Origin: Trueperaceae bacterium
GTDB taxonomy: Bacteria; Deinococcota; Deinococci; Deinococcales; Trueperaceae
Assembly (NCBI GenBank): GCA_040905465.1
Contig: JBBDRK010000052.1
Coordinates: forward strand, 1-64,000
DNA length: 64,000 bases
Direction of reading: 5' to 3'
Below the pieces are notes generated by a model that saw only the letters and a list, made by a program, of their open reading frames with translations, made no database searches and was not told the origin of the DNA. Positions 1 to 64,000 of the stretch are shown in pieces. The position numbers were made by a program, and so were the translations under genes. How positions within the stretch are numbered: the stretch's first letter is position 1; each line of letters opens with the position of its first letter.

Positions 1-163
1 AGTCATAGTCGGTCGCAGCAGAAAAGTCGAGCCAGAGCAGGGGGCGCCCCGGGCTTCCAAGTTCGGAAATTAGTTCAAACGTACCCCACTCGGGACCAGC
101 TTGAACGACGACGGGTCCGGTTACACTGCGGAGTAATCGTAAATGTTCGTCTAGCCATGCCAT
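1..163 (-). CDS. 5' part of a gene running off the left edge; N-terminus resembles a degenerate MalT/STAND-like regulator
   Basis: ATG at 163, frame open to the window edge: MAWLDEHLRLLRSVTGPVVVQAGPEWGTFELISELGSPGRPLLWLDFSAATDYD. Not in the ORF track. The VVVQAGPEWG...LLWLDF pattern recalls the MalT-family P-loop region but lacks GKT. Confidence 0.55.
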   Translation of the reverse strand, partial: MAWLDEHLRLLRSVTGPVVVQAGPEWGTFELISELGSPGRPLLWLDFSAATDYD

Positions 164-500
164 GGGCGTGCTCAGTCAAGATGATAATGCACTACGAGGG
201 CACAGTGCGAACTTTCCTAGATAATAATCTAGATGCTAACTGAGCGATCACTAAACTGCCGACTTAAACGGCAACTGCTAAGGGCCCAGCGAAACCCAAT
301 TCTTCCTCAGTTATCCGGTTGGACCGTAGCAATTGTTGCGCCAAAAACTCTTGCCGCACGGGATATCAACCAGCGACTTGCTAGGTCCCTTGAGTCATAC
401 GAGAAGAGTGCCTTCAACAACGGTGGAATACCAAATAGCCTTCATATTTTCCGCAGTAATTAGTTACATCTCCGCGTCTATCGATCGTTCCCTTGAAACC

Positions 501-535
501 AAATAAACAAGGGCACCTCCGATATGGAGATGCCC
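501..535 (-). terminator. Intrinsic terminator of the small peptide gene
   Basis: Minus strand GGGCATCTCC-ATATC-GGAGGTGCCC (10-bp stem, one G-U) followed by TTGTTTATTT, 20 nt after the stop at 556. Confidence 0.8.
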
Positions 536-555
536 CCAAAGTAGTGTGTGTGTCC

Positions 556-657
556 TTAACGCGTAGAGGCCGGCGCGACAGCACTGACAATTGCCGGCAG
601 GCTCATAAGGGCGACAAAGACAACCGAGTAAAAAATGCGCTTTCCAGTATTTTTCAT
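556..657 (-). CDS. 33-aa secreted pro-peptide candidate MKNTGKRIFYSVVFVALMSLPAIVSAVAPASTR
   Basis: ATG 657, TAA 556; RBS AGAGGA 7 nt upstream; basic N-region, hydrophobic core, VSA cleavage-like site, 7-aa tail; own terminator and promoter. Confidence 0.8.
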   Translation of the reverse strand: MKNTGKRIFYSVVFVALMSLPAIVSAVAPASTR

Positions 658-887
658 TTTCCCATCCTCTTCTAGCTCACAGAGCTGAATTCACTCGCCA
701 ATTTTGGCAAGCGCCGCAACAACTCCCAACCGTTGCGGATACTTCAGGCGATTGCCTGAATCGTCTCTGGAAGCGCTGTTGAACCGAAAAGGTCACAACA
801 GAACTCCCACTCCGCCGGACCATCGTCACGGCCAAAATCTCCCAATCTTGGCCGCAACAGCAACTGTGCCGTTAAGCACTGTTACTT
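658..887 (-). promoter_or_regulatory. Long structured 5' leader of the peptide mRNA with three UGGGA(G)-loop hairpins
   Basis: Inverted repeats at about 859-886, 829-854, 791-821, 743-760, 714-738, 697-708 and 674-686; G-U pairs favour the minus strand for the GGGA-loop stems. Transcription start inferred from the promoter at 894-922. Confidence 0.55.
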
Positions 888-893
888 GGATAA

Positions 894-922
894 AAGCTAT
901 CATGCGGTACTCATCGGGTCAA
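894..922 (-). promoter_or_regulatory. Sigma70-type promoter facing the peptide gene
   Basis: TTGACC (922-917), 17-nt spacer ending in TGA, TAGCTT (899-894); extended -10. Confidence 0.65.
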
Positions 923-1058
923 GCAGTGCATGAAAGGTGCGAAGTGTTCGTTCTCGTATATTTCAGCCGTAACACCGCATTTACACAGTCCCTTCGCCTA
1001 GCCGTCGGCGGTCCGGATAAGTTACGATTGAAAGCGCTATGCTTCTCCGGATGCGCAG

Positions 1059-2738
1059 ATGAAACGTGACGACACAGAACTATTGGTACAGGCTCAAGCT
1101 TTGGTGCATGAAAAGTATGCCGGCATTGAGTTGGAAAGTGCGATTCAAGGTTGGGCCTACCTCGGTGAGTTCGATATTGGAATTCAGGTGTACCAATCAC
1201 TAACACTGCCCACGGCAAAGGACGATAGGTGGCTTGGCGTGTGTCTGTTTCAGCGATTCGAAGACATGCTTGCACAGGAAGCGTTTTTTCGAGCCCTGTC
1301 AAAGGGCGAGGAAGCAGCACGTGTCAACCTCGCACACTTACTACGGTTTCTTGAAAGATCAGAAGAAGCGGTGGCAGAACTAGTACGGGTAGACGTCAAC
1401 AAGTTAAGTCCTTACGATAAGGTTTTATACTTACGAGTCAGCAGCCTACATGAAGAGACTAACGGGAATATTAGGAAAGCGGTAGAATTCGCCGAGCGCG
1501 CCTGGAGCCAAGTACAAGGAATTCCTGAGTTTCAGCTTCTAGCTCCCTCTGTTCTGGGCCAACTGGGTATTCTCTATGGTCGCATGGGGGAAGCACGACG
1601 TGCACTTTGGTTCCTCGAGCATGGCATTGAGCTTACGACTGGCCTAGAACAGCAAAAGGTCAAGTTGAGGCGCGCCACCCTATTAATAAATCTCGGCAGG
1701 GCGAGCGACGCCGAAGCAGAACTTAGTTCTCTTGGCGGTCTGCCGCAGGCCCTCGAACTGGAGAGGGATTTTCTATTCGGGGAGCTTCGTTGGTCAATGG
1801 GCCGCCTGACAGAGGCAAGCAGCCGCTTCTCGTCCGTCGTCGAGACAGCTTCCAAGCTATCGACCGGCGCCGATGAGTTTTCGGCTCGTGTAGCGCTAGT
1901 AGCAATTTGTAGCCATACAAGTCAGTTTCAAGAGGCGCGGGAAAACCTTCAGAAAGCGCGCATCTTGATTAGCGACCGAACAGACGTACTCGTGCACCGC
2001 TTCCGCGAAATATTGCTCCATGTACGCAGCGAACAGTATGGTTTAATAGAGGCAGCTTCAGAACTCGAAATGCTGGCGGTTGAATTCCGTCGCCTCGGAA
2101 CACTGCAGGAAGAGGCATCCGTGAGGGTGCATCTTGCCGAAACGTACAGATTGGCAGGAGATGGTCGTCTTCGATCTGAGCTAGCAGCTGTTCGGAATAT
2201 ATGTAGTTTCGTGCATAACAGTCTATTTCTGGCGCGCGAATGGTTCCTTTTACCGGAACTTTCGACTATCGCCGCCGACGCAGAACCGCTACTCTTCTCA
2301 GAGCCGCAGGGTCAACTCAGAGTCGTGACAATTGGCTCGGAGATGCTTCTACTTAACGGCCATCCAGTCAAACCACCGTTGCGGCGAACAGTTGAGATGC
2401 TTTCCTACTTCATAGAATTTCAGCAAGTTACGTTGTCGCGCTTGACTGAAGACCTGTTTCCCTCGAAGAAAGCAAGAACCGCGCGTTCGTACTTTCACCA
2501 ATTTCGTGTTCAGCTTAGAAGGCATGTGAGTGGTGTGGAAATTGCTTTCGACAATCGCAGGAACATATACGAACTACGAAGTGACATAGAGATTCTTTGG
2601 GACGTCGATGCCATACGGCGAGGCGATATTCCGGCGGTAAGCGGCCACTTCTTACCATCTGCGGACGCAGCTTGGGTGAAGAGATTAGACTCTGAAGTCC
2701 AATCATTATTGCGACAGCAACTTATTCCGTCAGCTTAG
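1059..2738 (+). CDS. Transcriptional regulator with N-terminal TPR-like helical repeats and C-terminal SARP/OmpR-type winged helix
   Basis: 559 aa; TPR-like repeats (e.g. LGQLGILYGRMGEARRALWFLEHGIEL). The C-terminal segment LRVVTIGS..LNG..VEMLSYF..LFP..ARSYFHQFRVQLRR..WDV aligns by eye with the DNA-binding domain of the response regulator at 52631-53689. Confidence 0.8.
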   Translation: MKRDDTELLVQAQALVHEKYAGIELESAIQGWAYLGEFDIGIQVYQSLTLPTAKDDRWLGVCLFQRFEDMLAQEAFFRALSKGEEAARVNLAHLLRFLERSEEAVAELVRVDVNKLSPYDKVLYLRVSSLHEETNGNIRKAVEFAERAWSQVQGIPEFQLLAPSVLGQLGILYGRMGEARRALWFLEHGIELTTGLEQQKVKLRRATLLINLGRASDAEAELSSLGGLPQALELERDFLFGELRWSMGRLTEASSRFSSVVETASKLSTGADEFSARVALVAICSHTSQFQEARENLQKARILISDRTDVLVHRFREILLHVRSEQYGLIEAASELEMLAVEFRRLGTLQEEASVRVHLAETYRLAGDGRLRSELAAVRNICSFVHNSLFLAREWFLLPELSTIAADAEPLLFSEPQGQLRVVTIGSEMLLLNGHPVKPPLRRTVEMLSYFIEFQQVTLSRLTEDLFPSKKARTARSYFHQFRVQLRRHVSGVEIAFDNRRNIYELRSDIEILWDVDAIRRGDIPAVSGHFLPSADAAWVKRLDSEVQSLLRQQLIPSA

Positions 2739-2877
2739 GACTTCAAATGGGCACTTTAGTCTATTGGCACCGTCTACAGGTTCAGCATTTGTAGTGCGAC
2801 CTTGAGAGCTGTGACAACAAACTAACTCGCGTAGCTAGGCAAATATCTACTGCCTTCAATGTCGACGCATCGCACCA

Positions 2878-2910
2878 TGTAAGAATTCTGTAAGAGCCAA
2901 TCCCTAGACT
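2878..2910 (+). promoter_or_regulatory. Candidate activator-dependent promoter with tandem heptamer repeats
   Basis: TGTAAGA at 2878-2884 and 2889-2895 (11-bp period), then TAGACT -10 at 2905-2910; no consensus -35. Confidence 0.55.
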
Positions 2911-2916
2911 CGAATA

Positions 2917-2996
2917 CGAAGACCGAGGTAATCCTCCCAATTGCCTCGACCCATCCTCTTCAGGCTTCGTGACTCCCACACGGAGCCCCTTTTTTT
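2917..2996 (+). ncRNA. Candidate small RNA with two CUCCCA-loop hairpins and a CU-rich linker
   Basis: Hairpin 2924-2948 (loop CCTCCCA), linker ACCCATCCTCTTCA, hairpin 2963-2987 (loop ACTCCCA), T7 at 2990-2996. The 5' end is inferred from the -10 box. Confidence 0.55.
2963..2996 (+). terminator. Intrinsic terminator
   Basis: GGCTTCGTG-ACTCCCA-CACGGAGCC, then CC and seven T. Confidence 0.8.
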
Positions 2997-3229
2997 GCCC
3001 AAACATTGTGAGCAAATGCTGGACGGCCAGCTGCCGCTCGACTCGGCGGTAGCAACTCATGTGAATCGCGTCTCCCACGTGGCAGGCGGGCTCCGCGAGC
3101 GGCTACGCTCTCAGCTCGAACCGAGGCTGCTGGTCGCGCTTTTGTCGTCCAGTACAAGTTGCGCTGAGACGCGATTTTATGATTAAATGGTGCGTTGCCA
3201 AGAATCTAGGCAAGGAGGAATCCCCTTTC

Positions 3230-5377
3230 ATGGATGAAAAGTTAAACCAGGCCGCGGAGAACCCTGCCACGGCCACCGACCAAGCCCCGGAGGAAAGCTC
3301 GAGCCAGGCCCCGACTGCGGCTGTTGAGCAGGGTGCAGACACCGCAGCGGCGAACGCCCCGACATCTGATTCAACCTCCCAAGACGACGTCGCCAGCCAA
3401 GAGCCCGAGCAGAGCTCCGAAATGCCGGAAATGACGATGGAAGACGTGCTGGCAGCCAGCGATGAGCAGCTCGCCCGCAAGCCGGTCCATCGCGGCATGA
3501 TCACCAACGGAACGGTAATCATGCTCTCTCAAGACGGGATCATCGTCGACGTCGGTGCCAAGATCGAAGGCCTACTTCCCTACAACCAGCTTTTCGAGTT
3601 CGAGACCAACGTCACGGAAGCGGCCAAGTACTTCAAGCCGGGCGACGAGATCCAGGTCTACGTCATTCGGTCCGACATCCCCAACAACACCATCGTACTC
3701 TCGAAGAAGCGTGCCGATCAGGAACGTGCCTGGAACCTGTTGCAGGAAATCTTCGAGAAGCAGAAGCCGGTGGAAGTGGAGATCGTCGAGAAGGTACGAG
3801 GCGGCCTCGTAGCGAACCTCGGAATCCGGGCGTTCCTGCCTGCCAGCCAAGCGGACGTGCGTCGGGTCAACGACCTCAGCCCGTTCGTCGGCAAGCGCCT
3901 GAAAGTCAAGATCATCGAGCTCAACCGCAAGCGTAACCGCGTCATCATTTCGCGCCGGGCGATCCTCGAAGACGAAATCGCCGGTCAGAAGGAAGAAACG
4001 CTCAAGCAGCTCGAGCCGGGACTGCGTCTCGACGGCGAGGTCGTGGAGATCACCGACTTCGGCGCCTTCGTGAACCTCGGCGGCATAGACGGACTGGTGC
4101 ACCGTAGCGAGCTGAGCCACGGCCGCTTCAATCACCCGCGCGAAGTCATAAACGTGGGCGACAAGGTCCGGGTCGAAGTCCTCGACATGGACCTCGAGCG
4201 TGAGCGCATCAACCTCTCCATGAAGAAGCTTGTGCCGAACCCGTGGGAGAACGTTCTCGCGAACTACCACATCGGCAACAAGATCGCCGGCAAGGTCACC
4301 AACCTCACGCCGTTCGGCGCCTTCGTCGAGATCGAACCCGGCCTCGAGGGCCTGATCCACGTCAGTGAGATGAGCTGGACCAAGCGGGTCCGCCATCCCA
4401 AGGAAGTGGTCACAGAGGGCGATGAGGTCGAGGCGTTGATCCTCAAGATCGACACCAATCAGCAGCGCATCTCGCTCGGACTCCGCCAGACCCAGCCCGA
4501 TCCGTGGAGCAGCCTGCCGGATCGCTTCCCGCCGGGCACCGAGGTTACCGGACCGATCACCGGCATCACCGAATTCGGTGTGTTCATGGAGATCGAAGAG
4601 GGAATCGAAGGCCTGGTGCACATCAGCGAGCTGGCCCACGAGCATATCGAGGACATCAGCGAGCACTTCACCAAGGGCGACGAGGTTACCGCGGTGATCC
4701 TCAACATCGACCCGGTGGAGCAGCGTGCCAGCCTCTCGCGCAAGCGCCTTCTCCCCTTCTCGGCCGGCGAGTTCGACGGCACCGTTCCATCCGGCGCTCC
4801 GGCCGCTCGCGGCGGGGCCCGCCGCGGTGGACGACGTGGCGGACGGCGCAGCCAGGGTATCGACTACGATTACTCCTACGCCGCTACCGACGCTTCCGCC
4901 AAGACGACTACCAAACTCGGTGACGTCTACGCCGACCTCTTCGCCCAGTTCGGTCTGACCGAGGGCAAGGAAGAGCAAGCAGAAGGTGCGGAAGCCGAAG
5001 CGGCCGACACCGCCGAGGCGGAGGGCCAGGAGGCCCAGGCCGAAACCGGAGCTGCAGAGGCTGCTCCCGAGGCCGAAGCCGGCGAACAGCCACAGGCCGA
5101 TGCAGAGGCCGATGTAGAGGCCGAGGCGACCGAAGCCGACGCTCCTGAAGCGAAGGCAGCCGAGCCCAAGAAGCCGGCGAAGAAGCCTGCGGCCAAGGCC
5201 GAGGAGAGCGCTCCCGAAGACGAGGAGAACGCTATCGACGCCGCGGAGGCGGCGGCGCTCCTTACCGCCGCGTTCCGCGAGGGCAAGCGGCCCGTGAAGC
5301 CGCAGGATGCCGACGAAGCGTCCGAGGCCGAGCAGGCCGAAAAGCAGGAAAAGCAGGAAGAGAAGAGCAACGCCTAG
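3230..5377 (+). CDS. rpsA: 30S ribosomal protein S1
   Basis: Tandem S1 domains (FGAFV..G..GL(I/V)H.SE); strong RBS AGGAGG before ATG 3230, so the start is moved from 3179; acidic low-complexity extensions at both ends. Confidence 0.97.
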
Positions 5378-5406
5378 TAGCCAAAGGCGCACGAAGACCT
5401 GAAGAA

Positions 5407-5444
5407 TTGGAGGGGGGGCCCCGGTTGGGGGGGGGCCCCTCCAA
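5407..5444. terminator. GC-rich hairpin between convergent rpsA and lemA
   Basis: TTGGAGGGG...CCCCTCCAA inverted repeat with internal G runs; no clear U tract. Confidence 0.5.
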
Positions 5445-5488
5445 CTGACTGTCCTGTGTGGGTCAGCCGTACGTTCGGCTGAACGACC

Positions 5489-6040
5489 TCAGCCGAACGA
5501 CACTGCCGGAACCTGGCGCTCGGTCTCGGGCGTCTCCAGGAAAACCTGTTCGGTTTTGCCCATCGGACCGGCAAGCCACAGGCCGGGAACGGTCTCGATC
5601 ACGTTGTTGTACTGAAGCACCGCGTCGTTATAGAACTGCCGGGCGTAAGCGATCTTGTCCTCGATGGTCGACAGCTCGTCTTGCAGCGCGCGAAAGTTTT
5701 CGTTCGCCTTCAACTCCGGGTAGGCCTCGGAAATCGCCAGCAGCCGCCCCAGTGCCGCGGTCATCATGTTGGCGGCGTCGGCGGACTCGGCGATCGACTT
5801 GGCGCCGAGCAGTGCCTGACGGGAGTGGGCGACCTCCTCGAATACCCCCTTCTCGTGTACCGCGTACCCTTGCACGGTCTCCACCAGGTTCGGGACGAGG
5901 TCGTTGCGTCTCTTGAGCTGCACGTCGATCTGGCTCCAGGCGTTCTGGAACCTGTTCTCCAGGGTGATGATGCGGTTGTAGATACCGACGCCGAAGATCG
6001 CCAGTACCACGAGCAGAGCCAGAATCAGGAACGATCCCAT
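5489..6040 (-). CDS. lemA: LemA family protein
   Basis: N-terminal TM, AWSQIDVQLKRRNDLVPNLVETV and EAYPELKANENF motifs; RBS GGAGG. Confidence 0.95.
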   Translation of the reverse strand: MGSFLILALLVVLAIFGVGIYNRIITLENRFQNAWSQIDVQLKRRNDLVPNLVETVQGYAVHEKGVFEEVAHSRQALLGAKSIAESADAANMMTAALGRLLAISEAYPELKANENFRALQDELSTIEDKIAYARQFYNDAVLQYNNVIETVPGLWLAGPMGKTEQVFLETPETERQVPAVSFG

Positions 6041-6186
6041 TGATTCCTCCTGCCTGGCAGTCTACCGGTTGGCCAGGCCCGTCATGGCAACGCCCCATGT
6101 CAGCCCGGGCGCACCCAGCAGCCTCGGCACAGTTCGATTCGGCACCGGACGAGTCCGCTTCGCCGAGTTGGCGTCGAGCAGCCGAG

Positions 6187-7305
6187 TCAGCTTCGGGAAG
6201 CGATCACGCCACCGCCGAGCAGGCGGTCGCCGTCGTAGAGCACGGCGGATTGGCCGATGGTAACCGCGAACAGTGGCTCGTCGAACACCAGTGAAAAGGT
6301 TCCCTCGCCGGCACGACTGAAACGGGCGGCAACCGGAGTCTGGCGGTAGCGAACCTGCACCATCACCCGCTCCGGAACCTCCTCCGTCAGGCACAGGAAG
6401 CTGCTGCGGTCGGCGGTCAGGCCGGTCGCCTGGCACATCTCCCGTGTACCCACTACCACCGTGTTTTCGTCCGCCTTCAACTCGATTACGTAGCGCTCGA
6501 GGTGTGAGTGGTGGAGCCCGAGGCCGCGCTTCTGACCGATGGTGTAGAACTGCACCCCCTGGTGCTCACCGATCGTTTCGAAGCCGGCGGCGGCGTCGAC
6601 GATCGGTCCCGGTCGGGCCTGGCTGCGCTCCTCGATATACTCGCGGACCGTATCGGAGATGAAGCACAGGCCGTTGGAGGAAGGCTTCTCGGCCGTAGCG
6701 AAGCCCCGTTCGGCTGCTGCCGCACGTACCTGGTCCTTGGTCAGTTCGCCGAGGGGAAACAGCAGGTACGGGAGGATCGCCCGCGGCAACGCCCACAGGA
6801 AGTAGGTCTGGTCCTTGCTGTCGTCGCGACCGCGGTGCAGCTCCACGCCGTGCGCGCCCTCCACCCGCCGCACGTAGTGCCCGGTCGCCATGAAGTCGCA
6901 GCCCAGCATCATCGCCCTCTTCACGAACGAGCCGAACTTGATATCGCGGTTGCACCAGACGCACGGGTTCGGTGTCTCGCCTCGTTCGTAACTGGGCACG
7001 AACGGATCGACCACGACCCGATCGAAGTCCTCGCGGTAGTCGAGCAGGTAGAACGGCACGTCTATCTTGTCGGCTATGCGCCGGGCGTCGTAGGCCGCGT
7101 CCGGGCTGCAACAGACGTCGAAGGCACCGGCCGGTCGGTCGTCCGGCCAGAACCGCAGCATCGAACCGACAAGTTCGAAACCCTGCTCCTGCAGGAGCGC
7201 GGCCGCCATCGACGAATCCACCCCACCCGACATGGCACACAACACCTTCGGTGCCGGCAAGGTGCCCGGGCTGCTCGCCTTGCTGTCGATCGCTACATCG
7301 CTCAC
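6187..7305 (-). CDS. mnmA: tRNA 2-thiouridine(34) synthase
   Basis: AMSGGVDSS, TPNPCVWCN, ATGHY, KDQTYFL motifs; start placed at GTG 7305 behind a TACACT -10 (uncertain). Confidence 0.95.
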   Translation of the reverse strand: MSDVAIDSKASSPGTLPAPKVLCAMSGGVDSSMAAALLQEQGFELVGSMLRFWPDDRPAGAFDVCCSPDAAYDARRIADKIDVPFYLLDYREDFDRVVVDPFVPSYERGETPNPCVWCNRDIKFGSFVKRAMMLGCDFMATGHYVRRVEGAHGVELHRGRDDSKDQTYFLWALPRAILPYLLFPLGELTKDQVRAAAAERGFATAEKPSSNGLCFISDTVREYIEERSQARPGPIVDAAAGFETIGEHQGVQFYTIGQKRGLGLHHSHLERYVIELKADENTVVVGTREMCQATGLTADRSSFLCLTEEVPERVMVQVRYRQTPVAARFSRAGEGTFSLVFDEPLFAVTIGQSAVLYDGDRLLGGGVIASRS

Positions 7306-7506
7306 GAGTCTCAAGTGTAGCGAACGGTCGCTTCCGACGGGACTCCCGGGCAACAGCCGCTCTAGTACCGAGCCGCCGTCGGTGGCACGCGCGAGGTCTC
7401 CGTGGAGCCCCATTGAGACCTCGGCCCAGACCGCGGTCCCACTGACGGATTCCCGGCGTCATGCCCTCCTCCTCGCACGGTAAACTGACGCATCGGAGGT
7501 CTGCTG

Positions 7507-7869
7507 GTGAAAGCCGTTCGACTCCTTCAGATCGTCATCGTGCTCGCGGCAGGCGCCTACCTCGTGCTCCTCCACGACATGAATGAAGTAAACGTGGTGT
7601 TGCCGTTCCTGCTATCCCTGCCGCCGGCGGCGGTGGTGGTGATCGCGCTGGCGCTCGGCTGGCTGCTGGGCTGGCTGCCGCCAGCCGTCAGAGGCATGCG
7701 TCGTGGCCGGGAACTGAGGCAATTGCGGCGGCGAGTCGCCGAGCTGGAGCAAGACGATTACGTGCAAACAGCCGACGGCCTCGAACCACCGGTGATACCC
7801 GATCGCCGTCCGTTCGAGACCGGGGAAACAGAGATTCAGGAAGATTATGACGGGCAAGAGAACATCTGA
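7507..7869 (+). CDS. LapA/DUF1049-like small membrane protein
   Basis: Two TM helices followed by a coiled segment (ELRQLRRRVAELE); RBS GGAGG. Confidence 0.7.
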   Translation: MKAVRLLQIVIVLAAGAYLVLLHDMNEVNVVLPFLLSLPPAAVVVIALALGWLLGWLPPAVRGMRRGRELRQLRRRVAELEQDDYVQTADGLEPPVIPDRRPFETGETEIQEDYDGQENI

Positions 7870-7898
7870 CCGCCCTGTGAGCTACCCATGACCGACCG

Positions 7899-10136
7899 GT
7901 GACGATGCCCACGATCCAGAGCCCCCCGGCGCCAGCTCCGCCCGCGACCGTGTGGCGGGTGAGTCCACCCGCCCCTCCCGCTGCCGTCGAATGCCTGGTT
8001 CGAGAGCTCGGCGTGCCGCCGCTGCTGGCCGCCATGCTCTGGAATCGCGGCTTTCGCGACGATGCGGCCAGTCAGCTACGCCCGCCGCTCGTGCCGACGG
8101 CGATACCCGAGCTGGGCACGGCAGCTGCCCGGCTCGAGGACGCCATGCGGCGCAAAGAGCGGATACTGATTCATGGCGACTACGACGCCGACGGGATCTC
8201 GGGAACGGCGCTGCTGCTGCTGGGATTGCGCGCGCTGGGCGCCAACGTCGCGGCATTCATTCCCGACCGGCTCAGCGATGGCTACGGCGTGCACTCCGAG
8301 CGGATCGACGAGCACGTCGCTCGCTGCGACCTGTTCCTGACGGTCGACTGCGGGATCAGCAACATCGCCGAGGTCGCCAGGCTGCGGGCGGCCGGCGTGG
8401 ACGTTATCGTCACCGACCACCACCATCCCGGCCAGGATCTGCCGGACTGTCTGGTCATGCATCCGAGCCTGTCGCCGAACGCCGGCGCCGGGCAAGCTGA
8501 GCTCACGGGGGCCGGCGTGGCCTATCACCTGCTGTGGGCACTGCATGAGCGCCTGGGTTTGGAAGCTCCCCTGGAGTACAGCGACATAGCAACCATCGGG
8601 ACCATCGCCGACGTGGCGCCACTTCTCGGTGAGAACCGGGCGCTGGTGCAGGCGGGACTCCAGCGCCTGGCGGACAGCCGCTGGCCGGGCCTGCGGGCCA
8701 GCGTCGCCCAGGCAAGCCTCCGACACGGGGTCACCGCCCGTGACGTAGCCTTCGTCCTGGCACCCAGGCTCAATGCCGCCGGTCGCCTGGGAGAGGCCGA
8801 CATGGGTCTCGAGCTGCTCACCACCGCTTCCGAGCGGCGAGCCCGCGAGCTGGCGGCCTACCTCGACGCACGCAATCAGGACCGCCGCAAGATCCAGGAC
8901 GACATGTTCGCCGAGGCGCTGCTCGAGGTCGATCATGACGCACCCGCCCTGGTCCTGGCCAGTGACGACTGGCACCCAGGGGTAATGGGCATCGTCGCCT
9001 CCAAACTGCTCGAACTGGTCTACAAGCCGGTGTTCATAATCGCCAAGGGCAAGGGCAGCGTGCGCTCCACCCTCGGCATCTCGGCCGTGGCCGCCTTGGA
9101 CTCCGCGTCGGAACACCTCCAGAGGTACGGCGGGCACGCCCAGGCCGCCGGCTTCGCCATCGCCAACGAGCAGATCGAACTCTTCCGCGAGGGGATCTGC
9201 CGCTTCGTGGCGGCGCACCCCGTCCCGGAGCCGCGGTTGGCGGCCGATGCGGCCGTCACCGCAGGCGAGGTCGATGCCGAGCTGTACCGCGCGATGAGCG
9301 ACCTCGAGCCGTTCGGCGAGGGCAACCCCGCTCCCGTCCTGGCACTGAGCGACCGCCTCGAGGTCGCACGGGCGGTCGGAAAGGGCGGCGGCACCTTGCA
9401 GTTGCGAATAGCCGGGCTGCGCGGAGTCGCCTGGCAAAAGGGCGCTCTGGCCTCCAGCCTGCGCACCGGCGACTTCGTGAACGCCGCCATCAGCGTGCGT
9501 GAACGTGAGTGGAAAGGGAAACGGGAGCTGGAGTTCGTAGCCAGCGAAATCCGTCCGCTCGCACCGCTGGCCCTGAGCGAGACCTCGACCAGCCTGATCC
9601 AGGGAAACGGCGCACAGGCGAAACACGGCGGCTCACCGGTGCGGCGCGGCCGCGCCCCGGCCGGCACTCCCCTGCTGGACGCCGACGGAGCGAACGAAGC
9701 GCCCGCCATCTGGATAACGCGGCTGCCGGCCTCGCCCGACCCGCTCGCTGCCACCTCGCAGTTGCGTGACCTGCTGGCCGCCGGCACGATCCTGTACCTG
9801 GATCTCGACGAGCCGGCGCTGGCCGAGGCACGCCGGACGGCACAACTGCTCCCCACCGTCGCCGACGTGAGGCGCGGCTTCGTATGCCTTCAACGCGGCG
9901 CCAAGCTACCGTTCGAGCCGGCCAAGCAATCGCTGGTGCGGGTCATCCTCACCGAGCTCGATCTGCTCGACCCGCACGGTCGAGTGCGCCGCGGCGAAAA
10001 ACGCGATCCGCACTCGTCGGGCACCATGATGAGCGCGCTGATAGAGAGCTACCGGCTGAGCACGTTGCTGAACGCCTACCGTTCACTCGACGACAGCGGC
10101 TTCTCGGCGGCGGCCCTGACACTCTTGTCGGACTAG
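7899..10136 (+). CDS. recJ: ssDNA-specific exonuclease RecJ with C-terminal extension
   Basis: GDYDADG, TVDCG, TDHH, PRLNAAGRL, GGHAQAAG, EPFGEGNP motifs. Confidence 0.95.
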   Translation: MTMPTIQSPPAPAPPATVWRVSPPAPPAAVECLVRELGVPPLLAAMLWNRGFRDDAASQLRPPLVPTAIPELGTAAARLEDAMRRKERILIHGDYDADGISGTALLLLGLRALGANVAAFIPDRLSDGYGVHSERIDEHVARCDLFLTVDCGISNIAEVARLRAAGVDVIVTDHHHPGQDLPDCLVMHPSLSPNAGAGQAELTGAGVAYHLLWALHERLGLEAPLEYSDIATIGTIADVAPLLGENRALVQAGLQRLADSRWPGLRASVAQASLRHGVTARDVAFVLAPRLNAAGRLGEADMGLELLTTASERRARELAAYLDARNQDRRKIQDDMFAEALLEVDHDAPALVLASDDWHPGVMGIVASKLLELVYKPVFIIAKGKGSVRSTLGISAVAALDSASEHLQRYGGHAQAAGFAIANEQIELFREGICRFVAAHPVPEPRLAADAAVTAGEVDAELYRAMSDLEPFGEGNPAPVLALSDRLEVARAVGKGGGTLQLRIAGLRGVAWQKGALASSLRTGDFVNAAISVREREWKGKRELEFVASEIRPLAPLALSETSTSLIQGNGAQAKHGGSPVRRGRAPAGTPLLDADGANEAPAIWITRLPASPDPLAATSQLRDLLAAGTILYLDLDEPALAEARRTAQLLPTVADVRRGFVCLQRGAKLPFEPAKQSLVRVILTELDLLDPHGRVRRGEKRDPHSSGTMMSALIESYRLSTLLNAYRSLDDSGFSAAALTLLSD

Positions 10137-10170
10137 CGGGCGCCGGGGCGCAACCGGTGGCCCCTGCGCC

Positions 10171-10245
10171 CGGCAGCCTGCTTTCCGGCAGCCTACCCTC
10201 CGGCAGCCTGAACCCCGCCAGTCTGAACCCCGCCAGCCCAGCCCT
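10171..10245. repeat. Intergenic 15-bp tandem repeat, 5 imperfect copies
   Basis: cggcagcctgctttc / cggcagcctaccctc / cggcagcctgaaccc / cgccagtctgaaccc / cgccagcccagccct. Confidence 0.85.
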
Positions 10246-10323
10246 CGGCGCGGCCAAGAGCGGCCGCCGGATCCGGCCGGCTCACCTCCGAACCCCGGCA
10301 GGACGCATGCAATACTGTGCGCC

Positions 10324-13305
10324 ATGACCGTGAGCCAGTCTCCGCGCCCTCCTACACAAGCGCCGCTCCCCGACCTCGAGTTGGCGCAGCGTCTGTCACA
10401 GGAACTCGAGCCGCTGGTAGCGGGCGAGGTTCGCTTCGACGCCAAGGCGCGCTCGCTCTACGCAACCGACGCCAGCCCCTACGAGATCTGGCCGCTGGGA
10501 GTGGTCTTGCCCCGCTCGGTCGCCGATATCCGGCATACGCTCGAAGTAGCCCACCGCAACTCGGTGCCGGTGCTGCCGCGAGGAGGCGGCACCTCGCTCG
10601 CCGGCCAGACGGTGGCTCGCGCGATCGTCGTCGACGTCTCGAAGTTCCTGACCGAGATCGTGGAGTTCGATGCCGAGAGCCGAACCGTCCGAGTACAGCC
10701 CGGCGTGGTGCGCGACCAGCTCAACGAGTTCCTGGCGCCACACGGGCTCCAGTTCACGCCGGACATCTCGACCACCAACAGGGCGAATATCGGCGGCATG
10801 GTCGCCAACAACTCGGCCGGCACCCGTTCGATCAAGTATGGCAAGACCGTCGACCAGGTGCTGGCCCTCACGGTCATGCTCACCGACGGCACGATCCTCG
10901 AGCTGAGCGAGTTGAGCGACGAGGAGCTGCAGTCCAAGATCGCCCAGCCCGGGCGCGAAGGAGAGATCTACCGCACGGTGAGCCGGGTGGTAACTGAACA
11001 CGCCGATGAGATCGAAGCGCGCTTCCCGAAGGTGATGCGGCGCGTGGGCGGCTACAACCTGGACGAACTGACCGCCGGTCGGCCCTTCAATCTGGCCAAA
11101 CTGGTGAGCGGCTCCGAGGGAACGCTGGCGTTCATCCTGGAAGCTACGCTCAAGCTCCACCCGGTACCGACGCGGCGAATGCTGGCGCTGCTGCACTTCG
11201 AGACGCTCGAGGCCGCCCTGACTGCCGTTCAGCACATTAACCGGCACGGGCCGTCGGCCGTGGAGATTCTCGACGACGTGATGTTCGAGCTGGGCCTCAG
11301 CAACCCGGCGATTGCTCCGCTGATGCACTGGCTGGAGGGCCGGCCGGCCGCCGTCCTGATGGTGGAGTTCGACGGCGAGAGCGAGGAAGAGATGCTGGCC
11401 GGCTACCGCTCGCTGCAAGCAGACGCCGAGGTAGCCCGGCTTTCGTATCACAGCTACACAGCGATGTCGGAGATCGAGCAGAAGGACGTGCTCGATCTGC
11501 GCCGTGCCGGCCTCGGCATCTACGCGACGGTGAAGGGCCGGCGGAAGCCGATCCCGTTCATCGAGGACGCCGCCATCCCGCCGGAAAACCTGCCCCAGTA
11601 CCTCCCGGAAGTTCTGGCGATCTGCCGCAAGCACGGCCTGCGCTTCGGCATCTACGGGCACGCATCGGTCGGCGTGATCCACGTCCGGCCGATGATAGAC
11701 CTGAAGACGGCCGAGGGGGTAGACCAGTACCGGCAGATCTCCGCCGAGGTGTTCGAACTGGTGAAGCGCTACGGCGGCTCCTGGAGCGGAGAGCACGGCG
11801 ACGGCCTTATCCGCTCGTACCAGAACCTGAATCTCTTCGGTGATGTGCTGTACCAGGACTTCCGGGCGATCAAGCAGGCGTTCGATCCCGAAGGCATGAT
11901 GAATCCCGGCAAGATCGTCGACGCGCCGCCGATGACCGAGAATCTGCGCTACGGGGAAGGCTACCCGGCGCCCGAGCTTCGAACCGTCTTCGACTTCTCG
12001 GCGGAAGGTGGCTTCCTCGAGGCAGCCGAGGCGTGCACCGGCGTCGGTGCTTGCCGCAAGGTCGGCAGCGGCACCATGTGCCCGTCTTACATGGCTACCC
12101 GCGACGAGGACCACTCCACTCGCGGTAGAGCCAACATCCTGCGCGAGGCGATGACCGGGAGGCTGCCGGGTGGGTTGGCCTCCAGGGAGGTCTACGACGT
12201 TCTCGACCTGTGCCTGGAGTGCAAGGCCTGCAAGGCCGAGTGCCCCAGCCAGGTGGACGTGGCCAAGCTCAAGTACGAGTTCCTGCAGCACTATCACGAC
12301 GAGCACGGCACACCGTTGGCCACGCGAGCAGTCGCCAACGTGGGCCGGATTGCCCCCCTGGCGCAGCTGTTCGCACCGATTGCCAACGCTCTGCTGCCGC
12401 TCAAGCCGGTGCGCTGGCTCTCCGAGAAGCTGGTGAAGGTAGATCGTCGCCGGGTAATGCCTCGCTATGCCCGGCTGAGCTTCGCCGGCTGGTTCGCGCG
12501 ACGCGACTCGCTACCGGAGCCGGTACCGAACGTCGCCGACACCCTGGCCGAAAGTGCGCGTCCGGAATCGTGGAGCGGATCCTATAGCGGCGACCGCGGG
12601 CCGGTCGCGCTGTTCGCCGACACCTGGACCATGTACAACGAGCCGGAGGTGGGCAAGGCGGCCGTCGAGGTGCTGGAACGGCTGGGCTATCGGGTCGAAC
12701 TGGTCCCTTACGGTTGCTGCGGCCGGCCGCAGATCTCCAAGGGCCTGTTGCGCGAGGCGAAACGCATGGCGGGCGCCAACATCGACCGGCTCAGCCGCTA
12801 CGTAGTCAAGGGCGTGCCGATAATCGGGCTCGAGCCCTCATGCGTTACGGCGTTCAAGGACGACTACCGCGACCTGTTGCCCGGTGAAGCCACCGACGCG
12901 GTGGCCGACGCGGTATGGATGATCGACCAGTTCCTTGCCAAGGAATGGACGCAGGGCCGGCTGAATCCCGCCGAGTCGTTCCGCAAGGACGGGTCGAAGA
13001 TGATGCTGCACGGCCACTGTCAGCAGCGGGCCGTGCTGGGCACGGGCTCGACCCGTTCCGTTCTCGAGTGGGTTTCCAGCGACGTGTCCGAAGTCGACTC
13101 CGGCTGTTGCGGAATGGCCGGCTCGTTCGGCTACGGTCATTACGACGTGTCGATGGCGATCGGCGAGCAGCGGCTGTTCCCGGCTGTCCGCGAACACGGC
13201 GGCGAGACGGTGGCGTGCGGCTTCTCCTGCCGGCATCAGATCAAAGACGGCACCGGCAAGCAGTCGCGCCACGTGACGGAAGTGCTGGCTCGAGCGCTCA
13301 GGTAG
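10324..13305 (+). CDS. FAD-binding, Fe-S-containing oxidoreductase (GlcD/GlcF fusion, YdiJ-like)
   Basis: PRGGGTSLAGQ, GSEGTL, SGEHGDG, CLECKAC..ECP, CCG domains. Confidence 0.9.
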   Translation: MTVSQSPRPPTQAPLPDLELAQRLSQELEPLVAGEVRFDAKARSLYATDASPYEIWPLGVVLPRSVADIRHTLEVAHRNSVPVLPRGGGTSLAGQTVARAIVVDVSKFLTEIVEFDAESRTVRVQPGVVRDQLNEFLAPHGLQFTPDISTTNRANIGGMVANNSAGTRSIKYGKTVDQVLALTVMLTDGTILELSELSDEELQSKIAQPGREGEIYRTVSRVVTEHADEIEARFPKVMRRVGGYNLDELTAGRPFNLAKLVSGSEGTLAFILEATLKLHPVPTRRMLALLHFETLEAALTAVQHINRHGPSAVEILDDVMFELGLSNPAIAPLMHWLEGRPAAVLMVEFDGESEEEMLAGYRSLQADAEVARLSYHSYTAMSEIEQKDVLDLRRAGLGIYATVKGRRKPIPFIEDAAIPPENLPQYLPEVLAICRKHGLRFGIYGHASVGVIHVRPMIDLKTAEGVDQYRQISAEVFELVKRYGGSWSGEHGDGLIRSYQNLNLFGDVLYQDFRAIKQAFDPEGMMNPGKIVDAPPMTENLRYGEGYPAPELRTVFDFSAEGGFLEAAEACTGVGACRKVGSGTMCPSYMATRDEDHSTRGRANILREAMTGRLPGGLASREVYDVLDLCLECKACKAECPSQVDVAKLKYEFLQHYHDEHGTPLATRAVANVGRIAPLAQLFAPIANALLPLKPVRWLSEKLVKVDRRRVMPRYARLSFAGWFARRDSLPEPVPNVADTLAESARPESWSGSYSGDRGPVALFADTWTMYNEPEVGKAAVEVLERLGYRVELVPYGCCGRPQISKGLLREAKRMAGANIDRLSRYVVKGVPIIGLEPSCVTAFKDDYRDLLPGEATDAVADAVWMIDQFLAKEWTQGRLNPAESFRKDGSKMMLHGHCQQRAVLGTGSTRSVLEWVSSDVSEVDSGCCGMAGSFGYGHYDVSMAIGEQRLFPAVREHGGETVACGFSCRHQIKDGTGKQSRHVTEVLARALR

Positions 13306-13348
13306 TGGGAGCCTCGAGCAGAACGAACGTCGTGCCGTTGGCGACCGG

Positions 13349-13909
13349 GTGTTCCGCCGGAGACGGCGATTGGAGTCGACACTGAGCGCCGCGGACTTCT
13401 CGCCTTCCGACCCGACGACTGGGCCGATAGTCGCCAAGCCGATCGTCGCCATGATGTGCGGCCTGCCGGGCTCCGGCAAGACGAGGTTGGCCCGCAAGCT
13501 GGAAGCGGAACTGGACGCGGTCCGATTCGACGTGGACTCGTGGATGATCGCGCTCTTCGGTAGGCACATGCCGCGCGAACAGCTCCACCACAGGCTCGGG
13601 ACGCTGAAGGACCTGATGTGGGAGAGCGGCCGTCGCGTCGTGGAGCTCGGTGGCAACCTGGTCATCGACTTCGGGTTCTGGAAGCGCGCGGAGCGCGGCG
13701 AGTTCGCGAAGCGAATCGCGGAGGCCGGCGGCGAGCCGGTCCTCTATTTCCTCGACACGCCGCTCGATCTGCTGAGAGAACGCCTGGCCGAACGGAACCG
13801 GAACCTGCCGGCCGGCACCTATGAGGTAACGCCGGAGATGCTGGCGATGTTCGCAGGCTGGTTCGAGACGCCGATCAGCGACGAAGGATTGAGGATCATA
13901 AAGCCCTGA
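13349..13909 (+). CDS. Small P-loop kinase-like protein (AAA_33 family)
   Basis: MCGLPGSGKT Walker A, VIDFGFW...ER motif; true start may be further downstream. Confidence 0.8.
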   Translation: MFRRRRRLESTLSAADFSPSDPTTGPIVAKPIVAMMCGLPGSGKTRLARKLEAELDAVRFDVDSWMIALFGRHMPREQLHHRLGTLKDLMWESGRRVVELGGNLVIDFGFWKRAERGEFAKRIAEAGGEPVLYFLDTPLDLLRERLAERNRNLPAGTYEVTPEMLAMFAGWFETPISDEGLRIIKP

Positions 13910-13935
13910 TCGTTTCCCCAGCCGGGAGCGGCACC

Positions 13936-15945
13936 CTACATCGCCTCCGGCGCCTCGATCCCCAGCAGCTCCAACGCTTCCGCCAACGTGCGGCGAACGG
14001 CGTCCACCAGCAGCAGCCGCGCCTCCCGCAGCCCCGGCTCGGAGCGCAGCACCATCGTGTCGGGCTTCCCCTGCTCGTCGCGGTGGTTGTAGTAGGAGTT
14101 CCAGGCGGTGGCCAGTTCCAGCGCGTACTGGGCCACCACATGCGGCGCGAGCTCTTGCGCCGCGCTCTCCACCACCTCCGGCAGGCGGGAGATCGCCTGC
14201 GCCAACTTCACCTCCAGCGGTCCCAGCTTCGACCACTCGGCTCGCGCGCCGGCTTCCGCCTCGTCCACCCCTGCCTCGCGGGCCGCGCGCAGGATCGAGT
14301 TCGCCCGGGCGTGCGCGTACTGCACGTACGGCGCCGAATCCCCCTGAAGCGACAGCGCCTGCTCCCAGCGAAAGTCGATCACCCGCCGGGCTTCGCTCTT
14401 TAGCATGCCGAAGCGAAGGGCACCCACTCCCACCTGGCGGGCCACTCGGTCGACCGCGGTAAGGTCCGGGTTCTTCTCCTCCACCACCGCCCGGGCCCGG
14501 GCTATCGCCTCGGCCAGCACCTCGTCGATCGACAGGGTGATCCCCTTGCGGCCGCTCATCGCCTGCCCCTCGAGGGTCACCACCTCGTAGGCGAGATGGT
14601 GGCTCTGGTCGTAACCGTGGCCGGTGTCGGAGAGCTTGAGTGCGGCCCTGACTATCGCCTGCTGGTGGGACTGGCGCGAGTCGATCACGTTGATGATCTC
14701 GTCACCGTGGGCGAAGGTCACGCCGTCCGGGTGCTCCTCGCCCTCCGGAGAGCTGGTGTAGAGCTCCTTGCCCGACGGCTGCCGATCGAAGCGGCCGAAG
14801 CGCAGGCCACCAAAAAGCCCCACCTTCCAGAACTGATAGCCCACGTCCTTGGCGACGTACACGGCGTTGCCGTCGCTGCGCACCAGCACAACCTGCGGCT
14901 CCTCAAGCCCCGGCAGGAACTCGGACACGTCCATTACCAGGGCGCCGGCATACTTGCCTTGGCTTGGCGTATAGACGTTCGGGCTGCTCTTCAGGATGTC
15001 CAGCCCTCGCGCCAGGAAGCCGCTATTGACCACGTCCGACTCCCACACCAGCAGGTCGTACTCGGCGCCCAGCGCGTAGTAGGTCTGCAACTGAGCCCGC
15101 AACACCTCGGCCACGCGACCCCGCAGCTCGCCGCGCTCGAGCCGGTGCATGATCTCCGACACGCCGCGCTCGATCGCCTCGCCGTCACGCTCCTTGGCCT
15201 CGCCCAGGCGCACGTACAGTTCGCCCAGCCAGTGGTCGTACTTCTTGGCGACGCCGACTTCGGAACCGCCGCGAGCGTCGATCTCCCCGCCGCGAGCCTC
15301 CTCACTCGAACCACCGCTCGCTCCGCCGGTGGGACCGCCCCGAGCCCCGCCGCGAGACCCGTCGCTCGGACCGCTGCCCCCGGCGTCCTGCGCCGATCCC
15401 GCCCCCGACCCATCTTCCGGACGGTACTCCGCCCGAAAGTAGTCCACCGCGAAGATGCTCTCCGCCGCCTGCCGGCCGGTGTCGTCGATGTAGTTCTGCA
15501 CCTCGACCAGGTAGCCGGCCGCCCGCAGGATACGCGCGCAGGCGTCTCCCAACACGATATTGCGCAGGTGCCCCACGTGCGCTTCCTTGTTGGGATTCAC
15601 CGAGGTGTGCTCGACTATCGCCTTGCGCCCGTTGGCGACCGTCCGGAGCTCGCCGGTGGCAACCGCCCGGATGTACGAGGGGGGATCGAGGAAGAAGTTG
15701 ATGTACGGCCCGGCCGCTTCGGCCCGGGCGACGCCCTCGGGCAGCTTCAACCGCTCCAGCAGCTCCTGGGCGATCGCCGCCGGGTTCTTGCGCAAGGTTT
15801 TTGCCAGCCCGAAAGCGAGCGGCGAACCGAAGTCGCCGGGCCGGTCGTCGGGTACGGGTTGGATCTGGATTTCGCCGGCTTCCGCTCCGAGGTCGGTCAC
15901 CGCCTCGGCGAGTGCCTGCTCGAGCTGCCGCTTAACGTCTAGCAT
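13936..15945 (-). CDS. argS: Arginine--tRNA ligase with Gly/Ser-rich insertion
   Basis: VEHTSVNPNKEAHVGHLRN (HIGH), MSGRKG (KMSKS-like), GDSAPYVQYAHAR, C-terminal GIEAPEAM. Confidence 0.96.
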   Translation of the reverse strand: MLDVKRQLEQALAEAVTDLGAEAGEIQIQPVPDDRPGDFGSPLAFGLAKTLRKNPAAIAQELLERLKLPEGVARAEAAGPYINFFLDPPSYIRAVATGELRTVANGRKAIVEHTSVNPNKEAHVGHLRNIVLGDACARILRAAGYLVEVQNYIDDTGRQAAESIFAVDYFRAEYRPEDGSGAGSAQDAGGSGPSDGSRGGARGGPTGGASGGSSEEARGGEIDARGGSEVGVAKKYDHWLGELYVRLGEAKERDGEAIERGVSEIMHRLERGELRGRVAEVLRAQLQTYYALGAEYDLLVWESDVVNSGFLARGLDILKSSPNVYTPSQGKYAGALVMDVSEFLPGLEEPQVVLVRSDGNAVYVAKDVGYQFWKVGLFGGLRFGRFDRQPSGKELYTSSPEGEEHPDGVTFAHGDEIINVIDSRQSHQQAIVRAALKLSDTGHGYDQSHHLAYEVVTLEGQAMSGRKGITLSIDEVLAEAIARARAVVEEKNPDLTAVDRVARQVGVGALRFGMLKSEARRVIDFRWEQALSLQGDSAPYVQYAHARANSILRAAREAGVDEAEAGARAEWSKLGPLEVKLAQAISRLPEVVESAAQELAPHVVAQYALELATAWNSYYNHRDEQGKPDTMVLRSEPGLREARLLLVDAVRRTLAEALELLGIEAPEAM

Positions 15946-15985
15946 CCAGGTAAGCTATCACAACGGCCAGGCGCCGCTGAGTCCG

Positions 15986-16540
15986 TCAGCCAGCCAGCCA
16001 CAAGCCCTGAGCTCGGATCGCCTCGCGACGCTCGACCTGGTACGTCAGCAAGAGGGTGCCGCTCTTCCGGTAAACGCGCTGGCCGGTCAGCACGAGCCGC
16101 CACGGTCCCGGCGCCTCAGGCAGCAGCCGCCGACCGCGTCCCAGCAGGACCGGCATGACAGCCGGCTCCACCGTATCCACGTGACCCCTCAGCAGCAGGC
16201 TGCGAAAGAGCTCGCCTCCTCCGTAAAGCCAGATGTCCTTGCCGGGTCGGGCCTTGAGTCCGCTTATCAACTCGTCCAGGCCATCGTTTACGATCGTCAC
16301 GCCCGGATGGTCCTGCTGGCGCAGGGTCGACGAGACGACGTACAGGTCCTTGCCGGCGAACTCGCTCGAGATCCGCGGCACTTCCTCGTAGGTACGCCGG
16401 CCGATCAGCAGCGTGTCGAACTGGTCGAAGAGCTCAGCGAAATCCATGTCCGGTTCGTCAGGGATCCAGTCGTATTCCCCGTCCGGGCCGGCAATGAAAC
16501 CGTCGAGACTGCTGGCCACCTGATATCTGAGGCGTCTCAT
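15986..16540 (-). CDS. Dihydrofolate reductase/RibD C-terminal family protein
   Basis: SLDGFIAGPDGEYDW, GRRTYE, KDIWLYGGGEL, PVLLGRG; RBS GGAGG. Confidence 0.9.
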   Translation of the reverse strand: MRRLRYQVASSLDGFIAGPDGEYDWIPDEPDMDFAELFDQFDTLLIGRRTYEEVPRISSEFAGKDLYVVSSTLRQQDHPGVTIVNDGLDELISGLKARPGKDIWLYGGGELFRSLLLRGHVDTVEPAVMPVLLGRGRRLLPEAPGPWRLVLTGQRVYRKSGTLLLTYQVERREAIRAQGLWLAG

Positions 16541-16752
16541 CTTTCCTCCCGCCTTCTCGCGAGCGTCACACTTTAACCCGACACCTGTGCACCACGCACG
16601 ATCCCGCCGACCGTGGGTTGTCGATAGGCTCGCTTACCGTCAACCTGACGACGGGGCTTATACTGCCGGCGGAGTGCAGCGCTCCTGAAACCACCTGAGC
16701 GGAACGGGCGCAGCGGTGTCACCCGAACCCACGCAATCGCCCGCTGTCCTGT

Positions 16753-16779
16753 AAACTTGACAGGTGCTCACTCAGATTT
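16753..16779 (+). promoter_or_regulatory. HspR (HAIR)-like operator upstream of lon
   Basis: aaaCTTGACA-ggtgctc-ACTCAGAttt versus HAIR consensus CTTGAGT-N7-ACTCAAG (5/7 per arm). Confidence 0.6.
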
Positions 16780-16840
16780 TCCGCGTGATACGATTCACCT
16801 TCAACTCACTTGTCCTGCTTGACAGCAGTGTTAGGAGCGA

Positions 16841-19297
<2,457 letters not shown>

Positions 19298-19503
19298 GCG
19301 GCGGCAACAACCGAATGCACGTTTGCCAGGGGCCGGACGATGTCCGGCCCCTGGCTTGTGCTCTACGTGCCCGGCGGCGTTATGCTGGCACGCATGATTC
19401 GAAGCGCCCTGCAGAACGCCATCACCCGCTCGAAAGGGGTGGCATTTCAGTACCGCCAACGACCCCTGAAACGACTTCTGGCAAATCGCCGGACGGTCGC
19501 CCG

Positions 19504-20253
19504 GTGAGGCGTCCGCTGATCGCCGGCAACTGGAAGATGTACAAACTGCCCAGCGAAGCAGGCGACTGGCTGACCGAGCTGCTGGCGTCGTTGCCGCGCA
19601 ACGGCCGCGCCGAGGTGTTGATCAACGTACCGGCTACCCACCTGGCGGCGATGGTCCGTGCACTGGGCGACGGCCCTGTCGCACTCGGCGGACAGGACCT
19701 GAGCGCTCACGACGAAGGCGCCTACACCGGGGAGATCTCCGGTGCGATGTTGCGAGACGCAGGTGCCAGCTTCGTTATCGTCGGACACTCCGAAAGGCGC
19801 GCCTATCATCGAGAGGGCGACGAGTTGGTGAACGTCAAGCTTCTCGCGGCACGGCGCCACGGGCTGGTGCCGATACTGTGCGTGGGCGAGACCGAAGCGC
19901 AGCGCGACGCCGGTGACGCCGAGGCCGTAGTGTTGAGGCAACTCGAACGCGGCCTCGCGGGCCTGGAGTTGAGCGAAGGCACCGGTCTGGTGGTGGCCTA
20001 TGAGCCGGTCTGGGCGATCGGCACCGGTCGCACCGCCACGGCCGAGGATGCCCAGCAGATGAGCGCTACCGTGCGGAACGCCCTCGAGGGGCTGCTGCCC
20101 CGTCACGCCGACGAAGTTCGGATCCTCTACGGCGGTTCGATGAAGCCCGCCAACGCCGGAGAACTGCTGGCGCAGCCCGACATCGATGGGGGGCTTATTG
20201 GCGGGGCCAGCCTCGACGTCACCGACCTGGTGACGATCGTGCGCGCCGCGTGA
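19504..20253 (+). CDS. tpiA: Triosephosphate isomerase
   Basis: IAGNWKM, GHSERR, AYEPVWAIGTG, YGGS, LIGGASL; start uncertain (GTG 19504 chosen). Confidence 0.96.
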   Translation: MRRPLIAGNWKMYKLPSEAGDWLTELLASLPRNGRAEVLINVPATHLAAMVRALGDGPVALGGQDLSAHDEGAYTGEISGAMLRDAGASFVIVGHSERRAYHREGDELVNVKLLAARRHGLVPILCVGETEAQRDAGDAEAVVLRQLERGLAGLELSEGTGLVVAYEPVWAIGTGRTATAEDAQQMSATVRNALEGLLPRHADEVRILYGGSMKPANAGELLAQPDIDGGLIGGASLDVTDLVTIVRAA

Positions 20254-21299
20254 GCGCCCTGGTCGCCCTGCAGCGGCGGATGACCGAGTTGGCTGTCGAT
20301 GCGCTGCTGATTACCGATCCTGCCAACGTCCGCTACCTGTCTGGCTTCACCACGCCCACCGATGGCCGGCTGCTGCTCACCTCCGACGGGTCCTGGCTCG
20401 TTACCGATCGGCGCTACCAGGCCCAGGCCGCCGAAGAGTCGCGGATTCCGGTGGAGATACGCCGCGACTGGGTGCCGTGGGTGGGCGAGCGCGTCGGTCG
20501 CGGCCGACTGGGAGTCGAGGCGGAGTCGCTTACCGTCGCCCTGTATGAGGAGCTCTCCGGCCACCTGGGCGGCGCCCCGCTGGCGCTGCGCGGACTGCTG
20601 CGCGATCGGCGGATGATCAAGGACGCCGTTGAGCAGGAGAAGCTGCGGCTGGCGGCCCGGATCACCGACCACGCCTTCGACCACATCCTCGGTTTCATGC
20701 GGGAAGGGTTGAGCGAGGTCGATGTGGCGTTGGAGCTCGAGCGCGCCATGCGGACCGAGGGAGCCGAAGCAAAGAGCTTCGACATTGTGGTCGCATCGGG
20801 CAACCGCTCCGAGATGCCGCACGGAGTGGCGTCACCCAAGAGACTCGAACGCGGAGAACTGGTGACTCTCGATTTTGGCGCGATGGTTGGCGGTTATCAC
20901 GCCGACATGACCAGGTCGGTGGCGATAGGCGAGCTCAGCGACGAGTTGAGGGCGCTGTACGACGCGGTGCTGGAGGCCGAGCAGGCGGCGCTGGCGGCAG
21001 CGCGGCCGGGAGTCACAGGCCACGATCTCGATGCTGTCGCCCGGGCAGTGTTGGCTCATCACAGGCTGGAGCAGTACTTCGCCCACAGCCTTGGACATGG
21101 TGTGGGACTCGAAATCCACGAAGGACCGAAGGTCGCCCGCGACTCGACCGACGTGCTCGAGCCGGGCATGGCGGTCACCATCGAACCGGGTGTCTACGTT
21201 GCCGGCGTCGGTGGGCTGCGCATCGAGGATCTCGTGCTCATCACCTCCAACGGAAACGAGCGACTGTCGCTGGCGCCCACCGAGCTCATCACGGTCTAG
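20250..21299 (+). CDS. Xaa-Pro aminopeptidase (M24)
   Basis: DFGA..GYHADMTR, HSLGHGVGLEIHE, EPGVY, GLRIED; GTGA overlap with tpiA. Confidence 0.93.
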   Translation: MSALVALQRRMTELAVDALLITDPANVRYLSGFTTPTDGRLLLTSDGSWLVTDRRYQAQAAEESRIPVEIRRDWVPWVGERVGRGRLGVEAESLTVALYEELSGHLGGAPLALRGLLRDRRMIKDAVEQEKLRLAARITDHAFDHILGFMREGLSEVDVALELERAMRTEGAEAKSFDIVVASGNRSEMPHGVASPKRLERGELVTLDFGAMVGGYHADMTRSVAIGELSDELRALYDAVLEAEQAALAAARPGVTGHDLDAVARAVLAHHRLEQYFAHSLGHGVGLEIHEGPKVARDSTDVLEPGMAVTIEPGVYVAGVGGLRIEDLVLITSNGNERLSLAPTELITV

Positions 21300-21416
21300 G
21301 CCGGGTCCCGCGACCCAGCTAGCTGTCGTGAGCGGCGTTACGCGACCGCTCTCGCGGTGACGCGAAAGGCGGAGTTCGCGCATGAGCCTGACCTGCGGAC
21401 GTCCGACGCCGCCCGC

Positions 21417-22829
21417 TCAGGCAGGAAGCCGTGCCACGAACCGTTTCGCCTCGGCCAGCAGCGCCTGGACCTCTTCGTCGCTGGCGGCCTCGGCATAGAT
21501 TCGCAAGAGCGGCTCGGTGCCGGAGGCGCGGAACAGCAACCAGGCGTCCTCGCCCAGGTTGAGCTTCACGCCGTCTCGCGTTTCCACCGACGAAACCTGG
21601 CGGCCGGCGACGGTTGCCGGCGGATCGGCCAACGCTGTCAGCACCGCCCCGCCGTCGGCGGCACTTTGCAGATGAAGGTCGGCGCGATCATAGGCGTGTC
21701 GCCAGTCGGCCTCTCGTTCCAGCGAGTCGAACAGCCGCTCGAGGCCGTCTCCCGAACCGACGAGCGCCTCCAGCACCAGCAGCGTGTTGGCGATCCCGTC
21801 GCGCTCGGGAATATGGCCGGCCACGCCGATTCCGCCCGACTCCTCGCCGCCGATAAGGACGTCCCCTGCCAGCATCCGCTCGACGATATTCTTGAACCCC
21901 ACGGCGGTCTCGACCACCTCCAGGCCCCGGGCTCGAGCCAGGCGTTCGATAAGCCGCGAAACCGTGAACGTCTTTACGACTTTCCCGCGCTGGCCGCGCC
22001 TGCCCATAAGGTCCAGCAGGACCGCGAAGATCTGGTGGCTGTTGAAGAATCTCCCGCCCGGCAGGACCAGCCCCAAGCGGTCGCCGTCACCATCGGTTGC
22101 CGCCGCGAAGAGCAGCTCGCCCTCCCGGGCGCGGGCGATGGTGAGCGCCAGGTTGGATGGCAACGGCTCGGGGTTCACCCCGTGGAACAGCGGATCGGAC
22201 CGCTTGCGGAGCTGCTCGACTCGAACCTCCAACCCGGCGAACCGCACGAAGCCGGATAGCCAGCCGCCGGCTGCCCCGCCCATCGAGTCGTGCACCAGCG
22301 TGCCACGCAAGGTTCGCAGCGCCTCGATATCGATCAGTTCCATCAGGCCCTGGTAGTAGGCGGGGCGCATGTCCACCACCTCCACGCTGCCGCTCCCCCC
22401 GGCCCGGCGCACCCGGTCGTCGCCGATGTCCTGCACCCGGCTGGCGACGTCCCGGTAGATGTCGTCCGTGGCGGTGCCCCCGTACGAGCCTTTCAACTTG
22501 AGGCCGTTGTACTGAGGCGGGTTGTGCGAGGCGGTCAGCATGACGCCGCCGCCGGCTCCGTGGTGAGCTACGGCGAACGACAGGGCAGGCGTGGGCACGT
22601 AGGTCGCCGACAGAAGTGCTGTGAGGCCGTTCGCCGCCATGACCTCCGCCGCCAGCCGGGCGAAGTGCTCGCCGCCGAAGCGGGTGTCGTACCCGACCGC
22701 CACCGAACTCCGGCCCGCCTCGACCAGGTGTTCGGCGTATGCCTGAGCGCAGCGTGCAACATTACGGTAGGTGAAGCGATCGGCGATGATGTCTCGCCAG
22801 CCGTCAGTACCGAACTCCAGTTTCTCCAC
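21417..22829 (-). CDS. Phosphoglucomutase/phosphomannomutase family protein
   Basis: FGTDGWR, TASHNP, DGDGDR, GEESGG, RASGTEP. Confidence 0.93.
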   Translation of the reverse strand: MEKLEFGTDGWRDIIADRFTYRNVARCAQAYAEHLVEAGRSSVAVGYDTRFGGEHFARLAAEVMAANGLTALLSATYVPTPALSFAVAHHGAGGGVMLTASHNPPQYNGLKLKGSYGGTATDDIYRDVASRVQDIGDDRVRRAGGSGSVEVVDMRPAYYQGLMELIDIEALRTLRGTLVHDSMGGAAGGWLSGFVRFAGLEVRVEQLRKRSDPLFHGVNPEPLPSNLALTIARAREGELLFAAATDGDGDRLGLVLPGGRFFNSHQIFAVLLDLMGRRGQRGKVVKTFTVSRLIERLARARGLEVVETAVGFKNIVERMLAGDVLIGGEESGGIGVAGHIPERDGIANTLLVLEALVGSGDGLERLFDSLEREADWRHAYDRADLHLQSAADGGAVLTALADPPATVAGRQVSSVETRDGVKLNLGEDAWLLFRASGTEPLLRIYAEAASDEEVQALLAEAKRFVARLPA

Positions 22830-22879
22830 TCGGACACCTTACCAAAGCCTGTGGAGCGGCCCTCGGGTAGACTCTGGCC

Positions 22880-23656
22880 ATGCCTAGCGTCATCAAGTAT
22901 GGGGGCAACGCCATGATCGACCTCGCGGTGCGCCGCGAGGTGGCCCGCACCATCCGGCAGGCGGCTCACGACGGCCTGGAACCGGTGGTGGTGCACGGCG
23001 GGGGCCCCTACATAGACGCCGAGCTGAAGCGCTTCGATATTCCCGTCCACTTTTTGCGCGGCCTGCGGGTCACCTCGGTAGAGGCCCTGGTGCCGGTCGA
23101 GCACGCCCTCACCCTGCTCGGCAAGCGGCTCGCCCAGGAGATCGGGTCGGCGGTAGCCCTCACCGGCCGCGACTCCGGCCTGCTCCGCGCCGAAACGTTC
23201 GATCCGGAACTTGGCCGGGTGGGCCGGATGGTGGATGTCAACAGCGGACTCCTGCTGCGCCTGCTGGGGATAGACGTGACGCCGGTCGTCGCCTGCCTGG
23301 CGCTCGACTCGTCGGAGGAACCGCTGAACGTGAACGCCGACGAGGTCGCCGGCTTCGTGGCAGGAGCGCTGGCCGCGCCGGTCGTGTTTCTCACCAACGT
23401 AGCGGGCGTGCTCGACGATCCGGGCGATCCGCACAGCAGGCTGCCGTCGCTGGATCGCCGGGAGGCCGAGCTTCGACTGGCCGACGGCCGCATCGCCGGC
23501 GGCATGATTCCCAAGGTGGAGTCGGCGCTGGCCGCCCTCGAGTGGGGAGCGATATCGGCGGTGATAGCCGATGGCCGCGATCCGGACGGTCTTCGCCTTG
23601 CGCTCGACGGCAGCCGCGGCACCACGATAACCGCCGTCGGGAACGGCTCTCGTTAG
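22880..23656 (+). CDS. argB: Acetylglutamate kinase
   Basis: IKYGGNAM, VHGGGP, GLRVT, NVNAD, GGMIPKV; a LysZ-type paralog is not excluded. Confidence 0.85.
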   Translation: MPSVIKYGGNAMIDLAVRREVARTIRQAAHDGLEPVVVHGGGPYIDAELKRFDIPVHFLRGLRVTSVEALVPVEHALTLLGKRLAQEIGSAVALTGRDSGLLRAETFDPELGRVGRMVDVNSGLLLRLLGIDVTPVVACLALDSSEEPLNVNADEVAGFVAGALAAPVVFLTNVAGVLDDPGDPHSRLPSLDRREAELRLADGRIAGGMIPKVESALAALEWGAISAVIADGRDPDGLRLALDGSRGTTITAVGNGSR

Positions 23657-23859
23657 TCGCGCTCAGCAATTGGGATCGCCGTCGCCTCAGCGGCGATTCG
23701 GCGCCGAGTCGACCGGCTATCGCGTCGGCAGCGTCCGCTTGCGGGGTCATCGCTCCTGATCTCCCGCTAGATCCGGATGGTGTGAAGCACGGATGAGAAA
23801 CCCAAAGCGTAAGCTTTCTCAAAGTCCATCTTTCTCACGGTCTGCTAAAGTGTGTCACA

Positions 23860-25005
23860 ATGCACGGCCAGCGCCGCTTTTTCTCGATCGTCATCGCCTC
23901 CATCGTCCTCACTTGTGCAAGCGCGCAGGAGATTTCCGTCCGTCCCGGAGATACATTGTGGGATCTGGCACGTCGTCACGGCACCACCGTGGATGCGTTG
24001 CGGCAGTCCAACGGACTCGTCGGTTCCGCCCTCCAGCCCGGAATGGTACTCGACCTGCCGATCGGATCGGATCCCTCACCGGCAAGCTATACGGTCAAGG
24101 CGGGGGACACGCTGTATGAGATCGCGCTCGCTTTCGGTCTCACGACCGACCAACTGATCGCCTACAACGATCTCGAAGGAACCGTAATCAGGCCCGGACA
24201 GATCCTCAGCCTGACCCATCCCGAGGTAGACCTGCCGCAGTTGGCGGTCACGATCAGGCCGGGCGACACGCTTTGGGGCATCGCCCGGGAAAACGACGTC
24301 ACCGTGGCCTCGCTCGCCGCCGCCAACGGTATCTCGGCCAGCGCGGTACTGCGCCCCGGCGACGTGTTGAGCGTACCCGGCCGGTACGCCGGCGGCCCCC
24401 AGGACCAGGGCGGGGCTGTCGCTCCAATAATCACCATCGCTCCCGGCGAAAGCCTGTCCCTGATCGCCCGCCGCTACGACACCACGGTAGCCGCTCTCAT
24501 GGCCGCCAACGAACTCACCACAACCGCCATTCGCGCCGGCGAACGGCTACGGATCGTACCGGGCAGCCAGTTGGTTCGCGCAGCGGTGGAGCTGGCGCCC
24601 GCCCGCCAAGCGGGCGCCATGCTGTGGCCAATCCACGGTGAGCTGACCAGCCGTTTCGGTTACCGTCGACTGCGCATCGGCGGGACCAACATGCACTACG
24701 GCCTCGATATCGACGGCGACATCGGCGATCCCATCCGTGCCGCGGTACCGGGCACGGTGGTCTACAGTGGCTGGCAGGGTGGCTACGGCAACCTGGTGAT
24801 CATCGAGAACGGCGGGACGGAATTCTACTACGCTCACGCATCTACTTTGCAAGTACGGCTCGGACAATCGGTCGCGATGGGGCAGGTCATCGCCACCGTC
24901 GGCGCGACCGGTCGTGCGACCGGTTCACACCTTCACTTCGAGATCCGTGTCGACGGCACTCCAATCGACCCACTCCCGATACTCCAGGCGCAGGCTCAAC
25001 GCTGA
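23860..25005 (+). CDS. Secreted M23 peptidase with four LysM domains
   Basis: Signal peptide; four GDTL/GESL LysM repeats; HYGLD and HLHFE zinc motifs. Confidence 0.93.
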   Translation: MHGQRRFFSIVIASIVLTCASAQEISVRPGDTLWDLARRHGTTVDALRQSNGLVGSALQPGMVLDLPIGSDPSPASYTVKAGDTLYEIALAFGLTTDQLIAYNDLEGTVIRPGQILSLTHPEVDLPQLAVTIRPGDTLWGIARENDVTVASLAAANGISASAVLRPGDVLSVPGRYAGGPQDQGGAVAPIITIAPGESLSLIARRYDTTVAALMAANELTTTAIRAGERLRIVPGSQLVRAAVELAPARQAGAMLWPIHGELTSRFGYRRLRIGGTNMHYGLDIDGDIGDPIRAAVPGTVVYSGWQGGYGNLVIIENGGTEFYYAHASTLQVRLGQSVAMGQVIATVGATGRATGSHLHFEIRVDGTPIDPLPILQAQAQR

Positions 25006-25089
25006 GCGTCGCCCGGGCGTTCGTGCGTCGGCCAGATCGGCCGCGCACGGGGTCCCCGGCCCGGCATCGCTGGCTCATGAAAGGCAAAA

Positions 25090-25869
25090 GTGCACCTGGT
25101 CGTCATCGGTGACATCCATGCGCAAGCGGACAAACTGAGGCGCATCCTCACCGAGTCGGGTATGGCGGATGCCGACGGTGGTGCGAGCGAGCGCCTGCGC
25201 GAGGACAGCGACCTGCGACTGGTCCTGCTGGGCGACCTGGTTCACGCCAAGAGCCGGGAACAGTACAGCCGGCTGGCCGACGTGCGCCGCTTCGACGAGT
25301 ACAACCCGCGGCACCTTCGTAAGGCCGAGGCCGCCCAGGAGCGCTTCCTGAGCGAGGTGCGCGCGTTCCAGGAGTCTCTGCCGGCGGGCCGGATGACGAT
25401 CCTCATGGGCAACCACGACCACAACGCAGTACACCGCGAGCAGGGCCCGCTGCGGACGGACGACGTGACCCATCTCGAGTGGAAGGAAGGAAACGGCGGC
25501 GAGTTACCCAGCGAGCTGACGGAATGGATGCGCGCCTGGCCCTACGAGCTGCTGGTCGAAGGCCTGCACTTCGCCCATGTCGGGCCGCTGCCGGAGCACA
25601 ACACCTTCGATACCGGCTTCTACCTGGAGAACCGCCGGCGCTGGATCTACGAGGAGCGCGACTGGCTTGACGGTACCGATTACCGGCTGGGCGTCTACGG
25701 TCACACGCCGGTTCGAGGCGGCGTGAACCTCACCTCCAAGGGCCGCGTAATCCTGCTGGATACCAACGGTCACGGCGACGAATATTGCTACCTGGAGATC
25801 GATACCGAGCCGGACAGTTACCGCTTGCGGATGCGCGGCCTGTTCTTCGACGAGATCGTGAGCCGCTAG
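25090..25869 (+). CDS. Calcineurin-like metallophosphoesterase
   Basis: GDIH, GDLVH, GNHD, GHT motifs. Confidence 0.88.
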   Translation: MHLVVIGDIHAQADKLRRILTESGMADADGGASERLREDSDLRLVLLGDLVHAKSREQYSRLADVRRFDEYNPRHLRKAEAAQERFLSEVRAFQESLPAGRMTILMGNHDHNAVHREQGPLRTDDVTHLEWKEGNGGELPSELTEWMRAWPYELLVEGLHFAHVGPLPEHNTFDTGFYLENRRRWIYEERDWLDGTDYRLGVYGHTPVRGGVNLTSKGRVILLDTNGHGDEYCYLEIDTEPDSYRLRMRGLFFDEIVSR

Positions 25870-25992
25870 ATCTCCTCGCCATGAGCCGTTAGGTCCATCG
25901 GTCGGCGGCCTGTCCTCTGGCGAGATGGTGAGCCGCTACGTTTCGTCGGGCGGCAGCCTGTGCTCGCCCGAACCCGCAACAGCCTGTACGGT

Positions 25993-28074
25993 TCAGTTTT
26001 CGGCTACCTGCGCATATCCGGGGGCGAACAGGAGCCAAATGCGAAACGGCCTCAGGTCCACCGGCCTCCCACCGGAGTCGACGAACGTCACGCCCCGGCC
26101 GCCGTCTTGCGCCGGCAGCCACCTTCCCGATATCGCTCTGCCCCGCAGGTGCAGCGTCGCCTCCCCTCCACGGAGCGGGATGTAGAGCCGCCCGGCCGGG
26201 TCGTCGGGGATCTGACGGACGTCGATGCTGGCCACCAGCACCGCTTCGACGAACACGGCCTCCCCCCGGAAGTCCACTGCGTTCTCCCCGTTGCGGCGCC
26301 ACCGGTAGATATCCAGTTCCTGGATGTAGCCGAAGCCGCTCCGGTAGTTGCCGCCGTAGCGCACCTCCACCGATTGCGCCTCGCGGGCGTCCTCGGGAGG
26401 GCGCGGCACGACGCCCCGCAGTTCCAACGACCGGTCGAGCCGCAGCCGATTTACCGCTTCTCGCAGAGATACGCCGTTGGAATAGAGGTTATACGGGGCG
26501 TCCCTCCCCTGCTGGCGGGAGAACAGGTCACCGAAGCGGAAGGCGTTGAGCGTCGGCAAAGTTCCCCTGTCGATGGCGGCGAGCGCGTCGGGGGAGCCTC
26601 CGTCGTGAACCAGGATCCCGTCGTAGCTCCGGGCCAGGTTCACGAAGTAATCGCGAGCGCTGCGGATCGGGCCCACCTGGCCGGGATCACGACGGTCGTA
26701 CATGGCCATCAGCCTGGTCAGGCCGCCCTCGACCGGCATCTCGGCGATCAGGGAGGCCTCGGTGAGCCCGGCCTGCGGGTAGCCCCGGGCATTATCGAGC
26801 AGGACGGCCAACGGCCGCTCGCGCTCCTCGCGGTAGGGAATCTGCGGACGCACCGACCTGGCACCGGTTGCGTCGCCCTCGGCGGTGTCCGCCGCCCGGC
26901 CCAGATTACCGGCCTGAGCACCGTCGGCTGCCCGGTCCTGGGCGGTGCGATCGGCATTTCCGCCGGGACGCCTGTCGTCGTTCCGATTGCTCGGATTGGG
27001 AGCCGTGCCGGCAGGGGCGGCGCCGGCGAGTGCCGCGCCACCCTCCGGCTCGGGCGCGGTTACCTCGGCTCGGATCGACGGCGTAGGTACGGCCACCGGC
27101 CGGCTCACCGCCACCTGGGCCGATACCGTGACCGGCCGCGCAGGTGCGACCTCGGCCTGCGCACCCGGCATCGGAATCGCTCGGGCTCCCGCCACCTCGG
27201 CAGCGGCCGTCGGGACCGGCACCGGGCGGGCGGCGGTAACGCTCGCCTCGGCAGCGGGTCGCGGCACCGGTGTGGCCTCGGCAACCTCCGCGGCCGCACT
27301 CGGTCGTGGGATCGCTACCGCCTCGGCCACCTGGGCCGTGGCCGCCGGCGTAGGTACCGGCTCTGCCGCCGCAACCTCGGCGGCGGCGCGTGGAACCGGT
27401 ACCGGCCGCTCCGCCGCGACCCGCACGCTCGGCGTGACCGCCACCGTTCGACTCTCCGGAACTCGTGCCGCGGCTGAGGGCCGCGGAATCGTGACGGCCT
27501 GCTCGGCCGGCCTCGGCGCCAGCTCGACCTCATCGATCTCAGGCAGTGCCGTGGCGGTGGTGGCGGCCACCGGCAAGTCGGCCGCGGCGGCTGCCGGTTG
27601 CGGTTGCCGCACCTGCGGTGTCGGCGCCACGGGAGCCGCGCTTCGGCTGTCCCGGCTGCGCTCGACCGGTTCCTCCGGGGGAGTGCGCTCCTCGACCGCC
27701 TGCTGCCGGGGCCTGGGTTGCGGCTGCGGTTGCGGCACCGGTTGCTCGGTGCGCGGTGCCGGATCGGGCGCCACAGTCTCCGTATTGTCGGAAGTCCGCG
27801 CTTGCGGCTCACCCGTCTCCTCGTCAGCGACCTGAGGCGTGGGGGCCGCTGGCGCCGCTTCGTCCACCGTCGGGGCCTGCACCACCCGGTCGGCCTGCTC
27901 CGGATTACCGAGATCTATCACCAGAAACTGCTCGAGCGGCACCGGGCGCGGCTGCGACAGCCACAGGACGAACAGCAGCAGGGCGCACAGGTGCGCGACC
28001 AGCGAAAGCATGAACGCCCGCCGGCGGTCGGCATCGTTCCACCAGCGTCCAAGCACGGCACGGGCGCTCTCCAC
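25993..28074 (-). CDS. TonB/TolA-like membrane-anchored Pro/Ala-rich protein with C-terminal DUF3048/YerB-like domain
   Basis: TM with SxxxH (LSLVAHL), long Pro-rich linker, C-terminal RPLAVLLDN..PQAGL..EMPVEGGLTRL..GPIRSAR; abuts exbD. Confidence 0.75.
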   Translation of the reverse strand: MESARAVLGRWWNDADRRRAFMLSLVAHLCALLLFVLWLSQPRPVPLEQFLVIDLGNPEQADRVVQAPTVDEAAPAAPTPQVADEETGEPQARTSDNTETVAPDPAPRTEQPVPQPQPQPRPRQQAVEERTPPEEPVERSRDSRSAAPVAPTPQVRQPQPAAAAADLPVAATTATALPEIDEVELAPRPAEQAVTIPRPSAAARVPESRTVAVTPSVRVAAERPVPVPRAAAEVAAAEPVPTPAATAQVAEAVAIPRPSAAAEVAEATPVPRPAAEASVTAARPVPVPTAAAEVAGARAIPMPGAQAEVAPARPVTVSAQVAVSRPVAVPTPSIRAEVTAPEPEGGAALAGAAPAGTAPNPSNRNDDRRPGGNADRTAQDRAADGAQAGNLGRAADTAEGDATGARSVRPQIPYREERERPLAVLLDNARGYPQAGLTEASLIAEMPVEGGLTRLMAMYDRRDPGQVGPIRSARDYFVNLARSYDGILVHDGGSPDALAAIDRGTLPTLNAFRFGDLFSRQQGRDAPYNLYSNGVSLREAVNRLRLDRSLELRGVVPRPPEDAREAQSVEVRYGGNYRSGFGYIQELDIYRWRRNGENAVDFRGEAVFVEAVLVASIDVRQIPDDPAGRLYIPLRGGEATLHLRGRAISGRWLPAQDGGRGVTFVDSGGRPVDLRPFRIWLLFAPGYAQVAEN
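27133..27402 (-). repeat. Six 45-bp (15-aa) coding tandem repeats
   Basis: VPVPRAAAEVAAAEP / VPTPAATAQVAEAVA / IPRPSAAAEVAEATP / VPRPAAEASVTAARP / VPVPTAAAEVAGARA / IPMPGAQAEVAPARP, with degenerate copies on both flanks. Confidence 0.85.
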
Positions 28075-28476
28075 TCAGCCGCCCGTGGCTATCGAGATGC
28101 GCTGCGCCCCGGACTGCCGAATCAGATCGTAGACCCGCACCGCGAGTCCGTGCGGGACGCTCTGGTCGGCCCGGAAGACGACAACACCCTGTCCGGTCGC
28201 TTCGAGCTGCGCCCTGAGGGCGGCAACGAGCTCCGACTCCTGTATCTCCGTGCCCGCCAGGAAGATCACCTGCTCGCTGGTAACGGTGACGGTCGGGATG
28301 TCGGTCGCCTGCGCCTGCGAGCTGCTCGCCTGCGGCAGGTCAACCGGCAGTCCGGACTCCAGCGTGATGAAGGTGGTCGAAACCATGAAGAAGATGATCA
28401 GGAGGAACACCACGTCGACCATCGGCGTGAGGTCGAGGGTCGTGTCGCGCCGGGTGAAGCGCGGCCGGCGTCTCAT
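28075..28476 (-). CDS. exbD: Biopolymer transporter ExbD/TolR
   Basis: LTPMVDVVFLLIIFFMV with the conserved TM Asp; VDLPQA; RAD..V.HG. Confidence 0.93.
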   Translation of the reverse strand: MRRRPRFTRRDTTLDLTPMVDVVFLLIIFFMVSTTFITLESGLPVDLPQASSSQAQATDIPTVTVTSEQVIFLAGTEIQESELVAALRAQLEATGQGVVVFRADQSVPHGLAVRVYDLIRQSGAQRISIATGG

Positions 28477-29150
28477 GCTTCCGACGGAATCGGATCGTAG
28501 CTGCGTTCGCTCCTCTTGTCGTCGCCCCGTTTCTCATCGCGCCGCGCCGCTACCACCTGGACGACGTTGCCCATCAACTCCTCGCGCCGCCGGTCGATCT
28601 CGAGCAGAATGCTGTCCACCCGGCTGGCGAGGTAGTTGGCGCCGATGAGCGCCGGGATGGCCACGATCAGGCCGGCGGCAGTTGTCACCAGCGCCTGCCC
28701 GATACCGTCGGCCAGCGCCGCGGGATTGCCGGTACCCTGCTGCGAGATCTCGCCGAAGGCGATGATCATGCCGGTGACCGTACCCAACAGCCCCATCAGC
28801 GGCGCGATCTGGGCGATCGTCGACAACGGCCTCAATCCGCGCGAGAGACGCTGCTCCTCCTGCAGGGTGGCCTCCTGAAAGGCCGCCTCCACTGCCGCCC
28901 GTCCGTACGGCAGGCGCCTGAGGGCAGACTGGATCACGCGCGCGACCGGGCCCCCGTGACGCTCGCAGGCGGCCAGGGCGAGCTCCAGATCGCGGTCCCG
29001 AACGGCGGCGTTGACCTTCAACATGAGGGCGTCGGCTTCCACCCGTTCCTTCGACAGCTTGAGGAACCGCTCGATGAACAGGTAGAGAGCGTAAAGCGAA
29101 ACTATCAGTATAGCGACGAGAATGATGCCGCCGCTCAGAAGTAAATCCAC
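28473..29150 (-). CDS. exbB: MotA/TolQ/ExbB proton channel protein
   Basis: APLMGLLGTVTGMI, GIGQALVTTAAGLIVAIPA; ATGA overlap with exbD. Confidence 0.93.
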   Translation of the reverse strand: MDLLLSGGIILVAILIVSLYALYLFIERFLKLSKERVEADALMLKVNAAVRDRDLELALAACERHGGPVARVIQSALRRLPYGRAAVEAAFQEATLQEEQRLSRGLRPLSTIAQIAPLMGLLGTVTGMIIAFGEISQQGTGNPAALADGIGQALVTTAAGLIVAIPALIGANYLASRVDSILLEIDRRREELMGNVVQVVAARRDEKRGDDKRSERSYDPIPSEA

Positions 29151-29246
29151 GTGGAGCTCCTCACCTAAATATCACGACATCCTATCGGATGATCCCTCCG
29201 AAACTGATGAGAGGACACGCTTCCCATGGTACCGCTACCGCGCGGT

Positions 29247-31982
29247 TCAGCCGGTGTTTCGCAATCCGGCCGATATGCCGATCAGCGTCACCTGCACCGC
29301 ATATTCGAGGTCGGTCCGGTCCTCGCTCTCGTCGGTAAATCCGCGCAACCGCCGGATCAGCTCGACCTGAAGATGGGAGATGGGGTCGACGTAGGGGTTG
29401 CGCAAATCTATCGCCCGGGCAAGTGTGGCGTCATGTTCCAGCAGGGGTGAACCGGTGGCAGCCTCCACACGCGCGACCGACAGGCGGTGCTCGTGCCGGA
29501 TCATCGGCCAGAACCGATCGACGAGCTCGGGATCGACGAGCTGCAGATACCTCTCGAAGATGCCCATGTCCGCTTTCGCCAGGCTCATCTGGGCGAAATC
29601 GAGGATCGTCCGGAAGAACGGCCACTCCCGGTACATCTCTTGCAGCTCGGCGTCCTGCAACTCGGCCAGCCCGCTGCCCAGGCCGAACCAGCCGGGAAGG
29701 TTGGCCCGGCACTGGGTCCAGGAGAACACCCAGGGGATGGCGCGAAGGTTGGCGAGAGCCTTGTCGCCCTTGCGCCTCACCGGCCGCGAACCAATCTGCA
29801 AGCGGCTGATCTCCTCTATCGGGGTCACCTGATGGAAGAAATCGAGGAAGCCGGGCGCTTCCAGTAGTTCGCGGTAACGCCGTTGGGCTCGCTCGGAGGC
29901 GCGCGACAACGCGTTGCGATAGCGCTCGGGCAGCTCCGCCAGGGGCCGGGCGTCTCTCGCGGAGGAGAGTATGAACGCATGAGCCACCTGCTCAAGGTGG
30001 CGGTGGGCGAGGTCGGGGTCGCTGTAACGCTCGCTGAGCGCCTCGCCCTGTTCCGTCAGCCGCATCCGGCCGTTGAGCGAACCGGGCGGTTGAGCGAGTA
30101 TCGCCTGGCCGCTGGGGCCGCCGCCGCGGCCGATCGACGTGCCGCGGCCGTGAAAGAGCCGAAGCCGCACGCCGGCTTCCCGGCAGACGCGCGCTACCCC
30201 CTCCTGGGCCCGAAACAGCGCCCAATTGGCGGCCAGGAACCCGGCGTCCTTGTTCGAATCGGAGTAGCCGATCATCACTTCCTGGACGCCGCGCCGCTCC
30301 ACGTGGCGCCGGTAGGCTGGGAGGGCGAACAGCTCACTCAGGACCTCGGGGGCGCGGCCGAGATCCTCTTCGGTTTCGAACAGCGGGGTCGCGTCGATGT
30401 CGGGGAAACCGGCCTGCTTGGCCAGCACCAGCACCTCCAGCACGTCGCTGACGCCTTCGGTCATCGACACGATGTAACTTCCGGTGGCGTGCGGCCCGTA
30501 GCGCGCTCGGGCTTGGCGAAACACCCGCAGGAACGCCAGCGCCCGCTCGGTCTCGGGCGCCAGCTCGGCGCCCTCGGGAGCGAAGGGGCGCAGCGACGAC
30601 AGCTCGGCGGCGAGCAGCGCGACGCGCTCCCTTTCCGGCAGCTCGGCATATCCGTCGCTCACGCCGGCGATTCGCAAGAGGTCGGCGGCGGCGGCTTCGT
30701 GGACTCGCGAGTGCTCACGCAGGTCGATGGCCGCGAGATGAAGGCCGAACGCCGCGGCCCGGTAACGGAGCGGCCGTACGAACGCTCTGGCGGCCCGAAC
30801 GCCATCACCCTGCGCCAGGGTCTCCTCTATCAGCGCCAGGTCGCGCTCGAACGCCTCCGCCCCACCCGGGTAAGCGCCGCCACCCTCCGCCAGGCCACGC
30901 TGCTCTTCCTCGCGCAAGAATGCATGCATGTGAAACAGCTTCTGCCGAAACGGCTCGCCCGGGAAGCGCTCCGGCCGGCCATGCCGTTCGTTGAGCTCCT
31001 CGAGGTCGGTGGCGAATGCCGGCGTGATCGACACTCGCCGCTCCCACTGCGACAGACGCTGCACCAGGCCGTCGACGTCGGCGATCGCCTGCTGCAAGGC
31101 CACATCCGCCTGCAGGCGGTAGGCCTCCTCCGTGGTTTCGGGCAGCACGAACGGGTTGCCGTCGCGATCGCCGCCGATCCAGGAACGGAAGCGAATAACC
31201 GGCGGGAGCAGACGCGAGATGCCGTTGCCCGCTTCGTCCTGGTCGAAATACGTCTCCAACGCACCTTCCATGTCGAGCATCAGTTGCGGCACGGCCCTCA
31301 GGAGCGATCGCCGGTAGTAGTAAAGAGCACTCTTGACCTCGTCGATGACCGTCGGCTTCACGGAGAACAGCTCGCGCGTTTGCCACAAGGTACTGATCTC
31401 GGCGTGGATCTCGTCCTCGAGCGCCCGGCGTTGCCTGGGTGAGAGGGCGTGCTCGGAGAGGCGTCGCAGCGCAGATGCCACGCGCTCGAGCTTGAGCCGG
31501 ATGGTGTAGCGCTTCACTTCGGTGGGATGCGCCGTCATCGTCATCCCGATATCGAGGTCCTCGACGAAGCGCCGCACCTCTGCCCCCGACCAGCCCTGGT
31601 CCTTGAGGAACTTCACCGCCGCCGCCACCGACTCGCCCCTGGGCGAGTCCGGCGTGGAGCGTCCTTCACGCAGGCGGTTGACGCGCACCCGGTGGATCTC
31701 CTCGGCGAGATTGATCAGCTGGAAGTACACCGTGAACGCCCTCAGTACCCGCTCGGCGCTGTCCAGGGAGAGCCCTGCCAGCAGCGCCTGCAGCTCCTCT
31801 TTTAGATCCGATCGGTCCGGCTCGCCGCGAAGGCGCTTGGTGAGCGAACGGACACGTTCGACCAGGTCGAATAGCTGCTCGCCCTCGAGCTCCTTGAGCA
31901 CGTTCCCGAGCGCGCTCCCGAGGAAGTCGACGTCGGCGCGCAGCCGTGCGAATGCGTCGTCGTTGGCAGGCTGGTCGCTCAT
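29247..31982 (-). CDS. ppc: Phosphoenolpyruvate carboxylase
   Basis: TAHPTE, SWIGGDRDGNP, GYSDSNKD, FHGRG, LRAIPW, C-terminal GLRNTG; start ATG 31982 behind TACAAT. Confidence 0.97.
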   Translation of the reverse strand: MSDQPANDDAFARLRADVDFLGSALGNVLKELEGEQLFDLVERVRSLTKRLRGEPDRSDLKEELQALLAGLSLDSAERVLRAFTVYFQLINLAEEIHRVRVNRLREGRSTPDSPRGESVAAAVKFLKDQGWSGAEVRRFVEDLDIGMTMTAHPTEVKRYTIRLKLERVASALRRLSEHALSPRQRRALEDEIHAEISTLWQTRELFSVKPTVIDEVKSALYYYRRSLLRAVPQLMLDMEGALETYFDQDEAGNGISRLLPPVIRFRSWIGGDRDGNPFVLPETTEEAYRLQADVALQQAIADVDGLVQRLSQWERRVSITPAFATDLEELNERHGRPERFPGEPFRQKLFHMHAFLREEEQRGLAEGGGAYPGGAEAFERDLALIEETLAQGDGVRAARAFVRPLRYRAAAFGLHLAAIDLREHSRVHEAAAADLLRIAGVSDGYAELPERERVALLAAELSSLRPFAPEGAELAPETERALAFLRVFRQARARYGPHATGSYIVSMTEGVSDVLEVLVLAKQAGFPDIDATPLFETEEDLGRAPEVLSELFALPAYRRHVERRGVQEVMIGYSDSNKDAGFLAANWALFRAQEGVARVCREAGVRLRLFHGRGTSIGRGGGPSGQAILAQPPGSLNGRMRLTEQGEALSERYSDPDLAHRHLEQVAHAFILSSARDARPLAELPERYRNALSRASERAQRRYRELLEAPGFLDFFHQVTPIEEISRLQIGSRPVRRKGDKALANLRAIPWVFSWTQCRANLPGWFGLGSGLAELQDAELQEMYREWPFFRTILDFAQMSLAKADMGIFERYLQLVDPELVDRFWPMIRHEHRLSVARVEAATGSPLLEHDATLARAIDLRNPYVDPISHLQVELIRRLRGFTDESEDRTDLEYAVQVTLIGISAGLRNTG

Positions 31983-32095
31983 CAACGCGGATTGTAACGC
32001 GCAACCGCGGGCTGGCTCGTCCGGCCGGGCAGACGCGGCAGCCGGCCGAGTCCCGGGCTCACGCCGCGCGCAGTCGCTGCGGGCCGCCGGCGCCG

Positions 32096-32872
32096 CTACT
32101 CGCCGGGACCCTCCGCCCGCCACTGGATCCGGCTGATCTCGCTGGCCCGACCCGCCTCGACCGAAATCTCCACGGCGCACAGCGTCCCGGGCCGGTCCGC
32201 CGGCCGGAATCGGCGCGGCATCTTGGTTACGAACCGGTGATGAACCTCTTCGAAGTTCATGCCCAGCGACGAGAACTGGACCCCCGACATGCCCACGTCG
32301 GTGATGTAGGCGGTGCCGTTCACCACCAGCTCGTCGGCGGTCTGGACGTGGGTGTGGGTGCCGATCACCGCGCTCGCCCGGCCCGCCAGGTGAAAGCCCA
32401 TGACTTTCTTTTCCGACGTTGCTTCGGCGTGGAAATCCAGGATCAGCGCCTCGCCCGGAGCGACCGCTTCGACCAGCGCGTCCACCGCCCTGAACGGGTC
32501 GTCGAGCGCGTCCATGTAGACGCGGCCCATCGCCTGGGCGACCGTCACCCGCTCACCACCCCTGGCGACGAAGCTGGCGAACCCCAGGCCGGGCGTGCCG
32601 GGCGGATAGTTGAGCGGCCGCAGCAGCCTGGGCGTCTCCTCCACCAGCTCCAGCACCTCGTTCTGATCCCAGGTGTGGTTGCCGAGAGTGACGACGTCGA
32701 CACCGGCGGCCCGCATCTGCTCGAAGTGTTTGCGGGTTATCCCGTAGCCCCCGGCCGCATTCTCACCGTTGGCTATCACGAAGTCGTACTGATCACCGAA
32801 CCGGGCGAGGAAGTCCTCCATCACCCGCAGCCCGGGCTTGCTGAAGATATCGCCGATGAACAGGACGCGCAT
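32096..32872 (-). CDS. YmdB/TIGR00282 family metallophosphoesterase
   Basis: LFIGDI, NGENAAGG, GNH, DFHAEATSEK, GTHTHVQTAD. Confidence 0.93.
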   Translation of the reverse strand: MRVLFIGDIFSKPGLRVMEDFLARFGDQYDFVIANGENAAGGYGITRKHFEQMRAAGVDVVTLGNHTWDQNEVLELVEETPRLLRPLNYPPGTPGLGFASFVARGGERVTVAQAMGRVYMDALDDPFRAVDALVEAVAPGEALILDFHAEATSEKKVMGFHLAGRASAVIGTHTHVQTADELVVNGTAYITDVGMSGVQFSSLGMNFEEVHHRFVTKMPRRFRPADRPGTLCAVEISVEAGRASEISRIQWRAEGPGE

Positions 32873-32992
32873 GACGCGTAGGTTACCAGTCAGCACGCCC
32901 GGACATCGCACCGCTTCCGGCGCTGGTGCGAAGTGCCCGGGTTCCGGTACCGCTGCCGTGCGGGCAAGCGTTCTGGTACTCTTTGCAGAGCC

Positions 32993-33457
32993 ATGAACTT
33001 CGACTCGATCGACAGACAGATACTGCTGATCCTGCGCGAGGACGGCCGTTCCTCACACGCCGCCTTGGCCAAAGCCGTCGGACTGTCCGCACCGGCCGTG
33101 GGCGAGCGAGTCAGGAAGCTCGAGCAGTCCGGCGTGATAAGGGGCTACCGGGCCGTGCTCGATGCCGACACATTGGGGCTCGACATCTGCGCGTTCGTGG
33201 CGATCGCTCCGCAGCCGCGCAAGCCGGCAACCGAGCTCGTAGAGCGGCTGTTGAGCCTCCCAGAGATCGAAGAGCTCCACGCCGTAGCCGGAAACTACGC
33301 TTATATCGCAAAGGTGCGGGTGGCCTCTACCCAGGCGCTCGACGGCTTCCTGGACAGACTGTTCATGATGGACGGGGTCGAGCGAACCGAGACGACCATG
33401 GTGCTGCGGACCAACGCAGAACGGCCGATGCACCTGCCTTTCGACGAAAAACTCTGA
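32993..33457 (+). CDS. Lrp/AsnC family transcriptional regulator
   Basis: DSIDRQIL..L.EDGR.S..LAKAVGLS..ERVRKLE..GVI.GY helix-turn-helix. Confidence 0.95.
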   Translation: MNFDSIDRQILLILREDGRSSHAALAKAVGLSAPAVGERVRKLEQSGVIRGYRAVLDADTLGLDICAFVAIAPQPRKPATELVERLLSLPEIEELHAVAGNYAYIAKVRVASTQALDGFLDRLFMMDGVERTETTMVLRTNAERPMHLPFDEKL

Positions 33458-33458
33458 A

Positions 33459-34628
33459 ATGAACGTGATAAGGCGACTCGTCGAGTCCGACCTCGACGCA
33501 CTCATGGCAGTCCGTTCCATCTCCTATCCCGGATCCGGTCTGGAAGAGGCGGAGTTGCGCCGCATCATCGCCACCAGGCTGCCGTTCACGTGCGGACTGT
33601 TCGAGGCAGGCGAGCTCGCCTGCGTGGCAACGATGTGGCCGCTGCGCATGTACCTCGGCGGCAGGGAAGTCGCCATGGGCGGTCTCGCCGGCGTGGCGAC
33701 GGCACCAGAGTTCCGTCGCGGGGGCCGGGTGCGCGCTCTCCTGAGGGAAGCTCTCGAGCGACTCCGGGACGAGGGCACCGGCTGGTGCCTGGAGTACCCG
33801 TTCGATCCGCGCTTCTACCATCGTCTCGGCTGGCAATCGGTGCCTTGCGGAAGCGAGGTCGAGATCCCCAGCGAATACCTCCACCGGGGAGGTCCGCCGG
33901 TCTCGGCCCGGCGGCTGTCCCTGTCGGAGTTCGCCTCGCTGGCGCCGGTCTTCGAGAGCTGGGCCGCCCGATATACCTTCGCCCTCACCAGGCAGAACGA
34001 CCCACGCAAGCCGTGGACCCGGATGGTAAGCAAGGAGTGGCTGGAGGACGACGGCTTCCTGTACACCGTCGACGGCGGCTACGTCCTGTTCACCCTCACG
34101 CAGGAGAACCGCCGAAACATCCTGACGGTCGAGGACTACGCCTATAGCGGCGGCAAAGGCCGCGACGACATCTTCAGGTTCCTCGGCGCCATGCACGGCC
34201 AGGCGGCTCTCATTCGCATGCACCTACCCGACGACGATCCCGTGTCGCTGGACCACCGCTTCCGTCATGCCACGCCTCGGCGATGGCCGTTGCAGGCGCG
34301 AGTCGCCGACCTGGCGGCGGCCCTCGGGCCGCTCTCCGCGCCGGCCCGCGAGCCGTTCCGGCTGCGAGTCCACGACGAACTCTGTCCGTGGAACGACGGC
34401 ACTTTCGAGCTGACCTGCGCGGAGTCGGGGACGTCGGTCGCGCGATGCGGCGGCGAGCCGGACGCGGAGTTGCCGATCCAGACGATTCCGCTGCTCGTGG
34501 GCGGGGCCATAAGCGCCGAGACTGCGCTCGCCCAGGGTCAGGCGAGCGGCCAGATCGGCCCGTTGACAGCCATAGCCGGCCTGAGCCGGGGGCGCCGCAG
34601 CTTCATGCCGCTCAGCGACGCCTTCTGA
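33459..34628 (+). CDS. Eis-like GNAT acetyltransferase with SCP2-like C-terminus
   Basis: GVATAPEFRRGG, LEYPF..FYHRLGW, D..CPWNDGTF; starts 1 nt after the Lrp stop. Confidence 0.88.
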   Translation: MNVIRRLVESDLDALMAVRSISYPGSGLEEAELRRIIATRLPFTCGLFEAGELACVATMWPLRMYLGGREVAMGGLAGVATAPEFRRGGRVRALLREALERLRDEGTGWCLEYPFDPRFYHRLGWQSVPCGSEVEIPSEYLHRGGPPVSARRLSLSEFASLAPVFESWAARYTFALTRQNDPRKPWTRMVSKEWLEDDGFLYTVDGGYVLFTLTQENRRNILTVEDYAYSGGKGRDDIFRFLGAMHGQAALIRMHLPDDDPVSLDHRFRHATPRRWPLQARVADLAAALGPLSAPAREPFRLRVHDELCPWNDGTFELTCAESGTSVARCGGEPDAELPIQTIPLLVGGAISAETALAQGQASGQIGPLTAIAGLSRGRRSFMPLSDAF

Positions 34629-34633
34629 GCCCG

Positions 34634-35560
34634 TCAGGCGGGCAATTCGATCCGCCGGCGCGCCGCCCGTTGCTCTCGCACCGAGATGAATACCCCACTT
34701 GCGACTATCACGGCGGCGCCGACCCAGGTCCAGCCGTCGGGAAAGTCGCCGAACACGACCAGGCCGACGATGGTGGCGGTGACGATCTCGAAGTAGCCGG
34801 CGGGAGCCAGCAGCGACGCGGGAGCAAGATCGAACGCCCAGATCACGAAGAAATGCCCGCTGGCCGCCAGCAGCCCCATGAACACCATCAGGAACCATCC
34901 GAAGAGCGTGGGAGCCGTCCAATCGAACGGTACAACGATCGACATTCCCACGGCGCCTACGATCGCCGTATAGGCGAGCGTGACCAGCGGCGGCGAACTG
35001 CCCGAGAGCTTGCGCGTCGTCAGCAGGTAGAGAGCGTGCACCGTTCCGGCCGCCACCGCGAACAGGCCACTCAGCATGAACGCCGAGGTGCCGGGACGCA
35101 TCACTATCCACACGCCCGCGAAGCCGACCAGAACCGCCAGCCAGCGTGACCAGCCCACCCGCTCACCGAGCAACACCGGCGCCAGGGCGGTTACCACCAG
35201 CGGTGACACGAAGAGGAGCGTCATGGCGGTAGTGAGGGGCATTCGGGAGATCGCCGTGAAGAAGAGCGCCGTCGCCAGCAACAGCAGAGCGCCGCGGAGC
35301 AGTTGGACGGCGGGTCGCTGCGGCCACAGCGAGCGGGCGCCGTAACGCCAGATCAGCCAGGGAAGCATGGTTATCAGGTGAAAGAAGTAGCGCGCCCAGA
35401 TCACCTGGGTCAGCGGATAGCTGGAACTGAGGTGCTTTGCCACCCCGTCCATAAGCGGCAACAACGCCGCCGCCGCCAGCATGAGCAACAGGCCCGCGAG
35501 CGGTCTGTGCTGCGCCACGGCCGATGACGGTTCGCCCTCGACCAGCGCCCGCGGTCTCAT
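34634..35560 (-). CDS. DMT/EamA family transporter
   Basis: About 10 TM segments; LLGERVG..RW, FGDFPD; ATGA overlap with the helicase stop. Confidence 0.9.
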   Translation of the reverse strand: MRPRALVEGEPSSAVAQHRPLAGLLLMLAAAALLPLMDGVAKHLSSSYPLTQVIWARYFFHLITMLPWLIWRYGARSLWPQRPAVQLLRGALLLLATALFFTAISRMPLTTAMTLLFVSPLVVTALAPVLLGERVGWSRWLAVLVGFAGVWIVMRPGTSAFMLSGLFAVAAGTVHALYLLTTRKLSGSSPPLVTLAYTAIVGAVGMSIVVPFDWTAPTLFGWFLMVFMGLLAASGHFFVIWAFDLAPASLLAPAGYFEIVTATIVGLVVFGDFPDGWTWVGAAVIVASGVFISVREQRAARRRIELPA

Positions 35561-37161
35561 GCAGTCGTGCTGACGGCTTCCAGGACCCACTCGGGAAGTC
35601 GCGCGCGTTGGCGCCGGAGGAAAGAGGGAAAATCGGCGTCGAGCAGGTAGGTGACGGCGAAGTCGTTGCGGCTGCGGACCGAGCGGCCATACGCCTGCAC
35701 CACGGTCAGGCAGGTCCTCCACTCGTACCAGGCCGGGTCGATCTCACGACGCATGGCGATCTGCGGATCGCCCAGGTAGGGATAGGGGATCTTGCAGATG
35801 ATCTGCCAGCGCGACAGTTCATCGGCCAGGTCGATGCCCTCGGTCATGCTGGGTGTGAGGAGCACCGTCGGTTCCCGGCTGCCGACGTGGTTGTCCAATG
35901 CGACGTCGCGGCCGGCAGCGTTGTCGTGCGTGACCAGCCGTGAACGCTGGTGCGGCGGCAGGTTTGCCGCCAGGTGGCGCGCTATTCGGTACGAGTGCGC
36001 GTGGATCACCCCCTTCTCCTCGGGATGGTCGTCCAGCACCCGGGAGACGGCCGACACCAGGCGCGGCAGCTCCCGCTCCAGGTGATGACGGGTGAGCCTG
36101 GCGGCGGGGCGCACCACGATCGGACGGTTCTCGGGTGGGAAGTCGGACTCCACCCGCAGCACCGTGACATCCTGCGGATCGATCCCCAACGAGGCGAGGT
36201 AGGTCTGCGGGTCGAGGATGGTAGCGGACAGCATCAGCACCCGATCGGCGAATCCGAACAGCAGCGGTTCGGCGAAGCTGGCCACCCTTACCGGCTTGAA
36301 CGTCAGCGCCTGTCCACCGTCCTCCTGGCGGCGTTCGACGGTCCAGTCGACGAGGTCGTCGTCGATGCTGTCCAACAACAACCGCAGCCGCTTGCCCTGA
36401 TTGTCGAGCCACTGCTTCGCCTGCAGGCGGCTGAGTTCGACCTCGCTGCCCGGACCGCCCTGCCGCAACTCGAGCTCTACCTCACGGCCGCGTCCCAACA
36501 GGCGCGGCAAGAGCTCCTCGACGAAGTCGAAGTAACCGAGCCGATCCTGCACGAACGGTATCCGCTCCACGAGACCGGCCCGGGCGAGCGCTTCGTCGGA
36601 AACGGTCACCTGAATGAAACCCATGAGTGCGGCCTCGGCGTTGTGCGCCTCGTCGAGCACGAGCAGGTCACGGCGACCGAACCCGCCCGAATAGTTCAGC
36701 TCGGCCAGATAGTAGGCGTAGTTCATGGTGGTGTTCGACGCCGCGGCAGCTATGTCCTTTTTGGTGAAGTACGGGCAATCCTCGCACTGGGTAAAGCGCC
36801 GGCCGGCGATGCAAGGTGCCGCCGCGGCGTGGGTGGGCGCGACCAGGCAGTCGTAGTTCGAGCGACCCTTCATCAGCGCCAGGTCCGGGAAGTCTCGCAC
36901 GTACTGGTCCTGGAGGATCTTCTGCGCGGTCAGCACGTACGAGCTGGTCGCCTCGCGCGCCAGGGTCACCGCTATGGCCGACTTTCCCGAGCCGGTCGGC
37001 GCCTCGATCACCACGAACCGTTTGCCTTCGCCGAATGCCTGGCGGGCGGCGTCGATCGCCTCCCGCTGGCCTGCGCGATAACTCTTGTACGGGAATCCGA
37101 CCGAAGCCACAGCAAAGGCTACCAGAGGGAGGGAGATGGGCGGCCTCACCGGGCGCACCAT
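35557..37161 (-). CDS. DinG/XPD-family ATP-dependent helicase
   Basis: EAPTGSGKS, KGRSNY.C with four Cys, LDEAH, SAT, EGID, QAYGRSVRS..D; start uncertain. Confidence 0.9.
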   Translation of the reverse strand: MVRPVRPPISLPLVAFAVASVGFPYKSYRAGQREAIDAARQAFGEGKRFVVIEAPTGSGKSAIAVTLAREATSSYVLTAQKILQDQYVRDFPDLALMKGRSNYDCLVAPTHAAAAPCIAGRRFTQCEDCPYFTKKDIAAAASNTTMNYAYYLAELNYSGGFGRRDLLVLDEAHNAEAALMGFIQVTVSDEALARAGLVERIPFVQDRLGYFDFVEELLPRLLGRGREVELELRQGGPGSEVELSRLQAKQWLDNQGKRLRLLLDSIDDDLVDWTVERRQEDGGQALTFKPVRVASFAEPLLFGFADRVLMLSATILDPQTYLASLGIDPQDVTVLRVESDFPPENRPIVVRPAARLTRHHLERELPRLVSAVSRVLDDHPEEKGVIHAHSYRIARHLAANLPPHQRSRLVTHDNAAGRDVALDNHVGSREPTVLLTPSMTEGIDLADELSRWQIICKIPYPYLGDPQIAMRREIDPAWYEWRTCLTVVQAYGRSVRSRNDFAVTYLLDADFPSFLRRQRARLPEWVLEAVSTTA

Positions 37162-37164
37162 TTG

Positions 37165-37189
37165 AAAAGCCAGCCTTTGCGGCTGGCTT
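37165..37189 (-). terminator. Terminator-like hairpin after tRNA-Leu
   Basis: AAGCCAGCC-GCAAA-GGCTGGCTT then TT (short U tract). Confidence 0.65.
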
Positions 37190-37191
37190 GG

Positions 37192-37279
37192 TGGTGCCGA
37201 GGAGGGGACTTGAACCCCTACGCCCTTAACGGGCACCAGCCCCTCAAGCTGGCGCGTCTACCAATTCCGCCACCTCGGC
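37192..37279 (-). tRNA. tRNA-Leu (anticodon GAG)
   Basis: GCCGAGGTGGCGGAATTGGTAGACGCG-CCAGC-TTGAGGG-GCTGG, long variable arm, GTTCAAGTC, CCTCGGCA-CCA. Confidence 0.97.
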
Positions 37280-37308
37280 ACGATAAAGGGGGGTCGGACG
37301 CAAAGTGA

Positions 37309-37338
37309 ATGATACGAGATGCCCCAGGGGCATGTCAA
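37309..37338 (-). promoter_or_regulatory. Sigma70-type promoter for tRNA-Leu
   Basis: TTGACA-18 nt-TATCAT. Confidence 0.7.
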
Positions 37339-37396
37339 GCAATCACGAACGCCCGGTCTCTTTGACGAAACTCCGTCCACGACGTATTCTCGGCTT

Positions 37397-38044
37397 GTGA
37401 CAAGCGAGCGCTACCGGCGCATCATGCAGATATTGGCTCAGCGCCAGCCCGACCTGACGATCCTCGCCGAGGACGTCTACAAGCCGCATAACCTCTCCGC
37501 GATGCTCCGCTCCTGTGACGCCGTAGGGATCGGCCTGGTGCACGCGATCGACCCTACCGGCGGGGTCCCCACCTTCAATGAGACCAGCGCGGGTGCCGAC
37601 CGCTGGGTCGAGGTCCGGGTGCATGCCGACTTCGCCGAGGCGTCGGCGCAGGTCCGCGATCAGGGGATGCAACTGCTGGCCGCTCACTTCTCGGACCGGG
37701 CCGTGGACTATCGCGACGTCGATTACACGCGGCCGACCGCCGTGCTGTTCGGGAACGAGAAGAGGGGCGTGAGCCACCAGGCGGCGGCTCGTGTGGATGG
37801 CCACGTGATCATCCCGATGCTGGGAATGGTGCGGTCGCTCAACGTGTCGGTGGCGACCGCCGTGATCCTGTTCGAGGCGCAGCGGCAGCGGCGGGAGGCG
37901 GGGATGTTCGAGCGGCCGCGCTTGTCGCCCGAGCAGATCAACGCCCAGGCGTTCCGCTGGCTCTTCCCGCGCGAGGCGGCGGTGCGGGAGGCTCGGGGCG
38001 AGCCTTTTCCCGGGGTTCTGGAAGATGGAACGTACGAGGGGTGA
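37397..38044 (+). CDS. trmH: tRNA (guanosine-2'-O)-methyltransferase (Gm18)
   Basis: RQPDLT..EDVYKPHNLSA..RSCDAVG, GNEKRG, IPMLGMVRSLNVSVA; GTG 37397 behind TATTCT. Confidence 0.93.
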   Translation: MTSERYRRIMQILAQRQPDLTILAEDVYKPHNLSAMLRSCDAVGIGLVHAIDPTGGVPTFNETSAGADRWVEVRVHADFAEASAQVRDQGMQLLAAHFSDRAVDYRDVDYTRPTAVLFGNEKRGVSHQAAARVDGHVIIPMLGMVRSLNVSVATAVILFEAQRQRREAGMFERPRLSPEQINAQAFRWLFPREAAVREARGEPFPGVLEDGTYEG

Positions 38045-38113
38045 ACGTCGCTTGCAAATGAGAGAATTCTTATACCACGCGGTTTCGCCGGCAAGCCGCC
38101 TTTAAGATGACCC

Positions 38114-39046
38114 ATGTCCCCGGCGTTCCACGATCTCCAGCAACAGGTATTCGCGCTCCACGCGGAGGAGCGCTACCACGACGCACTCGAACTGGCCCTC
38201 GCCAACCTGGACCACCACCAGGAGAACGCCTCCCGGATAGCCTTCTGGGTCGCCTGCTTGCAATGCAGGCTCGACCGCTGGGACGATGCGCTGGCGACGA
38301 TCGGCGGGGTGGTCGACGCGGGGGGCTGGTTCAACCCCGACCGGCTGCGTGACGACCCGGATCTCGCCCCCCTGCGGGAGCTGTCGGAGCTGGGCGGGAT
38401 CATCGGGGCCTGCGACGAGAAGCGCAGGGTGGAGCAGGCTGACGCTCGACCCGAACGGCGCCTGGTCCGGCCGGAATCGACCGAGCACCAACCTCCCCCG
38501 CTGGTCATCGCCCTGCATATGGCGGGCGGCAACGCTCGACAGAGCGAGCACCACTGGCGCCGGGCCAGCCGTGACGGCTACCTTCTGGCCCTGCCCCAGG
38601 GAACGCAGATCCTGGGTCCCGGCGAGTACGGGTGGAGCGAAAACACCGAGGCGGAACTCAAGAAGCACCTGCTGGCGGTCGCCGGCTGGCACGCCTACGA
38701 TTCGGCTCGGGTCGTGCTCGGCGGCGCGTCCCGCGGCGCCGGCGTGGCGGTCGAGTTCGCCCTGTGTCAGGCACCGTTCGCCAGTCGCGGCTTCATCGCG
38801 GTGGTCGGCAGTCCCGCGCCCGAAAAGATCGAGGAGCACGTCGCCCGGGCGGTCGCTGCTCAGGTCAGAGGCGTGTTCATCACCGGAGAGCACGACGGTG
38901 CGCGAGATCGAGTCGAGTCGACCTATCGGCTACTGCACGCCGCCGGAATGAACGTGTGCCTGAAGGTCTTGCCCGGTCTCGGCCACGACTATCCGCCCGA
39001 CTTCTCCGAGCACCTGAGCGAAGCGCTGGCTTACGTGCTCGCCTGA
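38114..39046 (+). CDS. Alpha/beta hydrolase-fold protein with N-terminal helical (TPR-like) domain
   Basis: GASRG nucleophile elbow, GEHD, GLGHDYP; DDPDLAPLR helical cap. Confidence 0.75.
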   Translation: MSPAFHDLQQQVFALHAEERYHDALELALANLDHHQENASRIAFWVACLQCRLDRWDDALATIGGVVDAGGWFNPDRLRDDPDLAPLRELSELGGIIGACDEKRRVEQADARPERRLVRPESTEHQPPPLVIALHMAGGNARQSEHHWRRASRDGYLLALPQGTQILGPGEYGWSENTEAELKKHLLAVAGWHAYDSARVVLGGASRGAGVAVEFALCQAPFASRGFIAVVGSPAPEKIEEHVARAVAAQVRGVFITGEHDGARDRVESTYRLLHAAGMNVCLKVLPGLGHDYPPDFSEHLSEALAYVLA

Positions 39047-39094
39047 CTATGATCCATGAGCGACCTGGAGCGCCTGCGTCTACTATCGTTGGGT

Positions 39095-40273
39095 ATGACC
39101 ACATCGAGAAGTTGGATCCGTCCGCGCACGCTGCTGGCAGCAACGATGCTGCTGCTGGCGGTCGCCTGCAGGCCTGACGCCTCCGCGCAAGGCTCGGAAG
39201 GCGTGCCCGATCCGGTTCTGGAGGAGATCGCCTCGGGCCTCCAATCGCCCACGGCGATAGTCGACGCCGGCGACGACTCGGGGAGACTGTTCGTGCTCGA
39301 GCAACCCGGCCGCATCCGGATCATCGCCGACGGCCAGCTGCTGCCTGAGCCGTTCCTCGACCTCAGCGGGAGCATCTCGGACGGCGGAGAGCGCGGCCTG
39401 CTGGGACTCGCCTTCCATCCCGACTACGCCGGCAACGGCAGGTTCTTCGTCGATTACACCGACCCGAACGGTCATACCGTGGTGGCGCGTTACAGCGTTT
39501 CCGCCGACGACCCGAATCGCGCCGACAGCGAGAGCGCCGCCGAGGTATTGCGCGTCGAACAGCCGTACGCCAACCACAACGGCGGTCAATTGGGTTTCGG
39601 GCCCGACGGCTACCTGTACGTCTCGCTCGGCGACGGCGGCGCGGGAGGCGACCCGCACGACCACGGGCAGAATCCGGCCACCCTGCTAGGCACGCTCCTC
39701 AGGCTCGATGTCGACGCGGCCGAACCGTACGCGGTTCCTGCCGACAACCCCTTCGTCGACAACGACGACGCCAGACCCGAGATCTGGGCGTACGGGCTGC
39801 GCAACCCCTGGCGGTTCTCGTTCGACCGGGAGACCGGCGACCTGTGGATTGCCGACGTGGGGCAGAACGTCTGGGAGGAGATCAATCTCCAGGCTGCCGG
39901 GAGCGGCGGCGGTGAGAACTACGGCTGGAACGTCATGGAGGGGGCCCACTGCTTCGAGCCCAGCGAGGGCTGCGACAGAGAAGGATTGGTCCTGCCGGTG
40001 ATCGAGTACGACCACGACCAAGGCTGCTCGGTGACCGGCGGTTACCGCTATCGCGGCAGCGCACTGCCGGGACTCGCCGGTGTCTACGTATACGCCGACT
40101 ACTGCAGCGGGGAGATCTGGGGAGCCAGCCCGAACGATGAGGGCGGCTGGACGTCCGAATCGCTCCTGCAGAGCGGAGTTCGGGTGTCGGCGTTCGGTGA
40201 GGACGAATCCGGCGAGCTGTACCTGGCCGATCACGGTGGCGGGGCGATCTACCGACTTAGGGCGGCCGAGTAG
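39095..40273 (+). CDS. PQQ-dependent sugar dehydrogenase (soluble aldose dehydrogenase family), probable lipoprotein
   Basis: ERGLLGLAFHP, NHNGG.L.FGPDG, YGLRNPWR; lipobox-like LAVAC; alternative start at 39056. Confidence 0.9.
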   Translation: MTTSRSWIRPRTLLAATMLLLAVACRPDASAQGSEGVPDPVLEEIASGLQSPTAIVDAGDDSGRLFVLEQPGRIRIIADGQLLPEPFLDLSGSISDGGERGLLGLAFHPDYAGNGRFFVDYTDPNGHTVVARYSVSADDPNRADSESAAEVLRVEQPYANHNGGQLGFGPDGYLYVSLGDGGAGGDPHDHGQNPATLLGTLLRLDVDAAEPYAVPADNPFVDNDDARPEIWAYGLRNPWRFSFDRETGDLWIADVGQNVWEEINLQAAGSGGGENYGWNVMEGAHCFEPSEGCDREGLVLPVIEYDHDQGCSVTGGYRYRGSALPGLAGVYVYADYCSGEIWGASPNDEGGWTSESLLQSGVRVSAFGEDESGELYLADHGGGAIYRLRAAE

Positions 40274-40415
40274 CCGACGCTGTCGCCGGGTGGCAAGTGA
40301 ACGCTACGGCGGTTGGGGCAACGGCCAGCGACTGCTCGACTCCGGGCGGGAATTGCACGCCGTCCGTGCATCGCGCCATGCCGGGCCGGCGCACGGGCTC
40401 TGTTATCCTCGGCCC

Positions 40416-41069
40416 ATGGATCCCACGACGGATGGATTCGTGGTTCGCGACCTGGGCCGCATGTCGTACCGGGAAGCCTGGGACGTGCAGTTGCAGACCC
40501 ACGCCGCGGTTGCCGAGGGACGGACGGAGCCCACTCTGTTGCTGGTGGAGCACCCGCCGGTCGTCACCTTCGGACGCAAGGGCGGCCGCGAGAACCTGTT
40601 GGCCAGCGAGTCTTTCCTGAAGGAGCAAGGTTTCGACCTCTTCGATATCGAGCGGGGCGGCGACGTCACCTATCACGGGCCGGGTCAGCTGGTGGGCTAC
40701 CCGATCCTGCGGGTGGGCAGGCGAGTACAGCAGTACCTCAGAAGCCTCGAAGGGGTGATGGTACGGGTGCTCGATCAGTTCGGCATCGCCGGCGAGGGAA
40801 GCCCGGGGTACGCCGGCGTGTGGGTAGGGAACAGCAAAGTGGTGGCCATCGGAGTCGCCATCAAACGGGACGTGTCGTTCCACGGCTTCGCCTTGAACGT
40901 GCACACCGACCTGCGGCACTTCGACTACATAATCCCCTGCGGCATCGCCGACCGGGGCGTTACCAGCATGTCCACGCTCCTGGGGCGCCACGTCTCGATC
41001 GAAGAGGTGAAGCCGGTGCTGTTGGGGGCGATGCGAGACGTGTTCGACCCGGTCGCGGTGCCAGGATGA
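40416..41069 (+). CDS. lipB: Lipoyl(octanoyl) transferase
   Basis: EHPPV.T.G, RGGDVTYHGPGQLVGYPI, HGFALNV, IIPCGI; ATG 40416 behind TATCCT. Confidence 0.96.
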   Translation: MDPTTDGFVVRDLGRMSYREAWDVQLQTHAAVAEGRTEPTLLLVEHPPVVTFGRKGGRENLLASESFLKEQGFDLFDIERGGDVTYHGPGQLVGYPILRVGRRVQQYLRSLEGVMVRVLDQFGIAGEGSPGYAGVWVGNSKVVAIGVAIKRDVSFHGFALNVHTDLRHFDYIIPCGIADRGVTSMSTLLGRHVSIEEVKPVLLGAMRDVFDPVAVPG

Positions 41070-41132
41070 GCGGTGCCTTGATGAACAGTGCCAGGTTGAG
41101 CAGTGCTAGGAAGAGCAGGGTCAGGATGAACA
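41058..41132 (+). repeat. 15-bp tandem repeat, 5 imperfect copies, between lipB and lipA
   Basis: gtgccaggatgagcg / gtgccttgatgaaca / gtgccaggttgagca / gtgctaggaagagca / gggtcaggatgaaca. Confidence 0.8.
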
Positions 41133-41135
41133 GTC

Positions 41136-42098
41136 ATGATTGAGCTCGACGACATCAAGGTCATCAAGAACGGCGTGCAGCGCAAGGGCGCCGCTTCCGA
41201 GCCGCGCCAACCGAAGCCGGACTGGCTGCGCGTCAAGCTACCTTCCGGCGGACGCTACGGTGAGGTCAAGGAGAACGTCCGCAAGCACGGCCTCTCCACC
41301 GTCTGCGAAGAGGCGATGTGCCCGAACATCGGCGAGTGTTGGAACGCCGGCACCGCCACCATCATGCTGATGGGCTCGGTCTGCACGCGCGCCTGCCGCT
41401 TCTGCGCCGTCGACACCGGCAACCCGCGGGGCCGGCTCGACCCGGATGAGCCGCGACTAGCGGCCGAGTCGGTGAAGCTGATGGGGCTCAAGTACATCGT
41501 CCTGACCTCGGTCGACCGCGACGATCTGGCGGATGGAGGCGCTTCGCACTACGCCGCCTGTATTCGCCGCATACTCGAGGTGAACCCGGAGACGGCGGTC
41601 GAAGCCCTGACTCCCGACTTCGCCGGCGACACCGACGCGGTGCAGACCGTGCTCGACGCAGGCATCCAGGTCTACGCGCAGAACATCGAGACCGTCGAGC
41701 GTCTCACTCATCCGGTCCGCGATCCTCGGGCGTCCTACGCTCAGACGCTGTCGGTACTGGCCTACGCGAAGCGCTCGCGGCCGGACGTGCTGACAAAGAC
41801 CAGCCTGATGCTGGGCCTGGGCGAAACCGAGGAGGAGATCCTCGACACGATGGACGACCTGCGGGCGATCGGCGTCGACATAGTCACTTTCGGCCAGTAC
41901 TTGCGGCCGACCGCCAGTCATCTGCCGGTCGAGCGATTCGTGACGCCCGAGGAGTTCAGGCGCTACCGCGAACTGGGCCTGGCCAAGGGCTTTCTCGAGG
42001 TCGTCTCCGGTCCGTTGGTTCGCTCCTCCTACCGTGCCGAACGGGCGCTGGAGAAGAACAACGTAGGATTGGGCGCGACGGCCGGCGGCCCTGCCTGA
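41136..42098 (+). CDS. lipA: Lipoyl synthase
   Basis: [24 protein letters not shown]. Confidence 0.97.
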
Positions 42099-42123
42099 TC
42101 TTCCGGCCGCTCGGCTTGTCTTA

Positions 42124-43473
42124 ATGCGGTGCGTCAGCCGTCCGCCCAGGACGGCGCATCTTCGTCGCAAAGGAGTCGAACCCGCGGCCGTAAGCACCGA
42201 TTGTGCACGTGATACATTGCAGTCGCGTGATCACAGCGAACCGTATGGAGGTAAGCGTAACTGCCGGTCCTCGTCCCCGATGCGGAGAACGTCGACACCG
42301 AAGGCTGCCCCGTCCGTGACCCCAGGAACAGTGAACTACAGACAGTTCCACATTTCTGCCGAGAAACTCGAGCCGATCGAAGCCATGGCGACAGGCATTG
42401 CTACGGCGAGCAGCCAGCAAGAGGTGTTCCGGGCCCTCCTCCTGTTCGCCTCATATACAACTCCCGGCAGAGCTATTTTCATCACCCTCTACACGCCCAG
42501 TACCGGCCTGCGCAAATGCATGTACGCCGGCGAGATCATCGAAGGGGACGATGGTCGTCGGGTTATCGAGGAGGCGGATATCCACATGTACCCGGAGTTG
42601 CCTCTAAACACCAGCCCCCAAAGCCGAGCCATCCTCAGCGGAACTTTTTTCATCGCCAATGACTACGACAAGTCGGTAGCCGGTCTGCCCGTTACCGACA
42701 GCGGCAGCGACATGTCCAAGGACCTTCCCCGATCCAGCCTCGCCATTCCGCTCGGGTTCGAAGGCCGTACTCGTGGCGCCCTCGAAATCCAGAGCCCGGC
42801 CCTCTCGGCTTTCGATGAATCCCATGTCCCACCGCTGAGCCTGGCCGCCAGCCTAGCGGTAACCGCCCTCGAAAACCTCGACCTGATGGAGCGCGAGCGT
42901 GCACAACACGAGGCCACCCTTCGAACACTCGGCCTAGCCCTCGAGTACCGCGACTACGAGACCAAAGGCCATACCGACCGGGTAGTACGACTGAGCGTGG
43001 CGTTCGCTCATGCTCTTGGTCTGAACGACGCCGAAACCAATGCATTGCGTTGGGGTGCCTACCTGCACGACCTCGGCAAGGTCGCACTGCCCGACCAGAT
43101 CCTCCTCAAACCTGGGCGTCTCAGCGCGAGCGAGTACCAGGTAATCCGCCGCCACACCCTGATAGGCATCGACATGTGCCGCGACATCCCCTTTCTGGAA
43201 ACGGGCACCAGAGACGTCATCAGGAGCCACCACGAGCGATGGGACGGCCGCGGCTACCCGGACCAACTCGCCGGGGACCAGATTCCCCTGCTTGCCCGAA
43301 TTTTCAGCCTCGTCGACGTGTACGATGCCCTCATCAGCCGCCGGCCCTACAAGGACGCCTGGCCCCATGAACGCGCGCTGGCCGAGATCAGGGACAACAG
43401 TGAAATACAGTTCGATCCGAAGCTGCTCGAGACCTTTGTTCGAGTCGCTGCAGCCAGAGATCTCGAGAACTGA
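42124..43473 (+). CDS. GAF + HD-GYP domain protein (cyclic dinucleotide phosphodiesterase family)
   Basis: GAF-like region (RSSLAIPL..RGALEIQS), ETKGHTDRV, HDLGK, HHERWDGRGYP, RPYK; true start probably 150-200 nt downstream. Confidence 0.88.
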   Translation: MRCVSRPPRTAHLRRKGVEPAAVSTDCARDTLQSRDHSEPYGGKRNCRSSSPMRRTSTPKAAPSVTPGTVNYRQFHISAEKLEPIEAMATGIATASSQQEVFRALLLFASYTTPGRAIFITLYTPSTGLRKCMYAGEIIEGDDGRRVIEEADIHMYPELPLNTSPQSRAILSGTFFIANDYDKSVAGLPVTDSGSDMSKDLPRSSLAIPLGFEGRTRGALEIQSPALSAFDESHVPPLSLAASLAVTALENLDLMERERAQHEATLRTLGLALEYRDYETKGHTDRVVRLSVAFAHALGLNDAETNALRWGAYLHDLGKVALPDQILLKPGRLSASEYQVIRRHTLIGIDMCRDIPFLETGTRDVIRSHHERWDGRGYPDQLAGDQIPLLARIFSLVDVYDALISRRPYKDAWPHERALAEIRDNSEIQFDPKLLETFVRVAAARDLEN

Positions 43474-43565
43474 ATGTGGCGGTCGTAAGTGGGCATGTTG
43501 CAGGGTGTAACCGAAACCCCGATCTGCCGCCTCAGTCTGCGGCCTGAGCCTGCTCCACTCGGCCG

Positions 43566-44156
43566 TTACCCGGTCACCGCAACGGCGGCGGCAACCTGCT
43601 CCAGGAAGTAGCGGTGAACCCGGTCATCCCCGCTCAACTCGGGGTGGAATACACCCGCCAGCAAACGGCCCTGGCGCACAATCACCGGATCGCCCTCGAG
43701 ACTGCCGAGGACCTCCACCCCTGGGCCCACCCGCACCAGCCGGGGTGCCCGAATGAACACAGCGTGGAACGGACCCTCCACCAGACCCGTGATTTCCAGG
43801 TCCGCTTCGAACGAGGCTATCTGGCGACCGTAAGAGTTGCGCTCGACGGTCATGTCGATCAGGCCGAGCGTCGGCTGCTCCGGTCGTCCGACGATGTCCG
43901 AAGCCACGGCTATCGCGCCGGCACACGTTCCCCAAACGGCGCCTCCGTTGTCATGGAACCGGTGCAGCGCCTGGTCGAGTCCGTAGCTGAGCATCAGTTT
44001 GGCCATGGTGGTGGACTCCCCACCAGGGATCACCACGGCGGAAAGTCCCTTCAGATGATCAGGCAGGCGGACTTCGCTCACGTTTGCGCCGAGACGCTCG
44101 AACGCCCGTCTGTGCTCCCGGAATGCCCCCTGCAGGGCGAGGACGCCAACGTTCAT
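43566..44156 (-). CDS. pdxT: PLP synthase glutaminase subunit
   Basis: GVLALQGAFREH, PGGESTT, GTCAG, FIRAP, FHPEL. Confidence 0.96.
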   Translation of the reverse strand: MNVGVLALQGAFREHRRAFERLGANVSEVRLPDHLKGLSAVVIPGGESTTMAKLMLSYGLDQALHRFHDNGGAVWGTCAGAIAVASDIVGRPEQPTLGLIDMTVERNSYGRQIASFEADLEITGLVEGPFHAVFIRAPRLVRVGPGVEVLGSLEGDPVIVRQGRLLAGVFHPELSGDDRVHRYFLEQVAAAVAVTG

Positions 44157-44223
44157 GGCGCCATCATGCCACCACCGGGCACCTTTCCGCGGTCCGCCGA
44201 CTACTCTCGTTGCCGAATCGATC

Positions 44224-46515
44224 TCACGGTTGCGAATCGGTCGTCTGGCCGGCGTTTGCCTGAGGACCGGACAGGAAGGCGTCCAACTCCTCCGGGCTGA
44301 CCTCACGGATCTCGACCTGCTCGAACGGCGTCTGCGAAGTGGCTCGCTCGCCGGTTCGCTTGTCAACGGCAATCTCGATCCGTATTCCCGTTCCGAACGC
44401 CTGGCTGCTCAGGTCGGTGGCCGTGCGAAACGCGCCGCGCGTACCGGCCGAGTCGGGAGCGCCGCTGCGCAGATCGAACGGCTGAAAGGCGATGCCATCG
44501 GGCACCGGGAAGCTGTCTGCGGTTGCCCGACCGCGCAGGGCGTTGCCCACGAAATCGCGCCAGGCGTAGATCGGGTGCCGCGACGAATTAACGGTCCGTA
44601 ACTCGACGATCTCCGAGTCCATGCGCGTGGGCAGCGAGGTGCCGTTGTCGTTGCCGATCCACACGGCTGCCACCATGCCGGGGGTGGCGCCCACGAACCA
44701 GATGTCGCGATCCTCGTTGGAGGTGCCGGTCTTGCCCGCCACCCAGCGCCCCGCCATCTGCTCGTTGTCGGCGCGGTGCGAGTAACCGATGATGGAACCG
44801 CCGCGGTCCTGGTCGACCACGTTGCCGCGCAGGGCGTCCAGCATTATGTACGCCGTCTGCTCGCTCCAGACCTGCGCTTCCCGCGGGTTCGCCTGATAGA
44901 GGACGTTGCCTTCGGAGTCCTCGACCCGCTCCACGAAATGCGGCTCCACCCACACGCCGCCGTTGGCGAAGGACGCGAACGCCGACGCGTGAGTGAGCGG
45001 AGTGGCCTCGAACGAGCCCAACGCAAGCGAGTAGTACGGCTCGATGTTCTTGTAGCCGAGCTCGCGAGCCCGTTGCGCTACCGCCTCGGGTGACGCGGCC
45101 TCGAGCGCCTTTACGGCCGGAATGTTGCGCGAGTGATCGAGGTGGTACCGAACGGTTCCCGGACCTTCGAAGATGTCGTCGGCGTTCTTCGGCTCGTACG
45201 GCGGCTGGCCGCGCTGCTCGAACGACGCCGGCTCGTCCACCAGCACGGTCGCCTGGCTGAACCCGCCCTGTTCGATCGCGGTGGCGTACACCACCGGCTT
45301 GAACGAGGATCCGGGCTGACGGCGGGCCTGCGTAACCCGGTTGAACTGCTCCCGATAGGTTCCGTCGGCGCGCAACTTCTCCCCCACCATCGCCAGAACG
45401 CGTCCGGTGCCCGGCTCGATCCCGACCATGGCCAACTGGGCGCCGGGCGGCACGACGGCGCGCGCCGACGCCTGATTGGCCGCCTCCTGGGCACTGTAGT
45501 CGATGGTGGTATAGACCTTGAAGCCCCCCGAACCGAACACCACGTTCTCGCCGTAGCGGTCGGTGAGCCAGTTGCGCACGGCCAGCACCACATGGGGCGA
45601 CAGGTCGGACGACACGCTGGTGCGAATCACCGGCCGCTCGCCGGTCCGCTCGGCGCTTACGACACTGCCCTCGTCGTCATACTCGACCCGCCAGCCGCGC
45701 GGCTCCAACGGCTCGAGCCAGGCGATCTCGGCTTGCGCGCGCGTGATCTGATCGCGCTCCACCATCCTGGAGAGTACCTGGCGCATAGACGCCCGCGTCT
45801 CCCGGATGTCGTTATGCCGTTCGTTGGGAGCTGGGATCAGCCGGGCCAGGTAGAGGCCCTCGGCAAGGCTCAGCTCGATCGGCTCCTTGTCGAAGTAGGC
45901 CTGGGCGGCGGAGCGGATCCCGTAGACGTTTCCGCCCCAGAAAACGACGTTTACGTAGCGCTGCAGGATCTCGGCCTTGGTCAGGCGGCGCTCGAGCTCC
46001 ACCGCCAGCATCAGCTCCTTCACCTTTCGCTCCAGCGAGCGCTCGCTGCGGATCTCCTGCAAAACGGTGTTCTTGATCACCTGAGAGGTGATCGTCGAGC
46101 CGCCACGGCTGCTGGAGCCTAGAAACTCCTCGTAGGTCGCTCGGAGGAGGCCGGGAACATCGAAACCGTAGTGCTCGAAGAACTCGTCGTCTTCGTAGGC
46201 CACGATAGCGGCCACGGCGGCCGGCGACACGTCCTCCAGCGCCACCGGGATGCGGTTGGTGGTTTCGCGTCCCTCGCCGGCCAGCGGGAGTATCTCGCCG
46301 ATCAGCCGGCCGTCGCTCGAAAACACCTGCGAGGTCGAGGTGTACTCGAGGGCGTCGAGCTCGGCCAGGCCGGGAAGCTCTCCCGCCCACTTGAGCGCGG
46401 ACGCGGTCAGCAGTGAAGCCACCGACAATACGACCGTCAACAGCAACACGATCAGCGCCTGGATCAGTTTCACGGTCTTCAGCTTACCAAGCGCCGCCCG
46501 AGTTCCGATATTCAC
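44224..46515 (-). CDS. Class A penicillin-binding protein (PBP1A-like)
   Basis: N-terminal TM, EDDEFFEH.G, GGSTITSQ, RKVKE; SSFK, SRN, KTGT. Confidence 0.93.
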   Translation of the reverse strand: MNIGTRAALGKLKTVKLIQALIVLLLTVVLSVASLLTASALKWAGELPGLAELDALEYTSTSQVFSSDGRLIGEILPLAGEGRETTNRIPVALEDVSPAAVAAIVAYEDDEFFEHYGFDVPGLLRATYEEFLGSSSRGGSTITSQVIKNTVLQEIRSERSLERKVKELMLAVELERRLTKAEILQRYVNVVFWGGNVYGIRSAAQAYFDKEPIELSLAEGLYLARLIPAPNERHNDIRETRASMRQVLSRMVERDQITRAQAEIAWLEPLEPRGWRVEYDDEGSVVSAERTGERPVIRTSVSSDLSPHVVLAVRNWLTDRYGENVVFGSGGFKVYTTIDYSAQEAANQASARAVVPPGAQLAMVGIEPGTGRVLAMVGEKLRADGTYREQFNRVTQARRQPGSSFKPVVYATAIEQGGFSQATVLVDEPASFEQRGQPPYEPKNADDIFEGPGTVRYHLDHSRNIPAVKALEAASPEAVAQRARELGYKNIEPYYSLALGSFEATPLTHASAFASFANGGVWVEPHFVERVEDSEGNVLYQANPREAQVWSEQTAYIMLDALRGNVVDQDRGGSIIGYSHRADNEQMAGRWVAGKTGTSNEDRDIWFVGATPGMVAAVWIGNDNGTSLPTRMDSEIVELRTVNSSRHPIYAWRDFVGNALRGRATADSFPVPDGIAFQPFDLRSGAPDSAGTRGAFRTATDLSSQAFGTGIRIEIAVDKRTGERATSQTPFEQVEIREVSPEELDAFLSGPQANAGQTTDSQP

Positions 46516-46532
46516 CTGGCTGCCCGCCGGCC

Positions 46533-47456
46533 CTACCAGCCCCGGCTCGCCAGGAGCTCGCCCTCCGCCAGGGTGTCGATGTTTATACCGACCATCGCCT
46601 CGCCGAGGTCACGGGACACCTCGGCCAGAATCGCCGGGTCGTTGTAATGGGTGACCGACTTGACGATGGCGTTGGCGCGCTTGAACCAGGCCTGATGCTT
46701 CTTGCTCAGGTCGACCTCGCTGGCCGCCGACTTGAAGATACCCGAGCCGACGAACACGCCGTCCACTCCGAGCTGCATCATCAGGGCGGCATCGGCCGGG
46801 GTCGCTACTCCGCCGGCCGCGAAGTTGACGACCGGAAGCTTGCCGTTCTCGTGAACGTAGAGGACCAGCTCGAACGGAGCTCCGTTCTCCTTGGCGTAGG
46901 TCATGAGCTCTTCACGCGGCATGGCCTGCAGCCGCTTGATCTCGCCGATGACCGACCGGGCATGCCGCACCGCCTCGACTACGTTGCCGGTGCCTGCCTC
47001 GCCCTTGGTGCGGATCATGCTGGCGCCCTCGCCGATGCGCCGCAGCGCCTCGCCGATGTTGGTGGCGCCACAGACGAACGGCACCTTGAACGCGTGCTTG
47101 TCGACGTGGTAACTCTCGTCGGCCGGCGTGAGCACCTCGGACTCGTCGACGAAGTCGACACCGAGCTCCTGAAGTATCTGCGCCTCCACGAAGTGCCCGA
47201 TGCGAACCTTGGCCATGACAGGCACCGACACCGCTTCGATGATCTGGGTGATCATTCCCGGGTCCGACATGCGCGCCACGCCGCCTTGTGCCCGGATATC
47301 CGCCGGGACCCGCTCGAGCGCCATCACCGCAACCGCGCCCGCCTCCTCGGCGATGCGCGCCTGCTCCGCATCCACCACGTCCATGATCACGCCGCCTTTG
47401 AACATCTCGGCGAACCCGGTTTTGACTGTGATGCTGCCTATCGCTTTTTCAGCCAT
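46533..47456 (-). CDS. pdxS: PLP synthase lyase subunit
   Basis: [46 protein letters not shown]. Confidence 0.97.
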
Positions 47457-47584
47457 GGTCTCTCCTACCGTCCAACTCCCGGCGCCTGGAGTCAACTGTC
47501 GCGCCGCGGACGTTCTGGCTCCATTCTGCCTCAGCGGGACGGCAGCCGGTGGCCTCCAGTTTACGTTCCGGCCGACGAAGATTG

Positions 47585-48628
47585 CTATGAACGGCTGAAC
47601 TCTATGAACTCGTCTAGTTTGGCCGCCGCGGCGCCGGAGTCGACCAGCTCCGAAGCACGCGCGACACCCTCCCGCAGGTCTTCGGCCCGATCGGCCAGGT
47701 AGAGCGCCGCTCCGGCGTTGAACAGCACCACGTCGCGCTTGGCGCCGCGCTCGTCGCCGCTGAGAATCGCCCTGGTGGTCACGGCGTTGGCCGCCGGATC
47801 GCCTCCGGCCAGCTCCTCCTTGGGACGGCGCGCCAGGCCCACGTCTTCCGGCACCACCGTGTACTCGCGCACCTCGCCGCCGAGCAGCAGTTCCGCGACC
47901 AGCGACTCACCCGACACCGTGAAATCGTCGAGGCCGTCGCCGTACACCACCAGTGCTCGCTCGGTGCCCAGCCCGCCCAGCACCTGCGCGAGTTGCCTGG
48001 TCAGTTCCGGCGCGAACACCCCCATCAGCTGCCTGGTGGCGTCGGCGGGGTTGGTGAGAGGGCCGAGGCTGTTGAAGATTGTGCGTGCCTGCAGGTCCGC
48101 GCGAATCGGGGCCACGAACTTCATCGACGGGTGGTGGGTGCGGGCGTAGATGAAAGCCACGCCGGTGAGCTGCAACGACTGCGCCAGTCGCTCCGGGCTT
48201 TGCTCGAGCCGTACCCCGAGCGCCTCGAGGACGTCGGCCGAGCCCGATCTCTTGGTCACCCCGCGGTTGCCGTGCTTGGCGACGTGTACCCCGTCGGCGG
48301 CGGCGACGAACACCGCGGTAGTGGAGATGTTGAGGCTGCTGAAGCCGGTTCCGCCGGTCCCGCAGGTGTCCAGCAGCGGGCCGTCGACGACCGGCGTCAC
48401 CTTTACCGCCCGGGCACGCATCGCCTCGGCGAAACCCACTACCTCGTCGACGGTTTCGCCACGCGTGCGGAGCGCCGCCAACAGGGCGGCGGCCTGCATC
48501 TGCGACAGTTGGCCGTCCATCAGCCGTCCCATCACGTCGCGCGCCTCGTCTCGGGTGAGCGTCCGGCCGTCGAATACCGAGCCAAGCAACGGGGCGATCT
48601 CGAAGTTCTGGGATGCGGTTGGGGTCAT
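47585..48628 (-). CDS. trpD: Anthranilate phosphoribosyltransferase
   Basis: [33 protein letters not shown]. Confidence 0.96.
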
Positions 48629-48631
48629 GGG

Positions 48632-49483
48632 TCAAATCCTCCCGTGGTCTTCGCTTCGCCCGCCGAGTTCGTCGAGGGCGGCATCCAGGTAGGCGCGCTC
48701 GTACCGATACGAGGGCGTGTCGACGAGCCGCCAGGCCAGTCCGAGTGGCGGATGCAACAGGACCTTCTTCAGGCCCAGCGACAGCGGGTGCACGCCGAGC
48801 CGAACGCCGAGCCGGGGATAACGCCTGGCGATATGCACGGCATTTCTACCGGCGCTGCGGGCCTTGAGCGGGTCCGCGGCCCGCATCGGATTCGCGCCGA
48901 TATGGCGCACGAGCACGTCCGGCAACGAACGGAACCGGTACCCCGCTTGCCGCAGGCGGAAGCCCAGGAGCACATCCTCCAGCCCGTAACCGGTCAGCGA
49001 TTCGTCGAAACCTCCGGCCCGGTCGAAGGCGGCCCGGGGCAGACTCGTGTTCATGCCGTGCAGGTTCCAGTATCTGACGCGCGCCGGTCGCATGTACTCA
49101 TGGCCGCCGTCGAATTCCCAACGGATCCCGCCGACCAGTACTCCAGGACGGGTCTGCGCCTGCAGGTGTCGCTCGAGAGTATCAGGCGCCAGCAGGCAGT
49201 CGTCGTCGGAAAAGTACAGGATCGGGGCGTCGCTGAGCCTCACGCAGGCGTTGCGTCCCGGGCCGGGGCCGCGGTTTTCTTCCGACCTCACCACCTTCAG
49301 CGAAAACGCTGGTCGCACTTCACTCAGTGCCGCGGTGGTGCCGTCGTCGCTCGCGTTGTCGCAGACGATCCACTCGAACTCTTCAGGCGGCAGGCTCTGC
49401 CCTTCGAGGCTGTGCAGCTTACGCCGCAGCAAGTCGCGCCGCTGGTGCGTCACTGTGATGACGCTGACCCGCACCCGATTCAC
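48632..49483 (-). CDS. Glycosyltransferase family 2
   Basis: VSVI, DNASDDGT, N.GPGPGRN, FSDDD, GGFDE..GYGLED. Confidence 0.9.
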   Translation of the reverse strand: MNRVRVSVITVTHQRRDLLRRKLHSLEGQSLPPEEFEWIVCDNASDDGTTAALSEVRPAFSLKVVRSEENRGPGPGRNACVRLSDAPILYFSDDDCLLAPDTLERHLQAQTRPGVLVGGIRWEFDGGHEYMRPARVRYWNLHGMNTSLPRAAFDRAGGFDESLTGYGLEDVLLGFRLRQAGYRFRSLPDVLVRHIGANPMRAADPLKARSAGRNAVHIARRYPRLGVRLGVHPLSLGLKKVLLHPPLGLAWRLVDTPSYRYERAYLDAALDELGGRSEDHGRI

Positions 49484-50061
49484 GTGCGCGTCGACTCCAG
49501 GAAGTTGCGCAGCATGTCGTGCCCCGATTCGGTGAGGATGCTCTCCGGGTGGAACTGCACCCCCCAGACCGGGTAGATTTCGTGCCGCATGCCCATCACC
49601 ACGCGCTCACCGGCTTCCTCTACCCAGGCGTTCACCACCAGCTCCCCGGGAAGGTCACGAACTATCAGGGAGTGGTAGCGGGTGGCGGTGAGGGGCGTGG
49701 GCAGGTTGCGGAACACCCCGCTGCCGTCGTGGCTGACTGCGCTGGTCTTGCCGTGCATCACGTTGCCTGCCCGCACCACCGTGCCGCCGTAAGCCTCGGC
49801 TACCGCCTGGTGGCCCAGGCATACGCCCAGAATCGGCAATGCGTGCCCGAAACGGCGAATCAACTCGACCGAATGGCCGGCGTCCTTCGGCGTGCAGGGG
49901 CCGGGCGAAACCAGCACGGCGTCCGGCGCCAACCGCTCGATGTCGTCCAGCTCGAAGCGGTCGTTGCGCCAGACGATCACCTCGGTCTGCAGTTCACCGA
50001 GGTACTGCACCAGATTGAAGGTGAACGAATCGTAGTTGTCGATCATCAGGACGCGCTTCAT
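49480..50061 (-). CDS. trpG: Anthranilate synthase component II (glutamine amidotransferase)
   Basis: IDNYDSFTFNL, SPGP, GVCLGHQ, RYHSL, QFHPES. Confidence 0.95.
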   Translation of the reverse strand: MKRVLMIDNYDSFTFNLVQYLGELQTEVIVWRNDRFELDDIERLAPDAVLVSPGPCTPKDAGHSVELIRRFGHALPILGVCLGHQAVAEAYGGTVVRAGNVMHGKTSAVSHDGSGVFRNLPTPLTATRYHSLIVRDLPGELVVNAWVEEAGERVVMGMRHEIYPVWGVQFHPESILTESGHDMLRNFLESTRT

Positions 50062-50106
50062 GTCAGGTTCCTCGCTCCGGACCCGGCAGAACGTGCGGCG
50101 CCCATT

Positions 50107-51540
50107 TCAGCCCAACCCTTCGGTGGCCAGCTCGACCGCCTTGCGGAGCGCCGCCAGCTTGTTCAGCGACTCCTGGTATTCGAACTCCGGGTCTGAATCG
50201 GCCACCACGCCTCCGCCGGCCTGAAGGTGCACCCGGCCCTTCGCCACCACTACTGTGCGAAGCGTGAGCGCCATGTCCATCGCGCCGGTTGCCGAGAGGT
50301 AGCCGAACGCTCCGGCGTACGGCCCACGCCGTACCGGCTCCAGCTCGTCGATTATCTCCATCGCCCGGATCTTGGGCGCTCCCGAGGCGGTACCCATCGG
50401 CAGGGTGGCCGAGAGGGCGTCGAGGGGCGTGAACTCCGGCGCCAGCTCGCCGGTCACCGTAGAGACGATGTGCATGACATGGCTGTAGCGCTCGATCCCC
50501 ATCAGCTGGTCCACCTTGACAGTGCCGAACCGACACACGCGCCCGAGGTCGTTGCGACCGAGATCGACGAGCATCACGTGCTCGGCGCGCTCCTTGGCGT
50601 CGGCCAGCAGTTCCACGGCCAGCGCCGCGTCCTCTTCGGCGTCGGCACCCCGGCGTCGGGTACCGGCGATGGGCCGCGTTTCTACCTGCTTGCCGTCGCT
50701 TCGCACCAGGCTCTCGGGACTGGAAGCCACCAGCGTGACCGGTCCCAGGTCGAGATAGCCGAGGTAAGGGCTCGGGTTCACGGTGCGAAGCGCACGGTAG
50801 ATGGCGAACGGGTGGACCCCCAGGTCGGCCGACATTCGCTGACTCGGCACCACCTGGAACGCGTCGCCGGCGTGGATATAGGCGACGACCCGCTCGACAG
50901 CCGCCATGAAGCCTTCCTTGCTGAAGTTGCTGGTGAACTCGGTGAGTCGTCCGGCCCGGTCTCCCGGAACCCCAGGCAGCGGGCCGCGCAGGCGCTGGTA
51001 GGCGGCTTCCACCCGCTCGGCCGCTATCTCCTCGTCGGCGGCATTCCCCTCCTCCGCCGCCGCGACGATGAAGATCTTGCGACGCAGGTGGTCGAAGATC
51101 ACCATCACCTCGGGCTCGACGAAAAGGAGATCGGGTGTGCCCAACTCGTCGGGATTGGCGTCGGGAAGCCGCTCGTACTGCCGGATCAGGTCGTAGGCGG
51201 CGAAACCCACCGTACCTGTCCAGAAGGGCGGCAGTTCGGGGTGAGGCCCGACGTCGCGGACGGTGTTGTCCCAAAGAATACGGAGGGGATCATTCGTTTC
51301 CGTGCTCTCGCTGCCGCCCGGCCCGGTAACGGTGACCCGGGAGCCGCGAGCTTCGATCCGGCGCCGCTCGCCGCTGCCGATGAACGAGTAGCGAGCTACC
51401 CGTTCGCCCTGCTCGACGCTCTCGAGCAGGAACGACGGGTGGCCGGCAACTTTCAGGTAGGCGGTGAGCGGAGTCTCGAGGTCGGCCAGGACCTCGCGAT
51501 ACACGGGCTTGACCGTGATCTTGGGTGGCGCTGCGATCAT
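50107..51540 (-). CDS. trpE: Anthranilate synthase component I
   Basis: LLES, NPSPY, PIAGT, KERAEHVMLVDLGRND, SGAPKIRAM. Confidence 0.96.
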   Translation of the reverse strand: MIAAPPKITVKPVYREVLADLETPLTAYLKVAGHPSFLLESVEQGERVARYSFIGSGERRRIEARGSRVTVTGPGGSESTETNDPLRILWDNTVRDVGPHPELPPFWTGTVGFAAYDLIRQYERLPDANPDELGTPDLLFVEPEVMVIFDHLRRKIFIVAAAEEGNAADEEIAAERVEAAYQRLRGPLPGVPGDRAGRLTEFTSNFSKEGFMAAVERVVAYIHAGDAFQVVPSQRMSADLGVHPFAIYRALRTVNPSPYLGYLDLGPVTLVASSPESLVRSDGKQVETRPIAGTRRRGADAEEDAALAVELLADAKERAEHVMLVDLGRNDLGRVCRFGTVKVDQLMGIERYSHVMHIVSTVTGELAPEFTPLDALSATLPMGTASGAPKIRAMEIIDELEPVRRGPYAGAFGYLSATGAMDMALTLRTVVVAKGRVHLQAGGGVVADSDPEFEYQESLNKLAALRKAVELATEGLG

Positions 51541-51568
51541 CTGTTCCTCTATTCCGGAAGGCGTTGTT

Positions 51569-51655
51569 TCAGGTGGCGCCGTCAGGGCACCGATCGATAT
51601 CGGAAACGTTCCGCCATCGACCCAAAACGCCGGTCCAGGAAAATGGAGCAGTCAT
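51569..51655 (-). CDS. Candidate trp leader peptide (28 aa, two Trp)
   Basis: TATACT-6 nt-ATG; MTAPFSWTGVLGRWRNVSDIDRCPDGAT; ends 28 nt before trpE. Confidence 0.45.
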   Translation of the reverse strand: MTAPFSWTGVLGRWRNVSDIDRCPDGAT

Positions 51656-51751
51656 TGTTCGAGTATAACCGCGCAAGCGAGGTTCAGTCGTCGACTACGG
51701 GTCGCGCCCGAATATCGAGCCGGGCCCGGGCAATAGAAGCGGCAGCGCGCG

Positions 51752-52552
51752 CTAGCGGTCCGTTCCCTCGGGCAGGAACATGCCGATCGCATTGAAGCCG
51801 GCATCGACATAGATCGTCTCACCGGTGATTCCGCCGCCGAGTTGGTCGGAGATCAGGGCCAGGCCCAGCCCGCCGACCTCCTGCTGTTCGATGTTGCGCT
51901 TCAGCATCGACAGCCGGCCGGCTTCTCCGTACATGTCACCGAACCCGGAGATCGAACGGGCCGCGACGGTGCGCAGCGGACCGGCCGAGATCGCGTTGAC
52001 CCTTATGCCCTTGGGACCGAGTTCGAACGCCAGGTAGCGCATGCTCGCCTCGAGAGCGGCCTTGGCCACACCCATCATGTTGTAGTGCGGCACGACCCGT
52101 TCCGCGGCGAGGTAGGACATCGTCACGATGCTGCCGCCGTTTCGCATGAGAGGCGCGGCGCGCTGTGCGACCGATACCAGAGAATAGGCGCTCACGTCCA
52201 TGGCGGTCTGCCAGTCCTGACGCGCGGTCTGGTGGAACGGATTGGAGAAGGTCTCGGGCGGCGCGTAAGCCAGGGAGTGCACCACGAAGTCGAGTCCGCC
52301 CATCTCACGGTCCAGCGTGGCGAACAGCCGGTCGAGTTGATCGTCGTGCTGGACGTCGCACTCGGCGAGAAGCACATCCTTCTGACCGGCCGTGAGTTTC
52401 TCCAGGGCCGGCCGCAACCGCTCCGCCTGGTACGAATAGGCGAGGCGAGCCCCGGCCTGGGCCAGCGGTTCGGCGATAGCCCAGGCGACCGAGCGTTGAT
52501 TGGTCACGCCCAAGATCAGGCCGTTCTTTCCCTGCAGATCGATGGAATACAT
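51752..52552 (-). CDS. fabI: Enoyl-ACP reductase
   Basis: GVTNQRSVAWAIA, HSLAYA, SAYS, YNMMGVAKAALE, NAISAGPLRT. Confidence 0.96.
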   Translation of the reverse strand: MYSIDLQGKNGLILGVTNQRSVAWAIAEPLAQAGARLAYSYQAERLRPALEKLTAGQKDVLLAECDVQHDDQLDRLFATLDREMGGLDFVVHSLAYAPPETFSNPFHQTARQDWQTAMDVSAYSLVSVAQRAAPLMRNGGSIVTMSYLAAERVVPHYNMMGVAKAALEASMRYLAFELGPKGIRVNAISAGPLRTVAARSISGFGDMYGEAGRLSMLKRNIEQQEVGGLGLALISDQLGGGITGETIYVDAGFNAIGMFLPEGTDR

Positions 52553-52630
52553 GGCTTGCTCCTAAGGGTTGAAGTCGACGGCAGTCTACCGCAGCCTTCG
52601 CCGGCGACTCCGGGCCGCCGAGAACTGCGG

Positions 52631-53689
52631 CTAGCTTTCGGCCATCAGCGCCGCGAAGCGGCCGCGCGCTTTCTCGGCCTTGCCCGGCTCGCCGCGAGAT
52701 TCCCAGGTCCGCGCCAGACCGTTCCAGGCGGTCTCGCTGAACGGCTCGTGTTCGGTCATCGACTGGAAGTAGCGGGTGGCTGCCTCGAGGTCGCTCCGTT
52801 TCTGCGCCAGCTCGGCCGCGGCCTGAAGCAGCGACAGGTGCTCCGCGTGGAGTGCCTGTCGGGCCTCCTCGACCCAGGCCGAATCGAATCCGATGAGAAA
52901 GTGGCCTCCGTAGAGGCGCACGGCCTGCTCGAATCCGTCCGGCGAGGCCGAGTCCCGGGCCTTGCGGCCCGCGGCACGGTACTGGTCGACGTCGTAGTCG
53001 ATGCGGAACTCCCGTCGCAGGTAGTAGCGCCGGTTCGCCGACTCCACCAGCTCGCCGCCCATGACCTTGCGCAGCCGATAGAGCGTCGTATGGAACGAGC
53101 TCGAGGCCTTCGCTTCGGTCTTTCCCGGCCACAGCGCTTCCGCTACTTCGAAGGTAGTGACCCCGTTGCGATGCTCCAGCATGTAGAACAGCAGCTCGAG
53201 CGCCTTCAACGAGTCCCAGTCGAGACGCTTGCCGTTTCGCTCGATGAACGGGTGGCCCAGGCCGCGAGCGCGAACCGTACCCTCCAGCGGGTGACGAAGC
53301 TCCTCGATTCGCTGCAGGCGGATGCGAACGGCGTCCACCAGCTCCTGGCGTTCGAACGGCTTGGTGAGGTAGTCGTCGGCCCCGAGCGTCATCCCCTGGC
53401 GCACGTAGCTTCGGTCCTCCATCGCCGTCAGGAACAAAAACGGGATGGCGTGGAGCTCCGGGTAGGTGCGAACCCTCTTGTAGAACTCGAAACCGTCGAG
53501 ACCGGGCATAGAGACGTCGGAGACTATAACGTCGGGTCGCAGGCCCTCTTCCAGTTCAGCCGCCGCGTCACGAGGATCGTCGAACGACAGCACATTGAAG
53601 CCCGCGGCCACCAGAGTAAGCTCGATGAGCTTTAGGACCGCCGGATCATCGTCAACCACAAGGACGAGCGTGGCCGTCATACGAGTCAT
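52631..53689 (-). CDS. Response regulator (REC + SARP-type winged helix + BTAD-like)
   Basis: VVDDD, SDVSMPGLDG, FLTA, DYLTKPF; ALWP..FHTTLYRLR; EPFSE; start 53689 or 53680. Confidence 0.9.
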   Translation of the reverse strand: MTRMTATLVLVVDDDPAVLKLIELTLVAAGFNVLSFDDPRDAAAELEEGLRPDVIVSDVSMPGLDGFEFYKRVRTYPELHAIPFLFLTAMEDRSYVRQGMTLGADDYLTKPFERQELVDAVRIRLQRIEELRHPLEGTVRARGLGHPFIERNGKRLDWDSLKALELLFYMLEHRNGVTTFEVAEALWPGKTEAKASSSFHTTLYRLRKVMGGELVESANRRYYLRREFRIDYDVDQYRAAGRKARDSASPDGFEQAVRLYGGHFLIGFDSAWVEEARQALHAEHLSLLQAAAELAQKRSDLEAATRYFQSMTEHEPFSETAWNGLARTWESRGEPGKAEKARGRFAALMAES

Positions 53690-53741
53690 GCTAACGCGGC
53701 CCCGAACGCGTGAATATGAACTTCCCGTCCTGACGCTGCGC

Positions 53742-53936
53742 TCAGCTCCAGCTCTCGGTACGCTGGAATCGCACGAGCGCGCTGAACTCGAGCCCACCGC
53801 TCGCCAACTGGGTGGTGGCGAACTCGACGTCGACGATCAGGTCGCCTCGATCGAGCGAATCGACGAACGCGTTCATACGCTGCTCGAAGAGCTCGACCTC
53901 GTTCGCGGTCACGAGCTTGAAACGGACACTTTCCAT
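53742..53936 (-). CDS. Small hypothetical protein, Cse60/DUF2758-like pattern
   Basis: 64 aa with RBS AAGGGAG; FEQRMNAFV..L..IVDVEF..FSALV pattern. Confidence 0.65.
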   Translation of the reverse strand: MESVRFKLVTANEVELFEQRMNAFVDSLDRGDLIVDVEFATTQLASGGLEFSALVRFQRTESWS

Positions 53937-53975
53937 GTTGATCTCCCTTCGCGAACGAGACTCGGGCTCGTTCGG

Positions 53976-54797
53976 TCAGCGCCCTGCTGCCCGCTTCATC
54001 GCCGATGGATCGTCGGCAATGATACCGCTCGCTCCGAGGCTCACCAGCCGCCGAACCTCGTCGGCGTCGTTCACTGTCCAGGCGTTCACCAGCAGTTCCC
54101 GGGCCCCTGCCCGGGCGATCAGGCGCTCGTCGACCTGATCGAAGCGCGGATGCACCGCGTCGACATGCAGCCAGCCGGCCAGCATTCCGTTCTCGAGCAG
54201 GCCGGGCAGTCCCGGGGAGTACAACAGGGCGATGCGGAACTCCGGGGCGGCCAGACGCAGTCTCACGAGCGCCAATGGATCGAACGACGACACCAGCACT
54301 CGGTCGGTCAGGTCGTTAGCACGTACCTCCTCGGCCAGGCGGCGTTCGATTCCGCCGCCGCGCCGCCGGTACAGCTTCAGCTCCAGATTCAGGACGGTTC
54401 CCGGGTAGCTCTTGGCCAGTTCCAGCAGGTCGGCCAATCTGGCGATAGCGGGATCGATCTCCTGCAGCTCCGCCAGCGTGCTGCGCGTGATGGCCGCGTC
54501 GGCGAGGCGCTCGTCGTGAAACAGCACCAGCACGCCGTCACGGGTCTGCTGCACGTCGCACTCGACACCATCGAGGCCCGCCTCGAAGGCAGCCCGGAAC
54601 GCCTCGCGCGTGTTCTCCGGTGGCAGTGCGGCTGAGCCGGTGGACGGGCCGGTTGCACGGACGCCGCGATGGCCGAGCAGCCAGGGCTTCTGCCGGTCCA
54701 CGCCGGGAAGGGGTCGCGGGCGCCACAAGGCGGTACGCCAGGCCGTCACGACCAGAACAGCCAACAACAGGAACAACGGAACGGCAGAATCGCTCAC
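53976..54797 (-). CDS. Glycerophosphodiester phosphodiesterase
   Basis: N-terminal TM, GHRG, PENT..AF, ECDV..TRDG..HD, ELK, WTVN. Confidence 0.93.
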   Translation of the reverse strand: MSDSAVPLFLLLAVLVVTAWRTALWRPRPLPGVDRQKPWLLGHRGVRATGPSTGSAALPPENTREAFRAAFEAGLDGVECDVQQTRDGVLVLFHDERLADAAITRSTLAELQEIDPAIARLADLLELAKSYPGTVLNLELKLYRRRGGGIERRLAEEVRANDLTDRVLVSSFDPLALVRLRLAAPEFRIALLYSPGLPGLLENGMLAGWLHVDAVHPRFDQVDERLIARAGARELLVNAWTVNDADEVRRLVSLGASGIIADDPSAMKRAAGR

Positions 54798-54975
54798 GCG
54801 GCAGAGTATACCGTCCTGCCGCCGCGATCGCGGCTCAAACCAGAAGCCACTCGCTCGCGCTTGACGGGTCGGCAGCAGCCGGTGGAATAATGCCGGCCAT
54901 GAGGCGCGAACTCGAAGCAGGTCGACCCGGCTCAGCCGGTTGCGCGCGGGCGCGGAATTTCCCGATCGGTTCGGG

Positions 54976-55686
54976 ATGAGCGGAGCCCTGGTTACCGGCT
55001 CGGCCCGGGGTATCGGTCGCGCACTGGCGCTCGCCCTGGCCGAGGATGCTCACGACGTGGTGGTCCACTACCGCTCCAGCCGAGACGAAGCGGAGGTCGT
55101 CGCCGAGTTGGCGAAGGCGAGCGGGGTGCGCGCCTTCGTCGTGCAGGCCGACGTGAGCGACCCGGAGTCCGCCGCCGAGCTGGTGGACGAGGCCGAACGG
55201 CTGACAGGCGGACTGCGGGTGCTGGTCAACAACGTCGGTAACTATCACAACGGACCGCTCGATGAACTGGCTGTCGAAACCTGGCACGAGATGTTCGCCA
55301 GCAACCTGCACGCCACCTTCTATACGTGTCGCCGGGTGGTGCCGTTCATGCGGGCGGCCGGAGGCGGCAGAATAATCAATCTCGGTTACGCCGGTGCCGA
55401 ACAGCTGATCGCCAGACCCGGCATCGCCGCCTACGCCATCGCCAAGACCGGGGTGATCCTCTACAGCAAGTCGCTGGCGAAGGTGGAGGCGGTACACGGA
55501 ATAACGGTAAACGTCATCAGTCCCGGTGTAATGGAAAACAGCCTCGCCAAGCCGCGACGAGAGATACCGATGGACCGACTGGGGCGGCTCGACGAGCTGG
55601 TCGCGGCCGCGAGGTACCTGATCTCGGACGAGGCCGGCTATGTTACCGGAGTAACGCTGGAGGTGGCCGGCGGCTGGAACGTATAA
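54976..55686 (+). CDS. SDR oxidoreductase resembling the Thermus/Deinococcus dihydropteridine/dihydrofolate reductase (TmpR-like)
   Basis: TGSARGIG, NNVG.Y, NLGYAGA..L.AR, Y.IAKTGV, PGV.ENS, EVAGGWN. Confidence 0.8.
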   Translation: MSGALVTGSARGIGRALALALAEDAHDVVVHYRSSRDEAEVVAELAKASGVRAFVVQADVSDPESAAELVDEAERLTGGLRVLVNNVGNYHNGPLDELAVETWHEMFASNLHATFYTCRRVVPFMRAAGGGRIINLGYAGAEQLIARPGIAAYAIAKTGVILYSKSLAKVEAVHGITVNVISPGVMENSLAKPRREIPMDRLGRLDELVAAARYLISDEAGYVTGVTLEVAGGWNV

Positions 55687-55771
55687 CGACGGTCGGCGAT
55701 ACTCCCTCACGGCCGCGCCGACCGCGTTAAGCTGGGCCAATGAGATCGGCCCCACTACCGGTGGCTACCGC

Positions 55772-58309
55772 ATGAGCATGCAGGACGAACTGTTCCTGGC
55801 TGGGCAACCGGCACCGCGGAACGGAAACAAGATCGTCCTGATAGACGGTCACGCCCTGGCATTCCGCAGTTATTACGCGATCCGCGAGCTGACCACCTCG
55901 CGCGGTCGTTCGGTGAACGGCGTCTACGGGTTTCTGCGCTCGCTCCTGCGCATCCTGAACGAGGAGGGCGAGCACGACGCCACCGTCGTCACGTTCGATG
56001 CGCCCGCCAAGACGTTCCGCCACGAGCAGTACGAGGATTACAAGGCTGGCCGTGCCCCCATGCCTCACGATCTCCCCGAGCAGATCGAAACCATCAAGCG
56101 GATGGTCGACCTGTTGGGCCTCTACCGCATAGAGGTGGCCGGGCTGGAGGCCGACGACCTGATCGGCACCATCGCCAAGAGTTGCGAGGCCTCCGGCTAC
56201 ACGGTTGAGATCGTCACCAGCGACCGGGACGCCTATCAACTGGTGAGCGATCACGTGTGCGTGCGCGGCCTGGACAAGACGGACCGGTTCGGTCCCCGTG
56301 AGGTGCTGGAAAAGTACGGCGTCACCGTCGACCAGTGGACGGACTACCGGGCCTTGACCGGGGACAGCTCGGACAATATCCCCGGGGCCAAGGGCATCGG
56401 CCCGGTGGCTGCCCGAAACCTCCTGCAACGCTACGGCTCGCTCGACTACATCCTCGAAAATCTGGACGATATCGAGCCCGCCGGTGCAGCCAGGAAGATT
56501 AGCGATTCGCTGGCCAACGTTCGCTTCTCTCGGGAGCTCTCGTGCATAGTCACCAACGCCGAGATCTCCATCGAACCGGTCACATGGTCGCAACGGGAGA
56601 TGCAACGAGACGGCCTGCGCGAGCTGCTGGTGGAGCTCGAGTTCAACTCGCTGCAGCGCGAGCTCGGCCTGGAAGAGACTCCCGAGTACAGCACCGCCGA
56701 GTGGACCGGCGAGCTGCGAGGAGCGCTGGGCTTCGTGCTGTCGGGCGACAGCCCGATGCAGGCCGAGCTGACGGAACTGTCGGTTGCCCACGAGGGCACC
56801 GTCGCATCGGCTCCCGGCAGTGAGGCGGCGGCCGCCTATCTCGCGACGCTGGAGCGAGTCGACGCCTGTGACGCAAAAGCGCTGGTCGTATGGGCTCACG
56901 GCCGCGGCGTCGACATCGAGCCGGGGGACGATCCGCTGCTGATGGCATACGTGGTCGATCCCAACGTCGCTCAACCGGAAACGGCCGCCGGTCGCTACGG
57001 GGCCGGCGACTGGACCGGTTCGGCGGCGGACCGCGCGAGCGTGACGGCAGAACTGCTACGCACCTTGCCGGGCAAGCTGGCGGGCCCGCAGAAAGCGGTC
57101 TACGAGCAGATCGAACGTCCCGTCCAGAGAGTCCTCGCCAACATGGAGGCGCGCGGCGTGATCCTCGACAAGGGCCTCCTGGCCGCTCAGTCGGATCGGC
57201 TGGCGACCCAACTGGCCGAGATCGAAGGGCGCCTGCGCGGCATCGCCGAGGACGACGGCATGAACATCAACTCGCGCGATCAGGTCGCCGCCCTGCTCTA
57301 CGAGAAGCTCGGCCTGCAGGCCGGGCGCAAGACCTCTACCGGCAAACGCTCGACCGCCGTGGGCGTGCTCGAGGGCCTGCGCGATCAGCACGAGGCGGTA
57401 GGTCTCATCCTCGACTACCGGGAGCTGTCCAAACTCAAGAACACCTATCTCGATCCTCTGCCTCGCCTCGTGAACCCCGCCACCGGCAGGCTCCACACCA
57501 CCTACAAGCAGACGGTAGCGGTCACCGGCCGACTGTCGAGCATCAACCCCAATCTTCAGAACATCCCGGTGCGCAGCGAGCTCGGACGCCAGATCCGGCG
57601 GGCTTTCGTTGCGGCGCCGGGCCACAGACTCCTGGCCGCCGACTACTCGCAGATCGAGCTGCGGGTGCTCGCCCATGTCGCCGGCGAACAGGTGCTGATA
57701 GACGCGTTCCGCGAGGGCGAGGACATCCATCGTCGCACCGCCGCCCAGGTACACGAGGTGAGCGTCGAGGACGTCACGTCCGACATGCGGCGGGTGGCCA
57801 AGGTCATAAACTTCGGCGTTCTCTACGGCATGGGCGCGCACAGGCTGACAAGGGAGCTGGGCATCGACTACGCCCAGGCGGAAGCGTTCATCCGCACCTA
57901 CTTCGAGCGGTACCCCAAGGTGCGCAGTTACATCGACGGCACGCTCGAACTCTGCCGCCGGCAGGGTTACGTGGAGACGGTACTCGGCCGGCGCCGGCTG
58001 ATCCCCGACATCGCCGCCAGCAATCGGACCGCCCGCGAGTACGCCGAGCGCACCGCTTACAACATGCCGATCCAGGGCACCGCCGCCGACATCATGAAGC
58101 TCGCCATGGTGAACCTGGCGCCGGCGCTGGAGCCGCTTGGAGCGCACATGATCCTGCAGGTGCACGACGAGCTGATCATCGAGACGCCGGCCGAGGTGGC
58201 CAGCGAGGCGGCCGCGGTGGTGAAGGCGATCATGGAGTCGGCATATGCGCTCGACGTGCCGCTGCTGGTCGAGGTAGGTGAAGGTGACAACTGGCTCGAC
58301 GCCAAGTGA
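55772..58309 (+). CDS. polA: DNA polymerase I
   Basis: 5'-3' exonuclease (IDGH..AFR, YKAGR, EADD, GD.SDNIPG); DYSQIELR, KVINFGVLYG, QVHDE. Confidence 0.97.
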   Translation: MSMQDELFLAGQPAPRNGNKIVLIDGHALAFRSYYAIRELTTSRGRSVNGVYGFLRSLLRILNEEGEHDATVVTFDAPAKTFRHEQYEDYKAGRAPMPHDLPEQIETIKRMVDLLGLYRIEVAGLEADDLIGTIAKSCEASGYTVEIVTSDRDAYQLVSDHVCVRGLDKTDRFGPREVLEKYGVTVDQWTDYRALTGDSSDNIPGAKGIGPVAARNLLQRYGSLDYILENLDDIEPAGAARKISDSLANVRFSRELSCIVTNAEISIEPVTWSQREMQRDGLRELLVELEFNSLQRELGLEETPEYSTAEWTGELRGALGFVLSGDSPMQAELTELSVAHEGTVASAPGSEAAAAYLATLERVDACDAKALVVWAHGRGVDIEPGDDPLLMAYVVDPNVAQPETAAGRYGAGDWTGSAADRASVTAELLRTLPGKLAGPQKAVYEQIERPVQRVLANMEARGVILDKGLLAAQSDRLATQLAEIEGRLRGIAEDDGMNINSRDQVAALLYEKLGLQAGRKTSTGKRSTAVGVLEGLRDQHEAVGLILDYRELSKLKNTYLDPLPRLVNPATGRLHTTYKQTVAVTGRLSSINPNLQNIPVRSELGRQIRRAFVAAPGHRLLAADYSQIELRVLAHVAGEQVLIDAFREGEDIHRRTAAQVHEVSVEDVTSDMRRVAKVINFGVLYGMGAHRLTRELGIDYAQAEAFIRTYFERYPKVRSYIDGTLELCRRQGYVETVLGRRRLIPDIAASNRTAREYAERTAYNMPIQGTAADIMKLAMVNLAPALEPLGAHMILQVHDELIIETPAEVASEAAAVVKAIMESAYALDVPLLVEVGEGDNWLDAK

Positions 58310-58351
58310 GCGCTCGCCGTCGGGCGTCTTGACGAGGGTAGAATGTCGGCC

Positions 58352-59701
58352 ATGACGACCCGACGCTACTTCGGCACCGATGGGATTCGCGGTGTTGCCG
58401 GTGAACATCCGATGACAGCAACGTTCGCCTACCGCCTTGGGGTCGCGGCGGCCGAGACACTCAAGCGCGCCGGCGTGGCGAAGCCCCGCCTGACGATCGG
58501 CATGGACACCAGGCGTTCGGGCCCGATGCTGGCCCACGCGCTGGTTGCCGGGCTGACCGCCCGTGGCGCGGACGCCCTGTGGCTGGGAGTCATGCCGACA
58601 CCCGGCGTTTCGCACCTGACTCACGCCCTGGCCGCCGACGCCGGGGCCGTTGTCAGCGCCTCGCACAATCCCTATCGCGACAACGGCATCAAGTTCTTCA
58701 ACCGGGACGGCGAGAAACTCTCCGACGAACTGGAGGCCGGCATCGAGGCGGTCCTGGCGGAGGACATCGACGCCCTGGTTCCGGTTACGGGCGAAGAGAT
58801 CGGGCGCTCGAGCCGCTACCGCCGGGACGACGGCGACTACGGCCGCTTCCTGCTCTCGCACGCGCCCTATCTCGACGGCATGAAAGTAGGGCTGGACTGC
58901 GCGAACGGCGCCGCGTACGACATCGCGCCTCGCGTGTTCACCCAGATCGGCGCTCGTCTCGATGTCATCAACGCCGCTCCCGACGGTCAGAACATCAACG
59001 TCGGCTGCGGCTCGACCGAACCCGGTGCCCTGCAGGAGCGGGTACGAAGCCACGGGCTCGACGTGGGCGTGGCGTTCGACGGCGACGCCGACAGGGCGAT
59101 GCTGGTGGACAAACGCGGCCGGCTCGTTACCGGCGACCAGGTGCTGGCCATCTGCGCGGTAGTGCGGGGAGAGAAGGAGGTAGTTGCTACCACCATGACC
59201 AACCTGGGCGTGGAGCGCTACCTGGAAGGCCGGGGGATCGTCCTTCACCGGGAGCAGGTGGGTGACCGCTACGTCTTCGAGGGATTGAAGAGGCGTAGCC
59301 TCACGGTCGGCGGCGAGCAGTCCGGGCACATGCTCTTCCTGGACAAGGCGCCGACCGGTGACGGCATTCTCACCGCCCTTCAGATGCTGGCCGCGGTGAG
59401 AAAGTCGCGCCGCTCGCTGGAGAGCTGGATGGACGAGATCCCTGTCTTCCCGCAGACGATACGCAACGTTCCCGTCCCGGTGGCGCAAAAGAACACCGTG
59501 GGTACGTCACCGTCCGTCCAGCGCGCGGTACGTGACGCCGAGGCGAAGCTCGCCGGCAACGGTCGTATCAACGTCCGGCCGAGCGGCACCGAGCCGTTGG
59601 TGCGAATAATGGTGGAGGGCCCGACCGTCGAAGAGATCTCCGCCGTGGCCGAAATCGTAGCCGGCGAGATCGAAGCCGCGTTGACCGGCCAGCCGTCGTG
59701 A
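58352..59701 (+). CDS. glmM: Phosphoglucosamine mutase
   Basis: YFGTDGIRG, SASHNP..DNGIK, DGDADR, VGDRYV, GGEQSGH, RPSGTEP. Confidence 0.96.
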   Translation: MTTRRYFGTDGIRGVAGEHPMTATFAYRLGVAAAETLKRAGVAKPRLTIGMDTRRSGPMLAHALVAGLTARGADALWLGVMPTPGVSHLTHALAADAGAVVSASHNPYRDNGIKFFNRDGEKLSDELEAGIEAVLAEDIDALVPVTGEEIGRSSRYRRDDGDYGRFLLSHAPYLDGMKVGLDCANGAAYDIAPRVFTQIGARLDVINAAPDGQNINVGCGSTEPGALQERVRSHGLDVGVAFDGDADRAMLVDKRGRLVTGDQVLAICAVVRGEKEVVATTMTNLGVERYLEGRGIVLHREQVGDRYVFEGLKRRSLTVGGEQSGHMLFLDKAPTGDGILTALQMLAAVRKSRRSLESWMDEIPVFPQTIRNVPVPVAQKNTVGTSPSVQRAVRDAEAKLAGNGRINVRPSGTEPLVRIMVEGPTVEEISAVAEIVAGEIEAALTGQPS

Positions 59702-59756
59702 GCGCTCCTCGTCGAACTCGCGGCGCCGACGGCTGGAGAGGGCCGGGAGGTAGAGA

Positions 59757-59957
59757 GTGGCAGACGTGAGAGCGCGCGAGCGAGTCTCTTTAGCCGGCTA
59801 CGCTCTCGGTGTAGGGCTGGCTTTCGTTCCCCTGATCGGCATACCGATCAGGTTCATGCTCCCGGAAACGCCGGCGTTGCTGAGCTACTCCGGTGCGCTC
59901 GCGCTCGGCCTGCTGACCGGCGCACTGGTTGGCTGGCGACGAGGCATGCGCGCCTGA
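59757..59957 (+). CDS. Small two-TM hypothetical membrane protein
   Basis: RBS GGAGG before GTG; two hydrophobic helices. Confidence 0.65.
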   Translation: MADVRARERVSLAGYALGVGLAFVPLIGIPIRFMLPETPALLSYSGALALGLLTGALVGWRRGMRA

Positions 59958-60062
59958 GGGCCGGCACCGCCCCTTCCGGAATGGGCAATGCTCCTGGCCA
60001 ACACATTCGGGCGGTGCTCGGTCTGATAAAAATAAGGGGAGTGAACACGGCAGGAGGGGACG

Positions 60063-60359
60063 ATGAATGGTCCGGCACAACTGGCCGACTTCACCGGCAC
60101 TGGGGCGCTGAAGCCTGAGCTTACCGACGGCGGGGAGACGGTCCTGACTGGACTGTGGCAGGCGGACGAGCCCGAACACGCCTACGACGAACTGCACCGG
60201 CTGTATATGGCGCGTGAGCGTATTCCTTTCCGGGGCCCCGTGGGCGCGATCAGTCATGGAGGACCGAACGAGGAGTCGCTCGACGTGATCATCCTCGAGT
60301 GGTCCAACGAGGAGCACCCCGCGGCGCTGAAGCTGCAGGGAGCGTCGGAAGAGTTCTGA
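60063..60359 (+). CDS. Acidic hypothetical protein upstream of treZ
   Basis: RBS GGAGGGG, upstream TAAAAT, 98 aa with host-like codon usage. Confidence 0.65.
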   Translation: MNGPAQLADFTGTGALKPELTDGGETVLTGLWQADEPEHAYDELHRLYMARERIPFRGPVGAISHGGPNEESLDVIILEWSNEEHPAALKLQGASEEF

Positions 60360-62143
60360 GACCGCCGGGCAGAGGGAGTCCGGCCGAGCCTTCGCTCGGC
60401 GCCATCCCCGGCCCCGAAGGGGTGACCTTTCGCGTGTGGGCGCCGGCGGCCTCTCGCGTCGAACTCGTATTCGACGGCGGAGGGCCCGTGTCCGCGCTCG
60501 CGACCGAACGCGGCGGGTACCACTCGACGTTCGTTCGGGAGGCCGGCTCAGGAAGCCGCTACCGATACCGGCTCGATGGCGGGCCCGAGTTGCCGGACCC
60601 GGCGTCGCGCTTCCAACCGGAGGGGGTGCACGGACCGTCGCAAGTCGTGGACCCAGGGGCATACCGCTGGCGCCACGAGCGCCCTGACGACGCGTGGGCA
60701 GACCCGGTCGTCTACGAGTTGCACGTGGGGACCTTCAGCTCCGCCGGTACCTTCGCCGCAACCGGCGACAAACTCGCCTACCTGGCGGACTTGGGAGTCG
60801 ACACCATCGAACTGATGCCGCTGGGGGACTTCCCCGGCCGCTGGAACTGGGGTTACGATCCCGGGGCCAGCTTCGCGCCGGCGCGCGTATATGGCGAGCC
60901 TGACGACCTGCGCAGGCTGATCGACCATGCCCACGGCCTGAAGCTCAGGGTCGTTCTCGACGTGGTCTATAACCACTTCGGTCCCGACGGCGCCTACTTG
61001 CCGGCATTCAGCCAGCACGTTCTCACCTCGCGTCACGCTACCCCCTGGGGTCAGGCGGTTGACTTCGACGGCCCCGAGTCCGAAGGGGTGCGCCGCTATT
61101 TCCTGGAGAACGCCCTCATGTGGCTGCGCGAGTACCGGTTCGACGGTCTTCGGCTCGACGCCACGTTCGCCATCATCGACGACGGTCCGACCCATCTGCT
61201 GGCCGAACTCTCCGAGTCGGTCTCGCGGCTCGGCGGACCCAAGCGGCTTTTGATCGCCGAGGACCCGCGTAACCAGCGCAACGTCGTGCTGCCAAGGGAG
61301 CAGGGCGGGCTGGGCCTCGACGCCGTCTGGGCCGACGACTTCCATCACTCGCTGCGCGTCCGCCTGGCAGGCGAAGGGCGCGGCTACTACCGCGATTTCA
61401 GCGGAAGCAGTGCCGACCTCGCTCGAACGTTGCTGGGAAACTGGTTCTACCGCGGCCACCACTCGACCGCTCGGGGTGCCCCTCGCGGCACTCCGGCGAG
61501 CGATCTCCCGCCCGACCGGTTCGTGTACTGCATCGAGAACCACGATCAGGTTGGCAATCGGCCGGACGGGAGCCGGTTGAACCGAGACATCCCGGAAGCG
61601 GCTTACCGGGCGGCGAGCGCCCTGCTTCTCTTCCTGCCGCAACTGCCGATGCTGTTCATGGGTCAGGAGTGGGGAGCGGGCACGCCGTTCCTGTACTTCA
61701 CGGATCACGAGGGGGAGTTGGGCCGGCAAGTGAGCGCCGGCCGTCGACGCGAGTTCGAGTACTTCTCCTCAGGCACGGAAGCACCCGATCCGCAAGACGA
61801 GTCGACGTTCCTGCGCAGCAAGCTCGACTGGTCGGAACCGGAACGCGAGCCTCACGCTGCGACCCTGCGACTCTACCGCGACCTGCTGAAACTGCGGCGG
61901 GGCCTGAGCGGACCGGTGACGATAAGCGAGGTAAACGACGGGGGTTTGTCGGTGCGCCGGTCCGACCGGCTGCTGCTCCTCGCCCTCGAGCCGAACGTGG
62001 AACTGACGCTACCGGCCGGAGCGCGCCTGCTCTGGAGCAGCGAGGTCGCCGACTACGCGGCCGCGCCGGAGCCTCCCATCGTTCATGAGGGGCACGTGCG
62101 GTTTCCGTCGCAGGGGGCGCTGATCGCCGAGGTGCCGGCATGA
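60299..62143 (+). CDS. treZ: Malto-oligosyltrehalose trehalohydrolase
   Basis: FRVWAP, PDPASRFQPEGVHGPS, YELHVGTF, WGYD, DVVYNHFGP, RLDA, WADDFHH, NHDQVGN; start uncertain. Confidence 0.95.
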   Translation: MVQRGAPRGAEAAGSVGRVLRPPGRGSPAEPSLGAIPGPEGVTFRVWAPAASRVELVFDGGGPVSALATERGGYHSTFVREAGSGSRYRYRLDGGPELPDPASRFQPEGVHGPSQVVDPGAYRWRHERPDDAWADPVVYELHVGTFSSAGTFAATGDKLAYLADLGVDTIELMPLGDFPGRWNWGYDPGASFAPARVYGEPDDLRRLIDHAHGLKLRVVLDVVYNHFGPDGAYLPAFSQHVLTSRHATPWGQAVDFDGPESEGVRRYFLENALMWLREYRFDGLRLDATFAIIDDGPTHLLAELSESVSRLGGPKRLLIAEDPRNQRNVVLPREQGGLGLDAVWADDFHHSLRVRLAGEGRGYYRDFSGSSADLARTLLGNWFYRGHHSTARGAPRGTPASDLPPDRFVYCIENHDQVGNRPDGSRLNRDIPEAAYRAASALLLFLPQLPMLFMGQEWGAGTPFLYFTDHEGELGRQVSAGRRREFEYFSSGTEAPDPQDESTFLRSKLDWSEPEREPHAATLRLYRDLLKLRRGLSGPVTISEVNDGGLSVRRSDRLLLLALEPNVELTLPAGARLLWSSEVADYAAAPEPPIVHEGHVRFPSQGALIAEVPA

Positions 62144-64000
62144 ACCGGCAGCGGCCGGCAGGCGGCGAGCCGGCCGCTGCAACTGGCGGCCCCGGAACGA
62201 GCCGGCAGCCCGGCGACGACGATCCGATAGTAGCCAGTTACCGCCTGCAGCTCGCGCCGGAGTTCGGCTTCGACGCCGTGCGGGTCCGGCTTCCCTACTT
62301 CCGTCGACTGGGGGTCAGCCACCTCTATCTCTCCCCGATTACCGAAGCTGTGCGCGGTTCCGCCCACGGCTACGACGTGACCGAACACAATACAGTCCGC
62401 GCCGAGCTGGGCGGGCGCGAGGCGTTCGAGGAGCTTCGGCTGGCAGCCGTGCAGCACGGCCTGAGGCTGATCCTGGATATCGTTCCCAACCACGCAGGGG
62501 TAGGGCCGCACAACGAGGCCTGGCAGGATCTCCTCGCCTACGGCGAGGCCTCCCCCTACTCCCGAACCTTCGATGTCGACTGGCGGCCGCTGAAGCCGGA
62601 GCTACAGGGCAAACTGCTGCTGCCGTTTCTCGGGAGACCCTACGGCGAGGTCCTGGACGATGGCGAGATCGTCGTGAGGTACGAAGGCGGTTACTTCCAT
62701 GCCGAGTACTTCGACAACCGCTTCCGGCTCTCCCCCGCCAGCTACGCCCTTATCCTCACCGAACTCCTGCCGGCGTTCGAAAGGCGGCAAGACTACTTCG
62801 ATCTGCTGGAGCTGCGCGATCTCTACGCGGAACTGGGTCCGGAGGAGCGCGACAAGGGCCAGGCCCTGGCGACCCGGCTGGCAAGCGTAGCCGGCGCCCC
62901 CGACTTCGGGCAGACGTTGGACGGCCTCGACGGCGGCCGGCTCCACGAACTGCTCGAGCTGCAGAACTGGCGGCTCGCCTACTGGAAGACCGCCAGCGAC
63001 GAGATAAATTACCGGCGCTTTTTCGACGTAAACGGCCTGGTGGCGCTGCGCATGGAGGAGCCGGAGGTGTTCTGGGAAGCGCACCGGCTCATGGGCGAGC
63101 TCCTTCTCGAGGAAGGAGTAGACGGGCTTCGCATCGACCATATCGACGGACTCTTCGACCCGCACGCCTACCTGGAGGCCCTGACGGCTCTCGGCGCCCG
63201 GCGAGTGTGGGTGGAGAAGATCCTCGCGCCCGGGGAGACCGTGCCCGGCGACTGGAGCGTTTGCGGCACCACCGGTTACGAGTTCATGAACGACGCCCTG
63301 CGGCTGCTGGTCTACCCCGCGGGCGAGGGGCCGCTGCGCCTGGCCTATCGCCGCTTCCTCGACGGCACCGTCGACTATCGCGACGAGGTGGTCCGCTGCA
63401 AGCGGCTGGTGATGAATACCAGCCTCGCCGGCGAGCTCAGCCGCCTGGCCGGCATGCTCTACCGCCTCTCCGAGGCCGATTACCACACTCGAGACTTCAC
63501 GGCCACCGCACTCCGAGCGGCGCTGGCGGACGTGATCGCCTCGTTCGACCGCTACCGGACGTACTTGCCCCACGACCAAGCGAGCGCCGAGGAAGGTTTG
63601 CGCAGGGCCCTGGCGGAGGCCAGGCGCCGGGCCGAGAACGTGGAGACCTCGGCACACGAGTTCGTGCTGCGCTGCCTCCTCGAGCCGCTGCCCGACGAGC
63701 TCGAGCCCACTCGCGCCGCCTTCGTCGGACGATTCCAGCAGTACACCGCTCCCGTCGCTGCCAAGGGGGTCGAAGACACCGCCTTCTATCGCTTCGTGCC
63801 GCTCGCGGCCCTCAACGAGGTCGGCGGCGAGCCCGATCACTTCACGGTCGAGGAGCAGGCCTTCCACTCTCGCGCGCGCTTTCGCCAGCACAGCTATCCG
63901 AACAACCTGCTCCCCACCGCCACTCACGATCACAAGCGCGGTGAAGACACCCGGATGCGGTTGGTGGTACTGAGCGAACTGACCGAAAGCTGGCAGGAAA
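62140..64000 (+). CDS. treY: Malto-oligosyltrehalose synthase (3' truncated by the window edge)
   Basis: ATGA overlap with treZ; SYRLQL, GVSHLYLSP, HGYDV, DIVPNH, NYRRFFDV, RIDHIDGL, AKGVEDTAFYR, THDHKRGED. Not in the ORF track. Confidence 0.95.
   Translation, partial: MNRQRPAGGEPAAATGGPGTSRQPGDDDPIVASYRLQLAPEFGFDAVRVRLPYFRRLGVSHLYLSPITEAVRGSAHGYDVTEHNTVRAELGGREAFEELRLAAVQHGLRLILDIVPNHAGVGPHNEAWQDLLAYGEASPYSRTFDVDWRPLKPELQGKLLLPFLGRPYGEVLDDGEIVVRYEGGYFHAEYFDNRFRLSPASYALILTELLPAFERRQDYFDLLELRDLYAELGPEERDKGQALATRLASVAGAPDFGQTLDGLDGGRLHELLELQNWRLAYWKTASDEINYRRFFDVNGLVALRMEEPEVFWEAHRLMGELLLEEGVDGLRIDHIDGLFDPHAYLEALTALGARRVWVEKILAPGETVPGDWSVCGTTGYEFMNDALRLLVYPAGEGPLRLAYRRFLDGTVDYRDEVVRCKRLVMNTSLAGELSRLAGMLYRLSEADYHTRDFTATALRAALADVIASFDRYRTYLPHDQASAEEGLRRALAEARRRAENVETSAHEFVLRCLLEPLPDELEPTRAAFVGRFQQYTAPVAAKGVEDTAFYRFVPLAALNEVGGEPDHFTVEEQAFHSRARFRQHSYPNNLLPTATHDHKRGEDTRMRLVVLSELTESWQE

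Follow-up and report, generated by a model that had tools for sequence, protein, structure and literature searches.

Peptide-receptor pairs of the RRNPP(A) group, which include Rap-Phr, NprR-NprX, PlcR-PapR, AimR-AimP, and Rgg-SHP, belong to Firmicutes and their mobile elements. The DNA-binding domain of the receptors is an N-terminal XRE-type HTH, in place of which Rap has an N-terminal three-helix effector bundle. Two other known systems bear on the locus described here, namely the SARP activators, in which an OmpR-type winged helix followed by a BTAD domain stands at the N-terminus of the protein, and RNAIII/hld of Staphylococcus aureus, which belongs to a quorum-sensing circuit based on peptides and in which one transcript serves as a regulatory RNA and carries the coding sequence of a small peptide. 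In the publications consulted, RRNPP systems are treated as a trait of Firmicutes/Bacillota and their elements (PMC10075063, PMC12700828, PMC9765709). The genomes scanned in one large detector survey were those of Firmicutes and viruses only (PMC10075063), and in a review of Deinococcus, the passage headed quorum sensing names no systems other than AHL and AI-2 (PMC6300522). No pair of the kind described below was found in the main text of articles on RRNPP, quorum sensing, or small peptides in Deinococcus and Truepera, or on SARP-TPR proteins.

We analyzed a window of 64 kb, which forms the first part of a contig (C52) in a Trueperaceae assembly of 3.53 Mb that is 95% complete. With moderate confidence, we propose that positions 556–657 encode a secreted heptapeptide signal which, together with the divergently transcribed regulator, constitutes a pheromone/receptor pair of an RRNPP-like kind, in which the receptor is built differently and which occurs in a new phylum. 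As in RRNPP(A) systems, a small adjacent gene encodes a propeptide that is predicted to be exported and to supply the signal from its short C-terminal part, and the putative receptor is predicted to be cytoplasmic, with a TPR-type superhelix that superposes best on RapJ-PhrC. Also as in these systems, the peptide residues diversify between lineages and several paralogous pairs occur in some genomes. The locus differs from RRNPP(A) in its phylum, Deinococcota, in its location in the chromosomal core next to rpsA and not on a mobile element, and in a receptor that does not resemble RRNPP proteins significantly in sequence and whose predicted DNA-binding domain is a C-terminal SARP/OmpR winged helix, whereas theirs is an N-terminal XRE-type HTH. 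Moreover, the predicted cargo directly abuts the putative signal peptidase site, and a second protease would thus be unnecessary, unlike in RRNPP(A). The system is RRNPP-like, but it misses two RRNPP features, the N-terminal HTH and sequence homology.

The peptide gene (556–657, minus strand) comprises an ATG start and 33 codons followed by a stop codon (556–558). The original prediction had quoted this ORF as MKNTGKR, a hydrophobic stretch, VSA, and a VAPASTR tail, and both its coordinates and its translation agree with the ORF list. No in-frame start exists further upstream. A Shine-Dalgarno sequence, AGAGGA (665–670, minus strand), can be read 7 nt 5′ of the ATG, and a GGAGGATGGGA-like block is kept at this place in relatives. 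An intrinsic terminator (500–538, minus strand) consists of a 13-bp stem and a T-run, with the hairpin (538–508) directly 3′ of the stop, and hairpins also follow the peptide stop in many relatives. On the same strand, a promoter-like site at 894–922 combines TTGACC (922–917), a 17-nt spacer, and TAGCTT (899–894). This site, which has a weak −10 element, was missing from the output of a consensus promoter scan; in an alignment of 28 sequences, a promoter-like TTGAnn-N17-TAnnnT lies 5′ of the first leader hairpin, and the A of its second hexamer is nearly invariant and the last T invariant.

The peptide ORF lies 556 nt from a contig end because the window starts the contig. The gene is single-copy in the source genome and keeps its chromosomal synteny with the regulator in more than 20 genera; the other neighbors at this chromosomal core locus are rpsA, an HD-GYP-like gene, and an RlmL-like gene. 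An exact look-up of the peptide in a collection of 15 billion proteins returned nothing, which suggests that standard gene calling overlooks this 33-codon gene and that it falls in a blind spot of annotation. The peptide of one relative was present in the same collection by exact look-up, and the receptor was found in NCBI without a name. A search of the ESM Atlas with the peptide gave no usable match.

Among 41 related genomes, 9, including the source genome, contained matches to the peptide query (E < 0.01), all located approximately 0.4–0.5 kb divergently upstream of an orthologue of the 559-aa regulator. Eleven of the genomes have a strong orthologue of the regulator, and when their loci were read directly, the small ORF was present in 10 of them, the exception being genome G019. 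A scan of public data, limited to one genome per species, provided 42 loci, of which 7 were cut at a contig end and 35 were usable; the related public loci are labeled Trueperaceae, Deinococcaceae, or Deinococci. A divergent peptide ORF was found upstream of the regulator in 34 of the 35 public loci with upstream DNA, and its length was 33 codons in 30 of these 34 loci, 32 and 35 codons in one locus each, and 43 codons in two. Locus L065 kept the receptor and the leader motifs described below, but the signal-peptide ORF was missing.

The codon analysis covered 34 coding sequences, namely that of the window, those of 32 public loci (the two 43-codon variants being omitted), and that of locus L023. 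The 33-codon class accounts for 32 of them, no two of which are identical. In this set, M1, K2, N3, G5, I8, F9, A26, and R33 are invariant, although encoded by varied synonymous codons (all four for both G5 and A26, and five for R33), and the stop is always codon 34, as TAA (18 sequences), TAG (6), or TGA (8). Such variety of synonymous codons combined with a fixed stop position indicates purifying selection on the peptide at the protein level, a pattern at odds with a chance ORF or with constraint on the RNA only. Judging from these sequence data, the ORF is almost certainly a real translated gene.

Codons 1–26 (580–657, minus strand) have the layout of a Sec-type signal peptide, with MKNTGKR as the n-region, an h-region with a proline at −6, and V-S-A as the c-region. 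Such a peptide is expected to have an n-region that is basic, an h-region that is hydrophobic, residues at −3 and −1 that are small and uncharged, and no lipobox cysteine, and all of these features are present here. The −3/−1 rule is the classical requirement of signal peptidase I. All 32 sequences conform to it: position 26 (−1) is always alanine, and position 24 (−3) is valine (21 sequences), alanine (8), or glycine (3), while position 25 (−2) is free (S, V, T, A, L, M, or F). Pro21 (−6) occurs in 27 of the 32 sequences, the family is devoid of cysteine, and K or R is found at positions 2, 6, and 7. Signal peptidase I would be expected to cleave after Ala26, and the layout originally predicted, a Sec signal followed by a heptapeptide, is supported by the −3/−1 rule in every sequence and by a conserved 7-residue tail. 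The source genome contains three signal peptidase I (S26 peptidase) genes, and of 8 of its own exported peptide-binding proteins inspected by eye, 6 share the n-h-AxA start. The uncharged stretch I8-A26 is 19 residues long with a KD19 of 2.21, a length that could allow it to be retained as a membrane anchor. In addition, the MKNTGKRIF segment is far more conserved than is usual for signal peptides, and export alone leaves this invariance unexplained.

The putative cargo, VAPASTR, is encoded by codons 27–33 (559–579, minus strand). The tail is exactly 7 residues long in 30 of 34 loci, and the C-terminal Arg33 is invariant in the 33-codon class. In most relatives, the tail reads G-x-x-x-S-Q-R; the window tail, whose nearest relative has IAPASTR, is without the G27 and the S-Q of this family pattern. 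The tail core (positions 28–30) is hypervariable, and 29 loci have between them 21 different tails. For these 29 loci (406 pairs), we compared tails with receptors, and the core identity was 1.0 for receptors more than 85% identical, 0.49 between 70 and 85%, and 0.10–0.14 below 70%, while the identity of the signal region stayed at 0.54–0.66. In each of the eight pairs with receptor identity above 0.85, the two tails are identical. As kin are not independent, this trend is given as a pattern and not as a statistical test. A search of relatives by tBLASTn had been suggested as a check of the original prediction, and a conserved signal region with a variable tail is what was found. In two loci, L062 and L064, a hexapeptide with a C-terminal arginine comes after the signal and is repeated unchanged beyond a 6-residue spacer; the hexapeptide is the same within each precursor but different between the two species. 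Duplication of the unit that follows the signal fits a released cargo, unlike a membrane anchor.

The divergent gene (1059–2738, plus strand) encodes a 559-aa regulator that we propose as the peptide receptor. Pfam detected TPR_12 alone (E = 7.8e-9), with no N-terminal HTH, BTAD, or NB-ARC domain. An AlphaFold (AF2) model derived from 34 orthologues (mean pLDDT 91.8, pTM 0.72) is all-helical over residues 1–408, where 23 helices form a predicted TPR superhelix, and residues 419–520 are modeled as three short strands, three helices, and a β-hairpin, followed by a last C-terminal helix. This topology corresponds to an OmpR-like winged-helix arrangement. In a Foldseek comparison of the model with the PDB, the best geometry among the matches listed was that of RapJ-PhrC (4gyo_B; TMt 0.77, TMq 0.51, rmsd 3.8, 360 columns), whereas the top matches by E-value, TPR proteins of APC/C and LGN, superposed poorly (TMt 0.29–0.48, rmsd 9–19). 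TPR superhelices may look alike by convergence. A PDB sequence search with a profile of 10 regulator orthologues recovered RapH (3q15_A) only at an E-value of 0.06, generic TPR proteins being the best matches.

The last 150 residues of the regulator, modeled separately (pLDDT 92.6), had no meaningful match in a PDB sequence search. At the level of the predicted fold, they matched AfsR bound to a promoter (8hvr_I, E = 9e-5, TMq 0.71) as well as 8k60 and EmbR (TMq 0.68), and then DNA-binding domains of OmpR/PhoB-type response regulators. A paralogue encoded in the window at 52631–53797, which combines a receiver (REC), a wHTH, and a BTAD, aligns to residues 417–523 of the regulator. No membrane segment was found in the regulator (maximum KD19 1.11). 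Taken together, the fold matches and the lack of a membrane segment point to a sensor located in the cytoplasm, in which a Rap-like TPR part is followed by a DNA-binding domain of SARP type at the C-terminus. The modeled C-terminal domain thus resembles the DNA-binding region of the SARPs AfsR and EmbR, and TPR repeats are also described in large SARPs such as AfsR (PMC10936776). In contrast to SARPs, the order is reversed, with the TPR part first and the wHTH last, BTAD and NB-ARC were not detected by Pfam, and the regulator is paired with a small gene for a predicted secreted peptide.

Of 301 genomes drawn from the whole phylum, 112 contained receptor homologues (E-value of 1e-15 or better). 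Broken down by family, they were found in 52 of 102 genomes of f1, 45 of 112 of f2, 5 of 62 of f4, none of 14 of f3, and 9 of 10 of f5. Among loci of distant paralogues (about 21–30% identity), 13 of 17 had a divergent small signal-peptide ORF upstream, as did 11 of 20 further distant loci examined with a crude filter. As controls, the same filter retained 1 of 20 on the other strand and 2 ORFs in the whole window, both strands being counted. The distant tails are Gly/Pro-rich, comprise 8–25 residues after AxA, often with D-P after the alanine, and form subfamilies, one of which ends in C-x-x-C. Several peptide-receptor pairs are present in some genomes. Judged from the sequences, this near-obligate pairing across loci is the genomic habit of cognate peptide-receptor cassettes.

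As regards import, the genome has a considerable apparent capacity, with 31 SBP_bac_5 matches. Binding was addressed by predicting the complex of the receptor with the whole uncleaved precursor, which had a median score of 0.52 (runs 0.58, 0.11, and 0.52), the best of three controls being 0.02. In the calibration, the mark was passed by 58 of 80 solved complexes and by 2 of 110 mismatched pairs, and in the range up to 0.60, it was passed by just 7 of the 80 solved complexes plus both passing mismatches. The contact agreement between runs was at least 42% and the pLDDT of the partner at least 35, with no interface given. These predictions lend weak support to binding of the peptide precursor by the receptor.

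Direct repeats with a spacing of 11–12 or 22 nt are the layout that SARP domains are known to bind. In 6 of 13 distant cassettes, direct repeats containing TCAG were present at such a spacing, 60–95 nt 5′ of the peptide ATG; by analogy, they recall SARP boxes and suggest autoinduction. By our estimate, chance alone would produce a single 6-mer repeat of this kind in about one in five such stretches, so that weight can be given only to the multi-copy cases. Upstream of the promoter in the Trueperaceae loci, exact 6-mers repeated at 10–12 or 21–23 nt were not found in 27 of 33 loci, and the remaining six had scattered single repeat hits without a common motif.

The spacer between the peptide gene and the regulator is 400 nt long and contains a conserved leader. 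With a 5′ end placed from the promoter-like site, the predicted 5′ leader of the peptide gene spans about 230 nt (658–887, minus strand) and contains three hairpins with a GGGA loop, at 824–859 (loop 840–843), 796–817 (loop 805–808), and 714–738 (GGGA 724–727), all on the minus strand. In 33 leaders (270 nt 5′ of the ATG), 77 GGGA-loop hairpins with a stem of at least 4 bp were counted, compared to 2.8 ± 1.6 in dinucleotide shuffles of the same leaders (maximum 8 in 100). The GGGA loop is closed by U.G, and the stems vary between loci by compensatory changes. The leader alignment comprises 28 of the 33 sequences, L045, L050, L057, L063, and L072, which have another layout, being omitted. In this alignment, the pairing of two hairpins amounts to 93.5% and 34 cells show double changes, values that none of 500 shuffles equaled, and slid controls reached at most 64%. 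G.U pairs on the peptide strand number 60, versus 4 A.C pairs, which correspond to G.U on the opposite strand. The predicted 413-nt RNA (912–500) has a fold z-score of −6.08. Genome-wide (3.53 Mb), 40 GGGA hairpins with a stem of at least 5 bp were detected, and the only pair lying within 160 nt on the same strand is that of this leader.

GGGA hairpins were not found 5′ of the peptides of 13 distant paralogues. No Rfam family matched near the locus at gathering thresholds, nor within 480–1100 at E-values up to 10. CsrA was considered as a reader of the GGA-containing loops and rejected, PF02599 not being found in the genome (95% complete), and the 9-mer GGTTGGGAG was discarded as a genome-wide repeat (29 copies versus 18 for its reversed control, i.e., not enriched). 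A role of the leader hairpins in controlling how the peptide is translated is conceivable, as is an additional function of the transcript as a regulatory RNA. From what is known of RNAIII/hld, both systems have a short ORF inside a longer, highly structured RNA at a locus that is, or here would be, devoted to peptide signaling. They differ in that no sequence or Rfam relationship links them and in that the loops are G-rich (GGGA) here and C-rich in RNAIII.

In the mechanism that we propose, the 33-residue product would be exported by Sec and cut by signal peptidase I after Ala26, which would free the C-terminal heptapeptide, VAPASTR in this genome and G-x-x-x-S-Q-R in most relatives. An oligopeptide ABC importer would return the heptapeptide to the cell, where it may bind the TPR superhelix of the divergent cytoplasmic regulator, a step for which the complex prediction offers weak computational support. 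The SARP-type winged helix would then alter transcription, probably including that of the peptide gene, and the three variable residues of the tail core would decide the specificity between receptor and peptide. The conserved signal, the variable tail, and the doubled unit of L062 and L064 are in agreement with the pheromone precursor of the original prediction. That prediction did not include a partner, and one is present at almost every locus in the form of the divergent TPR protein with its modeled Rap-like fold and SARP-type domain. Among the points that count against this reading are the locus without an ORF (L065), the lack of a common operator in Trueperaceae, the departure of VAPASTR from the family pattern, and the envelope barrier: Deinococcota have an outer envelope layer, which a 7-mer must cross to act between cells.

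All the evidence for export and for a released cargo would apply equally if the heptapeptide had another site of action, be it a membrane sensor, other cells that it would affect as an antimicrobial, or the envelope, and the neighboring TPR-wHTH protein were only the transcription factor of its gene. Direct binding to this neighbor has just weak computational support, and the repeats in 6 of the 13 distant cassettes fit a regulator sitting on the peptide promoter, whatever its ligand. However, the near-obligate one-to-one pairing extends over deep paralogues, the receptor model matches the fold of a peptide-bound Rap, and the tail core shifts as the receptor diverges, all three of which are predicted by a cognate ligand-receptor pair. 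Furthermore, no histidine kinase and no processing or export gene is conserved at the locus. We assign this explanation a low, though not negligible, probability. We also consider it rather unlikely that the product is an uncleaved single-pass membrane micro-protein, with its N-terminus inside and 7 residues outside, which would either act on a partner in the membrane or hold the TPR regulator there by its conserved cytoplasmic end, MKNTGKRIF. The 19-residue uncharged stretch (KD19 2.21) and the unusual invariance of the first 9 residues would suit such a protein, and the weak pass in the complex prediction could stem from the N-terminus or the hydrophobic helix, an ambiguity that arises because the whole precursor was modeled. 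On the other hand, the strict −3/−1 positions, the free −2 position, and the proline at −6 correspond to the needs of a cleavage site and not of an anchor. The fixed length of the tail with its invariant C-terminal arginine, the doubling of the post-signal unit in L062 and L064, and the Gly/Pro-rich tails of 8–25 residues after AxA in distant paralogues, typical of exported propeptides, argue in the same direction.

The conserved leader raises the possibility that the transcript of approximately 390 nt is itself a regulatory RNA acting through its GGGA-loop hairpins, with the small ORF being secondary or dispensable. The covariation that accompanies conservation of the hairpins, the uniqueness of their cluster in the genome, and the L065 locus, which keeps the motifs without the ORF, are consistent with this idea. 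It is nevertheless difficult to reconcile with the clear protein-level selection on the ORF and with the distant cassettes, which keep the peptide ORF without such hairpins, so that the peptide, and not the leader, is the constant partner of the receptor; we regard an RNA-centered role as quite improbable. The original prediction had offered as an alternative a small membrane peptide or a type I toxin held in check by an antisense RNA. Such a toxin would be a small hydrophobic peptide that damages membranes and whose translation the antisense RNA prevents. The shortness and hydrophobicity of the peptide and its long, structured 5′ leader recall such toxins, but the toxin model found no support here and seems very improbable: the gene is single-copy and maintained with its regulator in conserved chromosomal synteny in more than 20 genera, the signal-peptidase-type site is conserved, and it is on the sense strand that G.U pairs support the structure (60 versus 4 A.C). 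In addition, no Rfam family was matched even at E-values up to 10, and neither an antisense promoter nor an antisense RNA was seen.

Beyond the pheromone/receptor pair that we favor, a broader and rather doubtful possibility is that Deinococcota have a phylum-wide, hitherto undescribed family of pheromone cassettes, in which a secreted mini-propeptide is combined with a TPR sensor of Rap-like fold that carries a SARP winged helix. Firmicutes would then no longer be the only group with intracellular peptide sensing of the RRNPP-like type. The mRNA of the pheromone would, in Trueperaceae, also serve as a riboregulator whose GGGA array titrates or recruits a factor, so that a single autoinduced transcript would provide both the signal and the riboregulator, as in RNAIII.

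The peptide-receptor system lends itself to a direct test with a synthetic 7-mer and one purified protein. If our reading is true, the cassette, whose receptor has homologues in 112 of the 301 Deinococcota genomes sampled, would couple a comparable signaling logic to a different DNA-binding output, and this logic would have arisen more than once or would be far older than thought. The radiation- and desiccation-tolerant Deinococcota would then gain a peptide language beside the AHL and AI-2 systems listed for Deinococcus under the quorum-sensing heading of its review (PMC6300522).

The peptide gene is preceded by a conserved leader of about 230 nt (window 658-887, minus strand), and the equivalent region was recognized in the related loci L037-L075. 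In the window and in these loci, each leader contains two to four hairpins with a U-GGGA-G loop, and their stems covary. Nowhere else in the 3.53-Mb genome to which the window belongs do two such hairpins form a cluster. The leader had no match in Rfam, and no CsrA gene was found in this genome, which is 95% complete.

Two related loci carry a longer, 43-codon variant of the pre-peptide (L062:2319-2447 and L064:2330-2458, both on the minus strand), in which the signal peptide is followed by two copies of a hexapeptide ending in Arg, separated by a 6-residue spacer. The copies are identical inside each precursor, but the hexapeptide differs between the two species. The signal-peptide ORF was absent from one related locus (L065:2300-3010), where only a 12-codon ORF follows a Shine-Dalgarno-like site; this locus has kept the receptor gene together with five copies of the leader motif CTCCCA.

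At three loci (L066:2983-4643, L067:2992-4660, and L090), the receptor gene was split into two overlapping ORFs, as a result of either a frameshift or an assembly error, and the adjoining peptide ORF was intact. The only other protein of the window that shares the DNA-binding domain of the receptor is encoded at 52631-53797 (minus strand) and combines a response-regulator receiver, a SARP-type wHTH, and a BTAD domain.

Among the distant paralogous cassettes, those of four genomes from family f5 (L091, L094, L095, and L096; genomes G036, G040, G028, and G032) form a subfamily whose predicted exported tails end in P-P-x-x-C-x-x-C, suggesting a C-terminal ring closed by a disulfide. Direct repeats containing TCAG were found 60-95 nt 5' of the peptide ATG in six loci (L035, L089, L092, L093, L030, and L031). 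Spaced at 11-12 or 22 nt and present in up to three copies, these repeats resemble SARP boxes in their layout and could represent an operator for the distant cassettes.

The gene for ribosomal protein S1 lies 3' of the receptor gene both in the window (3179-5377, plus strand) and in 16 related loci. The S1 protein encoded in the window has an unusual length of 732 aa, and each of its termini bears an acidic, low-complexity extension. On the other side, positions 293-448 (plus strand) match the C-terminus of the nearest relative's RlmL-like methyltransferase (38% identity, E 2.5e-8), which is encoded there convergently with the peptide gene. The similarity is limited to the last ~53 residues of that relative's protein, and the remainder of the gene does not occur between this stretch and the end of the contig. 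Another contig (C81) carries a complete copy. This stretch is probably a gene remnant.

With 31 matches to SBP_bac_5, an oligopeptide-binding protein family, in 3.5 Mb, the predicted peptide-uptake repertoire of this genome is unusually large. Finally, 35 related loci were screened, and in 14 of them (L038:1176-2309, minus strand, and 13 others) the peptide gene is immediately followed by a co-oriented HD_5 (HD-GYP-like) gene; the window has none at the corresponding place, where the contig ends. A possible role for the HD_5 gene is as an output of the system, via cyclic-di-GMP turnover.
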